DNA of 64,000 nucleotides from Lama glama (Eukaryota). A model generated the notes under the pieces. It was not told where the DNA came from. It worked only from the letters and a program-made list of their open reading frames with translations, and made no database searches. Made by a program: the position numbers and the translations under genes. The number at the start of each line of letters is the position of its first letter. The stretch's first letter is position 1. Location: the NCBI GenBank assembly GCA_028534125.1, contig CM052827.1:67580001-67644000 (forward strand). Reading direction: 5' to 3'. Below, in pieces: positions 1 through 64,000 of the stretch.

Positions 1-1389
1 ACATTTTTCGCCTGACTCTATTATTAAACTTCTGGCATTACTGGGATAAAGGCATGTTTGTTTCCTTCATTAGAAACTTCCCTCATTAGTTGAGAATGTT
101 TGTTCACTTCCTGTGATAGAATCTGTTGGTCCCCAAAGTGCTCCCCAGATGGAGTGGGGGTGGGAGGATCTCTGCTCATCCTGCCACAGCTGTAAATAGT
201 GACTTAGAAGTTCACATGCACAATCAGCAAGATAATTGCAAATGGAATGTTTATGGATTCAGGGCCTTGATCTGTAAAGGGTTCTTAAGAAACTGGCGGC
301 TTCAGTTTCAAAGGAAATAGTGAGGTTCCTGACTAACATGTGTCTTTTTGCCTAGGAGCTTGACTCCCATCTCCTCCCCCTCCACTTCCAACTCCCTATC
401 TGCAAGATGAAAGAAACCAATCTAAGATTTCTAGAAGATGCTTGAAATCCAAATGCAATTCGGTTAACATCTGCGAGCGTCTGCATCTGCTCCGTGCAGC
501 ACTGGGCAGTGAAATGCAGTTCTGTGTCACCCAGGGAGAAATTCCTGTGGTTTCCACAATCTCGCTTTGAGAAACGATGCTAGAACAAAGCTTGACCCAG
601 AGTGTTAATTCTGCCACGTCAGCCTGACAGCAAAGGAGAAGACACCTTCCAAAACGATTGATCCCAGAAGCCCGAGCCGGGCCGGGACCCCATGGGGCAG
701 GTTGCCGGGGCCACAGTTCACGGAAAAGAGCCCAGATTCCGCTGCTCTTCCCTTCAGTGCTGGCTCCACTAAGCCCCGACAGGGACAAGAAGCCAGTTCA
801 GGGGGAGGCAGCTCTGTGAGGCAAGACAGGGCTTGAGCGACACTTCAGCCTTAATCGTTCCTTCAGCTGGAAACATGAGCATATTAATGGCATCAGAGAA
901 ATCTGTTAGAGGCTCAACTGGAAAAAAAAATGAATCTTTTTCTTTGACTCTTTCAAATGACAGAAGTCACTCGGAATCCAAAAGGGAACAGTCTCTGAGG
1001 GTGAAACACCACTGTTTTACTAGTGGGTCTTCAGAAATATCCTGACTTCCCATCCATCCCTGCCCTAGGAAATCATCTCCTTCCACTGGAAAATTCCAGA
1101 CTTGGGCAAAGGCGTCCTCAGCTTGCAGCATAATGTAGACGCTGCTTGTCAGAGAGCGTCCGTCACTCGCCACACGTGCCAGGGCTCCTCCTCCTCCCCC
1201 TCCTCCTCCGAGTGATCCGTTACCCAGTGATCTGAACCCTGAGGTGCATTTGCCCTCTGCCTTCATCCTGAGTCCGGCCTGAATGCAATGTGCATCAGCA
1301 CACACGCTAACAGGCGCTGTAGGCGTAAGAGCCATCCATCTCCCAGAAACACAAGTTTTGGGGGGTTTGGGCCTCACATCCCAGGAAAC

Positions 1390-2342
1390 GATGTCACCTG
1401 CTACTTGTTGATCCAGACGTAAACCTAGTTGGCACCCTTGATTTCTCTCTCCCGCCGCTGCGGTATCCGACCCACTGTGTGTCTTACTGGCTCTGCCATT
1501 AGGGCACAATCAGGCTTTCCCTCCTCTCTGCGGCCACTGGTCCAAGCCGCCAGCACCTTGCACAAGGACTGCTGCTCGGGCCTCCCCAGGCCTCTACTTC
1601 CCCTCTTGCTCCTCTGAAATTCATTCTTCTCACAGCCAGGTTGATCTTCAAGAGCTCGAATCTGATCGTGTTGCTCCTCGCCCCGTGAAGTCTTCCAGTG
1701 TCTTCCGTCACGCTGAGACAGAGCGCAGACTCCAGGCCTTCCGGCCCCATGGCTTGCTCTCTTCTTTGCTCTCATCCTAAGCCCTCGTCCCTCACTCACG
1801 GCTCCCAGCGTCTATGAAACGGTGTCTGTAACCCGAATCTCAAACTTCTTCTCACCTCGGCACTTATGCGATCACTGTTTCCTCTTCCTGGAACTCTAGA
1901 CTCTGATGTTACCCTCTCTAGCCAGCAAGTGCTCACGGACTACCAGCCGAAGTATCGCTTGAGACCTCGTAAGAAAGGCAAAGTTTGGGGAAAATGCCTC
2001 AGCCACTAAACCAGAACCTGCATTTAAACAAGACCGCCGGGTAATTCTTATGCCAGCCACAGTGTGAGGGGGTCTAGCTTAGCTGCGAGATCCTTAGATC
2101 TCAGTCTAACCTCGCCCCCAGTCTAGCCCAGCCCCCAAGTCATTCTCTCTTGCGCTGTGTATCTGATTTTTCTCACAGCAATTAACTTTAGATGAAAATA
2201 CCCCACCTGTTAACTAATTTCTTTCCTGTGCTTCCCCCTGGCGTGTAGGCTGTATGAAGGCAGGGACGTGTTCACATTACCCACTACTGTGTTACCACCT
2301 AGCCCGCTCCATCAATGGATACTTGATAGACGAACGAATATT
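1390..2342 (+). mobile_element. L2 (LINE2) 3' remnant, interrupted by a MER5-like fragment at ~1930-2075
   Basis: L2-like tracts (ccactggtccaagccgccagcacc...; cacagccaggttgatcttc...tctgatcgtgttgctcc) and a degenerate gaacgaata tail. MER5-like ctgcatttaaacaag...gtaattcttatgc inside. Confidence 0.65.
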
Positions 2343-2739
2343 AAAAGACACATTTCATCTTAATGTTCAAAGCAATGGTGGAACAGAACAAGTTTTTGAT
2401 TTCTGTTTATCTGGCTTTTTCTGACCTAATTACCAGCCAGAAATATTATGAGTCATATCAGTGTTTTGGTACAAATCACTTGCGACACCCTAATTGGATT
2501 TAAGGAAGGAAGGAAGGAAAGAAAGACAGAAGGCTGGCTTTGAAAGATGACACGCTCATGAATGCAATGGCCTCGCAAAGAACAAGCACGCAGCGGCAAG
2601 AGACAGGAGATCCCGGCTGGCTCCCCAGCGAAGTGTGAATCACGCTAGCCTCTCCCTTCCTAGCGCTTGTAACACTCTGAGCGTCGAAGCTTTGTGTTTC
2701 CTGTCTCGCTGCTTGGGGGGCATTACCAATTAGCAGCCG

Positions 2740-2945
2740 CTGAGAAGGGAAAAGTGGGGATTAACAGATACACATGGCTAAATATATATATTAACCATAT
2801 TAACAATACACATTACTGTGTATTTCTTGTAATAGCATATAGTGGAAAATCTGAAAAAAATGTGTCTGTATGTACAATCGAATCTCAGCTATGCACCTGG
2901 AGTTAACATTGTAAATAAGCTACACTTCAGTACAAAATTTTGAAA
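2740..2945 (+). mobile_element. L1 3' end fragment (cetartiodactyl L1_Art/L1MA-like)
   Basis: cttgtaatagcatatagtggaaaatctgaaaaaaa...gcacctggagttaacattgtaaataagctacacttcagtacaaaa resembles the L1 3' terminus. Confidence 0.7.
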
Positions 2946-2986
2946 AGTAAAATCAAATAAGAAGGGAGAAGCGTTTTAGCGGCACC

Positions 2987-3782
2987 TGTGTGGTGGAAAC
3001 TGCCACCCTGGTCTCTCCTTCACGCTCACACGCGTGACCTCTGACACCAGACGAGTGAGCTTTGCTGCTGCTGCTGCGTTTCCATCCCAAGAGTCCCCTG
3101 GGTGTCCTGCCACCCAGCTCAGTTCTGACACTGTCACCTGGAGGCCGCGTCGGATTCCACAGCTTAGACGCTCGGTCCCAGGAGACGGCTCCCTGCTGCA
3201 AGTACCCGCTGCCAGCGGGGGTCCCCGGGTCGCCCACAGCTTCTGTTCCAGCTACAGACCGGAGGTTCCCGCGACCGCCTCCGCCCCCTTGGACTTGATT
3301 GTTTGCTAGAACAGCTCACAGAACCCAGGGAAATACTACGCTTACAGTTTCTTAGGAGATGTGACAAAGGATACAGATAAACACTCAGATGAAGAGGTAC
3401 ACAGGCGAGGTCTGGGCGGGCCCTGAGCGTAGGCGCTTCTGTCCCCATGGAGAGGGAGTGCATCACACTCCCCGGTAAGTGGGTGTGCTGGTCCACCTGA
3501 GAGCTCCCCAGACCCCACACTCTGGGGACTTTATGGGGCTTCCTCACGTAGGCAGGATCAGTAATTAGCTCCGCTGCCAGCCTCTGTCTCCTCCCTGGGG
3601 CATGTCAGGCGGGGAAACCACGGCTTGGTCTTTCTGGTAACCAGCCCCCCTGAGGAGCCCACCCAGAGTCCCCTCACCAGATCAAAAGATGCTCCTAGTG
3701 CTCTTATGGCTCAAGAATTCACAGGAGTTTAAGGAGCCCAGGGGCCTCAGAGACCAATATGTATCTTTTCTGTTACCTCACA
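2987..3782 (-). mobile_element. MER21-like solo LTR (ERVL)
   Basis: tttgctagaacagctcacagaacccagggaaa...aaaggatacagataaacactcagatgaagag hallmark, TG...CA termini, possible decayed 5-bp TSD gcacc/acatc. Confidence 0.8.
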
Positions 3783-3905
3783 ACATCCAATTAAGAAAAA
3801 TAATCACATGACAACTTGATGCAACACAAGATCCTTGACTAGATCCTGGTTCAAGAAAATAAAGACTATTTTGGGGATGTCTGGAGAAAGTTTGAACACA
3901 AATTG

Positions 3906-4405
3906 TGTATCAATTATTGTGTAACAAATCATTCAAAACTGAAATGGCTTAGGAGACCAGTAATCATTTAATTTCTCACGGTTTCTTTGCTTAGGCGGCT
4001 GGGAGTGGCTGGGTTGGGCAGTTCCGGCTCGTGGTCTGCTGCGAGGCTGCGCTGCGAGGCTGGCGGGGTTGCAGCCGTCTGAAGGTTCAGCTCGGGCTGC
4101 AGCTTCCACTTCTGAGGGGAGTCACTCCAGTGTCTGTTAGGTCCGTGCTGGCGCGATGGCTTCCCTTCACGGGGCTGCCTGGACATCCTCAACCCACGGC
4201 AGCTGGCTTCCCCCGAGGGAGCAATCTGGGGGCCACAGTAACGCCCCTCGGGATCTAGACTTAGAAGTCACCAACCAGCACCTCCACCCTGTTTTATTCC
4301 GTTCTTTAGAGGGACCAACCCTGATTCGAAGCGGGAGGGAACCGCATAAAGGTGTGAGTATCGCAGGCTGATGACGGGTGCCGTCTCGGGGGCTGGCTGG
4401 CTCAG
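3906..4405 (-). mobile_element. MLT1F/G-like MaLR solo LTR
   Basis: tgtgtaacaaatcattcaaaactgaaatggctta...tttctcacggtttct...cagccgtctgaaggttcagct...ttagaagtcacc pattern. Confidence 0.75.
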
Positions 4406-4554
4406 ATGCTACGTTAGAGAGCACTTTCTATCGGTTTAGATTCCCTGCGTGTGATCGCTATGACGTCCTTGTTCTTAGGAGAAATGTGCTAAGGTGTTTA
4501 GGGTGAAATGTCAGAATGTCCACAGTTTACTCTCAAAGGGTTGAACAAAAACAG

Positions 4555-4751
4555 CTTAAACACCGTATGTATTTTTTACGTTGTTAACATGCATGTATAA
4601 CTGTTACATATATTGTTAAACTGTCGGTAGCTTGAAATCAGCCGCGGCGGGGGCATCTGCACACCGCGGACGACAGCAAACGCTCCCGACCAGGCCTCCT
4701 GCTCCCACCTCGGCCCCGGGGCCCGTTGTCACAGCGACCGGCACATCGCTG
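4555..4751. mobile_element. MER63-like hAT DNA transposon remnant
   Basis: tagcttgaaatcagcc...cagcaaacgct...ccggcacatcgctg resembles the MER63 terminus. Confidence 0.6.
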
Positions 4752-6897
4752 TGTGCACACGTGCGCACACACACACATACATACACTTACACACACACAT
4801 ATATTTAGGCACATAGAGGGAGGAAGCAAATGAGGCAAATGTTAAAATGGGGCAACTGAGGTGAAGAATACATGGGTATTCTTACACTGTTCTTGCAACT
4901 TTTCTACTGATTTGAAATTTTTCCAAATAAAAATTTGGGGAAAAGTAAAAACGTAATCGGGGAAATTTGCAGAGGAATGAAAAACACGTTAGTCAGCCGT
5001 TGATGTAGTTAAGTCAGACGAGGCACTCTTAGGGTTTATTACAGTATTTTTCTCCTTTGATACATTCTTGCAAGTTTCCGTAATGAAAAGCAGGCACACA
5101 CAAGACAAATTAACATACAAAGACAGCTAACTAGAAAGGAACATCTTGCTGAAGTATGACAGATGTTAAGGACAAAATGCTCATTGAAGTTTATTAATTA
5201 TGCTCAGGCAAGTCCCACCCGGCACACCCTGGAGATGGGTATTTGCACGAAAATCTGAACCTGCAAAGACCATAGGGGTAGGTGGCCTCTGTTTTTGTGA
5301 CGCCTGAAACTTAACAGCTGACTGTATTTGATGTCTACTGAACAATTAAACGTCAAGAATTTGCGCTTTGCACACAGCAGGCGAATCCACACTCTGCGTC
5401 GACGGAAGGGAGAGAACGGATCCTGTCCGCTCGCCTTGGGGGCGGTGGCTCCACACACCAGCGCTCGCCCTCCTGGCCACGGGGGGCGGCTGTGTGCTGA
5501 GAGCAATGGAGAGTGAGGTTGGAGGGGCGTGTGCACAGCCCTGGGGGCAAGCTGTCCCTCCCCCTGGGGCGAGGAGCAAGAGCAGGGCCTGCTGTAAGAC
5601 AGCGAGAGCTGTCCGGTCAGGCCACATTTGATTTAATGCTTTGCTGTTACCATTCTGGAATTTTAAGTCATTGTATCTGAAGTTAGATTTTACAAGCCGC
5701 GCTGGTGGGACAGGAGCACGCGGTGGGCCGAGGCGGCGGGTATCACGTGAGCGTCTGCTCCTTCTTGCTGTTCCGCTTGCAGGTGCATTCTGGGTCCCAC
5801 GGGCACAGAACTGCCACGGGTCCCAGGATGCCTGGGGGCCCAGAGTGACTCGAGGCAAGAATGAGGCAGGTGAGTTCCAGCTCCTGGGAGGGAGGAACGG
5901 GGCGGGGCGCTCACAGACCGGAGAGGACTTGCTCTGTGAACCAGAACCTGAGTTGAATGCTGAAAGAAGGGATGGTGCTCTAAATGCCAGTGTTGTTCCA
6001 CCGTTGACTAAAGAACACATTAGACCTGCCTGACCCGTGTCACTTCCCTGAATCAGCCAACCACTTACCTCAAAAATGACGACGCAGGAAGAAAGGGAAA
6101 GGTGGCAACCCAAAGTCTCCTTTCCCTGCAAGTCTTTGCTTCCTCGTCAGCAAACCACAGGTAGAGCAATGGGAGAACGCGTGCGCCAACACCTGAAGTG
6201 AAGCAGCTGAGCTAGTTCTGTGCAGTGTTTCCACTGTTCTGGTAAGAACCAAATCGTGTGCATGTCTGAGCTGCAATATACAAACTGTGTCTTTTCACTG
6301 CTCTGCATGCACATCTAACGCTCTTATAGCTGCATTTAAAATGGACATAGCACAACATAGAGATGAATGGTAAAATTCATGCTAATCGCCTACATTTTAA
6401 ATTTTCTTTACTTAGAATGACGTTCAATAGCAAACAAAAACACCGCGACAAGTGGAAAGAATGAGGCAGAAAGTATAAAACTTTCTACTTTAAAAATGGC
6501 CTCTCTCACCTCTAACTTGCCACTTGCGCCAGTCTGCAAGCAGTCTCTCAAGGGGATTTCCTGAAAGTTGGCAAGCCTCGCTCTCCACCCTCGCAAAGCG
6601 TCCCAGCCTTTCCTGAATGTGCAGAGCCGAGTACTTGCTCCGTCCAGTGTCCTTCCCTCGTAACGTCATGATTTGCCCGTTACCTGGACCTTCTCCGGGT
6701 GGGATTGCCACTCGAAGCTTGAGCGGAGACTGCTGTCTGCTCCCAACAGGCTCCGACCAAGGCCCGTCCAGACCAGGACAACCCGGCAACCACTGGTTAG
6801 AAACACAACTTGAAGTCTGACTTGACACCAACAGTGCCTGCAGTCCAGGGCAGGGTCCACAAAGACAGGTCCCGACACCCTTCCCCTTCAGTGTCTT

Positions 6898-7944
6898 TTT
6901 TTTTTTTTAACATTTTTTATTGATTTATAATCATTTTACAATGTTGTGTCAAATTCCAGTGTTCAGCACAATTTTTCAGTCATTCATGGACATATACACA
7001 CTCATTGTCACATTCTTTTCTCTGTGATTTATCNNNNNNNNNNNNNNNNNNNNNNNNNNNNNNNNNNNNNNNNNNNNNNNNNNNNNNNNNNNNNNNNNNN
7101 NNNNNNNNNNNNNNNNNNNNNNNNNNNNNNNNNNNNNNNNNNNNNNNNNNNNNNNNNNNNNNNNNNNNNNNNNNNNNNNNNNNNNNNNNNNNNNNNNNNN
7201 NNNNNNNNNNNNNNNNNNNNNNNNNNNNNNNNNNNNNNNNNNNNNNNNNNNNNNNNNNNNNNNNNNNNNNNNNNNNNNNNNNNNNNNNNNNNNNNNNNNN
7301 NNNNNNNNNNNNNNNNNNNNNNNNNNNNNNNNNNNNNNNNNNNNNNNNNNNNNNNNNNNNNNNNNNNNNNNNNNNNNNNNNNNNNNNNNNNNNNNNNNNN
7401 NNNNNNNNNNNNNNNNNNNNNNNNNNNNNNNNNNNNNNNNNNNNNNNNNNNNNNNNNNNNNNNNNNNNNNNNNNNNNNNNNNNNNNNNNNNNNNNNNNNN
7501 NNNNNNNNNNNNNNNNNNNNNNNNNNNNNNNNNTTTTCTCCCATTCCGTAGGTTTTCTTCTTGTTTTACTTCTGGTTTCCTTTGCTCTGCAGAAGCTTGT
7601 AAGTTTCATTAGGTCCCATTTGTTTATTCTTGCTTTCATTTCTTCTAGGAGAAAAATTTTGAAATGTACGTCAGATAATGTTTTGCCTATGTTTTCCTCT
7701 AGGAGGTTTATTGTATCTTGTCTTATGTTTAAGTCTTTAATCCATTTTGAGTTGATTTTTGTATATGGTGTAAGGGAGTGTTCTAGCTTCACTGTTTTAC
7801 ATGCTGCTGTCCAGTTTTCCCAACACCATTTGCTGAAGAGACTGTCTTTATTCCATTGTATAGTCTTGCCTCCTTTGTCGAAGATTAGTTGACCAAAGGT
7901 TTGTGGGTTCATTTCTGGGCTCTCTATTCTGTTCCATTGGTCCA
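6898..7944 (-). mobile_element. Young 5'-truncated L1 (ORF2 C-terminal part, 3'UTR and polyA) with perfect 17-bp TSD; spans a 500-N gap
   Basis: Uninterrupted ORF2 peptide [10 protein letters not shown]...[10 protein letters not shown]...KPTEWEK (7945-7534), polyT at 6896-6908, TSD ttccccttcagtgtctt at 6881-6897 and 7945-7961. Confidence 0.95.
7034..7533. other. Assembly gap (500 N)
   Basis: Run of N. Confidence 1.
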
Positions 7945-8207
7945 TTCCCCTTCAGTGTCTTGATGGCTCTGGATCATCCAGGCCTTTAAGTTCTGGCCTC
8001 TGTGGGGGAGGTTTCAGAGACATAACGTTGCTTCTCTTGGCTGCATGCCTGTAGTCAGCTGGGTAACCAAAATGATCTACTCTGCAGAGCTCCCCGTGCA
8101 TGAAGCCCTGGGGAGGGAAATGCAAGAAGCAGGAGGTGCGTTTCACCTGCAGGGCTGCACGGTGGTGGGTAGAGAGCCTGGGACGTGAAGTCAGAAGCTC
8201 TCTTTCT

Positions 8208-8366
8208 GAGGGGAGGGTGCAGCTCAGTGGTAGAGTGTGTGCTTAATATGCACGAGGTCCTGGGTTCAATCCCCAGAATCTCCATTTAAAAATAAATAAA
8301 TAAACCTAATTACCTCCCCTCCGCCCCCCCCAGAAAGAAAGAGCAAATTATTTAAACAAAAATAAA
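8208..8366 (+). mobile_element. tRNA-derived SINE (camelid Vic-1/SINE_Vpa-like)
   Basis: A-box cagctcagtgg, B-box ggttcaatccc, (aaat)n-acctaattacctcccc-A-rich tail, TSD agaagctctct at 8193-8203 and 8367-8377. Confidence 0.9.
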
Positions 8367-9149
8367 AGAAGCTCTCTCCTTATCAGCTGCGTGTCCCTAG
8401 GCAAGCTGCCAGGGCCTGCCTGCCTCACGAGGTCGTGTGAAAGGTGCACTGGGACCATTCTACGGGAAAGTGCGTTTGAACAGTAAAAGCATGACTGAAG
8501 TTACAATACATTACATATGCAGGATTCTGGGAGACATTTTCAAGTGAAGGCTTTTTGTTACTTAACAAATCTTTATTGAGTGTCCCCCATTCCAGCCTCT
8601 GTCCCAGGAGACGGAGATACATCTGTGCGCAAACGCTTCTCAGGCAGAATCGGTCATTTGTTAGCCGAGGGTAGTAAGTGTCAAAGCCAGCAAGGGCAGA
8701 GTGTAATTGTAGATAGGACCGAGGGGCGGGCCGTCACCAAGATGACCCGGGCGAAGCGTGCTGCGCTGGGCCCGCAGCCCCTTGCACTGGGCTCTGCTTT
8801 TCCTGACTTGCTCGTCGGGGCCCAGGCCCGGAGGAGCCTTGACGCTTCCGCTCTTGCCCCTTTGAAACATCCATGCTGCTGTGTGAGGGGCCTGGCCCAG
8901 GCTGTAGAAGAACAAGACGCCCCACGAAGAGAGACGCCCTGTGGCCAGCAGCCCCGGGGCCCAGCCACGAGGTGAGGCGGCTCGCCTGCTCCCGCCTCGG
9001 CGGAGCGGACAGACGGCCGCAGCCCCGAGCGGCCCCAGCGAGGCCAGCGGGCCGACAGGCCGAGAGAGATAACGAGTCAGTGTTCTTAAGAAGAGGCCAG
9101 AGAGCCTCGCTGAGAGGGTGGAGTGCAACCAGGAGCAGCAGAAGGAAGC

Positions 9150-9453
9150 GGCCATGGCCCAGGGCTCTGCGCCCCCCCTCCCAGGCTCACGTGTGAGGCC
9201 CTCACCTTGAACGGCAGCATCTGAAGGTGGGGCCTCTAAGGAATAGACTGAGGCTACGTGAGGCCATGAGGCAGCACTGAGGAAAGGCAGGCGGGGACAG
9301 AGCAAGAGGCGGTTGACTGCAAGGCAGGAAGAGAGTTCTCCCCAGAAACCAAGCTCTGCACTTCTGCCCCCAGCACCGTGAGAAACCGGGGCCCGCTGGT
9401 GAAGCCGCCCTGTCCGTGGCATCTGGCTCTGGCAGCCCGAGCGGACCCGGACA
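9150..9453 (+). mobile_element. MLT1A-like MaLR solo LTR, heavily GC-shifted
   Basis: gaaggtggggcctct..., tgcaaggcaggaagagagttctccccagaaacc, cagcaccgtgagaaa...ggcagcccgagcggacccggaca, 5-bp TSD-like gaagc/ggagc. Confidence 0.75.
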
Positions 9454-10614
9454 GGAGCCACGCGGCATCCGGGGAGAGCGTGGCGCGGAAGGGGCAGCTC
9501 GCGCAGAGGCCCGAAGTGCAGGCCCGCGGGAAATGAGACTGATGGGAGGACGGAGATCAGAGGGGAGGGAGCGCGCACACCAGCGGGCTGCGGCAAAGCT
9601 TTGCCTTTTGCGGAGAGTTAAAAGCAAACACAGTCAGTGCAGTTCTGAGGGCTGGCGTGGCGTATTTTCAAGGGCATGCATTTCTGTAATATTTGACTTT
9701 TATGTAACGGTGAGCATGTGCTGCTTCTGTAATCAGGACACTTAGACTAAAGAGTGAGCAAACAGCGCAAGCCGCGTCCTTTAGGGCCAGCACGTGGGGC
9801 GAGGGGCGCGAGGGAAGGGGGGAGACCGCAAGGCGGGGCGAGACCACAGCTGGCTGCATGTGGCGTCACGCTCTGCCTCTGCCCTGGGACTCCGAGGACC
9901 CGTCCTGTCCTCTGACTGTCCTGCTGTGGCAGTCGCACCTGGTGAGAGGCGGGGCAGGGCCAGCACAGAAGACAAAGCCCAGACTGGACTCTCGCTGGGT
10001 AGGGTCAAGGACATCTGATCTACCGCGCATTTGGCCCACTGCCCAGCTTGCGCGGGGAGGGAGCTGGACTGCTCCTTGAAGAAATGAACGAACCGGCCTG
10101 AGCAGTCTCCCTAACTTACTCTGCACCCCACCTTCCCTGTCCTCACCCCCTTCCTTGCTGGTTCAACTGAATTCCAAAGGGGATCTTTAAAACAAAGAGT
10201 GCGTGTGGTGGAGGGTTGGTGTTTGACATAATAAAGCTGTGAAACCTGCTGTGTTCAAGCCCGGCCCGTGGCTGTCTCGAGTTTAACAATGCAGTAAGTG
10301 GAGCTGAAACTTCAAGTCAGGCTGAGGCCTCACGGGCTCTCAGACGGCGCTTTACACAGAATCATCATTTGTGCCTACGTGTGGATGGGGACCCGCAGCG
10401 TTAACCGTGCCGTGGAAAGGCTGCGTGGGTTGTGTTACCTTGCAAAAGCGCCCCTCACTCTCTCTTCTTCTCTAGTTAACAAAGTGACAGAAGGATAACC
10501 AGAGAGGCTTAGTGCAAACCTGGACGGTGAGAACTTTGAAGGACGTACACACCCAGGAAGCCACCACCACAGTCAGGACAGCTACCACCTCCGTCCCTCC
10601 CCAGGAGGTGCAGG

Positions 10615-10830
10615 TTTAAATTCCCAGTCTGTCCCTTCCCACGTCCTGTTCCCCCAGGCAACAATAAGTTTGTTCTCTATGTCTCTGAGTCTGTTTCTAT
10701 TTTGTAGATAAGTTCATTTGTGTCCTTTTTTAGATTCCACATAGAAGCGATGTCGTACGGCACTTTTCTTTCTCCTCCTGGCTTACTTCACTTAGCATGA
10801 TGCTCTCCAGGTCCATCCATGTCGGCAAGT
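10615..10830 (-). mobile_element. L1 fragment (ORF2 end and start of 3'UTR)
   Basis: aagtttgttctctatgtctctgagtctgtttctattttgtagataagttcatttgtgtc...tagattccacat...ggcttacttcacttagcatgat...aggtccatccatgt. Confidence 0.85.
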
Positions 10831-11235
10831 CCTTTTTAAATGAGCATTCTGTTTAAAGTGCAAGTGTGCTTCGCTATAACCAGCAGATGCATTTCCTGAA
10901 CGGCGTGGTTAGCCTCCTTTTTTGTGAGTTTCAGAGGAGCTAACCTTGATAAATGGCAGAAAAGTCTCTTTGTGCTTCTCGAGTGATCGCCCCCTTAGCC
11001 ATCTGTTCTGTAGACTTGGCATTTGGAGATCAGGTATTTTAAAACTAGGGTACACACAATATACCCGAGATAAATTATTTAAAGGAATCGATGACCAGCT
11101 ATTTGTGATCACAAAAGTGACTTTTCACCCGCTTGCGTAGACTAGACAAGGTTGAACACGTTCAGCCCCAGTGACCAGTCTTTGTACAAGTTTCAAGCTA
11201 ACCAAAAAGAAGTACAAAACACTGCCCAGCTCAGC

Positions 11236-11812
11236 GAAGTGGAGCGGAGTACGTCTCCCCCAGATGTGCTGCTTTGGCGGGAGGGTTATTTTGAGCTAAA
11301 GGCAACTGAGAAGCAGCAGATACAAGAAACGCTCTCCGCCCTCCCCCCATTTGCCCGTAAGCAGGACACACGTTTGCAAGTTTCCTGTCTCTCCTCTCCA
11401 CCAGAAAGCACAGAAGTTCATCGCTGGAGACAACGCTGGACCCTTCTCGGCTCAGAGATGGCCCCAGAGGACCTGCACAATTTGCTTCGCTGAAACCAGC
11501 CCTTCCCTGCCTTCTGTTCCCCACTCCTTTGCCTCCCCACTGTTTGCCGTCCCTGGAAGCTCAGAGTCCTTTTCCTCTGTCTTGTCAGTTCCCTGTGGTC
11601 TGTTGTGGTTGCTACAATGCTGCGTAAGCCCAGGTCCTGACCACTCCTTTGAGTTACTCGCCTCTGGGGGTACACGCGATGCACTTGTTAATAACACAAC
11701 GCCTGCTTGATTTTCTCTCGTTAATGTCTCGTCTCGTCTGTCTAATTTACAGGGCTCCGCCAGTGAGCCTAAGATGGGTAGAGAGAAAACAATTTTTTCC
11801 CTTTGCTGTACC
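11236..11812 (+). mobile_element. MER34-like solo LTR (ERV1)
   Basis: ttattttgagctaaaggcaactgagaagcagcagatacaag...ccctccccccatttgcc...aagcaggaca, 3' end cctaagatgggtagagagaaaacaattttttccc. Confidence 0.8.
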
Positions 11813-13859
11813 AGCCATCAATCCCTTATCCCCTATGCAACTAAAATAGTGAACATGCCTTATGAGGACCCGATAAATTAGCCCAAGACAGAGTTCCTTG
11901 CAGCTGTCTTTGGAAACCGATCATCAGGCTTTTGGCCAGGTGGGTCACTGGGTCTGACCCAAGTTGAGAGAACTACTTAGAAACACTCATAACCAACCAA
12001 AGAGGCTTCTTAATAATACAAAGTCTGGTTTCTCTGGTTTGCTAAGTGAAATAAACAGATTAATAAATGTATGAAAAGCTGCTTGTGAGACGCGAAGTCC
12101 CCAGCGACTCGTCTTTGCTGGCTTTTGAAAGGAGAGAAAAGCACGGCAGGGTCCTACTCAGGCAGCGCCACTCGCGGGCTCTGGCTGCCACAGCACTGTG
12201 TCCAGCTGGCTCGTCCTTCCAGTGTGCGTGTGTGTGCGCGCATGTGCTTCCAGACAGCTCTTCCAAATATTTTAGAAACATTTTATCTCATCATCAATGA
12301 AAACCATTAAAATACACCAAGCACGCAGCGTGCTAGACATTGTCCCGAGTGCTTCGTGCGCGCTGACTCACTGGGTCCACACAGCAGTGCTGTAAGGTCG
12401 ACACTCATTAACTCCACTTCACAGACGCAGACGCAAAGGCACACCGGTGGGAAGCGAGCTGCCCGTGAGACGGTTCCAGCAGCGTGAACTCTGGCCACCA
12501 GACTGCAGCTTCTCAGGTCCAGTGACAGAGAGCAGGCAGTGGAACTGTTGGTACGAGGCTCTGTTTACACACAGGAAGTTAATTTGATTTCACACAATTA
12601 GATTTTAGCAGCTAAGGCTTAGCATGAGTAGCGTTAACTTACTCCCCCAAAACAAATGCCATCGGTCTGATTCACTGCCACGGAGCACACGTGTTACTCA
12701 CTGTGTCCTCAGCTCTGGCTGGTGGGAGAGCTGAGGCCATACTTGGTGTGTATCCTTGCGCTAATGTTGTCCTGTAAATAACAGAATCACTGATTACAAT
12801 ATTTCAAAGCGTGTCTACCTTTTCCAGGCTGAGTCTGAGTTCCTTCCTACTGCTCCAGCCACAGGCTTTCTCGGGCACCACTGGCTTGAACTGTGGTCGT
12901 GGGGGGTGAGGAGATTCCTGGGCTCGATTGTCCACGAGTTGCGCTGGCTCATAAAAGCTCTAGTACTTTACAAGGGGTCAAAGGTATAAAATACACATAA
13001 AGGCTTTCAAATGGCAGTTCATGTCTTGGTTAACATTCGCTCCACCAAACTGAGCTCACATTGGGTAAGATATTAGAACAAATCTGAATGGGAAGGAAGG
13101 AAGGAAGGAAGGCCAAACAGGACACCAGAATACAAGTCTGGAGGGGAGGGGGCGTGTAGAGGCGCCCGCAGGGCTGGGAACGGTAGTTTCCTTAACTTCC
13201 TTCATTCCTCCTTTCTTCTAAGCAGCTTCTTCCCTGTCAAAGTGGGTTCTTTCTCTCCATGGACCACAAATACCCGACTCGCCCCAGCCCAGACGGTGGA
13301 GTACAGGGGCCTGCCAGCAGCGGAAGAAAGAGACCCAGTGAAAACAAAGGTCAGGGCGACGCAGGCACCGGAGCCGCCTGGGCTGGCAGCCGCGCGAGAG
13401 TCATGTCTGAAACGTCGCGCTGGAAAGTCACACCTGCCCGGAGGGCCCGGCAGACGTGACCGTGCCCGGGTGCACCCGCCTTTCTGGACCTGGCGAATGT
13501 CACTCTCCACCACATTTACTCTGCGTCACGTGACCCAGACGGAGCTTTCTCATCTCTAAGTAAACGACCGTGAGCCAGGACGGCCACGCCGCCACGAACA
13601 GCCGGCGAGGGAAAATAATTCCCTCACCTCGGGGCCTGGCCCTTTCACCGCCGCCAGGCAGCCTCACAGAGGAAGCAAGTCGGAACGCTGAGGGCAGATG
13701 CAGAGACACGTCAAACCCTTTCTCTAACACTAAGGAGCGAAGGAGGATCCTAGCTTGGGGCAGATTTATGTCACCGGATGTCAACACGTTGCAAAACCTC
13801 CTTTGGAACTGCTGACAGGGCACCAGACACCTGCCGCGGGGTTTGGGGGACGAGCCGAG

Positions 13860-14145
13860 CTCTGGTTTTAGGCACGCCTGAGTCTGTGACTAGTGTCTGC
13901 GCCCTGTGAAGTGGAACCAGAGGCAAGTTAGCCTCTCTGAGTCACGGTTCGTTTATCTCTTTGATGGGGGCAATGCCTTTCTCGTAGAGGTCNNNNNNNN
14001 NNNNNNNNNNNNNNNNNNNNNNNNNNNNNNNNNNNNNNNNNNNNNNNNNNNNNNNNNNNNNNNNNNNNNNNNNNNNNNNNNNNNNNNNNNNNTACTGAGG
14101 CGTCGTTTATCTCTAGGGAGCTGCAGGCACCATGCTGCCACAGTC
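13860..14145 (+). mobile_element. Degenerate MIR spanning the 100-N gap
   Basis: ggcaagttagcctctctgagtcacggttcgtttatctctttgatgggg...ctcgtagaggtc[N]tactgagg resembles the MIR core. Confidence 0.55.
13993..14092. other. Assembly gap (100 N)
   Basis: Run of N. Confidence 1.
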
Positions 14146-14338
14146 TGCACACGTCCTGGGGCAGAGGGCAGGGGGCTCAGTCACCATCTTCAGCAAGATG
14201 GAGGGGACCAGCTGCTTTCACCACAACCAACGCCAGATCCAGAGCCAGCAGGCCTAACCTGCAGGGGAAGTTGAGTTAAACCCTCGGGGATACATCTCAG
14301 AGAGGTCTTCATCCAGGCAGGACTTGACTTCAAAGAGC

Positions 14339-14465
14339 TGTGTGTAAAGTAAAATGTGTCCCAGCCCTCCTTGGGCCTAGATGTGGCCAAGTGACCGAAT
14401 TCTAGCCAGAAGGGTGGAATGAAAGCGAAGCGTGTGGTTCCTGGAGCGGCCCGCAAGGAGATGGG
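14339..14465. repeat. Left arm of a ~128-bp inverted duplication (partner 15540-15667)
   Basis: Manual alignment to the reverse complement of 15540-15667 gives 14 substitutions and 1 indel in 128 columns (~88%). Confidence 0.95.
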
Positions 14466-15144
14466 ACGTGTTTTGCTTTATTTTATTTTATTTACACACA
14501 TTTTACGTGGCTACTATGCATAGTTTTCCAGGGGCAAAGTGAAGATCACGTTTCTTTACAGCAGGTACACGATTTGCCTTAGCACCCGGGTGATCCCTTT
14601 GGGCAGGTCTCCCCGGAAACTACTCCAGCCGCTCCGCACAGCAAGCTGTTTGCAGTTCCCCGGGGGCATCCCGACAAGGCTCAGAGTGAGCAGGTCGCCC
14701 GGGCTGGGTGACCTCGAGCCGCTACCCCAGGCCCCGCCTGGAGGCTGGACGGTGCAGGGGGTCTGTCGAGCTGCCTGGGCTCGCGGAGGCCGCCCGCGGC
14801 CGAGCACCAGTGCGCACGTCATAGAGCAGCGGCAGGGCCTTCACGACCTCAGCCTCCTGTGAGGATGACGTGCAACTGGCTGTGATCCTATCAGCCTCCC
14901 TTCCTGGAGCTGCTGTGGTGACGCCCGTGGCACGGCCGCCGGCAGAAGCAAGCAGGGGGCACCACCAAAACCCCGACTCCTCCCCGCTAGGCCCGCAGGG
15001 GCTGGCGGCAGAGGCAGAAGCCGGCGGTGGTAGAGCCTCCGGTCGCCAGCACCCTCCTCTTCCCAGCTGTTGCTGAAGACAACCCTGCCCACATCTGTAT
15101 GTGCCTGTAAGTTGCTTGGATAGCCTCGTGTTATGTTTCCTTGT

Positions 15145-15273
15145 TATGTTTCTTCGGGGGGGAGGAATTAGATTTATCCATTTATCTGTCTATGTATTCA
15201 ATGAAGGTGCTGGGGATTGAACCCAAGAGTGCTGAGCATGCCCTCCCCCGCTGAGCTGTACACCCCCCACCCC
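15145..15273 (-). mobile_element. tRNA-derived camelid-type SINE, degenerate
   Basis: ggaggaattagatttat...ggtgctggggattgaaccca...gctgagctgtacacccc is the reverse complement of the 8208 family. Confidence 0.85.
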
Positions 15274-15339
15274 GTTACCATCCTGTTAAAATGTAGATTC
15301 TGACTTGATAGGTCTTTGGGTCCTGCCGCACATGCCAGA

Positions 15340-15690
15340 GCCCCATCGGCAGAGGTTCAGACAAAGCAGAGCTGATTCCTCCTTTCTGCAGTCCTGCTTC
15401 TCGGAGTTGCCGGGGCCCGGGCTTCTCCTGCCCCGCGGCTCGGGCGTGGCCGGTTTGCTGTCCTGCTCGGGACAGCATTTCCTGGACATGGCTCTGTCCC
15501 CGCGGGTTAACCAGCAGGCCTGGGGGAGGGGGCAGCCTGCCCATCTCCTTACGGGCCGCTCCAGAAATTGCACGCTTCACTTTCATTCCCACCGTTCTGG
15601 CTAGAATTTAGTCACTTGGCCACATCTAGACCCAAGGAAGGTTGGGACATATTTTATTTTACACACATTTTATTCTGTGTTCCCAGGTGT
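15340..15690. mobile_element. Old ERVL/MaLR LTR remnant (LTR33/MLT1J-like), containing the right arm (15540-15667) of the inverted duplication
   Basis: ctggctagaatttagtcacttggccacatctagacccaaggaaggttggga matches the ggccagaacttagtcacatggccacacctagctgcaagggaggctggga motif. Confidence 0.65.
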
Positions 15691-15779
15691 CCACTGAAAA
15701 CCCCGTGGCCCAGGAAGAGAGAATGCGTTAGGGGAGGCGAAGTCTCTGCCAGCTGGGAACGGAATAACAGCGGGCTGTT

Positions 15780-15968
15780 ACTGAGCGCTCACTCTCTGCC
15801 AGGCTCCGTGCCTTAAATCATTCCCCAAAATGCCACTGGTAGGCACTGCTATTATCCCCATTTACAGATAAAGAAACTGAGGCTTAGAGAGATTAAGTCA
15901 CTTGCTGTGGTTGTAAGACTGAGGCAGAGGCAGGATTCAGGTTGCGGCATTCACTCCAGAGCCTGGAG
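15780..15968 (-). mobile_element. MIR
   Basis: attatccccatttacagataaagaaactgaggcttagagagattaagtcacttgc core. Confidence 0.9.
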
Positions 15969-18864
15969 TCTTAGGATAAAGAACTGATGGTACAGTCAGT
16001 GGGCAGGACAGGGGCAGCTCCCAGCATCCGGGGTCCCACAGCAGCAGGGGCGGTGGGTCACGGGTCGGAGACGAAGCCTGCTGGGTGGACTGAGCTAGAC
16101 ACCTTACACGCTTCCACGAGCAAGTCCACGCTTACCTGGGACGATTTATACGCGATGTTCCCAGAGGCAGAGGTGCAGGCAGCACAGCTGTCCTCTGGCG
16201 TTTTAAGGTTGGCAAGTTAAGGGGCTTATTCCACTGCTGTTGTTGGCATGACTGCCCCCCAGGCTGGGCCGGACTTGGGGGGCGACAGCTGTGGCCTGCT
16301 GCCTTGCTGCCTCCTCCCCCTGCCGCCTGCTCGCGGCAAACACCGCTCTGAATACCTGGGGCACGTGTCCCAGAGGAGCCACCGCCGGCCACGCCCCGAC
16401 GGGGCCACTTCGTTGTGTCCCAGTCACAAGTTAGAGGACACTTGAAAACTGTTTTCCAGGGTACTTTTCTTACCCTTCTTTTCATGAAAGGGGCTTTTTG
16501 TTAGTGCAGCCTTTGTCTGAGGTTTCAGTTGATGAAGGGACCATTTTACTGGAACGAATTACTGACGTAAGTGCTGCCAGACGTCTTCGCGGGAGGACAG
16601 CCCCCTGGCTTCTGTTCAGCAAGGTGAATGGGACAGCCAGTGGGCGCTGGCGTCAAGGGCACTTCAGAGTCTGCTCCAACAGCAACTGAAGAGTTTAGCT
16701 GCTGGTTGAAGCCGAGCCCAGGGGAGGCAGTCAGAGAAAGTACTAGCAAAGCTGTTAATAAAACGTGACGTTCTCCTCAGTGGATGAAAAGTCTCAAGTA
16801 TCTGCACTGCTCCCCAGGACCTACGGAGAACGAGCTCTTTCTACCTCTTATTAAATTGCTAAATCTCCACTTAGCACTCTCAGCTCATCTTTCTGAACCT
16901 GAGAAAAAGCCGATCGATCATCTCTGCTGAGCCAGCTGAGTGTTGGTGGGAAAAAATCAGCCAAAAGTGAGCTAGCTGGTTCCCTCTGACTTTGTGGGAC
17001 TCGCACAGACGTGGAGCATTTAAAGACACTTTAAGATAATTGTCTTCAAATGTGCTCAAGGGAGTTTAGAAAAGGAGATGAAAATGCTAGCAAGCCAAAC
17101 TTGCACACTCCAACTTGTGTTTCCATGTCTCGAGCGTGTGGTGCCAACATAAATCTGTGAAGGCACGTGGGTTGGCAGTACATTTGGGCCCATATTTCAT
17201 CTGCTGTTCTGTTGAGACTCCAAGGCCCGGCTATTTAAAATCTGTTAGATGAATCAGCATTTCTTGGGACGCTTCTTTTAAAACAGGGCTGTTTGCAAGC
17301 AGCGGCAAGGAATATAGCCTTTGAACCAACTGACCGTGACCTCTGAAGGGTTCAAGGAAACCATCAAAGGCTGGTAAAGTCCACAGAAGTCTGGGTAAAG
17401 CAACGCCACCCCGCTGCTGTCTGATGGCATGCAGCACTGATCAGTTCTAGGTGACCGAGCCCCGAGCACTGATAAGGAAGCAGGTGCCGGGGTGGCTGCG
17501 GTGAGGCTGTGGGCCAGACACGGCTCCCACAGGCCTCCCCTCTGGCAACAAGGCGGGTTGTGGGTGTGCTGACACTCGTGCCCGTCAGCAACAACACGCA
17601 CCTGTTTTAAGGAAAGAAGCAAGCTTCCTAGTCCACAAAACCAGGATCCTAAGATCTGGCCTGTCTTTCTCACAAGCAAGACACTGTGCCATCCTTCCAC
17701 AAAGGCTGTGCCGATATCTGGTGGTGGCGTCGCCGGGCAGGGAGAATGGTGCTCGGTGTGGCTGGCGGGGCGGAGACGCGCCGGAGCGTTTACACGCAGA
17801 GCTCCTAAGTGCAGGGCCTCCCTGACGCTCCTCCCTAACTAGACGTATCCCCTCCCAGCCATGATTCGCGCACGGATTCTGTACACCTTCTCTGCCACAA
17901 TCGTTTGTATTTTTTGCCTAATTGATATTCTCTCCCACACTGTGTGGTAAACCGCCTTGTAGTCAGTGGCTGTGACTTTCTGCAACAGAGAATCAATCCC
18001 CCGTCCCCTGAAGTAGTGACGCACACAGTAGGTGCAACATCAATGCCAGCGGATGTACCCGTGGGTGCGGGGGGAAATGGGAGAGGCGTACACGGGAAAG
18101 AACTGGCCGACACCGAACACCTGCCACTGTCCTCCGACTTCTTACGCCCGGGCTTCTGTGAGCTGGTCTTCTTTCTACCTCACGTCTTCTAGGAGGAGAG
18201 GGCTTGGCCAGGATGCTGGAGCTGGGTGAGTCCCTAACTCAGCCGCAGTGGCCGCAGCCTTCCCGTCAGTGACAACGCCTCCGGAGGCGCTCAGGGGCCC
18301 TAGGGCAGGCAGCCCCCCACCTGCTGCCGGCCAGCAGCCCCAGGGGTCAGTCTGGGGGGGAGGAGCAAGGGTGCGAGCTCACCTCTTCGCGTTCTCCTTC
18401 AAGCTATGCTAAGATGTGGCGAGAGACCGCCCAGTGCTTCACTGAATGAGTCCAGTCTTGTAAGGAGAGGACACCACCTTCTCAACCAGAGGGCCAGACA
18501 GTCTCTTCTCCTGAAAGAGGCACTCCTGTAGAAAGGCCTGTAAGTACCTGCCGACGAACACCCGAACCGATGGAAGGGAAGTTTTTGATTTTCTGAGATG
18601 GATTCACTTTGTCAGCTAAAGAAGGAAAAAGCGTCACCTAAGAAGCACATTCTGCCCGCGTTTTCCTGGGCACACACCCTCCCCGCTGCAGGCACGCACG
18701 CGAGGACAGCCTGTCACTAAAACGAGCAGAGGCAGTCCGGATTGCAGCCCACTGAACTACGGGTCCTACTCTCTGTCCGCGACAGTGAAGAGGTCAAGTG
18801 ATGCAGCGACACTTGCTTTGACGGTGCGTTGCCTTCCACACGGCGATACACTGGGAGGTGCTAC

Positions 18865-19706
18865 TCATTAAGGCATTAAAAGCTTTATTTTGGTTGTAAT
18901 TAACTTTATTTTAAAATAACATTTTCTATTTATCGGCAACCCTACGGTGTTGACAGAAAGAGGTATCATATAATCACAACTCCAGACTGTGGGAGAACAG
19001 CTATTAGTTAGGAGAGCATTATTTTATTTTTTCTTGTTATTTATTCTTAAAAAACAAACAAACAAAACTCCCTCAATGATCTACACACCTTAACTGCATT
19101 CCAGGCCTTCAAGAGTGTAAAATCTGCAAAATGGGATTCTCAGAAGCAGTAGCACCAGTTAAATATGCTAAGAAGTGCCTGTTTGAGGTGCTTTAAATTA
19201 GAACAAAAAATAAATCGACATTTCAGCAAACCTAAATTTACACGATTGGACCTGATGTGTCGCCAGTGGTCTGAATTAAAGCAATATTGCACCAGTTAAG
19301 CAAAGTAAATCAAGACACCTCAAAAAAAAAAAGTGGCAGAGTAAGAAAATGTCAATTTAATCATGTACTTTAGCAGGCAAGCAATTTGTAAACATTTAGT
19401 AGCGGCAGCATCCAAGTTACAAACAATTTAAAAAGAAACCAAGATTAGTGATTACAATTTTTCCTTCCCTTTCCCCAAAAGAAAAAAAAAAAAGAGAGCG
19501 AGAAAAGATTTGGAAGTGAACGCCTTAAAACACTACAAACATTGAACATTCAGTGACGTCTTCTACCAGCTTCTACGCATCCTCTCTGTGTTTTACGTTC
19601 AAAGATGCACCTACTCCTAAAACGCATGTCTTGCGGTAACTGGCACGTGAGCGCCTGCAGTCCAGGAAGCTGCGCCCGCACGCGGGAGCGCGTGCGTCGT
19701 CTCGGG
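18865..19706 (-). other. LRRC8D: LRRC8D 3' UTR (3' end approximate)
   Basis: Repeat-free, mostly AT-rich sequence between the TAA stop and tandem AATAAA hexamers. Confidence 0.75.
18884..18910 (-). terminator. Tandem polyadenylation signals AATAAA (18910-18905 and 18889-18884)
   Basis: + strand tttatt at 18884-18889 and 18905-18910, at the end of the AT-rich UTR. GC-rich sequence resumes immediately beyond. Confidence 0.75.
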
Positions 19707-22283
19707 TTAAATCCCGTTTGCAAAGGGAACGTTTATGTCTTGATTCAATGCTTCTTTGACTTCCAGGGGCAGGGTGTCAAAAAGGTGATCTTCCACAACA
19801 AGCCCGCTTTTCTTGAGCAGGCGGCACTGGCCCAGCTGGGCTGGCAGGCGGTCCAAGCAGTTCCCCTTCAGCTCCAGCTGCGTGAGCTGGGAGAGCTGCC
19901 CGATCTTCTCTGGGAGGGACGTGATGCAGTTCTGCCCCAGGTTCAAAGTCCTCAACTTGACGCATTTGAACAACTGCTTTGGCAGAACGTCCACTTTGTT
20001 CCCCGTGACATGCAAATGCTGCAGGTTCTGAAGCAACCCTATTTCTACAGGAATCATGGAAATGTTGTTGTAGCTTACATCTAAACATCGGAGTTTCTGT
20101 AAACTGAACACTGCCACGGGTAAGGACTCGAGCTTGTTGTTAGAGAAGTAAAGTGACTCGAGGTTTTTGACGTGGGTGATGGAGGGAGGAATGGTGACAA
20201 TTTTATTATGCCACAATTTCAAGCAAGTCAGTCGTTTCAAATGCTGGAAACTGATGATTTCCTCAATTGTGCGGATGTTGTTTGACTTTAAATCTAGTTC
20301 CTGTAAGTTGGAGAGGCTGAAAATCGCATGTGGAATCCTCTCGAGCTCACAGCTCTGGAGTTCGAGCTCGGCCACGTTCATCATTTTCTTAAGGCTGTTC
20401 AGGACCAAGAGTTTCGTGCCGTCATTATGGATGACCAGCTTGGTAAGGTGTGGGGCCACGTCGGTAATGTTGGAGGGAACTTTGGTCAAGTTGCTCTTCA
20501 CGTGGAGGATCTTCAGGTGCCGCAGCTCCCGGAGGGATTCAAGCCCAATCATCTTGTTGTTTTCGGAGTTCAAGTTGCCGATCAAGTACAGCTCCCGGAG
20601 GTTTTTGAGCAGGTACACCCAGGCGGGGATTTCAGCCACATCCGTGAACTTCACGTGAAGGCATCGCAAGTGATCGCGGAGAAAGCTGAAAGCGGTCTGC
20701 TCCACTTTCGCAGGGCAGTGGCAGAGGTGAAGCTCTTGGAGGTTAGTCATCTGAGAAATCTTCGCAGGGATTTTCGCCTCTGGAATCAGCTCGAGCTTCA
20801 GCACGTCCAGGTCCGTGAGGTCAAAGACGGCGTCGGGCACCCCCGACAGCATGAACAGGTGCAGCTCCTGCCTGTCCTGCGCGTTGCGGGACACGTGCTG
20901 CCTCAGCTTCTCAAAGGTCCACTCGTGGTTCAGGCTGATTTCCCTGAGTTTGTTTTCACTGACTTCCGACAGGAACACGCCGAAACGCTTGGAATAGAGC
21001 TGGTCGTACTGGTCTACCATGTGCAGGAGGAACGCGAAGTCATTTTTGACGTCGGGGATGTCGCTGAAACTGCTCTCCTCTCGGACCTTCTCGAAGGAGT
21101 ACTCCTTCAGGGGAATGCGGAGCAGCCAGAAGAGGGTGTAGAGGCAGATGAAGCCATAGACGCAGATGATGGAGATGTAGCTGACGAGCAGCTTCCTCAG
21201 CATGTGGGCCATGTTGTGGGTGCACGCGAACTCCTCATAGCCCGTCAGGTGCTCCACTCTCGGCTTGCAGACGTGCTCGAAGCTGATGGCGTTGACAAAG
21301 TTCGCGGTGTAGCACAGGATGAAGATGAACTTGGCCGTTTTGACGACGGTCTGCACCACGTAGAGTTTGTAGATCAGGTCGCTGTCTTCCACGTGCGCGC
21401 GGAACTTCCTCACCTTCTCAAACAGGGCTTTGGCCTGTTCCCCGTCCTTTTTGTCCAGAATGGTCATGCTGGGGACTTCGATCACCGGCTTCTCGGCTGA
21501 AAACTTCAAGCCCGCCTTGCTGATCATCGGGGTGCTGGCGCTGGGGCTCCCCTCGTCGCTGCTGGTGGACACGTGCTTGGGCAGGGCCTGGGCACCGGCC
21601 ATCCTCTGCTTGTTCTCCTCCGAGTCCTCGCACGCCGTCTCTGACAGCGCCTTGGTCGTCCAGGGGGACTCGAAGCACTTGCCCAGTATGGAGACAAAGT
21701 GCTCCACCTTCGAGCACGTCTTGGGGTACTTGAGCCAGAAGTTGCTGCTGACCATGAGAATGAGCGTGTGGATCAGCGCAAGGTACGGGAAGTACTTGGA
21801 GTACCAGGGGAGCGCCAGGTGGTAGCACATCTGGTTAATGAACACGTACTGCTGGAAGTCCAGGTTTGTTTTTCGGCCTGCGGGATCCTTCTCCTCTTTC
21901 TTCACCTCCTGATCGGGAGCTGCGGCATCTGTGTGAGGATACGTGGCTCTGAGAGGCATGTCGGGCGTCACAGCAGATGTGCCGAAGGAAGTCTCCTTCG
22001 CCGTCCGCCCGTCTCGGTCTTGCTCCGTGGCTGGTTCCGCCCTCGGGATGTGGGTGGTGACGTCGGCACTTCCCGGGGGCGTGTGTGCCTTTGAATTTAT
22101 AGGAGACGGCAGCACCGGCAAGCAGACCACCTGATCTTTGGTAAGCTGCATGGTTCCCGCAAAGATGGCTACCATCAGCATGACGACAGCCAGGTAATCC
22201 ATAAACACGTCCCACCATGGTTTCAGGATCCGGTAAGTCGGCTGGATGTCATTGAGCGAAGCAACCTCCGCAAGGGTGAACAT
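19707..22283 (-). CDS. LRRC8D: Leucine-rich repeat-containing protein 8D (VRAC/VSOAC subunit SWELL4), complete CDS in one exon, 858 aa
   Basis: 858-aa ORF starting MFTLAEVASLNDIQPTYRILKPWWDVF. It has the LRRC8/pannexin-like 4-TM domain, the long LRRC8D-specific extracellular loop 1, LDFQQY (F143 constriction residue), a C-terminal LRR array, and ends ...VPFANGI. Length equals that of human LRRC8D as I recall it. Confidence 0.99.
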   Translation of the reverse strand: MFTLAEVASLNDIQPTYRILKPWWDVFMDYLAVVMLMVAIFAGTMQLTKDQVVCLPVLPSPINSKAHTPPGSADVTTHIPRAEPATEQDRDGRTAKETSFGTSAVTPDMPLRATYPHTDAAAPDQEVKKEEKDPAGRKTNLDFQQYVFINQMCYHLALPWYSKYFPYLALIHTLILMVSSNFWLKYPKTCSKVEHFVSILGKCFESPWTTKALSETACEDSEENKQRMAGAQALPKHVSTSSDEGSPSASTPMISKAGLKFSAEKPVIEVPSMTILDKKDGEQAKALFEKVRKFRAHVEDSDLIYKLYVVQTVVKTAKFIFILCYTANFVNAISFEHVCKPRVEHLTGYEEFACTHNMAHMLRKLLVSYISIICVYGFICLYTLFWLLRIPLKEYSFEKVREESSFSDIPDVKNDFAFLLHMVDQYDQLYSKRFGVFLSEVSENKLREISLNHEWTFEKLRQHVSRNAQDRQELHLFMLSGVPDAVFDLTDLDVLKLELIPEAKIPAKISQMTNLQELHLCHCPAKVEQTAFSFLRDHLRCLHVKFTDVAEIPAWVYLLKNLRELYLIGNLNSENNKMIGLESLRELRHLKILHVKSNLTKVPSNITDVAPHLTKLVIHNDGTKLLVLNSLKKMMNVAELELQSCELERIPHAIFSLSNLQELDLKSNNIRTIEEIISFQHLKRLTCLKLWHNKIVTIPPSITHVKNLESLYFSNNKLESLPVAVFSLQKLRCLDVSYNNISMIPVEIGLLQNLQHLHVTGNKVDVLPKQLFKCVKLRTLNLGQNCITSLPEKIGQLSQLTQLELKGNCLDRLPAQLGQCRLLKKSGLVVEDHLFDTLPLEVKEALNQDINVPFANGI

Positions 22284-22285
22284 TC

Positions 22286-22312
22286 CTAGAAAACGAGGAA
22301 ACGAAAGACATT
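22286..22312 (-). promoter_or_regulatory. LRRC8D: 3' splice acceptor (polypyrimidine tract + AG) of the LRRC8D coding exon
   Basis: Minus strand reads ...tgtctttcgtttcctcgttttctag|GA-ATG, with AG at 22287-22286 and the exon starting at 22285, 2 nt before the ATG. Confidence 0.9.
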
Positions 22313-22474
22313 ATTGCAGAGACGCAAGCGAAAACAGCAGATGAGGAAATGCTTTCTTCTTCTGGCTGCTGCTTCCAGTTTCTCCAGCCAACACGGCTCC
22401 CTCTACCTGGAGCATTTCCTCCCCGCCGGCCTCCACCAGGCCATCGGGCGTCGGCTGCCTTTCCCAGGAGGCGC

Positions 22475-22695
22475 GCCCTGATCCCCAGTCTGGGTGAGGT
22501 GCCTCTCTGATGGGTTCCCACGGGACTCTGCCCTTATCACGCCGTGGGAGAGCGGCTGTTCACTCGTCTGCTCCCTCACGGGGTTATAAATTCCATGGGG
22601 ACAGCGACCCTGCCCATCTTCCTTACTGCGACACAGCCAAGGTCTGGCACAACGCTGACGCTCAGGCAGGGGAAGACCGTGCGGGCTGCTGAGCA
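22475..22695 (+). mobile_element. L2 3' remnant
   Basis: ccctgatccccagtctgggtgaggtgcctct...ttataaattccatggggacagcgacc...tctggcacaacgctgacgctca. Confidence 0.55.
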
Positions 22696-23974
22696 CCATC
22701 GTCGTCATCATCACCATCAAAACTCCTCACGCACGTTTACTCACTGCCCACACGGGGTGCCGGGCAGAAGGGCATTTTAGTAAACTTAACTGCCACCACA
22801 AAGCATTTGGGCCCATGCAAAAATAACAACTCTAAGCCAGCCCTCTCCATAAAAACAAACAGCTAAGGCCCACACGGCAAGGAACCTGTGGGATCCTCGT
22901 AACCAACGGCAGCTTCAGTGGTGGCTGTCACGCACCCTGTGCTCGGGACGGGCTTGGATCCCAGGAGAGAGAAGAGGGGGCTGGCTGCTCTCCTCGGGGA
23001 GTGAGCAAAGTTCAGAGGTAGGGGGCGGAGAACACAGCATTCACACTGAGCCTGCACGGCGACCAGCTCGGCCTCGCCCCTCCCGGCAACACCAGCACGC
23101 GACGACCCCAGCCTCGGACGGCTCTCCCCGCAGCATGCCGTCCACGCTGCCCACCCAGGGCTCTGTGCGCCCGCCGTGTCCTCCAGCTCATTACCTTTTC
23201 TTTCTTTCTGTTGCTGCCCTGGGAATGCGCTGGGACACCACACTGAGGCTTGGCCTCAGCACTGTCCCAAGGCACATCCAGGCGGGGGTCACAGGCCAGG
23301 GAAGTCCCAACCGTCCTCACCTCTCACCTCTGCCTGCTCATCCCCCCAGCCTGAGAGAAGCGGCACGCTCTCCCTGGGGTAGAGGACTGAGTCTGCCACG
23401 GAAAAGAGAGCGCAGAGGTATGAGCACGCAGGGTGCAGTGGCTCTGGCTGGCCACAGCAGGGCACACACAGATGGAACACGGCCTGGGAGCCAGCGCCCT
23501 TCACAGCCTTGCCCGCAGCGCTGCTGCGTCCCCTGGACAAGTAACGAAACTGGCTCGCGGGAGCTGAGTTGTGCTAGTCAAAGGAACAGCGGTGGAGCCT
23601 GGGTTTAAAGTCTCGCCCAAGGCCAAGCCGCGTGTTCCTCCTGCCAGACCCCACCGTCACTCTCCTCTCCTTCTCGTTGGCAGGGCTTTACGGTCTGCAG
23701 AGCGTCTCCTCTGACTCTCACCCTAACCCAGGGAGCCAGGCAGCACGGCCGTCCAGGGATGAATGAGGAACCCTGAGGCACAGGAAGCGTGAATGACCTT
23801 CCTGAGCTAATCAGGTGAGAATGCTAACAGAACCTTTCGTCTTCAAATCTCCTTCTCCATCACGCTGTCATCCAAGGGCTAGCTGCTTAAGAAGGGGCCT
23901 TCTCACCGTTGTCCTTGGCTTTGACGAGAGGAATGAAACTACAGAACCACCACCGTCCCTAAAACAACCTCTCG

Positions 23975-24290
23975 TGACGTTCGCTCAGCATTCAAGAAAG
24001 CCCGGAGCCAGGTGCCACGGAGGGGAGTACAGGAACGGTGCAACCTGGCCCTTGCCCTCAAGGAGCTCCTGGCTGTGTGGAACAACAAGCGATAAGTGTG
24101 CTATTACAACACGGAAGAAAATGGCTCTGATGGGGGAAACGCACGCCTGCATTTGGTGGGTGAGAGGAGGTTTTTAAGATGAGACTGGAAGGAAGGGGGC
24201 CGTCACGGGGTGGCGGGGAGTGGAAGCAATTCTGGCAGAAGAAACAGGACGTCAAAGGCACAGCGGCATGGAAAAACGGTGTTACAGAAA
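23975..24290 (-). mobile_element. L2 remnant
   Basis: cctggcccttgccctcaaggagctc...ttaagatgagactggaagga...attctggcagaagaaacaggacgtcaaaggcacag. Confidence 0.65.
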
Positions 24291-24679
24291 CTACAAGTGA
24301 TTATTAAAAGTTACCCCACTGTCTGTCTAGCAATGCCCCGTACAGACACCACACTTCATGGCTAAGTCACAAGACGGATGCCAAGGCATCCGTTGATGGT
24401 TTAACTCGGTTTTCAGGACGTGCCTGGGCCGCACGGCAGGAAACCAGCACTGCCCTGGAGAGTTCTGGCCTCAAACACGGGATGTCCATGAACTGCCTGA
24501 CAGTGTCCTTTACCACCTGCTGGGGCTCGTCCTAGAGCAGCTACTCACAGAGAGAATGTACTTCGAAGCCAAGGAACACAACCCCAAGTACGTACTGCAG
24601 ACCTGATTTAAACATGGCAGGGAACGGCAGAGACGTGCTAATGCTCGGTGGTCGGCACTCTTGCCTCTTCCTTTAGCTC

Positions 24680-24803
24680 TTTATTTTTTTAATTAATTAA
24701 TTAATTTTGGGGAGGGAGGGAGGTAGAGGGACCGGGGAACGCACCCAGGACCTGTGTATGCTAAGCACGGACTCCACTGCGTGAGCTATGCACCCTGCCC
24801 CCC
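24680..24803 (-). mobile_element. tRNA-derived camelid-type SINE, degenerate
   Basis: T-rich tail, then acccaggacctgtgtatgctaagcacggactccactgcgtgagctatgcaccc. Confidence 0.8.
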
Positions 24804-27269
24804 TTAGCGCTCAGTTCTGAAAGTCAGGGCCCACGTGTGGGACCCGGACACGAGGCCTCACTCGTGGAACGGCACGGAAAGGCCTCTAAATCGCCGGCTC
24901 CGCATTTTATCCCACACAGCATCCGAGGTCCTTCTACATGTTAACACTACGTTCCCCTGACCAGGAGCTCAGGCCAACGGAACTGCAGAAACGCTTCAGT
25001 CCCTACAGGCCTCACTCATTGCACCCTCTACTGCGAACTGCACTTCATTCAACCAATAGTTACGGGGTGAGTAAACTCCGTGCGCTGGACAGAGGGTCTA
25101 GGGAGAAAAACAGGAACAGCAACAACATGAGCCGCTGTCCCTCCCGAGAAGGCCGCCTGGAGGAAACAGACAGGAAGAGGTCCTGGGCAAAGGGCCTGAG
25201 TAGCCCCGACAGAGAGCCCGGCCGGGAGACCGCGATGAAGGACCCGGAGAAGGCCCTCCCGAGCTGGAGCCGCGCGTGAGGACCGCATGGTTCCAAGGCC
25301 TTTACAGCCGTAGCTTCATCCAGTTCACCAGGCAGCCAGTGGGGTTTCTAAGGGGAGCTCTGCTTGTATTTCTAAGTTCCCTGCTTCTTCCCACTTGCGA
25401 GATAGATGTCTTCGACCCAAACTGAGTGTTTCCCTCATAGCCCTGCTTCCGGGGAGCGCCACTGGCACATGCCTGTAAGTAGCCGAAGGGAAGTGAAGGC
25501 GGGGCCCCCGCCACCCCGAGCAGCTTTCCAAGGACTGGGAGGTTCGCCACGTTCTCCTCCAGCAGCCTCTGGGACAGAACGCCCCTCTGGCCCCAAGCCC
25601 ACGGGCATCTGCTCTGGGCTTGGGCAGCTGGGAGCCCGCCCGTTTTTATTTCTGGTTTGGTAAAAACTGCTAGAAAGTACTTGAGTATCTTGCCCTGGGG
25701 CCATCTTACTAACCCTCAAAACAGTTAGGAGAAGACGCTCACAGACTGACACAGCACACCTTGAGCAGGGAGCTCATTTAGTGAAAAAACCAACAAAACA
25801 ACAACAACTTGGCAGTTTATCAGGAGACCTTGGCCGTCAGGACTAACAGCGAACGCAGAGCCACACAGCGGCCACTCAGGGCCCGTCTCACCGTGAGCTC
25901 CACCTGTCTGTCTGTCTCCTTTCCTCCCTCCGCCTGGGTCTGAATCCCCAGCCTAAAGGGAGAGGAGTTCCTGTTGCCTGCGTGTCCCCCGGGCAGGGCC
26001 CAGTTCAGGCACCGAATGGCGGTCTGTGACTGAATGAACCACACAAGCCTGCGACAGCATTCTCGGAGACGGCTCTGGAGGCCCTGTACCTGGGAGCCAA
26101 GTGCTGTCGCTGCTAATTACAGTGACATACAAGGTCACTGCTACTTACGCCAAAGGCAAATGGTCAGCTCTGATAGGCGTTCTTCAGTGTCCAGGTGGGC
26201 AGCCCTACACAGCCCTTTGAACAGGTTATCCTGAAGGTAACTCATTCTGATAGGCCATCTGCATGCAGTTCGGCTCGTAATTAAACATTCCACAGGAACA
26301 CAAAAAGACAAAGACAAACACGGGCACCCCCTCACCAGGACAGAAGACCCAGGTGTGATCCCCGAGGGAGAGCGGGTGACAAGCCAGCGCGACCCCCAGG
26401 GCCAAGGCAGGCAAGCGTCAGTCTGGCCCACAGCCAGGGGCCGTAGGAGGCCAGGCTCGCGGACGCGGGAAGCTGCCAGGGCCTCGGGTCCTCCTTCTCC
26501 CTGTCCCCACAGGCAACGGACGCAGAGTCCTGACTGCATCTAACTGCGTGTGCACCGCTTACCGGAGTCAATGAACACTTAAGTCAGGATGCCGTGTCCA
26601 AACGAGGAGTGAGTGCCCAGAACGTGGGAAGTGCTTGATACAAGTAGCCACTGTTATTATTCACCGTGTTGCATAAGGCGTCTCAGTAGAGAACGCTGCA
26701 GAAAGACATCTTTACCCCCAGGTGCGGACAGAGGCCCGTCTTTCATGATGACTGATGCTGAGCACTATGGGGTCCGATGCTCTCCACTGAGCGGCGGATT
26801 CCAAGAAACTCATCTGCATTTTACATATGCATTATAAGAATTAACTTGTAGCCTGAATCTTCATTTAACCACTCACTCACTCATCCTTCTATCCATGAAA
26901 TACAGGCTGCGTCCTCAAATGTCACCACGAGGCACACTCCTGGAGAAACCTTGCTGAGCAAATTCAGACCCACTTCCTTCCCCACGGAGAGAAGCGTCCG
27001 TGTCACCAGGCAGGTAAAACGGCCAGCTGAGGACAGCGACAGGCCTGCCGTGCAGGCAAAACCCCAGCTTCAGGACCACCCCCCACCACAGGGCCCTGCA
27101 CCTCTGTTTATATCTCTAACTTTGTGTTCTTTTTCTTAAAGAGCCCCCTCCACTCCCTGCTCCATTTCAGATTCCAGAAAACCTGGACCTTCCCTGCTTG
27201 CCTGGAATCATGAAGGCGGATTAACAGGGATTTTCCTCCAGGTGGCAAGATCGAGGAGGAAGTTGTGAC

Positions 27270-27720
27270 TGAAGTGAGGGGTGAAGAACAAGTGCAGGGC
27301 GGGCTGGACCACAAAGTGCAAAGGCCCCGTGGAGAGAGAGCAGGAGAGCAGAAAACATCGGAGCAACTGGAAGAGGCTAGAGCCTGGAGCTCAGGGCGTG
27401 AGAGCTGGCGGCTCGCACCTCAGGGCAGGCGGACGCCTCTGATGCGCTTTTAGCTGGAGGTGGGTGACATCAGACTCGTGTCTCTTAAAAGGTCACTGCA
27501 GGCCTAGGGTGCCAGTTAGTGAGGGGCGACGTGAGATGAGGAAGGCAGCTGTCCGGGCGAAGGATGGAGGGAAAGACGGGGCTGTGACTGGTGGAGAACT
27601 GAGAGGGAAAAAAATGCGTGGATGTATGCGCTAACAGGCCAAAGAAGCAACAACAGGACTTAATGACTGCGTGGGGAGGGTGAAGGAGAGCAAGGCGTCC
27701 AGGATGGCTCTCAGATTTCT
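27270..27720 (-). mobile_element. L2 remnant
   Basis: gtgacatcagactcgtgtctcttaaaaggtcactgcaggc...acaggacttaatgactgcgtggggagggtgaaggagagcaaggcgtccaggatggctctcagatttct. Confidence 0.65.
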
Positions 27721-30062
27721 TCAATTCTCCACTCCATTGCTCCATACCCTTCTTCTTTCATATCCATTTACATGACTTTATTGCACCTGAATTTTTTTCG
27801 TAAGCCCTTCAAGTCCTTTTTTGCCCCTCACACATCTTCCAGAATCCTTTATTTTTTCAAGTCCTTTGAAAAAGTAGGCAGATTATATGTAATAAATACA
27901 TATTTATTTATATAAGCCCTCACATGGTTGGGCATGAAATCTGTAAGCTTAGATCGTCTGAAAATCATTGCCTTAGTGCTATCAACATGCAGATGACGGA
28001 CGGCTGTCTTTGCACAACACTTCTGGAGTGAAGCACAATTTTAAAGCCCAAAACAGCCTGTCCTCACCTGTCTTTGGAGACCACACGCACATGATGTGTC
28101 GCACAGTGATGTACACGCCGCGCACTCAGAAGGGAGCCGGCCGTAAGGATCCAACAACCAAAGCCGCTGCTGACAAAATCTGGTTTCTGGGATGAACCAA
28201 AGGCGAGAACAGCAAAAAAAAAACAAAACCAGGGAAAGGCAGGTAGGCTCACCATTCACTGAGTTCTCTTTAGGTCAGTATTAAAGTGAGTTTGCATTTT
28301 ACAGGTGAACAACAGCCAAACAGCGGGGCAGCAGTAAAGGGGGGGCAAAGATACAAGGGGTAACGGAGCGGGAAAAAGAAAACCAAATACTGTAAACCTG
28401 TACAAAGATAACTGAGAAATGGCGTAACCTACGCACACATCATCTCCAGTCGCCTTTTACTGAGCTGACCATTTGAACTAGAATTCGGTTCTTAACACGT
28501 CAGTCGCGTACTGGATAGGAACGCGGCTTAAGGCGTGAGGCTGCCTGAGATTTCACCCATCTCCACCTCCTACTGACTCACCTGTGAAACGGGGACACAG
28601 ATAATGTCTCACATGACTCACCATGAAAACCTGGGCCTTTGTTTTCCTTATCAGTGAAATGGGGATAAAACACGACTGTGACAAGAGACACGCGTCACCC
28701 TCTCTAACGTCAAGCCCACAGGCGTGCTCGTCGGGCGCTCCCACCCCAGGTACTCTCCAAGATTGGCCCCGGGTGTCCAAAACACTGGGGGAGGGGGAGC
28801 CCCTGAGGAAAACCCAGGATGAAATGTGGTGGCAGCAGAGAGGAAAGATGGCTGTGAAGCCTTTGCGGGTGAAAAAAAAAAATGAAGAAAAAAGAAGAGA
28901 AGAGAAAATCAAGAAAACGAAGACAAGGAGTTGACGTCAGAGAGAACAAAGGTATGAATCAGACAAATGCCGCAGAGATGAAGGGCAGTCGAAACTCTTG
29001 AAGACCGTTAACGCCTCTGACAACACGAGCTGACCACAGTGGGACGCGACGCATTGTGAACGCCAGAAACCACCTCAGGGTTGACTGAAAACCCCCAGAC
29101 GGCTAGCCTTTCAGCGGAACACAACCAGAGCCTTCGTCTGGGATGAGCCGTGGGAGATCGGCAGAACTGGCAGAGCCGCACCGTTGTCCTGCTTCACGGG
29201 AAAGCGTTGTGCGTAATGTTCACTCAGTCTTGTTTCTCAGGACTTAGCGTCTCTTTGTGCAGCTCTTGTGAAAACTACGAATGATGTTTAGAAAAGCAGG
29301 TCTGATAGGACGTTCAGCCGGAAGCCCTTCACCAGCCACGGTGCGCGTGGCGTTCGTGCGCTTCTCCTCTTCCCCAAATTACAGCGGACCAGCGGAGATG
29401 TGACAGACAGCCACCGTCACCATGGTATAATTCACAACATTTCCTCCAGTTATGAAGAATTACTGGGGCTGTAAACTTGGACCACAGCTGGGCAGCCCAC
29501 AGTCCGTAAAACTCCCTAAACCCTTTTGTACTGGGGAGGCACACGATTGCTTTGCTTGTGCGTAATCACTTCGGTTATAAAAAAGCAAAACTTCTAATTC
29601 GGTACTCTGTGACTTATTTCAGATGAGCTGCTGTTTTGAAGATTACACGAAGATCTTTGACTCTGGAGATTTTTGGATATTTACTTTCCGCTAAAGTATG
29701 GCATCTATGTGACTCTGAAAACAACGGCCCAAGATGACACTTCGGAAACAGCGTGTTAACACTTGAGTGCCAGCGGGGCCAGCACGTTTGTTTACGCGTC
29801 TGCTGTCCCGCTTGCAGAGGTCGCTATGGTGCTTCCCAGCCCCGTTCGGGTCGTGGCCCACAGAGGAGGGGGCGTCTGGACACGCCCTGGGAGAAGAAAG
29901 CCGGTGAGCCAGGCAGGCCCCGGCCTTCGGCTCCACCCACGTGAACTGGTGCCGCGGCCACCTGGTGCCCATTCCTGGCGCTCTCGTTGGGAATTCCAGA
30001 AAAAAGTATCAGATACTGGATGTAAAACAAGGTCTACATCTTCTAAGTGACAGGATTTATTA

Positions 30063-30136
30063 GGGGGGAGCAAAGATGGCGGAGCAGAGACTCACGGCTC
30101 GTCCCCTCCCACAAATACAACAGAATGACGTCTAGA
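30063..30136 (+). mobile_element. Isolated extreme 5' end of an L1 (YY1 box)
   Basis: ggggggagcaaagatggcggagcagagac...cccctcccacaaatacaac resembles cetartiodactyl L1 5' termini. Confidence 0.65.
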
Positions 30137-31899
30137 CTTTATCCTGCGGTGCGATCATTCGGGAGTGATTAAACATCACCTTCCTTTCTTCCTCATGAGA
30201 GCCCCAGACAGTAAAATCAGATCTTTACAACCAAGAAACCAGTGGCTCATTTGTGCCGTTTTACATGCAACACAGGAGAACTGCAGCAGTGACGCCCCCG
30301 CCTCGCTGGGCCGGCACCGTCGGGCAGAGGCCGCTAATGCAGAGGCCGCGAGCAGCTGCCTGCCACTCAAACACGCACACTGGGCGGCAGGGGGGGGCCT
30401 GAGGCGAAGACAGCTCACCTCACCCGTCAGAGGCTTCAGGAGACCTGTGCTGTCCCGAGGCCATCAATCCCACACTGTTCCATTTTCGCCACGTATTTGG
30501 CTGAGGCGATGTGACAGCGCTGAGAATGTGCACGTAACAGAGCAGCGGGAGCAGTCCTTCCACCCCCGGAGCTCAGGCCCTGCCCACGCCTGCCTTCAGT
30601 GCTCCGGAAAAGTGCTTCTGAAGCGCGCACCACCGCGCCATCCTGCCCAGGACTCCTTCGGGTGAGTGGTCCTGAAGCAGCCTACCCTGAAGTGACGGCA
30701 GAGCAAGCGTATGACTGCTAAGAAAGCTGCGACAGCTGGGACCGGCAACGGGCAAGAGACGCAGACGCGATTCACCTTCTCAACTGGAAACCTGTTCACA
30801 GCGACAAACGCCAGACAAGGTGAGGCGCCAGGATGAGGCGTCACTGGGACGCCCCCAGGAAAGCCAGAGTTGCCGTCGCCCTAAGCACAGGCTAGAAATA
30901 CCCTTAGATACCTAGATGCTCCTTAGGCAGCTCACCCGCAGACGCACCCGGCTTAGGTGCCTCCCGCCGCAGTCAGTGCAGAGCAGCCTCAGGACCGTCT
31001 TTACTCCTTCGCGAATGGGGACTGGCCTTTTATCACGGTAGCATGTTACACAGTGTAATTATTTTTTAGCAAGAAATCTAGAATTAAAAAAGATGAAACA
31101 GACATCTGAGCAGCATCTCCCACCCTTGCGCCCATCAGCATGTAGGTGGGAAATAACGGTGTTTGTACAAAGTGGAAGGCTGCTGGAGCTAGTCCCAGCC
31201 GGAGTGCCCTGCACGGGGCTAAGAGGCTTTGTATTTCGGCAAACGGGTACTTACGCTGTGACCTGCGGGCCACAGCCCTGAGAAGCCGACCCAGATTATG
31301 CAACGCCCCGACAGGTGAAGTTTATTTTCACACCTGAGCGTGAAGAACACAAGATGGCAGGAGGAACGGTAACTCCACTTAGAAAGCGAGTATGTCAACG
31401 CCGCCTTTCAGAGAACGTTCCGAAGACGGCGACAAAATGCTTCCAAGAGTTGTGCCGAACGTGAGCCCATGAACAGTGCGGCAGAGAAGCGGAGGGAGCT
31501 CCACGCCGCGAGCGCTAACCTGCACATGCGCTCACACATCAGGCGCCACCGATTTTCACCACAAACGCCTGAGCTGAGGGTAAGAGCTACAAGCTGCCCA
31601 TTGTGTTTATACAGCCTTCACCCTGGGCGACGTGCCTTTTTTGGGAGCGGAAGGAAAAAAGCGTTGAATCCTATCACCTACGTGTTGCAGCTGCCCAAAC
31701 CTTCCAGAGTAGATCCAGATGCGCTAAAAAACCCCACTCATTTTCTCCCAGCTTGACTTTTCAGTCAACATAGTTCCTTGTTCCCATGATAAGGACAACT
31801 AAGTCCTTCCCAGAAGTCACTCTCCCGCCTACGTCCTGGCCACAGCAGTCAGCTGAGCTGGTGCCCCGCTGCCCAGCCAGAGAGAATACTGCGCGGCCT

Positions 31900-32190
31900 C
31901 ATCTACCAGTGACGGCTCGTGACCACGCTGGGCGAACGGGTGTGAGGAGTGGCCGCCCGCTTCCTGGCCACCTCCAGGAGGACCAGGCTACCTGGCTCGC
32001 CCTCCTGCCCCCTCTCCTGCCGGCTAGAAGCAGGCAAGCAGGCACAGCCGTGGAAACCATGGGCTCAAGGCAGAGCCGTCCTGCCAGCCCCTGGCTGCTC
32101 ACACTGGGCTGTTACATGAGAATGAAGTATCTGTCCTGCTTAAACCACTCCACCCGGGGTCTCTGTTACAGCAACTTAGCATGTGCCACC
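31900..32190. mobile_element. Old ERVL/MaLR LTR remnant
   Basis: gctgttacatgagaatgaagtatctgtcctgcttaaaccact...ggtctctgttacagcaacttagc LTR-end motif. Confidence 0.5.
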
Positions 32191-35100
32191 ATCATTTAAA
32201 ACTTTTTTGAATCACTAAAAAAAATGCCTCTTAAATAAAAGCATCTAGAAACAGAAAGATTAGGGCAGACTGACCTGTGAGTGCTCCGGGTGCCTTCCCA
32301 GGACACACAGGGGAGGGCTCCCCGGCAGCAGGGCTCAGGGGAGGGCAACACCATCAGGTCTAAGTTACAGAGGCAGCAAGGAGTCCCCACAGGGCCTGAA
32401 CAGGGCGGGCCACGAGGCCAGCACGCCAGCTCAGAAAGGGTTCTTCCCAGAGTACGGAAGGCGGGCTGGAGGGAGGCGAGACTGGAGGATGGGAAACGAA
32501 TGAGAAAGCTTTGTTCATCAAGATGATTTCCAAGCAAATTCAATTTTTCAGCTTAAGGAGCCAGAACTGGTACAAAAAATTTAAGTGGGGATGTCCAGCA
32601 GTCAGTCGCCCTGCATCTCAAGAGAAGGAGCTGGGGTGGAATTACATGTTGTGGCTCATCCGTCCACGGAGAATGAGACCACCCACAGGAGTTGACAGAG
32701 AGAAAGGTCAAAGGGCCCCGGGGTCACTACCACTCAGGGGACGGGGAGAAGAGGGCTCAGCACCGTAGGGAGAAGACAGGGTCAGAAGGAGGAAGAGAAC
32801 TTCGTACTGGAAGCCAAACGAGGCGGCACTTCAAGGGGCGAATGGAAAGTGTCACTTACCCCGGGGGGAGGGAGCTGAGGAGTAAAGCTGGAGTGCCGCC
32901 GGGCCTGGAGGCTGAGTGCCCCTCGGCCACGCAGGGCCGGGAAGGAGCCGGGCCACCGCGGGCGGGAGCAAGTGGGAAAGGGAACGTTGGCGTCTCGGAA
33001 GTTGGCTGGGGAGAAAAACCAAACCTGGGAAAGCAGCGAGGGGAGGCTGGGTTGCTGGATGGAAAAGAGCAGGGAGTTGGAAGTTAAAAATAACAGCATG
33101 AGGAAGCACGGAGACGGTTTTCATACGCCGTCTCTTATGCGGAGCATAAAGGTAAATTGTGCGCCATAAACGCATCTCCACGGGGCGGCCTGACTCCAGG
33201 AGGGAGCATGCTGTCCTGACTACGTGACGGCGTCAAGATTAAGGAATTCATAATTCGACGGAAATTCTTCAACAGAGTCTGGCTGTATCTTGTTTGCTTT
33301 TCCCTTCGGTGAGCTGGTAAACATTAACCTTGCCAAGCACTGTGTTACCTAGCCAGCCGTAAAACTTTAGAAGGTCCTTTTTGGGGAAAGTCTAAAGGCA
33401 AAAAAAAAAGGTGCCTTGCAAAAATAACTGCACAACTCACATAAGTTTGAAAAGAAAACACAGCACGTGGTCATATGACTGAGGGGCTCTGTACGCGTTC
33501 CCGCGGTCCGTACGGGGTCAGGATTTCTCGCCCACTGAAACTCCCTTTGCAGGTTGAGCATTAAAAGAACTCAAGTCAGATTATACTGAAAGGAAGAAGG
33601 TGGGAACAGAAATATTTATTATTCCTACGGAGGGTGTTGGTGACCTAAAGCGGCTTCATTCTCTGCCCGTTTCCCTGGCCGCAGCACGGAGGGCAGAGGA
33701 GGTGAAGGAGAGCTGCTGTGTGTTGAGCCGCCGTCCTTGGCCACATCACTGAGGCTTCCTCAGACGCACAGAAGGAGACAGAGCTCCAGGCCTACCGAGT
33801 GACCACGTGCTCACACACCTGACCTCGTTCCACCGCCCCATCCTCCCTGAGCAGGAGTGTCACTGTCCTAGTTCTGGAGGAAAAAGTGCAGCCAAGATCA
33901 CAGAGCTAAAGTATCGCTAACCAGGGTCCAAACCCAGATCTGACTGACCCTCCCAAGCCCACACCTGCCCCTGTCAGCTGGTTTTAAATCAGAGATTAGC
34001 TCAAATTAAATTAAATCCCCCCCAACCCCTCAATCAAATTTACAAGCTATTAGACGGAAATCTGAAGTGGAGGAGACGAAACCCTGGGGTTCAAAGGCTG
34101 CCTCGGGACACAAGGAGCAAAGTCTGAAAAGTGAAATTACAATTTACAGCTTGAGCGCCATTGAACGAGAGGCTCCCTCCACGTCTTTACCACCACCTCA
34201 GGTTTTAAAGGCGCTGGCTTGGCTTCCAACTAACCTGATCCTCACAAGCTACTGAGAGACAAAGGAACAGCGTCAGCTTCATTTCTTGGCCGAGAAACTG
34301 CGGCAACGAGGCAGCGGTGCCGCGGGGCTGAGGCCCGGAGCACACGCAGCCACGGGCACCGCACAGCCTCCACCCGGCGTCGGCCTCACCGCGCTTGCCT
34401 TCAGAAGGCGCTGCTAGCAAAGCCAGACCGCGCACCCCGTGTAAGCTTGTCTTTCAATCTGAGTTACGGACATTCCCTTTTTATTCTGAATTCATCCAAC
34501 ATAAACTGCAACTATAATTCTCTAAGAGTAACGAAGTCACCTGGCCGGGCAGTCCATCAAGGCAGCATGTCCTGGGTCCCACTGAGAGCGGCCCGCCGCC
34601 ACAGCTGCGCCTTAGGGCCAGTGAGGGGCCGGCCAAGGGCTGCGATCAGAGCTGAGACCCCCTCCGCGAGCGGACGGGCTGTGCTCGCTGTCTGCCTCTA
34701 CCCTGCTTTGCCAGATGAACCTCCTTCAGTGCTTCTGAGAAGAGAACTGCTGGGGTCTCCACACACATTCTCTGCCTCTCAAATCAGGCAATAAAAAATG
34801 CCACTAGAGAAAATCTTCCCACCCATTGCTTTTAGTTGTGGAGTCACTGGCTACACAGCCGAAGCCACCAAGCTGCATCCTGGTGATCTACACCTCCCGG
34901 CTGCCTTCCATAAACTGGCGGCATGTGCGGAAGCGGTGTGCTTGCTAAATGACTCAGGCCTTTACTCACTAATAACACAACCACAGGGAGAAGCAAGACC
35001 AGGCCTGAATGGCACAAGCTAACTGAGAGACAGTAACACACCACGTGCATCAATCACAGGCCTGCGCTCAGTCAGACCATCATCAACCTCACAGGGCTCC

Positions 35101-36789
35101 TGCCCGGTGAAATCTGCCTTCGTTGGTTTCCTTTCTGTTGCTGTTGTTGGAAAACAGAGAGTGAGCCAGCCCAGGGCATCATGGGGATTTCAGACACAGA
35201 CAGACAGACACACACACACACACCCCTTAAAGCCCAAGTAAGCCCAAGTGAGGACAAAAAGTTTTTGAGGAGACACCAACAAGGAACAGGTTGAGGGTAT
35301 TTTCCACTGGTTTAAAAATAAAGCATTCTACCCTTCAAAAAATAATAAATCTCAGAATTCTAGAAACAGGAAGCAGCAGCTGCATTTATCACCCTTCATT
35401 TCCTGAGAGCTGCAGTGAGGAACTCCCCATCAAGGTCAAAGCAATGGCGGGGGCCGCCTCCTCCCGCTGGACCCCCCACCCCGCGTGGCTGCTGCTGACA
35501 GTGCTGGCTGGCCCCTTCCAAACCACCCCGCTCACTTGGTCTTACAAAGCCTTCTGTGCCCAGGCCCTGCCTCTTGAGAAAGTGAAACATCAGACTGGAA
35601 TCTAAACACATATCTGTAACCGTCCGGGTCCTAGGAGAGCCCTGCGTCCGCCTCTCCTGGGCTCTCTCCCCGAGCTCTAGGACACCACCTCGCCTGGGGG
35701 CCTCTGCGCCTCGCGCTGACTGGTGGCTGCGCTGCAAGGGCAAGAGGGCAGGGTGCCAGCTCCCGTCAGCCACTTGTGTTTGTGGCTGAAGGACTTCGAC
35801 TTTCTCAGCCTCACCCTCTCGCGGGTGAATCGCCAAGGAGACACCATCTATTTCACCAAAGTACAGTGAACAGTAAAGGGACCAGGAGATTGAAAACACT
35901 TCGTAAATCACACTTAAATAACAACAGACTAGAACAGTGACACACATCCTCCGGAAGGGGCTTTGCCGGTTCCAAAGGTTTCAGGAACATCATTTCGTTT
36001 CGTCCTGCAGATGACACCGTGGGATCCATAGCAATGGTGGCGGCGGCACCGCCATTATCACTGTCTGATGAATGAGCCAGTCGAGGACACGTAACAGGAA
36101 AGCTGTGTCCCCGCTCCGTCAGCAAAGCATCCAAATCATCTGAAAACACTTCTGGCAGCGCATGAGTGGTTAAGTGTAAGACTGGGAGTCGCGCAAGCCG
36201 TCTGGTTTCAGGTCTGCTACTCTGGGCACGTCCCTCCGGGCAATGATTCATCCATCCGTCACCAGGCCAGTGGGAGACAAAAGTAAATTAGACCTGGTCC
36301 CAGCACTTGAAGAAGTCACCCAGAGGCAAGGGTAGGGGGTGGAAAGAAGTGACATATAAACAGATTAATTACAAAATAGTATTTACTTAAAATACAGAGA
36401 ATGAACAAAGTGCCTTGGGATTGCAAAGCAGGAAGTGACTAACTCTGTCCGGGGGACTCGTGGGGGAACCCGCTCCTCTGTGACTGGGAAACGAAGGGCA
36501 TCAGACTGCGTACTTATCAACGTCCCTTTTGTGGCTAAACTCTGAGAAAACTAGGCCTAGAGAGATCACCAGCAATGTTAACACACAGCACCACTCCTCT
36601 TCCACGTCCACTCAGAGCCATCACAGCATTTAAGATAACCAAGATACCTCAAGTGATAGATAACTGTATTTCAGAAAATGCTGAAAAATGAGATTTTGCA
36701 GAATATGACTGAAAGACAAATCATGCTTGTATGTCCGTGGAAGCTCGTGGGAGCTGGGTCTACAGTCACCCTGATGTGCGGCAACTATG

Positions 36790-37140
36790 ACACTAGATCC
36801 TAGGGCCAGACGGTCTGGGTTAAACTCTTGACTCTGCTGGTTACTAGTTTTGCTACTAGGCAAGTTATTTGATCTCTCTGTGCTTTAGTTATCTCACCTG
36901 TGAAATGGCAGTGGTGGCAGGAGTAGTGTGCTGGGGGGAGAGGAGGAGAAACAGGAGGAGGAGGAATGAGGATGGTGATGATGGTGAAGATGGTGAGGAT
37001 GGTGATGATGATGGTGGTGAAGATGGTGAGGATGGTGGTGAAGATGGTGCCACCGCCTCCCTCAGAGGGCTGCTGTGAGAATTAAACGAGCTAATATACA
37101 CAAGCACTGAGAACAGTTCTCGGCACAAAGTAAAGGCCAC
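36790..37140 (+). mobile_element. MIR with an internal (GAT/GGT/GAG)n low-complexity expansion at ~36955-37048
   Basis: tctgggttaaactcttgactctgct...ggcaagttatttgatctctctgtgctttagttatctcacctgtgaaatgg [repeat] ctcagagggctgctgtgagaattaaacgagctaatat...cggcacaaagtaa. Confidence 0.85.
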
Positions 37141-38089
37141 GTGAATCAGCTGCTGTTGTGATTTGCCAAAGTGCAGTGACTAGCGTTTTGGGTTGCTCCT
37201 CTGAAGGTACCCCCGCAAGCCTGGAAGTTTCTAATTTGGTCTCAATCTGCAATTTCCACTTTGCAGAACTGCACGGGAAGTTCAGTGAATCCAGGACGAA
37301 GTGTAGGTTGTCTGCTGCAGAACGACACTTAAGCAGAATTTGGGGGAATGTAACACAGTAAGTATGACTTTGAATGATATTTTGGAAATTACAGAGAAGC
37401 AGAAGTAAAGGAGGAAGGATGCCCATAACCCTGCAAAGTTCCCTTTTTTCCTACTGTTTTCATTTTATGTTTAAAATACAATTTATAGTCCTTTAAAATG
37501 ATAAGCAATCAAGGGAATATTAAAAACGCAAACTAAGCCACCCACTGAAAACTATAAGCATTTAAATAACCATTATTTTTTTTTGTTATTGACTTCACAC
37601 AGAATTTTAGGAAATTATATGGGCTGCTAACGGTATTTCATTATTCCTATATAGTAACTATCAGGTGAAATGGATTGTATCCAGATAAAATTAAACTTCT
37701 GTAAATCAGACTGGATGTTTTCATTGGCAGCATTAGCAACACTCACCAAACCAAAAGATTCTGCCTTTAATATTTAATATACTAAGCACCATTCATCCAA
37801 TGGCTCTCAACCAACATCAATACTTACAGACTCTTGAGGCCTGTGTTTTTTATCTTAGTCAATAATGCTTAGGAGGTTCAGGCCTTAAAATTAAACATTA
37901 AAACTTGCCGCTGCAAAAAATGTTCACCAGAACCCCAAAAGAATAGGGAGGCTGGATATTTATCATACTCTTCTTATGTTCTGAAAAGAATGGGCTGATT
38001 TTTCTCAATAAAAAACAGGGTTGCTCTGCGATTCTTAGCGCTCTGTAGCACAGTCACAGGAAGTGAAGCCAAGTCATTCAAGCTACAAT

Positions 38090-38290
38090 TCACTGAGATT
38101 CAAGTGTGTGCCGGGCACACTGGGGCACGGATTTTACAAAGACCATTTCATTTAATTAATGCAAGTCCTCGAGACAAATTATTTCTCTAATTTTACAGGT
38201 GAAAAAAAAGATAAAGCTTGGAAATGTTAGGTAACATTCTCATAAAGTTACAGAGCTAAAGACTGACAGACCAGGAGGTAAAACTAAACA
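38090..38290 (-). mobile_element. MIR
   Basis: tgtgccgggcac...catttcatttaat...ttatttctctaattttacaggtgaaaaaa...gttaggtaac...aagttacagagcta. Confidence 0.65.
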
Positions 38291-40389
38291 TACACACACA
38301 CACACACACAGTCTTGCAGGCTGGCCATCACTTTAGAGAAATATAAGGAAGGAAAGAATTCAAATGATTCCTGGTGAGGGTAGATACGTCTATTTAATTC
38401 TACTCATCAGGAATTATAAATGATATGATATAACAAACTTCTAAGAGCTTTGTGGATATATGACCAAAAATTTGGGAAAAAATCTTACAGAAACAGAAAT
38501 TTTAGGCACCTCTGTAAGGTCCAAAAGGCTACTGTAATGCTCATCCAACCAATCCTTATAATCAGAATTAATCAAAAACAAAAAGGAGTATGGTGGTATT
38601 TTAGTAATTTTATAGAAAAGGTTTATTTCAGGTAGGATTCAACATTTAGGAAATCCGAGCCACTTACTGCTTCTGATACACTTAGTACAGTGACTTACAG
38701 CTCCTAGATCCCTAGGGGCCAGACTACTCCGGTTAGCAAGTTTCCAGGCAGCCCTGTCTTTTACTGTTTTCGTAATGAAATGCTAAAGCAACGCAGCCAG
38801 CCCGCATAGCAGGGGGGCCGTTACCTCAGACTCTACAGAACAGTTACTCAGTCCTTCTAAGGCAGCTGTAGGATCAACACGACTCTTAGAAGCGACAGGC
38901 TGTTCCAGGAGAAACTATGTTCAAAGTGGACCCCATTTTCCCAAAACAATGATTTCCTTGGTTACCTCAAGTCCTGCTTCTAGTGGAACTCAGGCCTGAT
39001 GTGGACTGGCTACTGGACCCTAGCAAGTTAAATCTCTAGGTCTCCAGTTCCTGGTCTGTGAAACGAGAAGACTGTGTTAGATCGTTTCTTCCTTCCGGAT
39101 GTAAAATTCTAAGAGCCAGTTCACACTTAAAACCCAAACTCAATCACATCCTTCAGGGAAAGCCATTTGCCTCCCATCCACACCCCAAGCAGAGCTGGCT
39201 ACTCGGAAGAGCCAAGTCTACTTCATTCACAGTCGTGAGCGCCACCATTAGGATACAGTGACTTGTTTACCCAGCGGCCTGTGAGTTCCTCTCGGGGAGA
39301 GGCTGTGTCTCACCGATTGTTGTGTATTTGTCACCCAACAGTTAGATCTTAGTCGCCTGGTATACAAAAGTCACGCAGCGACCCTTTTCAGAAGATACTC
39401 TTCAAATTGCCCATCAAGCACGCATTGGGTACTTTTCTGTTTGTGTCCCAGACCACATCCTGGCGATGCATCAAGGTACCAACCATAAAGCATCTGCAGT
39501 TTAGAAACAGGGCAGTCATATGTGATGATGAATAATAACACAAGTTTAGTGCTTTTAACTCATAAGCTGAAGCCAGTTCTACAGGACAAGACGTGCTCTT
39601 GGAGTTTAAGAGCGAAGATCTTTGATGACTTAACATTTTGTGACCCGTCTTGCACGGCTTTACCATTTTGCCTCTATTCCCCTTCTATGTTAGGAGCATG
39701 AATCTGCATTGTGATTGTTTTCAATGATTCAATTATTTGGGAGAAAAAGTGACCTCAAAAGAGAAAGACTGATTCAGAGGCGGAAATGACTAAAACACTT
39801 GAAGATAAGCAAAAGAAAAAGTTTAGAAAAGGTTAACAAAAACTTTCCCTGGGGTAGTGCAAGTTAAGAGTGAGGTTACATCAGGCCAGGGCAGGGAAAA
39901 GAAAAGAAGAAAAGATATATGATTTTTGGCCTGACACTGTTTACCTTTCAAGTTCCAAGAAAAAATTTCATGGAGTACTTGTCTGTCCTTTTATTTATTT
40001 TTCTTGTTCATGCACATCCCTTGTGATTAGGAACAAAAGGGAGTGCAGGCTGCTGGCACCTGTGCACAAAGGTCCAGTGGGAGGCAGGCAGCCCAGCACC
40101 CGAAGGGCGGCCGGGAAGCCCTCTGGGACCCTTGTGCTGGGAACGTGACCAGTCACAGCAGCCCCTCTGCATGAGTCAATGCTGAAAGGTTTGTCCGGAG
40201 GAGCTTGAGTTACCCACTCTTTTGTGTTTCTTCCAAAGTTAACACCTGAATCAAGATGAACTGGGGGTACACACTATAAATTCAGATTCCTGGGCTCCAC
40301 CCGGACCTACCCTTTCCACAGGAGCCTCCACTGATCTGCAAAAGAGCCCTTGCAGGCTGGAACGCCCCTGCCAGCCAGGCGGAGCCGAG

Positions 40390-40400
40390 ATGACTCAGCA
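40390..40400 (+). promoter_or_regulatory. Perfect ARE / NF-E2 (CNC-sMAF) motif ATGACTCAGCA
   Basis: Exact match to RTGACTCAGCA, with a further AP-1 site TGAGTCA at 40172-40178. Function not demonstrated. Confidence 0.4.
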
Positions 40401-43400
40401 GGTTAGAGCCGTGACCCGTTCCTTCCGGAGTCCTCATTCTGGTTCTTATCCAGTGGCTACTGCAAATGCACACGCGCGGGTCGGCCTTATTCCAGAGCCC
40501 ATCCGAGAGCATCGCGGAGTGGCCACCGCAGCGGGCACCACCCACAGCAGGCGTTCCCGTGGAAAGCCAGGCCAGGTCCTGGCTGACCACCAGCTGAGCG
40601 CGCCCACCAAAAAGCGCTGGCCCACCCTACGGTCTGCAAAGCTCTGTTCTTGAGAGAGAAGCTGCGTTGGGGGTGGGACCGCGGGGTCCTGTTCAGCTCA
40701 GCTCTACAAATTCAATTCCAAAGCTCGGAAGCTAACCATGCTGAGGATAATAAGAATGAATTCCCTTCAGGGATGACAGTGACTTCTTTTTTCTGTCCTT
40801 GGGCAGCTGCAACGCACTTGCTTCCATTTGAGCCCAGCGCTGTCATGCAAGGTACTCCGCCTCCCACACACATTAGAGGGCACAGTCACGAAGGGCTGCG
40901 TCATGTGCTCCGCCAGGTGGCCGGACGGCACGTCACGAAGAGGAACTGTTCCTCCCATTGTTTTTCAGTCAAATAAGGATTAATTAAAAAGTGGTGCTTG
41001 AAAGAACCGTCAGACTTCGGGAGAAGGCCAGTTAAAATGCCAGAAAAATGTGGCAGCCACAAAAAAGTGCTCCTCCTCCACTTTTAAAGCTTCAGCTTCA
41101 GCAAAGGAGCGCGATCTCGGGCTCAGCCCGGCTGCGCAGACGCCGCAGCTCCCTTCCCTGCTGACGTCCCGGGAGAGGGGCCGGGACTGAGCGTCCTCTG
41201 AGGGCCCCACTGCGGTGCTACGGGGGGCTCTTATTCCCTCTCCTCATGCTGTTACCCAGAGAGAACTGCCCCCAGTGACGGACCTGGCCTCCCCCCCGGC
41301 TCCTCCGTCCCCTTTCCTTTGGGACCTGCCTGCCTGCAGGAGTGGTGAGCTCCGGACTCTTCTGCAGCTGGTGGTGAGACGCTTCCCCTGCTGTGCCGGG
41401 GAAAAGGGGGGTAAATCATCTAACTCAAGTATGAAACTTCAGAAGGCCCACTTGGCTGCAGACCCAAAGCCACATTCTCCAAAACGCATTTTCAGCAATA
41501 AGGATGGTGCTTTGCTGTCCATTCCCTTGGCTCCTTTATCTCTCTCGCCTGCTTTTTAATTAATGGAGGAGGGGCTCCTTATGGGCCCTCCTCAGACCTC
41601 CAGAGTGGGCGGCCTCCTGCCTCATGCACCTCACAGGTTTTGGCAAGTACTGACTGAAGGCACATGTGCAGACACGTGGCAGGAAGGAAAACCAGACAAT
41701 CTGCGTGGCCTTTCCGCTCGTGGCGGCTCTGGGACCACACCCCGTCCCACCAGCACCGGGGAGGTGGTCCAAACGTGGCATCGACGTCTGCGTGAGCTCT
41801 TGGGGGGAACAGCTCACCTACAGATACACCCGGCGGAGAACCAGCCCTAAACAGCGCTGGCGGCTCAGGCGCGGACCTGGCTCTGAGCCCCGAGGAGTGC
41901 TAACCGTGTGGGGACTTTCCTCCAAACGCCGCGCAAGCCACCAACGGCCCAGGAGAAACTCACCCCCAAGGACGCCGTCCCGGCACGTGCGGAGCTAGGC
42001 CCGACGGTCCACGGAGCGTCTTCCCAAGTGCTTCCTTGTTTTCACAGCCAGATACTTTACACTCTGTCAGTCCTCCATCGAAGGGCTATTTAAACCCTTC
42101 AAAGTGAAGTGCTTCCATGTAAAAGTTCGTGTAGCCAGCCACCCTCCTGCAACTGCAAACGTCTCCACAGGCAGAAACCTAACAGCACGGATATGGGGCG
42201 GCTGACAATGTGACTCTAACGTGTCATCTTTTTCAGTCGTCCTCAGGCCACCCAGTGAAATAAATGCTCTTATCAACCTCAAACAGGGGAGAAAACTGTG
42301 TTTGAGGTGCTCAACCCCTTGCCCAGATTACTCGGCTAATTAACAGTCGTGGCACCGGGACTCAAACCTGGGTTTTCTAGTAACAGGACAGAAGTGCTTT
42401 CCACGCAGTCTCGATTATGCAACAGGGATTCTAAGGGGGCCACATCCTTCCCTGCAGCCTGACAGAGCCCTGGGCACGGCAGGAGTGGTAAACAGAGCTC
42501 CAGGCAGAGCACGCCTGCAAAATCAGAAGCAGCAGCTCTGCACAGAGAGAAGAGCCAGCCAGTTCCTGAGTTCAGGCCCCTCTTTGTGTCGCTGCAGAGT
42601 CCTTTTAAGGAGGAAGAGTGAGTGAACTCATTTCATCTCCTTCCTTCCCCTGGGCCTGACCCACAAAGACACAGTCCAGTAGGCAGCTGGTAGCTCTAAA
42701 GACAGGTTCTCATCTGTTCAACTACAGATGCTCCATTAACTCCAACGAGAACCTGAAGGTCTGACTCTCTTGAACTCCCCAGTGGTCAGACGCTCACTCG
42801 CAGGCACGATGCACACCTGAGGCTGGGGACTCCTGACGGAGCCAACCCAGCTAAGGGTGAAGTGCCTTCGGCTTTGCTGAAAGTATGGGGCAGGGAGAGG
42901 GATCCTCCCAGGGTGCTCAGAAAGGCACGGTCGTTGCTGAGTTTCCATCCTGTCTCCTCACTTCAATCCTTTGGCCCCACGTTCTCTGGTTTGTCCCTGG
43001 AGTAACAGCCACAAGCTTGAGTCCTGAGTCGGGGGCAGTTGTGTGGTTTCGGGCTGAACTGGGGATTCCATAAGGATCATTAAGCTTAGGGGCAAAAACA
43101 GTGAATAACCAGGCCCTCCAGAGCCACTAGAACCATTAAATAAGGTGACAGGTGGGTGTTAGATGCCAGAGCTGTTAAGAGAATCTTAAAGATCGACTTC
43201 TGTTTTGGGAGAACTCAATTCAAAGCTAACTATGAAGTTGCTGGGCTCACCTCGAGACATCAAATTAGTCTTAAGAACTCCATTCAAGCGAAGCAGCTGC
43301 CTGAGAAGTTTGTAAGAGACTCCTGCTATGAACCATGGGTATCAGCCCAGTTACCACCAAAGCCAACGCGGTAAAGCAGCAGAGGGAACAATGTTAGACT

Positions 43401-46400
43401 TTCTGAAGGAAACCCTCCTCCTTCAAACAAAGGAATCGACGCCTCCAGAATCCTGAAAAGACACGTCACACTGTGACTCACCGTGCTTCTTGTCGAGCGG
43501 GAGCCAAGACACCTGACCCCGCGCTCTCTGGCCAGCCTGCCGTTCTCCTCGGCGGGGAGGATGGCGTCGCCTGAGCGGGAACTGCGCTCAGCAGTGCGAT
43601 ACTGGGCCCGTCACTGAGAAGGCACCCCCATCAAACAGCTCTTATTTTGACCAAATAGTGGGTTAAAAAAAAAAAAGATAAAGAGAATTGAAAAGATGGC
43701 ATTAAAGAGAAAAGGCAGCCTAGCATATTCAAGAGGAAGCACTTTCTGGAATTTCCTCTGGCTTCACCATTCAGAGCACTGCCATCTTGATGGGAAGACA
43801 CTAAGAACGGGCTCTTCCTCTCCTCAAAGAGCTGCTCCCTGGTCCACGCTCCCCGCAGCCTGCGGCCGCCCACCTCCTCCTCCTCTGAACCCGCAGTGCG
43901 ACGTCATGGCTGAGAAGGGGCTCGGGCATCTCGTGGCTCTGCCACCTGCCAGCTGCGGGACCTTCAGGCAGGTGCTTAACACCCGCGTCCTTCCCTGTCC
44001 ACATCAGGAAGACAGAAAACCAGCACTCACCTCGCAGGCTGCGGTGAGGAGTCACTGGATCCGCACGTGCCCTGCCCCGAGCACCGGGCCCTGGCACACG
44101 GTATGGCTCAGCACGTCTGCCTCTGATGATGACAATGACATGGGCTTACACAGGCTGCGGCGAAGCAGGGGCTGGGGGCCACTCAGGGCCTCTGAAAAGC
44201 CGAGTGTTCTCCTGGCAACGCACGGAATCAGCTAGAAAAAAGGCCTCCCACCCTGCGGGCCCACGGGACTCAGCGTGGCTGCTCTTCTCAGCGGCTACAG
44301 CAGCGGATCGGAAGGGACAGCCTCAAAGGACCAGAGTCAGGGCCGGAGAGAGGCGGAAACACAGACGGAGAAGCCTGGGTCTGGGGGAAGCTGACTGGGG
44401 CAGTCTGAGAATGGGTCGCAGCCAAGAGTCCACAATCACGGGATTTCAAACTTAGAAATAAAGTAACAAGCCCTTCAGGTTGCCTCTCTTGTTACTACGG
44501 AAAGCTCTCCACCATTTTCCCTTCAAGCCCCTCTGGAAGGGAGCCTCTTCTAGAGACTGCTCTGCCGCCGAGCTTCTGTAGCAGCCCTTCCAACACGCAT
44601 GGGTGCCTGTGGCGTTGAGTCGTTCTGGGGAATAACGTGTCTCAACGAGATTAAAACCTCTGGAGGCGGGCGAGTGTGTCTTGCAGTCTTGAGCCCCTCT
44701 TCCCGGCCCACCTCTGTCCCAGGGCCTAATACCCACCGTGGACGTGAGCGACCAGAAAGCACACCATGACGTGGGAGGCTCTGAGCAGCCGATGCTGCAG
44801 ACACATGCTGCCGCACACAGTGCACGCACGCAGCTGGCACAGAGGGCGCAGAGCGACGCGAGGCACTCCCCGACCTCCCTGAGGCTTCGGTGCGAAGCCG
44901 GAGTCCAAGGAGTGCAGAGCTGGCCGGTTACGCCTTCAGCAGCCCCAAGTGCTGAATGGATTTTAGTGCTCCTCCACATAAAAATAAAATAACACACCAT
45001 GAAGAAAGACTAAGGAAGTCCAGCGAAAGTCTGTGTTCTTCCCCATGGTGACTGCTCTGATTTTTTTTAAGCAGTGTATACCAAAGTCTTCTTAAAACAT
45101 TTTCTAGTGGTGCCTTTGCTTTGCAGGAGCCCCGAACACACATCTAGCCTGCCTGTCTGGTAATCTAGCCCTGCCTGTGCACCAAAGGGTTCCCTCCAGA
45201 TACAGAGGCGGGCGTGAAGGAAGGGAGCCAGGCAGGCGGCGGGGAGAGGGAGGGAGGCGGGGGAGCCGCGGGGGGGCCGCGACGGGAGGGCTGGGAGACG
45301 GGGCCCAGATGGAGAGGGTGGGGCGCAGCAGCGAGAGCCAGGGAGCGCCTTCCGCTCCTGCCAGCTTCGGTCTAGACAGAACTTCAGAGTCTCCCTAAAC
45401 CCAACCTGCTCCTTCACAGGAGAGGAGTTACAACCCACCGATGGCTCACTCAAGGCCAAAGCTGCTGGTCTGAGGCCAGAACTGGAATCTGGGTCTCAGG
45501 GCCGCCTGCTCGGAGCTCTTTCTACTCGGCACATCCCTGCTTTACGCTCCCTGGGCCGGGGCACTCGGGCTCGGCAAATGGCTCAGAACTCAGGCAGCCC
45601 CGAGAAAGCCTTGCAGTCTCCCCCACCTCAGCACCACACGCTGAGAGGCAACAGAAGAGGCAGGAGAGATCAGGCTCCTGGCTGTCACGTGGCTTCTGAT
45701 GACGCCATTTGGCCCCGATAGGATGCACTGGACTAGAAACGTCCATCCCTCGGCCAGGAGGAAGTCTGGCTGGACCAGGCTCCGGCCTGATGGTCTGCGG
45801 CACGAGGAAAGCATACAGCACAAGGAAGCCGCACCCCTCACACTGCCGGCCCCCTGCTGCCTCCACTGGCGGCTGCAGAAGCAAGGAGATCACCACTGGG
45901 GAGCAGCTTTGTGATTTCCTGATTCCTAAGAGAGCAGCACCGTGGAGGACGCGGCGAGGTGAGACACACCGTCTGACGGAGGCAGCTGCTTTAAGGACAC
46001 CCCCGAGGGATGCGCTGTGGTCCTGCCGGCTGTGGAGCTGGGGCAGACACAGGAAATCCCTGGGCGGCTCAGCGGAAGCCCGTTCTCAGTGCTCTGCGTG
46101 GTCTGGGGACCACCTCTGGGTTCAGTTACCTGAAGTGTTAAACGTATACTGCACCCGACCTGGACAAAGCACTCCTTTAACCATGGGGTTGTGATGATGC
46201 GTGTAAATCACTCAGACTCACTCCTGCTCCACATCCCACACACCCGCACGGAGTCAGGCAAGTGAAGAGGAAAACAGACGATCGTTTGAACCTGTGTGTC
46301 TTGCTTTCCGCCTTTGAACCCTCTCCCGTGCACCCCACCCAGTGACAAGTCACTTCTCCCAAGGGAAACGCGTGAGGACTGAACACAACCCCATCGGCGG

Positions 46401-47409
46401 CAGCAGCACAGCAGCCCTCCTCCGTGCGCTCACCTACGTCCTCCGCCCCCTCCGCCCCCTCTTTCTCTGGTTCTCCTTGCTAACCTCCCCTTTGTCTTCC
46501 ATCAGCACCCGTGCGAAGCCTTTCCTGAAATCTCCGTGCCGACAGCTCTGACCCTTCCTTGATGCTCCCAGAGCATCCTAGACATTTCTGACCCACCACA
46601 CCCTTCCACAACGACCTGGTTTTGAGCGTATCTCCTTCACTAAGCTGGAAGGTTCTCCGGGGCAGGAATCGAAACTTGCTCACGCTGGTTTCCCCAGGGA
46701 CCCGTGCAGCGCTTGGCACACAGCAGGAGCGCAGCCTGACAAGTTGTCAGGCGTGATCACACGCACTAGAGGGACACTTAGGCTGGAACCGTTAGCCTCA
46801 TTCTACAAAGAGATCAAGGCTCAGAGAGGTCTCAAGGTTCCCCAAGGCCACCAGTTTTGATGCTTTCTGGCTCCCAGGCCAGATTATCACGGGACCACAT
46901 TACGATCAGTTTAACTGTTCAAGTCAAAGCACTGATGCTCCGATGCAGGCACACATGCAATGACCCGCACAACTGAAGAAAAGATGCACAGAAACTTGGA
47001 AATACGGGTGAAATCACTGTTCGGAAAGCTGGAGCGCTGGCCAGGGGTGGAGACGGAGTTACCACGAACTCCTCTCTCAAGGGCCTTTCCGTCCTGCAGA
47101 AATGAGGACTGAGGGCACGACTAAGATACAGATAAGCGTTCTGCTGGCTGAAAGGTCATGAGACAGACTGTCTGGGGTTAAGCTGTCAGCACTGCCTTGG
47201 ACGTCTTGGAGGAGCTGCACAGGGGGCAGCGGCAGCTGTTGTGAGACCTGAAGCAACTCGAACGTGGCTGATTCACCACTGGGCGCAGAGAAGCGACAAC
47301 AGGCAGGAACTGGGGGCAGCTGGCAGGACGGGGCTGGTTTGGGGCTTTGACCCTTTGTGACCCTCTGGGAACACCCCACCGAGGAAGGCAGCTTCCGGCA
47401 CAGCTGCCG

Positions 47410-47551
47410 CTAACGCTAACGGGGGTCAGGTGCCGGGCCCACCCCGGAGGTGCTGACTTAGCTGCCCTGGGGCGTGGTCCTCAGATCTGCATCTGAAGTG
47501 TTCAGAACTTCCTCTGTGATTCTGGTGTGCGGCCAACACTGTGACAAGCAC
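47410..47551. mobile_element. MER5-like DNA transposon remnant
   Basis: tgccgggcccaccccggaggtgctgacttagctgccctggggcgtggtcc...atctgcat...tgtgattctggtgtgcggcca. Confidence 0.65.
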
Positions 47552-50159
47552 AAACGAGCAAATCCTGGGCCCTTCCACTCCTGTGTAGCCACCGAAGTTT
47601 AAAACACTGAGGTGGGAAGCTGCTCAGTGCCCCAGGGGTATTGAAACCACGTGTAACAGGCTTAAAACCAGCTTTTCTGGAGATAGAAGCGGGACCTTCC
47701 TCTTCCTGTATTCTCGCCTGAAAGATGCCCCGGCCTCTTCTACTCGAGCAGCTCCAACGACAGGAAACCTGCTGCCTTATGGGCGCTTTGGAACTGTATG
47801 CTTAGAGCAGGCGAGTGTTACTTTATAAAATTACGTCTCAGCAAAGCCATCGTGAGTGTGCTTTCATGGCACCGCGTTTTATTTGGGGAAGGAACAGTGT
47901 TTCTCACAGGGAAGTGCTTTTGGACTAAGCTGTGCAATTAGCCTCGCTACGTCATAACGCGGGTTCTGGCTTTGCTACGGGCCACTCAGCCTGAAGGCTA
48001 AGGCCTCTTCCACTGGCTTTGCATGCGGGGACAACAGGGCTGGGTCCACTTACTAGCTAAGCACCGCAGCAAATGCTCCCTCTCTCAGCTTCACTTCCTG
48101 ATCCACAGGGAGCGGGCGTGTTTCCTCTGCGGGGCTGCTAGGACTGGATCACCGTAAGATGCTCAGGGAAGAACCCTTCCTTCCCTTCCCCATAAAAGTG
48201 GCGTGCCGGTCTTCCCCCAGGTTCTCCTTCCTCAGGCTGAACACCCACGAGGCTCAGCAACGCACAGGCACTCGGTGATTCCTCACGGGCACGTGGCTTC
48301 CCTCCTCACCACTCCAGTTCTCCTCTCGGCACTCGGTAGATCTGACAGCATCCGCGGTGGCCTCTCTTCCAGAGCACCAGCGGAGTCCGGCACGGTGAAC
48401 GTGGTATACCAGCAACTGCTCACCGGCTCCTGTTTAATGTTCTCCGAGCCCAGTATCAGTTCCCTCTCGGTATCAGTTGCCTGTGGGCACCACACCACCT
48501 ACAGAGGTCCAGCCGCATTTCAGAGGCAGGGAGTCATCACGCGTCAGCGCCGCAGGGGGAAGCGTGAGAGCTGCTGGGGCTCCTTCCGTCACCTGCTGCG
48601 CAGGAGGGCCTCCGTGCTGCTCCTCTGCCCTACGCCCCCAGGGCCGGGCACAGGCCGCGCCGCGCCTTACCCCATCTCTGACCTCGGCACGTCTGCCCAG
48701 CCCTTTTTTATCTACGATTTTGACTTGGCAGCGTAAAACTGCAGAAATCAGAGACCTGGCAAAGGCAGACAGTGTCAAGGCACGGCGCGCTCTCTCAGGG
48801 CAAGCCGCGTGATCGCGGGCACAGCATTAACGCTCTGAGTATCAGCGTCCTCCTCTGAAAATGGGAACACAGCACCTTCCTGCCAGGGTTACGACGAAAA
48901 TCAAACGTTACCTCAGACGCACAAGCCGACGCCCAGTGCGTGCTCGCTGTCCCGAAGGCAGAAGTTACAAGCCCCGCTGTCACCGCTGCGGGTGGCAGTT
49001 TCCCCCTCAGGCCGGCCTCTGTCCTGGACGCTGATCTGCTCCACGAGGAGCCTGGCCTACCTGCCCCGTTCCTGTCACCTCCGTCCTCCAGGAAAGCTAA
49101 AACCCTGCCCTGAGGCCAGGGCTTCCCCTGCCTGGCCCTTCCTCACTGCCTCCCTCCCTCCGAGCCCCGGGCTGTGGGCTTCCCGTCAGCACCTGCCCGA
49201 AGCGAGCTGCCATTCAGACCTGGGTTCTAGGTCCTGCTTGGCCACCCGCCACGTGACCTTGGGCCAGCCACACGGACCTTTCGGATCTCTGTTCCCCTTC
49301 TAATGACGGCCTCAGACAACATGACCTAAAATTACACAGATCAGCCCTGTTCACGTCAAACTAAACTAAAAGAAACTAAAGACAAGCTGGAGAAAGAACA
49401 GGTGCGTCTTCATGTGAACTCTTCACATCAACACAGATGCTACTCAGAAGATATGTGTGCTGTACAGAAAAAAGTGTCTGCGGAATACACACGTTTACAT
49501 GGTTTCAGAGCTCGCCCAGGCTCAAGTTGCCTTTGAAATTTAAGCAGATACTTGAGACAAAATTACCTAGCTGTGAACTTTTCTAAGCTGTTTGCTTGTT
49601 TGAGAAAACATACCAAGTCTGTCAAGTGTGTAAATGCAGAGAGATTCAGAACTCCTGTCAAGTAAGAAAAACAAACAAATGTGAACGCCTTCTAACAAAG
49701 CTCTCGCTTTCCACTGCGCGCCCCTGAAAAGGCTCGGGAAACAGCTTCCGTCGCCTCACTTACGCCAAGTCCGCAGTCATCAGGTCTTCAGTTTACAAAC
49801 CAAGTGCACGCTTCAAGGCAGTGTTCCACACTCGCTATTAACGCACCCAAAACAATACCCATTACAGTACAGATGGCTTTCTACTTAGGACGCATCACCG
49901 CATCCAGCCTGGGGAGAGGCGCGCGCTGGGAACACCAGGAGCGTTCTTACCAACCCTCGAGCATCCAGAACTTCCAATATTTTGTTTCGTTTTCAGATGA
50001 GACTTTGTTCCTGGGGAAATGCGCTAGTTCTCTTCCTGCAATTCTGTTCTAACTTTTTTTCTAGTATCTGAGAAACAATGTCAAATTTTAAGTATAAAAT
50101 TAGACAATTTCTAGAAAAAAAAGCAACAAGTATCTCTGTCAAGTAACTGGAAGTTACAA

Positions 50160-50520
50160 CCATGTTCCAGCTGACTGGCCACCCTTCTGGTCTTTGAACA
50201 TGTTAAACTCACATGCCTCAGGCCCTTTGCACTTGCTCTTCCCTCTGCAGGACTATTCCTCCCCTGAGCTTCTCATAGCTCCTTTGTCGTATCATTCAGA
50301 CCCTAGCTCCACTATCAGCTCTTCACTGAGGCCTCTCCTGATTAGTCACCACCCTACTTTGCATCTTCATAGCTTCTAAAATTATTTGAAACATGCTCTC
50401 ATTTACACTTTTGTTTGCCTATAAGCCAGGAACTCATGTATTTTGTTCACACTATACACTTGGAACAGTGTCTGTCATACAGTAGATGTTCCATAAAAAT
50501 AAGATTAATGAATGAATGTG
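50160..50520 (+). mobile_element. L2 3' end
   Basis: gcctcaggccctttgcacttgctcttccctctgc...tattttgttcac...aacagtgtctgtcatacagtagatgttccataaa...aatgaatgaatg. Confidence 0.85.
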
Positions 50521-50769
50521 TGAGAGAAAAAATTACACAGATGTCAGTGAAATGCCACAAAGAACATGTAATTTTAAATCAGCTATGTCTCGTCAAATCT
50601 TACTGTTCTGCGCCGTGGTAAAGAATACCAGAGACAGTCCACCTTATTTTCAGAAAAGGCTTCCACTGCATCTGGAGAGTGCTGAACAGCGTCAGGAGCC
50701 TTCCTGGTGTACTTGGTCCTGGCTTATCTCACACTGTCATCAATCACTTGGAGGGAGAAAGAAAATGTA

Positions 50770-51060
50770 TAGCTTGCACTAAGCTGAAAAGATAGCGAAC
50801 GGGCTAGAGAACAGAATTAGGTCCTGGAAAGATCTCCGTTGTTGAAAAGGCAGGCTAAACAAACAAGCTGGGATTTAATAGGGATCAGTCTAAAGCCTTG
50901 AACTTAACTGAAAAATTCAAGAGCAGAGAGATGGCGTTCGGGACACCTAGCTTAAGAGCTACAGCACCTGTGAAAAAGCCGTTTTGATCTTTGGCTGTGA
51001 GCTTTATGTAGGGCAGGAACATGGCCTGGCTATCGAAGAGCCACGATCAGCCAGTGAAAC
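50770..51060 (+). mobile_element. L3/CR1 remnant
   Basis: aaacaagctgggatttaatagggatcagtctaaagccttgaactta...cacctgtgaaaaagcc matches the L3 RT region. Confidence 0.6.
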
Positions 51061-51499
51061 AGAACAACGTGGCATGATCAGGAGGGACGAACCAGGGTTA
51101 CAGAGACTCTAAAACCAAATTATTTCGTTCACATTTCTGAGCACTTATGACGTGACTGGCATCGCACACAGAAGTGGAGATGCAGGGGTAAGAGCCCACA
51201 GGTCTAGTGCGGGAGAGAGAAAACCCAGAATGACCACAGAGGGCGGGAAGGACGATGGCAGAAGGGCAGACTGTAAGTTACAGGAACACGGAGTTACCCA
51301 GTCCACACAGGCTGCAGACGGTTCCGCAGAGAAGAAAACTCTTGGGGACAAAGTACCTAATTCAGTGGCTGTTGTGAAAGCAAGTGAAACCCAGAGCTCA
51401 GCGCAGCGCCAGGCACGCGGCACGTCGCAGCAACAACGCTGGGCACTGCTGCTGCCATCGCCTGGTAACTGCTGTGGGCCAGAATCGCTGACGGACCTA

Positions 51500-52430
51500 C
51501 AACTGGCGGGCAAGAGTATGACGAGAAACGGGGTATCTGCGTGGTCTCAAAGTACCACTGAGACGCCTGTTACAGAAGGAAAAGTAGCAACTTTACAGTA
51601 GGGAAACCTGGCAGACACCACCCTGACCAAGAGGTCGAAGTTCACATCTCCAGTGATGAGACAATCGACACCACATGCCCTGTGCCCTGACGGACTGGGA
51701 AGGGCACACCCCTTCTGTGACAAGCCTGCCAAAAATACACAACCCTGCTCTAAACATGAGAAAACAGTCAAAACTCCCATCCAAGGACAGCGTGTAAAAC
51801 AACCGGTCGATACGCTTTAAGTGTCATGAAAGACAAAAAGAAAAACGGAGGCGCTATCACAGAACGGGGGTGACGGAGTGCCAGGTGTGATCTGGGGCTG
51901 GATCCAAAACAAAAAAAAGGACATTCACAGAACAACTGGTGTATCAGTAATTACCTTAAATGTAAATGGATTAAACACTCCACCCAAAAGACACAGACTG
52001 GCTGAATGGATACAAAAACAAGTAAATATGCTGTCTGCAAGAGACCCACCCCAGAGCTGAAGACCCACGCAGGCTCAACATGAGGGGACGGGAAAAATAT
52101 TCCACGCAAACGGAAAGCAAAAGAAAGCTGGAGCAGCAGTTCTTAAATCAGACAAAACTGACTTTCAAATAAAGACTGTTACAAAAGACAAAGAAGGACA
52201 CTACGTAGCGCTCAAGGGATCAATCCAAGAAAAGCTGGCAACATTCAAACAAGGTCTGCAGCTTAATCGTACTGTGAGTGTTAATTTCCCGGTTTCTGTC
52301 ATTGTGCTATGTTAGGTAAGACACTTGACATTGGGGGAAGCTGGGCACAGAGTATTTGAGAACTTTCTGAGTCTATTTTTGTGACTTTTCCTTGAAAGTC
52401 TAAAAGTATTTCAAAATAAAATGTTAAGAG
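51500..52430 (+). mobile_element. L1MC-like 3' region, interrupted at 51941-52230
   Basis: gcaactttacagtagggaaacctggcagacaccacc...aaacatgagaaaac...; ...gggggaagctggg...gtctaaaagtatttcaaaataaaatgtt. Confidence 0.8.
51941..52230 (+). mobile_element. Internal L1 ORF2 endonuclease-domain fragment (frameshifted)
   Basis: Encodes SVITLNVNGLNTPPKRHRLAEWIQKQ, then after frameshifts CCLQETH and HANGKQKKAGAAVLKSDKTDFQIKTVTKDKEGHY. No polyA. Confidence 0.9.
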
Positions 52431-52794
52431 AAAGTGGATGTACCTGAGCCAGGAGCCAGAGACTCTGCCAGGAGACAAAAAGGAATGAGGAGGGACCTGA
52501 ATCCTGAATCCTGGGACTCCCAGGACAAACGACGTCAGGAAGATGGAAGGGAGGACAGAGCACATACAGAGCCTGGGGCTAGAAATACCAAAAAGCCGGC
52601 CCTGAGCAGAGAATGTGGTGAGAGCCGCTCTGCGTTAAATGGAACACGGGGAGAGCTGGACCTGTTCTGGGTGACTCAGCTCCTATGTGAACTTCAGCCG
52701 GCACAGCTCGGTGGCAGGGAGGCCCACGGGCTCCTGGGGTGTGGTGTGCAAGGACCCCTGCGATGCTTCTGAGGTCCTGGTACCTTCTTCCCCC

Positions 52795-54330
52795 TTCAGC
52801 CTTTTACTCTGGAACGGTTTCAGATTCACAGGAAAGCCGTGAGGCTGCTGCCGAGGGCCTGAGCAGCCCTCACGCCTGGCTTTCCCGGTTATTAACGCCT
52901 GGCCTTGGCGTCACATTTGCCACAATTAACGAGCCAACGTCAGTCCATTGTCATTCATTAAAGTTTATGCTTTTTGCAGGTTTTCCTGCCATTTGCGTCG
53001 CGTCCTCCTCCTGTCCCAGGACCTCGCAGTACGTTCAGCAGTTCTGGCTCCTCAGGCTCCTCTGGGCTGCGACCGCGGCTCAGACCTTCCCTGTGTTTTG
53101 ATGACCCTGACAGTGGGAGGAGTGCTGGTCAGGTACGTACAGCGCGTCCCTCAGCTGAGATTTGTCTCATGCTTTTCTCATGATTAGTCTGAATTACGGG
53201 TTTGGGGGAGGAAGACCCCAGAGGTAAAGTGCTCTTTTCGTTACGTCGTATCGCGGAGAAGTACTGCCACGGCTTGTCCCTGTGTTGGCGTGGACCGTGA
53301 CCAGATGGCCGAGGTGGTCACTGTGAGCTCTGCCTGCTTTTCGTGCTGCTCTCCTTGGAGGGCAGTCACTATGCAAATCCCACACCTGGGATTACGCTCC
53401 ACCTCCTCAAGGGCAGAGGGTCTGGTTAAACCATTTGCGATCTTCCTGCACAGATGTGTTTATGCTCCCTGCTTCTTTATTCAGTCACTTCCTTACATCA
53501 GGATGGATTCATGAGTATTTATCTTATACTTTGGGTCATAACTCATTACTACTTTATTTTGCTGCTCAGATTGTTTCATCTTTGGCCATTGGACCTATTT
53601 CAATTAACTCCTGTGCACCTTTGACGAAACCCCACCATTGTGGGCTTCGTGAGCACTTCTTCACTTCCCAGGGCACCAAGGGGCTCTGGGTTCTGCCGAT
53701 TCCCTGCCCCAGCCCTGGAGCCTGCCGTTCTGCAGAGGGCCCGGTTCCTTTCACTAGAAAAGGCACGAGAAGCCACAGTCCGGGTGCAAGGCGTGCTCTT
53801 GCTCTGGGGAGTCACTGCCGCCAGGCCCTCAGCTGACAGAGCAAAGAACACGTTGCTACAGTAACGCATCCTGCACACTTGTCAACACATACTCCGTACA
53901 GCTTTATCTGTAGTTTAGCTTAATGCTGTGTACACGAATCCACACTGATGGCTCCAACTGTAACCCATTTCCGCGTGGACCACACGGATCACTCCTCTCA
54001 CTTACCTGTCACCTCCCACTCCTGGCCCCACCGCCCACTCTCCAGTTACTTCATTTTTCTAGTCTAGTATATATACAGTAGCTCCAGATTCACTAACCTG
54101 AACCCTCACCCTCATGGGAAGTGACTTTTCAAACAGGCTTGATGAAGCACTTGTGTGCAGCTCCTTCGCTTTAGTCTTGCCGTCCCCACTCTCTCCTGAG
54201 TGATGCAGGTCAGCATCCTTCTCACCCGTGCCCTTCAGTGGGTTTATTTAATACTTTGTAACACAGATTCTTCAGTCACAGTCTGAATTCCATCCTGAGA
54301 TCCTCCAAACCCCTAAATGTCACGTGTCCC
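52795..54330 (-). mobile_element. L1MC/L1MD-like 3' region
   Basis: ggtttcagattcacaggaaag...acatttgccacaattaacgagccaac...tttctcatgattagtctg...gggtttgggggaggaagaccccagaggtaaagtgc. Confidence 0.8.
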
Positions 54331-54451
54331 TTGGGCCTCATCCTTCTGTCTCCTCCGGAATCATCAGACCATCAACTCAGGCTACGGTCAGTCCACTCAT
54401 CCCTAAGAATTCTTTCCCTCGTCAACTTGTGGCTCCTAATCTGTCATTAGC

Positions 54452-54490
54452 CAAAAAACAAACAAACAAACAAACAAACAAACAAAAAAC
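54452..54490. repeat. (CAAA)n microsatellite
   Basis: aaaaaacaaacaaacaaacaaacaaacaaacaaaaaac. Confidence 0.95.
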
Positions 54491-54659
54491 CACCAAACAG
54501 ATGCGTTCTGCTAGCATTATAAATAAAACAAGAATAAGCAGGTAGTGCACGAGGGCCTGAGATGTTCCTCTACGCCAGCCTACGGGGGGTCCTGGCAGCC
54601 ACTGCTCAGGGCTCTCTGTCCTGTCCCACTTTTTAAGTCAATGATGTTGTTGCAGAAGA

Positions 54660-55010
54660 AGTTTGGATTGCATTAAGCCTAAGAGGATAGCGAACGGTAC
54701 AGAAAAAGAATTGGGAGTAAAAACACATAGCAGTCTGGAAGTTGGGCCAAAAGAGGTTAGATTCAGCAGGCATCAAGTTAAATAATTTAGTTCAAACAGT
54801 TCGAGAGCACAGATCGGGTAAGGAAACCGGCTTGCCAACTGCACCTATGAGAAAGACGTCGACGTTTCTGTAGACTGAGGGCTCAGCATGAAGCAAAGAT
54901 GAGACGTGGCCACCGAACAAACGTCACCAGGAGGGCAGTGACCGGGACGGGGAGGAGACGGTCCCCCTCATCCCAGCGCTCTTCAGATCACGCCTGCCGC
55001 ACCGCGTCCC
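54660..55010 (+). mobile_element. L3/CR1 remnant
   Basis: gtctggaagttgggcc...cctatgagaaagac...gctcagcatgaagcaaagatgagacgtggcc...cagcgctcttcagatcacgcctg. Confidence 0.55.
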
Positions 55011-56730
55011 GCCAGCACAACTGCTAGATGAACCAGCGTCGTGAAGGGCCTGGGGACACTAACTCACCAGGCATTCAGTGAGTATTGTGACCTATTCAAG
55101 GTGTTACAAAATGTGCTAGTATCCAGGGGTGGTAGTGGTGAAAATAACAACAGAGAAAATAACCAACTTACCGTGTCCCACGTGTTGCTTGGAGCACTTT
55201 CTATACGTTAATTAATCTAACCAGGTGACTTACTTTGCTTCTTGGTAAGTTGCCCAGGTATCTGAGGCTCCCGCGTTTCTGCCCACGAGGGAACAGTCAC
55301 TATACTCAACAGGCTGCATTTAATCAACTATTCTACAGTTTATGCCACGTGCTTTTCCCCGTTTTTCTTCTTTCAAAATGTTTAAGTAATTAAACACCAA
55401 ATTGGCACACGCCTGTCATTACCTGGCATAACTTTTTAAAAGTGACTTTTTGATTATAAAGTTAATAACACTCAACAAAGAGAAACCGGAGAATACAGAC
55501 ACAGAGAGGGAAGAGGAAGAAACGAAACAAAGCAGGTAATCTCCCGACCGCTGCATCCACCTGCGGTGTTTCGCCTCCACTTTCTGCTATGAATACACGT
55601 GTGGGTTTCGTTTTACACTGAAGCTATCGTAACTGCATACGCACATTTGTACTCGACCTGGTTAACCTGACGAGCATTTTCCCCTTTTACTAAATGAGCT
55701 GCGTTGCTGTCGGTTTGTGGGCTGTGAACATGCCGTATGTTTCAAGACAACACCAAGGAAGATGTTTCCTCCTCCGCCCGTTTTGAATCACTTGTTACCA
55801 GCCGATCGCTGTAAGGATTCTATAAAGACGCTGTCTCTGTAAGTGAACGCAGCCTTTTAATCGTCGCCATGATTTAAGGAGCACTTACCTTACTGAATAA
55901 GGAGAAGTTTTACTGGGTGAGCTAGCCCAGCGCTACCAGAGCCCCCCGCCCCACGTCGTGCACCTTTAAGAAGAAACTCAGACAAAAAAGGAAACCCTGA
56001 CTCTGAGGGCCGCGCCCTCGGCAGCTACAAAGGCCGGCGGCCCAGGCCTCTGGAGTAAGGGCTGTGTCTCCCACTCTTCGGAGAAGGAACGAATTGGCAA
56101 GAAGAGAGGATCGTGGGATATCTGAGATGCTCCCACCTGCCGGCGGTGAGGCACCAGGCTCCAGAAGGTGGGAGAGAACGCGAAAGATGAACGAAATTCA
56201 CTGGGGGGAGAGCGACACAGAACAGAGCTCCCCACTAATGTCCCTCTCAGCTTGCCCTCCGAGGCAGAGGGACGGAGGGAAGGACGAAGTCAGCGAGGCC
56301 ACACAGCCCAACAATCAGCGTGATTTCAGCCGTGAGGACCAAGCAGCACCGCATCTGCCCACGTGTCCAAGAAGCCCCTGGCGACGCCTGAAGGAGGGGA
56401 CTCCTGCCAGTTCCGCCTCCACAGCCTGTGGTCCGAAGCCTTGGTCTGAGGAGCTGCGGTCCCCAGCAGAGACAGACGGTGCCCTGCCCTCACGCCTAAG
56501 CAGGATGCATTTACTCCACAGAGAGACGGTGAATCCAGCAACAGCAAAAGGAGGATTCTCTGAGGGGTCTAGAAAAATGCTTCCTAGCGCACGTCAGCTG
56601 GAAACTCTTTGCCTCCTGCCCTTCCAAATCCCCTTCCTCTGCAGTCTGACGCCCTGGTACCCCCCCTGCCGGGCGGCAGTGACCCCCAGGAAGGGGATGC
56701 ATCCCAGCACTGTCAGAAGAGTGACCATCA

Positions 56731-56766
56731 TGATTATAAATCAATAAAAAATGTTAAAAAAAAAAA
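56731..56766 (+). mobile_element. Minimal young L1 insertion: 25 nt of 3' end plus polyA, with 16-bp TSD
   Basis: tgattataaatcaataaaaaatgtt is the exact reverse complement of 6909-6933. TSD agaagagtgaccatca at 56715-56730 and 56767-56782. Confidence 0.95.
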
Positions 56767-57374
56767 AGAAGAGTGACCATCAAGGCAGAGACGAGACGGG
56801 AGGCGGAGAGATGTGTGCCAAGAAGGGAAGTTCCTCCTCATGTGTTAGATGAAAGGTGTGTTTCTGGGCCCTCATGTTTCTTTCATGACCACCGACACAC
56901 ACACACGTACACGCGCACCTTAGAGCATAAACAACGCTGTGCGGAGACCAGCACGCGCAAGGTCGCAGAGGCGACGCTGAGCCCGCCGGATGCCTCAGGT
57001 CAAGATGCCTGGTGTGACTGCAGCAAACAACTCGTACTGCGCGTCACACAAAATAAAGGCAAAGGTTAAGGGTTGGCTAGATTTCCGAGGACAACGCTGG
57101 ATTCCAGAGTTTGGTTTTACTCAGGAGCAACAGAGAGCAGTACAAATTCACAGGAACATGAAACTGGCCTTTAGAAGGCAGTCACACCACGCGCGCGTGA
57201 CCTCCTGGGCCTGGGGAGGGCGACGCGGAGCGGGCGGTGGGCGGAGGGGAGGTTGGGGGTCAAGGACTGGCCGGGAGGGGGGGCCGTGCCTCAGCTGGGA
57301 GGGGCCGAGCGCGGTGAGCATGGCATCAGGAGACGGAGGCAGAGAGCGCAAGCCTCACGGCCCACGAGGAGACC

Positions 57375-57498
57375 GGGAGTCGGGGTACAGCTCAGCGGTA
57401 GAGCGTGTGCTCGGCGTGCACGAGGGCCTGGGTTCAATCCCCAGGGCCTCCATCAAGGGGGGGAAATTTTAAAAATAAATAAATAAACAAACAAAAAA
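57375..57498 (+). mobile_element. tRNA-derived camelid-type SINE
   Basis: tacagctcagcggtagagcgtgtgc...ctgggttcaatcccc...(aaat)n tail, TSD aggagacc at 57367-57374 and 57499-57506. Confidence 0.9.
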
Positions 57499-60400
57499 AG
57501 GAGACCCTTGGTGGGAACTGTGACGGCCTGACACAGGGAACGCAGGGAAGGGAAGCTCGGCGACGCCAGGATCCGACAGCACAGGCCTCAGTGAGGGAGC
57601 GGCGCCAGCGATCGTGAGCCGCCAGGCCTTGCTGGTTCAGGCCGTGTCTGCGGGTCGTGAGCCCAGTTTCTCCCATTACCATGCCAGCTCTGAGAGGGAC
57701 TGTCTGGGGCGCTCCAGGACTCGCTGACGGTCACCCAGATGAAAGGGCTGGGATTTGAACCCATGTCTGTCCAACCCCGCACTGTTGCCTCCCCGGTGTC
57801 AAGGCCTGAGCAACAGAGCAGCCGCTCGTCACCACAAACTCTTACCTAAGCCAACACCGTCCCCTGGACACCTGTACCCACGCCGCTCTCCGCAGTCTGC
57901 AGCAGAGCATCGCGCCTGCGACTTCCGAGACGTGGATGTGAAGACTGACAGCACCTGGGGCTCTGGGAGCTGAGCAGATGGCAGGGCTTATTTTTACTGT
58001 CCCGTGGGCGTTTTCCTTCAGTGACTAACGTCAGGAAGCAGGAAGGGCTCCACACAGAGCCCCTCGCCCCAGCACGCCCCGAAGACGAGCTCGCGAGGCT
58101 CACGGTGAGGTCAGCCTCCTCTCCACCAAAACACACAGGGCGAGCTGCGTCTGTCCACGCGTCTGGGATTCCTGCCGAAGGCCCGTCCGCAGCTTCAGGT
58201 ACAGCCTGCAGCCCGACCGGATGCGTTCACGCAACACGCCCTGCTTTCTTCAGCAAGGACAAAGCAAGAAAGGTTGACCCGGAGCACACTCTAGCTAGCT
58301 GGTCTGCTTTCCCACACACTTTACCTGCAACGCATTAGCAATGACGAGTAAGCAAGAAACGGACCGAAGCAGCCACGCCCCGCCAGGCCCGGGCCCCTCG
58401 CTGAGCCGGATGCTGGCTGGGTGGCGCCGGCTTTCTGAAGGCACCTGGCTTTTCTAAAGCCCTCGCGTCTCCGCTGACAGGTTCACAGGCGGCCAGTGCC
58501 AAACGGGCCCTGAAGGGTTAGCTGACAGAGGGTAGCGCGCCCAGGCGCACCTCCTGCGCGGCTCGGTGTCCCCGTCACAGCGCTGGTACAAGTCAGGTGT
58601 GGAGCAGACGAGGGGAGCAGCGTCAGCCCCTTCTGGTTCTCCTTGCCTGTCCCCTTGCCCAGCTGAAACCTCTCGCTCAGCCGTTTGAACAGTGACCTCG
58701 AGGGCCCAGAATGCGCAGCCTCGGCCAGCTCCACCGCGAGCACCTCCCTCCAGCAGGGCCTGCTCATGGGCCCTGCCCTGCGCTGAGCAGGCCCCCAGAT
58801 CGCCCTCTCTCACCGTCTCAGAGTGACTGTGCTCCTCAGAAGCACTCCCCTTCTCCTACTGGTCCCCCAGCCTCCAGTCATGCTTGGGTCTCCCCACCCA
58901 GTTTAAAAAATACAGCTCTTTTATGTCAGTAAACTAGGGGGGAAAGTCCCTATTTTTGATCCTGTAACGCTTCCAATCTACCCATCACACTGCATCAAAG
59001 GTAGGTTCTGAAAGTACCCCCGGGAACAGCCCTTTAAAAGCTCTGCTGCTTACTAGGTAAAGTCTAAACTCCCCCGCCAGCATCGAAGCCCCTCCACTAT
59101 CCGCCTCCGCCCTTTCTCACCTCCCCACGCTCCCCACACGCCCGTGAGTGGCGTGGGCTGGGCTCTGTGAGCGGCTCGGGCCACCTCCTCCCTTCTCGTG
59201 TGGAACTGCCCCCTATTGTCCCAGGCCTGGCGCAGATGTGGCGTCTTCTGAAAGAACCGCTCTCTATTACAGCAACAAGCTAATTTCTGTCCTGCAACCC
59301 ACACTTTGCTGTCCATGATTCAACCAACATTTGTTCAGGACGTGGGCACCAGGGACTCTGCCGGGAACACAAAGACACTTGGAGTCTGAGATACAAACGA
59401 TCAGCGAACCATTTAAACAGTGGCAGGTGCTTCTGGAGGTACAGGACCGTGGCCTCCTCCCGACCCGGCCCCCAAGCAGGGCAGGGGCTGAGCCCCTTTC
59501 CTCAGCGTCCTCCTCATCACTGAACGCCCTGTGGACTCTCAAGCTATCTCGATTCATCTCAGTAAACACAACGGTCACTTGCCTGCTTCCCCTGGAGCAG
59601 GCCGACATTCATCTCTCTGCACTCCCAACAGCCAGCCCGGTGCGCGGCATGCCGCGGTCAGTCAGTCGAGGGACGAGTGCGAGGAAGGAGAGAAGCAAGA
59701 AGCCACCAGCATGACAGCGGGGACACCTGCCTCGTCACCTTGAGTCCCCGGGCGCAGGACAGGGTCTGGCCCATTGCGGGGACACAGCAAACTCGGAGCA
59801 AGTAACTACGGCCGCTTGGGGGACCCGTCGCTCAACCAACTGGCGGGTTTCTTGTCTCTCTCAGCGCAGCCGGAGAACCTCTGCTGGCAGGCTGAGGATG
59901 GGACTCCCCAGGGCTCCTCCCTCCCCAGCCCGGCCTCCCCTCCCAGCAGCTGCTGGGCAGAGCGGAGCCCCCGGCTCCCAAGACGCCACCCCAGCCCCCG
60001 GACAGGGCGCGGACGGAGCCTCATGAACAGCTCACAGGAAGGCGTAAAGTGACCACCAGGGCCAGTTCACGGCCAGAGGTACCCTCCCCGGGCCTGGCCG
60101 CTCCGGACCGAGGACCACTGGGCCAAGGACCACTGAGCTCGGTTACCAATTTGGAAATTAAAAGCAGAAGCTAAAAATAAAGTTCACTGTAACTGTTCAA
60201 GGTTAATGGGACGGAAACCACAAAGAATTGGGCCTGAGGGCAAGGCCCCCGGGTGGGGAGGCGCTCTGACTCAGCAGGAGGCCGCAGCCCTGTGCCTCTC
60301 AGAGCTGCCCTGTGTCTGGGGGCCATGCCGCACAACTCAGCACTTCACCTGCCTCCACCTCATGAGGCTTCAGATTCTTTCTTGAATAAGACAAGATACA

Positions 60401-60699
60401 GATGAAGTTTCATGGAGGTAAGTTTTATCTCCCTGACAGAAAGGAAAACCCTCAAGGGAAAAGGCGGTGGCCTGGAGGCCTGGATGCAACTGCCGCTGTG
60501 TTTGGTTGAGAACAAAAGTCGTCAGCTCCACGAGCTGGGAGACTGCACGTTAAAATCCGGACTCTCGTTTTTCTGAAACTGAAAGTTCACGCAGCCCGGA
60601 CCCTCACCCCCACAGTAATGACAGCCACAGCGGAGCTGTCCCTTTGAGAAGACCCCCGCCTGCCCGACACGCAGCCCCCGCCCTCTCCGTGTTTCTGAC

Positions 60700-61630
60700 A
60701 TTCTTACCTGTCTGGCCTGTGAGCTCAGGGACCGTATTTATTGAGCCAACCCAAGCTGTGCCCTGGCAGTGTCCCGACTTCTCTGTCCCCTGCTCCCTGC
60801 ATCGAAGCAATCAGAAAGTTCTACTGACCTCTGAAACATCCCGAAGTGCTTACTCCTCCCAGTCACTGCCTCGATGCTCATCTCACAACCCGCTAAGGGC
60901 ACCGGACTGTGTCCCAGGGATCCTTGCTTTCCACTGCCACTCAGCCCCTCACGTCCTCTCCCTCCACGGGCCTCCGCTCGTGAACACCTCCTTCCTTCTC
61001 ATCCACCTGTGCTCCCCTCGCCCCTCCTTCTTTCTTCATCCTGCTCATCGGACAAACCGCAGTTCTGGTTAGAAAGCCGATCTCCGGGGCTGCCGGACTC
61101 ACGGGGGCCCCACGATCCACTGTCACCTGTGACCGCTGATCTCGGGTGGGTCCTCGGGTCGGCCTTGGCAACTCTACTGCACACCCCGCGTCCACCACCC
61201 TGCCCCCAGCCTGGACGGCTGTTTTGCACTCTGCCCTCTCTTTACAAATCTCCTCCCGACCTGCAGTGCAGAACTGTGCGCTTGTGTTTCACTGAGAAAC
61301 AAAAGTGATAGGAGAGCTTCCCCACACGGCCGCTTCCACCTTCGCTAGTCTTCCCACGTTCATACCCGCACTGTCGGCCCCGTTTCTGTGGAGGGACCGT
61401 CTGCCCCCTCACAGCCACTCCTGCACCTGCACCGTCCGTCCCACCTCTAGCCTCCGCTCCGTCACCCCTCCAGCAGCCGTCTCCCCCTCTCCTCCGTTAC
61501 CCTGCTTCCCCTGCCACTGGGTCCCACCTGTCAGCAAATGCACACTGTGACTTGCCTACCTTAAAAAATAAAAAAACAAAAAGCCCGCCTTCACCTCACT
61601 TCCTCCTCCAGGTCCTATTCTGCTCCCCGT
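60700..61630 (+). mobile_element. L2 ORF2-region remnant
   Basis: Pyrimidine-rich L2-like tracts, e.g. ttcactgagaaacaaaagtgataggagagcttccc, and ccactgggtcccacctgtcagcaaatgcacac. Confidence 0.55.
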
Positions 61631-64000
61631 GTCTTCGGGAGCTTGTGGTCTGGAAATGGTGATATGTACGCGCCTGTGAGTATCACTGGGCGACTAAAAT
61701 CGGCGTGCAACACCCTCTTACCTACCTGTGCGTTCTCACCGCCTGGCGGTGCGTCACCATCATCAGTTGCTCAGTAAATGTTGGCTGAATAGGTGACTCA
61801 CAAGAGATTATAAAGAGCAATAAAGGGAGAAATCCACTGGGACCAGCAGGGATAGGGACAGAGACGGAGAAGGAAATGAGAAAAGCCGTCAGGCGGGCAG
61901 GTGAGAAGGCGAGGTTAACGCTGGAACAGCTGGAGCCCGCAGGAACCCGCCTGTCATCCTGTGGGCCGCGGTGCTGCTGAAGACCTTCAAACAGGGAAGG
62001 AGCATCATACGCATTACAACCTGGAAACGTTAATCTGACATTCTACCTTGAGGCTAGCGGGTGCGGAAACCGGTGCAGAGACGCTGCCATAGTCCACGCA
62101 GGGAGAACTACGGAGCTGCTCCAGGAGGCTGGCGGGGGTGGGGGTACATTCAGGGTGTCTGGCTGACGGGCAAGAGCCGCTGCTCTAAAGCCCGTTGCCT
62201 ACTTAGCTTCAACTGGTATTAAGTTCCTCCCACGTATATATGCCACCGAGACCGGGACTGTCACGTACTCAAGGGGCAGTATTTTTGCCCCTCAGGTTAC
62301 GAGTGAAGAGACTGTCTCCTCAGGACACTCAGCAAGTAAGTGGTAGGAAAAAAAAAATCAAAGTCAGGTCTCAGCTATGGCGCTCTTCTTGGCTTGTGAC
62401 AAACGTTTGACCTAGTGAGATTTCTGTGTGTGACAATCCAGAACTGGAGTCTAAAGCTCGTCTCGCCAACACCAGGGCAGTTCGCTTTGTCTCTGATGGT
62501 CCTAGAAGTGACGCTGGAGAGTAAACTTCCTCATTCGGATCAGATCACGTGACGGCAGTAAACCTTTCCCATCTGTTACCCAGCTCCCCGCCCCACACAT
62601 CCATGCCAGCGACTCAACACTCCCCCTGTACAGACCCTAAGTAAACTCTCTCCTGGCCCTTAACCAGATTCCCCGTCTGCAGAACGAGGCGACAGCACCA
62701 AACCACACAGAGACATGCGAAGCACACAGACGATGCCTCACAGACAGCAGACACCAAATCCACGCTAGCTAACTGCACCTGCCCCTTCCAGCCTTCCCCG
62801 TCTTGTAAAGTCCAGTCCACATCGACGCCACGGACTGCTCCAGGAAGAGCTGAATGGCTTCCTCTTCACTTTTTTTGTAACCTGATTTTAATATTTTTTT
62901 CATAGTCTCATTGATGTTCTGGCTAAAGTACACGTCTCTTGCTCCAATTAGAATGCAAAAGTAATGTTTCATTTATATTTCACCCTCCATGACGTTAGCA
63001 CAGTGTGATGGGTATAGTTGGTCCCAAATAAGTAACTGCTGAATTCACTGCTGAACACTCTCGTTGTCAATCGCTAATTAATTTTAAAATAAATTTGCAG
63101 GGAAGATGATTGTACACACACATCAGTAGAACAAACACATCTGTTAGTGCTACATTAGTTAGTCTCACTCAACTATGACTTAGGAAAAAAGAAATAATTC
63201 CTTGAACATAACACTGTATAGAAGGTAACACCATGGATTTAATAAAAAAGGGTTTGTTATGACATCTGTGAAGCACACTCTATCACGGCCCACAACGCCG
63301 TCCCATCAGCTTCCCGTCCACTCCCACCTCCCCAGCAGAGCCGCCTGACCGAGCGCGCCCACGGTCTGTGACAGCGGACTGCCGGCCAGCCCTGCTGCTT
63401 AGCAAGCGCTCCCTATGCTGAGTTTAAATCGGTCTTCTCATAACTTCTACTCATTCGTTCTAGCTCTTCAATTTACATTAATAAGGCTTGTGCCCCAAGG
63501 AAATCTATAACTGGAACCAGAGTCTTCTAAATTGCAAGCTGCATCCTCTCTCTGCATTCAAACAGAAAGAGAGGAGAAACCATGGAATTCAGAGCAGGAG
63601 AGAAGTTCGTATTGCTTCCTTTCTCTCAGCTGAAGCGCTGGAAACGGGTGTCGCTGGGCCGTAGGCAGATGTGCGGGAAGGGCAGGAGATGAAGTCTAGC
63701 CGGCAAACGCAGTGATGACCGGAGCAGTGAGACGCACCGACGTGCACGGAAAAACAGGCCTGCAGCCCAGCAGCTGTGCCTCCTGGACAGCCCGATCCCC
63801 CACGGGCTCATCCCGTCAGAGACCGCCACACGTCCACGTCCTCCCTCCGTAAGACGGGCAGCTTCAGGCCGCACACGGTTTCAAGCTAGAGGATGCTAAC
63901 AGTTGACCACGTGTAAAGCGAGCCCGCGGAAACTCTCAGCGGGTTCAGTGTAAGTCAGATGCCCTCAAAGGCAAACCAGAATCTGGAAACAAAAAACAAG

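Follow-up and report, generated by a model that had tools for sequence, protein, structure and literature searches.

Camelid LRRC8D has accumulated amino-acid replacements at a raised rate and mostly in one direction, that is, from A/T to G/C (weak-to-strong, W→S); we consider it likely that these W→S replacements were fixed by GC-biased gene conversion (gBGC) under high distal recombination. The gene was studied in the window (the whole stretch of Lama glama DNA analyzed here, 64,000 nucleotides), which lies close to one end of scaffold C12 in a region where the non-coding DNA is also shifted toward GC. Outside the EL1 variable region, 21 replacements separate the encoded protein from the placental majority, two of them at sites that are invariant in the vertebrates examined, and the excess of replacements is approximately sixfold when compared with wapiti, dolphin, horse, and bat. 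The gBGC process is well known and common; the camelid LRRC8D instance is real and apparently unreported.

LRRC8D and its replacements

The gene occupies the minus strand, and three of its features are needed at the outset (window coordinates here and below):

19707–22283, minus strand: LRRC8D coding sequence, a single uninterrupted frame of 858 amino acids; GC3 0.775, GC4 0.79
21864–22118, minus strand: EL1 variable region (codons 56–140); 20 residues differ from the placental majority, among them 12 W→S and 2 S→W changes
21855–21857, minus strand: F143, unchanged in the sequence comparison; described as the pore-constriction residue of LRRC8D in the available sections of PMC7229184

The best match of the encoded protein is LRRC8D, and the neighboring genes are LRRC8C (C12:67.77 Mb) and LRRC8B (67.87 Mb). 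In a search of the genome, the locus is the only 100% match, that is, the gene is single copy; an origin as a retrocopy or duplicate is ruled out by this single syntenic copy, and ectopic conversion from the paralogues was rejected as unlikely (the nearest paralogue stretches are 70–78% identical). Among the 16 proteins compared, dromedary LRRC8D is the nearest (29 differences; 42–73 for the other placental orthologues), and the identity to the other laurasiatherian orthologues is 94–95%. An unbroken frame and the retention of F143 lead us to predict a channel that still works.

A sequence-only reading of this DNA had listed 16 replacements outside EL1 relative to human LRRC8D and had quoted seven codons. 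All 16 residues and all seven codons are correct in the window, and the 16 reference residues agree without exception with PDB chain 6m04_A, which we take to be the human protein. The description of the changes as nearly all single W→S changes also stands: 14 of the 16 are single W→S steps away from the residue that prevails among 12 other placentals; the remaining two (I228M and F259L) are ambiguous. The replacements are not shared with the other laurasiatherians; in each case the reference residue is found in at least 10 of the 12 other placentals, so the camelid state is the derived one. Every replacement on the list is thus genuine and represents a derived camelid state; because six of the 16 are common to dromedary, the changes span two branches. 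The list was selective, since it passed over 12 more differences from 6m04_A that lie outside EL1. These include one camelid W→W change (V351E) and three camelid W→S changes (N644S, I746V, and I759V); at others (e.g., sites 347, 464, 810, and 822), the other laurasiatherians have the window residue, and human is the odd one out at several.

Rate and direction of amino-acid change

Our reference for polarizing changes was the majority residue of 12 non-camelid placentals; the LRRC8D proteins compared do not include those of pig, cattle, alpaca, and Bactrian camel. We count a residue as a departure if it differs at a column on which 80% or more of the other placentals agree. From the majority residue the window protein differs at 41 sites: 30 changes are W→S, two are S→W, one is W→W, and one is S→S, with six ambiguous and one multi-step. 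They were counted as tip versus majority for each column, a procedure that misses changes at variable columns and leaves relatedness uncorrected. EL1 is variable in other mammals too. Outside it, the window has 19 departures and dromedary has 16, whereas wapiti has 1, dolphin 5, horse 1, and bat 6 (Poisson p=2e-9).

Together, the two camelids have 38 distinct departures, of which 28 are W→S, 3 are S→W, and 7 are of other kinds, so that at the protein level the two directions are far from balanced; these counts cover amino-acid changes, with synonymous changes left unpolarized. The W→S fraction of 0.90 was compared with 18 opportunity nulls, which combine two coding sequences with three mutation models and three acceptance thresholds and in which the expected fraction is 0.25–0.61; the largest of the 18 p values is 3.5e-4. 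However, LRRC8D leans toward W→S in other placentals as well: their pooled counts are 48:18 (Fisher p=0.065 versus camelids) for the whole protein and 22:6 (Fisher p=0.44) outside EL1, and with gopher removed they are 34:16 (p=0.030) and 13:6 (p=0.13), respectively. Because the other placentals share this lean, the camelid rate excess is firmer than the contrast in direction. Across 37 tip–gene rows, rate and skew are correlated (rho 0.33, p=0.046); the row for fur seal LRRC8C was omitted (25 departures, 18 of them unclassifiable, likely from isoform misalignment).

We also searched metagenome contigs for orthologous DNA. Of 27 candidate stretches, one was confirmed, a bird locus that is too distant for synonymous polarization; as a comparison of composition only, its GC3/GC4 is 0.50/0.49 versus 0.775/0.79 for the window gene.

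Where the changes fall

The window-only replacements outside EL1, that is, those that dromedary lacks, are I174L, F184L, T233A, T257A, K342R, E353A, Y360H, K363R, F388L, and K471R. They and the other sites of interest lie as follows:

20871–21764, minus strand: codons 174–471, to which the 10 window-only replacements outside EL1 are confined, all of them single W→S steps; codons 141–471 have a GC3 of 0.89
20034–20363, minus strand: codons 641–750, a stretch of lower GC3 (0.57) with two camelid-shared changes (N644S and I746V)
21732–21734, minus strand: L184 (CTC); the 146 vertebrate LRRC8D homologues that have a residue at this site all have F, and LRRC8B of the same genome has L
21120–21122, minus strand: L388 (CTC); all 147 vertebrate LRRC8D homologues have F, and LRRC8A and LRRC8B of the same genome have L
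21225–21233, minus strand: E351 (common to dromedary, W→W) and A353 (window-only, W→S), from sequence comparison

The confinement of the 10 window-only replacements to codons 174–471 is nonrandom when compared with uniform placement (P=0.002), and five of them fall in codons 342–388. The nine dromedary-only changes outside EL1 (seven W→S and two S→W) are located in codons 342–812; the two sets occupy different positions, with those of dromedary later in the exon (Mann–Whitney p=0.0025). As had been proposed from the sequence, the middle of the exon is rich in GC3 and is to be set against an AT-richer stretch, here codons 641–750.

The residue newly acquired in the window is known elsewhere in vertebrates at six of the 10 window-only sites. 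The vertebrate homologue set in which F184 and F388 are otherwise invariant (146–147 sequences) takes in fish duplicates and D-like copies. At positions 351 and 353, which may lie in the second extracellular loop, one acidic residue was gained and another was lost two positions away. From these comparisons, the likeliest effect of the replacements on the channel would be mild or near-neutral. The view that purifying selection may have been overridden draws on the rate excess and on the two otherwise invariant sites, as distinct from a measured fitness or functional cost.

The GC3-rich part of the exon also affects the opposite strand. The expectation that the codons TTA, CTA, and TCA would be absent for at least 390 codons was borne out (none occurs in the 397 codons that separate codon 262 from codon 660), and the frame said to mirror this gap is open:

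20307–21500, plus strand: mirror-frame open reading frame of 397 codons with an ATG at 20328; not treated as a gene

In a codon shuffle that ignores the GC3 gradient, this openness has P=0.014. LRRC8A, a GC3-rich paralogue, has a mirror frame that is longer still (445 aa), so we read that of LRRC8D as a by-product of high GC3.

The distal region of scaffold C12

The composition of the window is described by a single feature:

1–64000, no strand: GC-shifted distal region (C12:67.58–67.64 Mb of a 68.09-Mb scaffold), non-coding GC 0.53, CpG o/e 0.58

We aligned copies of repeats pairwise to copies in low-GC interstitial loci and expressed the S/W asymmetry as the number of columns with G/C in the test copy and A/T in the reference, divided by the number of the reverse. 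For 56 loci at 67.38–67.96 Mb, the asymmetry is 1.60 (95% CI 1.41–1.79), and outside CpG-prone sites it is 1.69, values that record a shift toward GC and are blind to whether fixation bias or mutation bias produced it; for the 15 loci over LRRC8D, it is 1.69 (1.45–2.41). The controls gave 1.09 (1.02–1.23) in 12 GC-matched loci and 1.00 (0.93–1.08) in 33 low-GC interstitial loci, a set from which locus L116, located at the end of C3, had been removed. The asymmetry is kept when the repeat pairs are restricted to those that are at least 82% identical (1.43; CI 1.12–1.82). It decreases inward, to 1.31 at 67.0–67.35 Mb and 0.92 at 65–66.8 Mb, and the shift is absent from the last 130 kb of C12 (1.03). 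Of the 56 core loci, 44 have a CpG o/e over 2 SD higher than the interstitial regression predicts, versus 3 of 45; at 0.50 in the distal region, the CpG o/e is approximately double that of the GC-matched loci (0.27). At 13 other scaffold ends (three loci each), the asymmetry is 1.49–3.51 at six and 0.81–1.24 at another six, and one end has no alignable repeat; the C12 end behaves as an ordinary distal end.

Scaffold C12 has 68,090,767 bases, and LRRC8D is located at 67.60 Mb, 0.49 Mb from its end. A degenerate TTAGGG array is present approximately 9.5 kb from this end with its G-strand pointing outward; no terminal telomere array is assembled at the C12 end, which is therefore a presumed chromosome end. 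GBP exons are found both at C12:67.97–68.06 Mb and at C9:73–142 kb, that is, the C12 scaffold ends inside the GBP cluster, and past the GBP exons on C9 (at 250 kb) are TFIIB-domain exons that presumably belong to GTF2B, which adjoins KYAT3 in human. KYAT3, GBP, and LRRC8B are contiguous in marsupials, monotremes, and primates according to the available sections of PMC12486975; the division between C12 and C9 is thus either a break in the assembly or a derived state. Put together, the two scaffolds would measure approximately 130 Mb, whereas the longest contigs listed are 80.5 Mb for dromedary LRRC8D and 79.9 Mb for Bactrian LRRC8B, a comparison that favors a true fission. The start of C9 is AT-rich with little GC shift (1.04–1.22), so it lends no mirror-image support to a telomere on the C9 side. 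The earlier guess that a rearrangement had placed the gene in a subtelomeric position agrees with its distance from the scaffold end and with a GBP cluster split over two scaffold ends.

Other LRRC8 genes

LRRC8C, which is 170 kb closer to the end, is not accelerated (six departures, 3:2 W→S:S→W). LRRC8B has 15 departures in a ratio of 9:2, a skew that is not significant (binomial p=0.065; Fisher versus others p=0.50); 20 of 23 LRRC8B departures are common to Bactrian camel, which, with the nearness of dromedary LRRC8D, places the genome among the camelids. The distant LRRC8A has two departures, with its last column left out as an exon boundary artefact.

Fast and W→S-rich patterns occur in other mammals too: the LRRC8D of gopher has 23:2, the LRRC8C of pig 12:0 and that of peccary 23:1, and the LRRC8B of pig 20:2 and that of pangolin 14:2; shrew LRRC8C has the reverse (1:12). 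The LRRC8D pattern is therefore not unique to camelids among mammalian LRRC8 genes.

Discussion

The course of events that we favor would begin with a camelid chromosome break inside the GBP cluster that turned the LRRC8 region into a chromosome end. Recombination would have risen near the new end, and heteroduplex repair that favors G/C would have brought to fixation changes that are for the most part conservative and under weak selection (I>V, K>R, T>A, N>S, and F>L), first in the common camelid stem and later in each of the two lineages on its own; recombination hotspots at different places in the exon may explain why the window-only and dromedary-only positions differ. The proposal of gBGC made from the sequence thus gains from the protein-level skew and from the GC-shifted non-coding repeats; it is held back by a direction skew that is only weakly above that of other mammals' LRRC8D.

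Three other processes could yield many replacements or high GC. Relaxed purifying selection with drift would give the appearance of W→S change if A/T-rich conserved codons (I, K, N, T, and F) have G/C-richer conservative neighbors; the marginal camelid excess over the 48:18 of other mammals and the occurrence of the new residue in other vertebrates for six of 10 window-only changes are as it would predict. The opportunity nulls, however, reach at most 0.61 W→S versus the 0.90 observed, LRRC8A and LRRC8C are not accelerated in the same genome, and the shifted non-coding repeats and the GC3 of 0.89 at the cluster of changes are left unexplained, so we regard this process as quite unlikely. A local mutation bias, in which GC rises near the end through lessened CpG decay or through a spectrum of mutations that leans W→S, with no fixation bias, fits the doubled CpG o/e (it could reflect germline hypomethylation), and the repeat asymmetry is unable to tell mutation from fixation; nevertheless, the asymmetry is equally strong outside CpG-prone sites, less CpG decay removes S→W changes and adds neither W→S replacements nor a sixfold rate excess, and the distal GC gain of mammals is established as mostly fixation bias in the available sections of PMC8336415. 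We judge such a bias very unlikely as the cause.

Positive selection on organic-osmolyte transport through LRRC8D (aridity, altitude) is suggested by the clustering of the window-only changes in the membrane and loop part of the protein (P=0.002; five in codons 342–388), by the otherwise invariant F184 and F388, and by the role of LRRC8D in shaping organic-solute permeability (available sections of PMC7229184). It gives no reason why 10 of 10 of these changes should be W→S, the sites that changed differ between the two camelid lineages, F143 is unchanged, and a like W→S-rich pattern is found in LRRC8D of gopher, LRRC8C of pig and peccary, and LRRC8B of pig and pangolin; we therefore give it little credence. 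The exact window protein has no entry in a collection of 15 billion proteins, as would be the case if assembly or sequencing error had produced the replacements; however, 14 of the 24 sequencing runs listed contain 0.98–1.00 of 268 sampled words and, although 13 of the 14 are flagged as possible sources of the window DNA, run X9, which is not so flagged, contains 1.00 of them (six RNA runs with 0.43–0.46 were left out of the evidence). With six of 16 changes common to the dromedary protein and an intact reading frame, error is practically negligible as an explanation.

The proposed fixation of the replacements by gBGC can be extended to channel function, in a form that we consider rather doubtful. 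A camelid-specific fission in the GBP cluster would have created a new end at which two independent and spatially separate gBGC episodes occurred, in the membrane part here and in the leucine-rich domain in Old World camels; function-changing F184L and F388L at otherwise invariant sites, with local compensation (V351E and then E353A), might then give camelids volume-regulated channels with a different gating or a different permeability to organic osmolytes, for non-adaptive reasons.

Comparable cases are known, and we compare them with LRRC8D as they are described in the available sections of the papers. In murine rodents, 29,845 exon- and lineage-specific gBGC episodes were identified, with 6.9x more non-synonymous W→S changes on the branches with punctual episodes (PMC12290510). 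Like these, the camelid case has clustered A/T-to-G/C non-synonymous changes in one exon and on particular branches; unlike it, the murine episodes were defined by synonymous clustering, whereas LRRC8D is known from its amino-acid changes. With the stem and both daughter branches and a region of approximately 1 Mb affected, the camelid case is closer to the murine multi-branch or gene-wide classes (PMC12290510). As for PDX1 in the high-GC regions of gerbils, a conserved protein was sped up by GC-biased substitution in a regional GC-rich cluster, with a result that mimics positive selection (PMC7574485, PMC7403616); LRRC8D is much milder, given its identity of 94–95% to laurasiatherian orthologues and its mostly conservative changes. 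Mammalian subtelomeres (PMC8336415) share the distal position, high GC, and an elevated protein divergence that is explained by gBGC; the emphasis there is on old subtelomeres common to eutherians, whereas the C12 end appears to be derived through the break in the GBP cluster.

We found no published account of the camelid LRRC8D case in a search that left supplementary gene lists and most subscription papers outside its reach. The main text of PMC8336415 has 0 occurrences of ‘lrrc8’, PMC10691551 has no match for camel, alpaca, or LRRC8, and the available sections of PMC6598621 and PMC7288448 contain nothing on the LRRC8D locus.

For camelid biology, the case means that a conserved channel would come out as ‘positively selected’ in an animal renowned for its osmotic adaptation, when a recombination-linked bias fits better. 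The rearrangement is datable, and the two sister lineages provide replicate episodes in one exon; a like signature is present at other scaffold ends of the genome and in the LRRC8 genes of other mammals. Because the channel can be assayed, the cost of residues fixed by gBGC would be directly testable.

Weak-to-strong change in LRRC8 proteins of other lineages

Among the homologous proteins compared, the LRRC8D of the pocket gopher (P0133) has 39 departures from the placental majority, with 23 A/T-to-G/C (W->S) changes vs 2 in the reverse direction (S->W), and it has T257A, N255S and K471R in common with the LRRC8D encoded in the window. Judged from the sequences, the pocket gopher protein represents a separate, independent W->S episode with changes that parallel those in the window. 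The pika and rabbit sequences (P0018, P0136 and P0011) identify a divergent LRRC8D-like sequence in lagomorphs (83-88% identity); in pika, its variable extracellular loop (EL1) is shortened.

The neighboring members of the LRRC8 cluster also evolve rapidly and with a strong W->S skew in some lineages, that is, LRRC8C in pig and peccary and LRRC8B in pig (P0152, P0405 and P0421) as well as LRRC8B in pangolin (P0426); in shrew LRRC8C (P0401) the skew is reversed (W->S 1 vs S->W 12). The pig cluster is located on chromosome 4, a few Mb short of its end.

Repeats and the scaffold end

Repeats that can be aligned to other sampled loci are scarce across the whole window, fewer than in interstitial loci, with 2,120 aligned repeat bases over the LRRC8D gene (15 loci). 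A short tandem array (GAT/GGT trinucleotide-like, period 33 or 9) is located at 36967-37049, upstream of the LRRC8D coding exon.

In the camelid genome (G000), the GBP immune-gene cluster is divided over two chromosome-scale scaffolds, with one part at the end of C12, which carries the window, and another at the start of C9; many further GBP exons are found in small unplaced contigs.

Features at the scaffold ends of G000
C12, 67.97-68.06 Mb: GBP cluster, part 1; scaffold end
C12, about 68,081,200-68,081,500 (sampled locus L016, 442-729): array of degenerate TTAGGG repeats, at a distance of about 9.5 kb from where the C12 scaffold stops
C9, 73-142 kb: GBP cluster, part 2; scaffold start

The division of the GBP cluster between C12 and C9 likely marks a camelid fission breakpoint.
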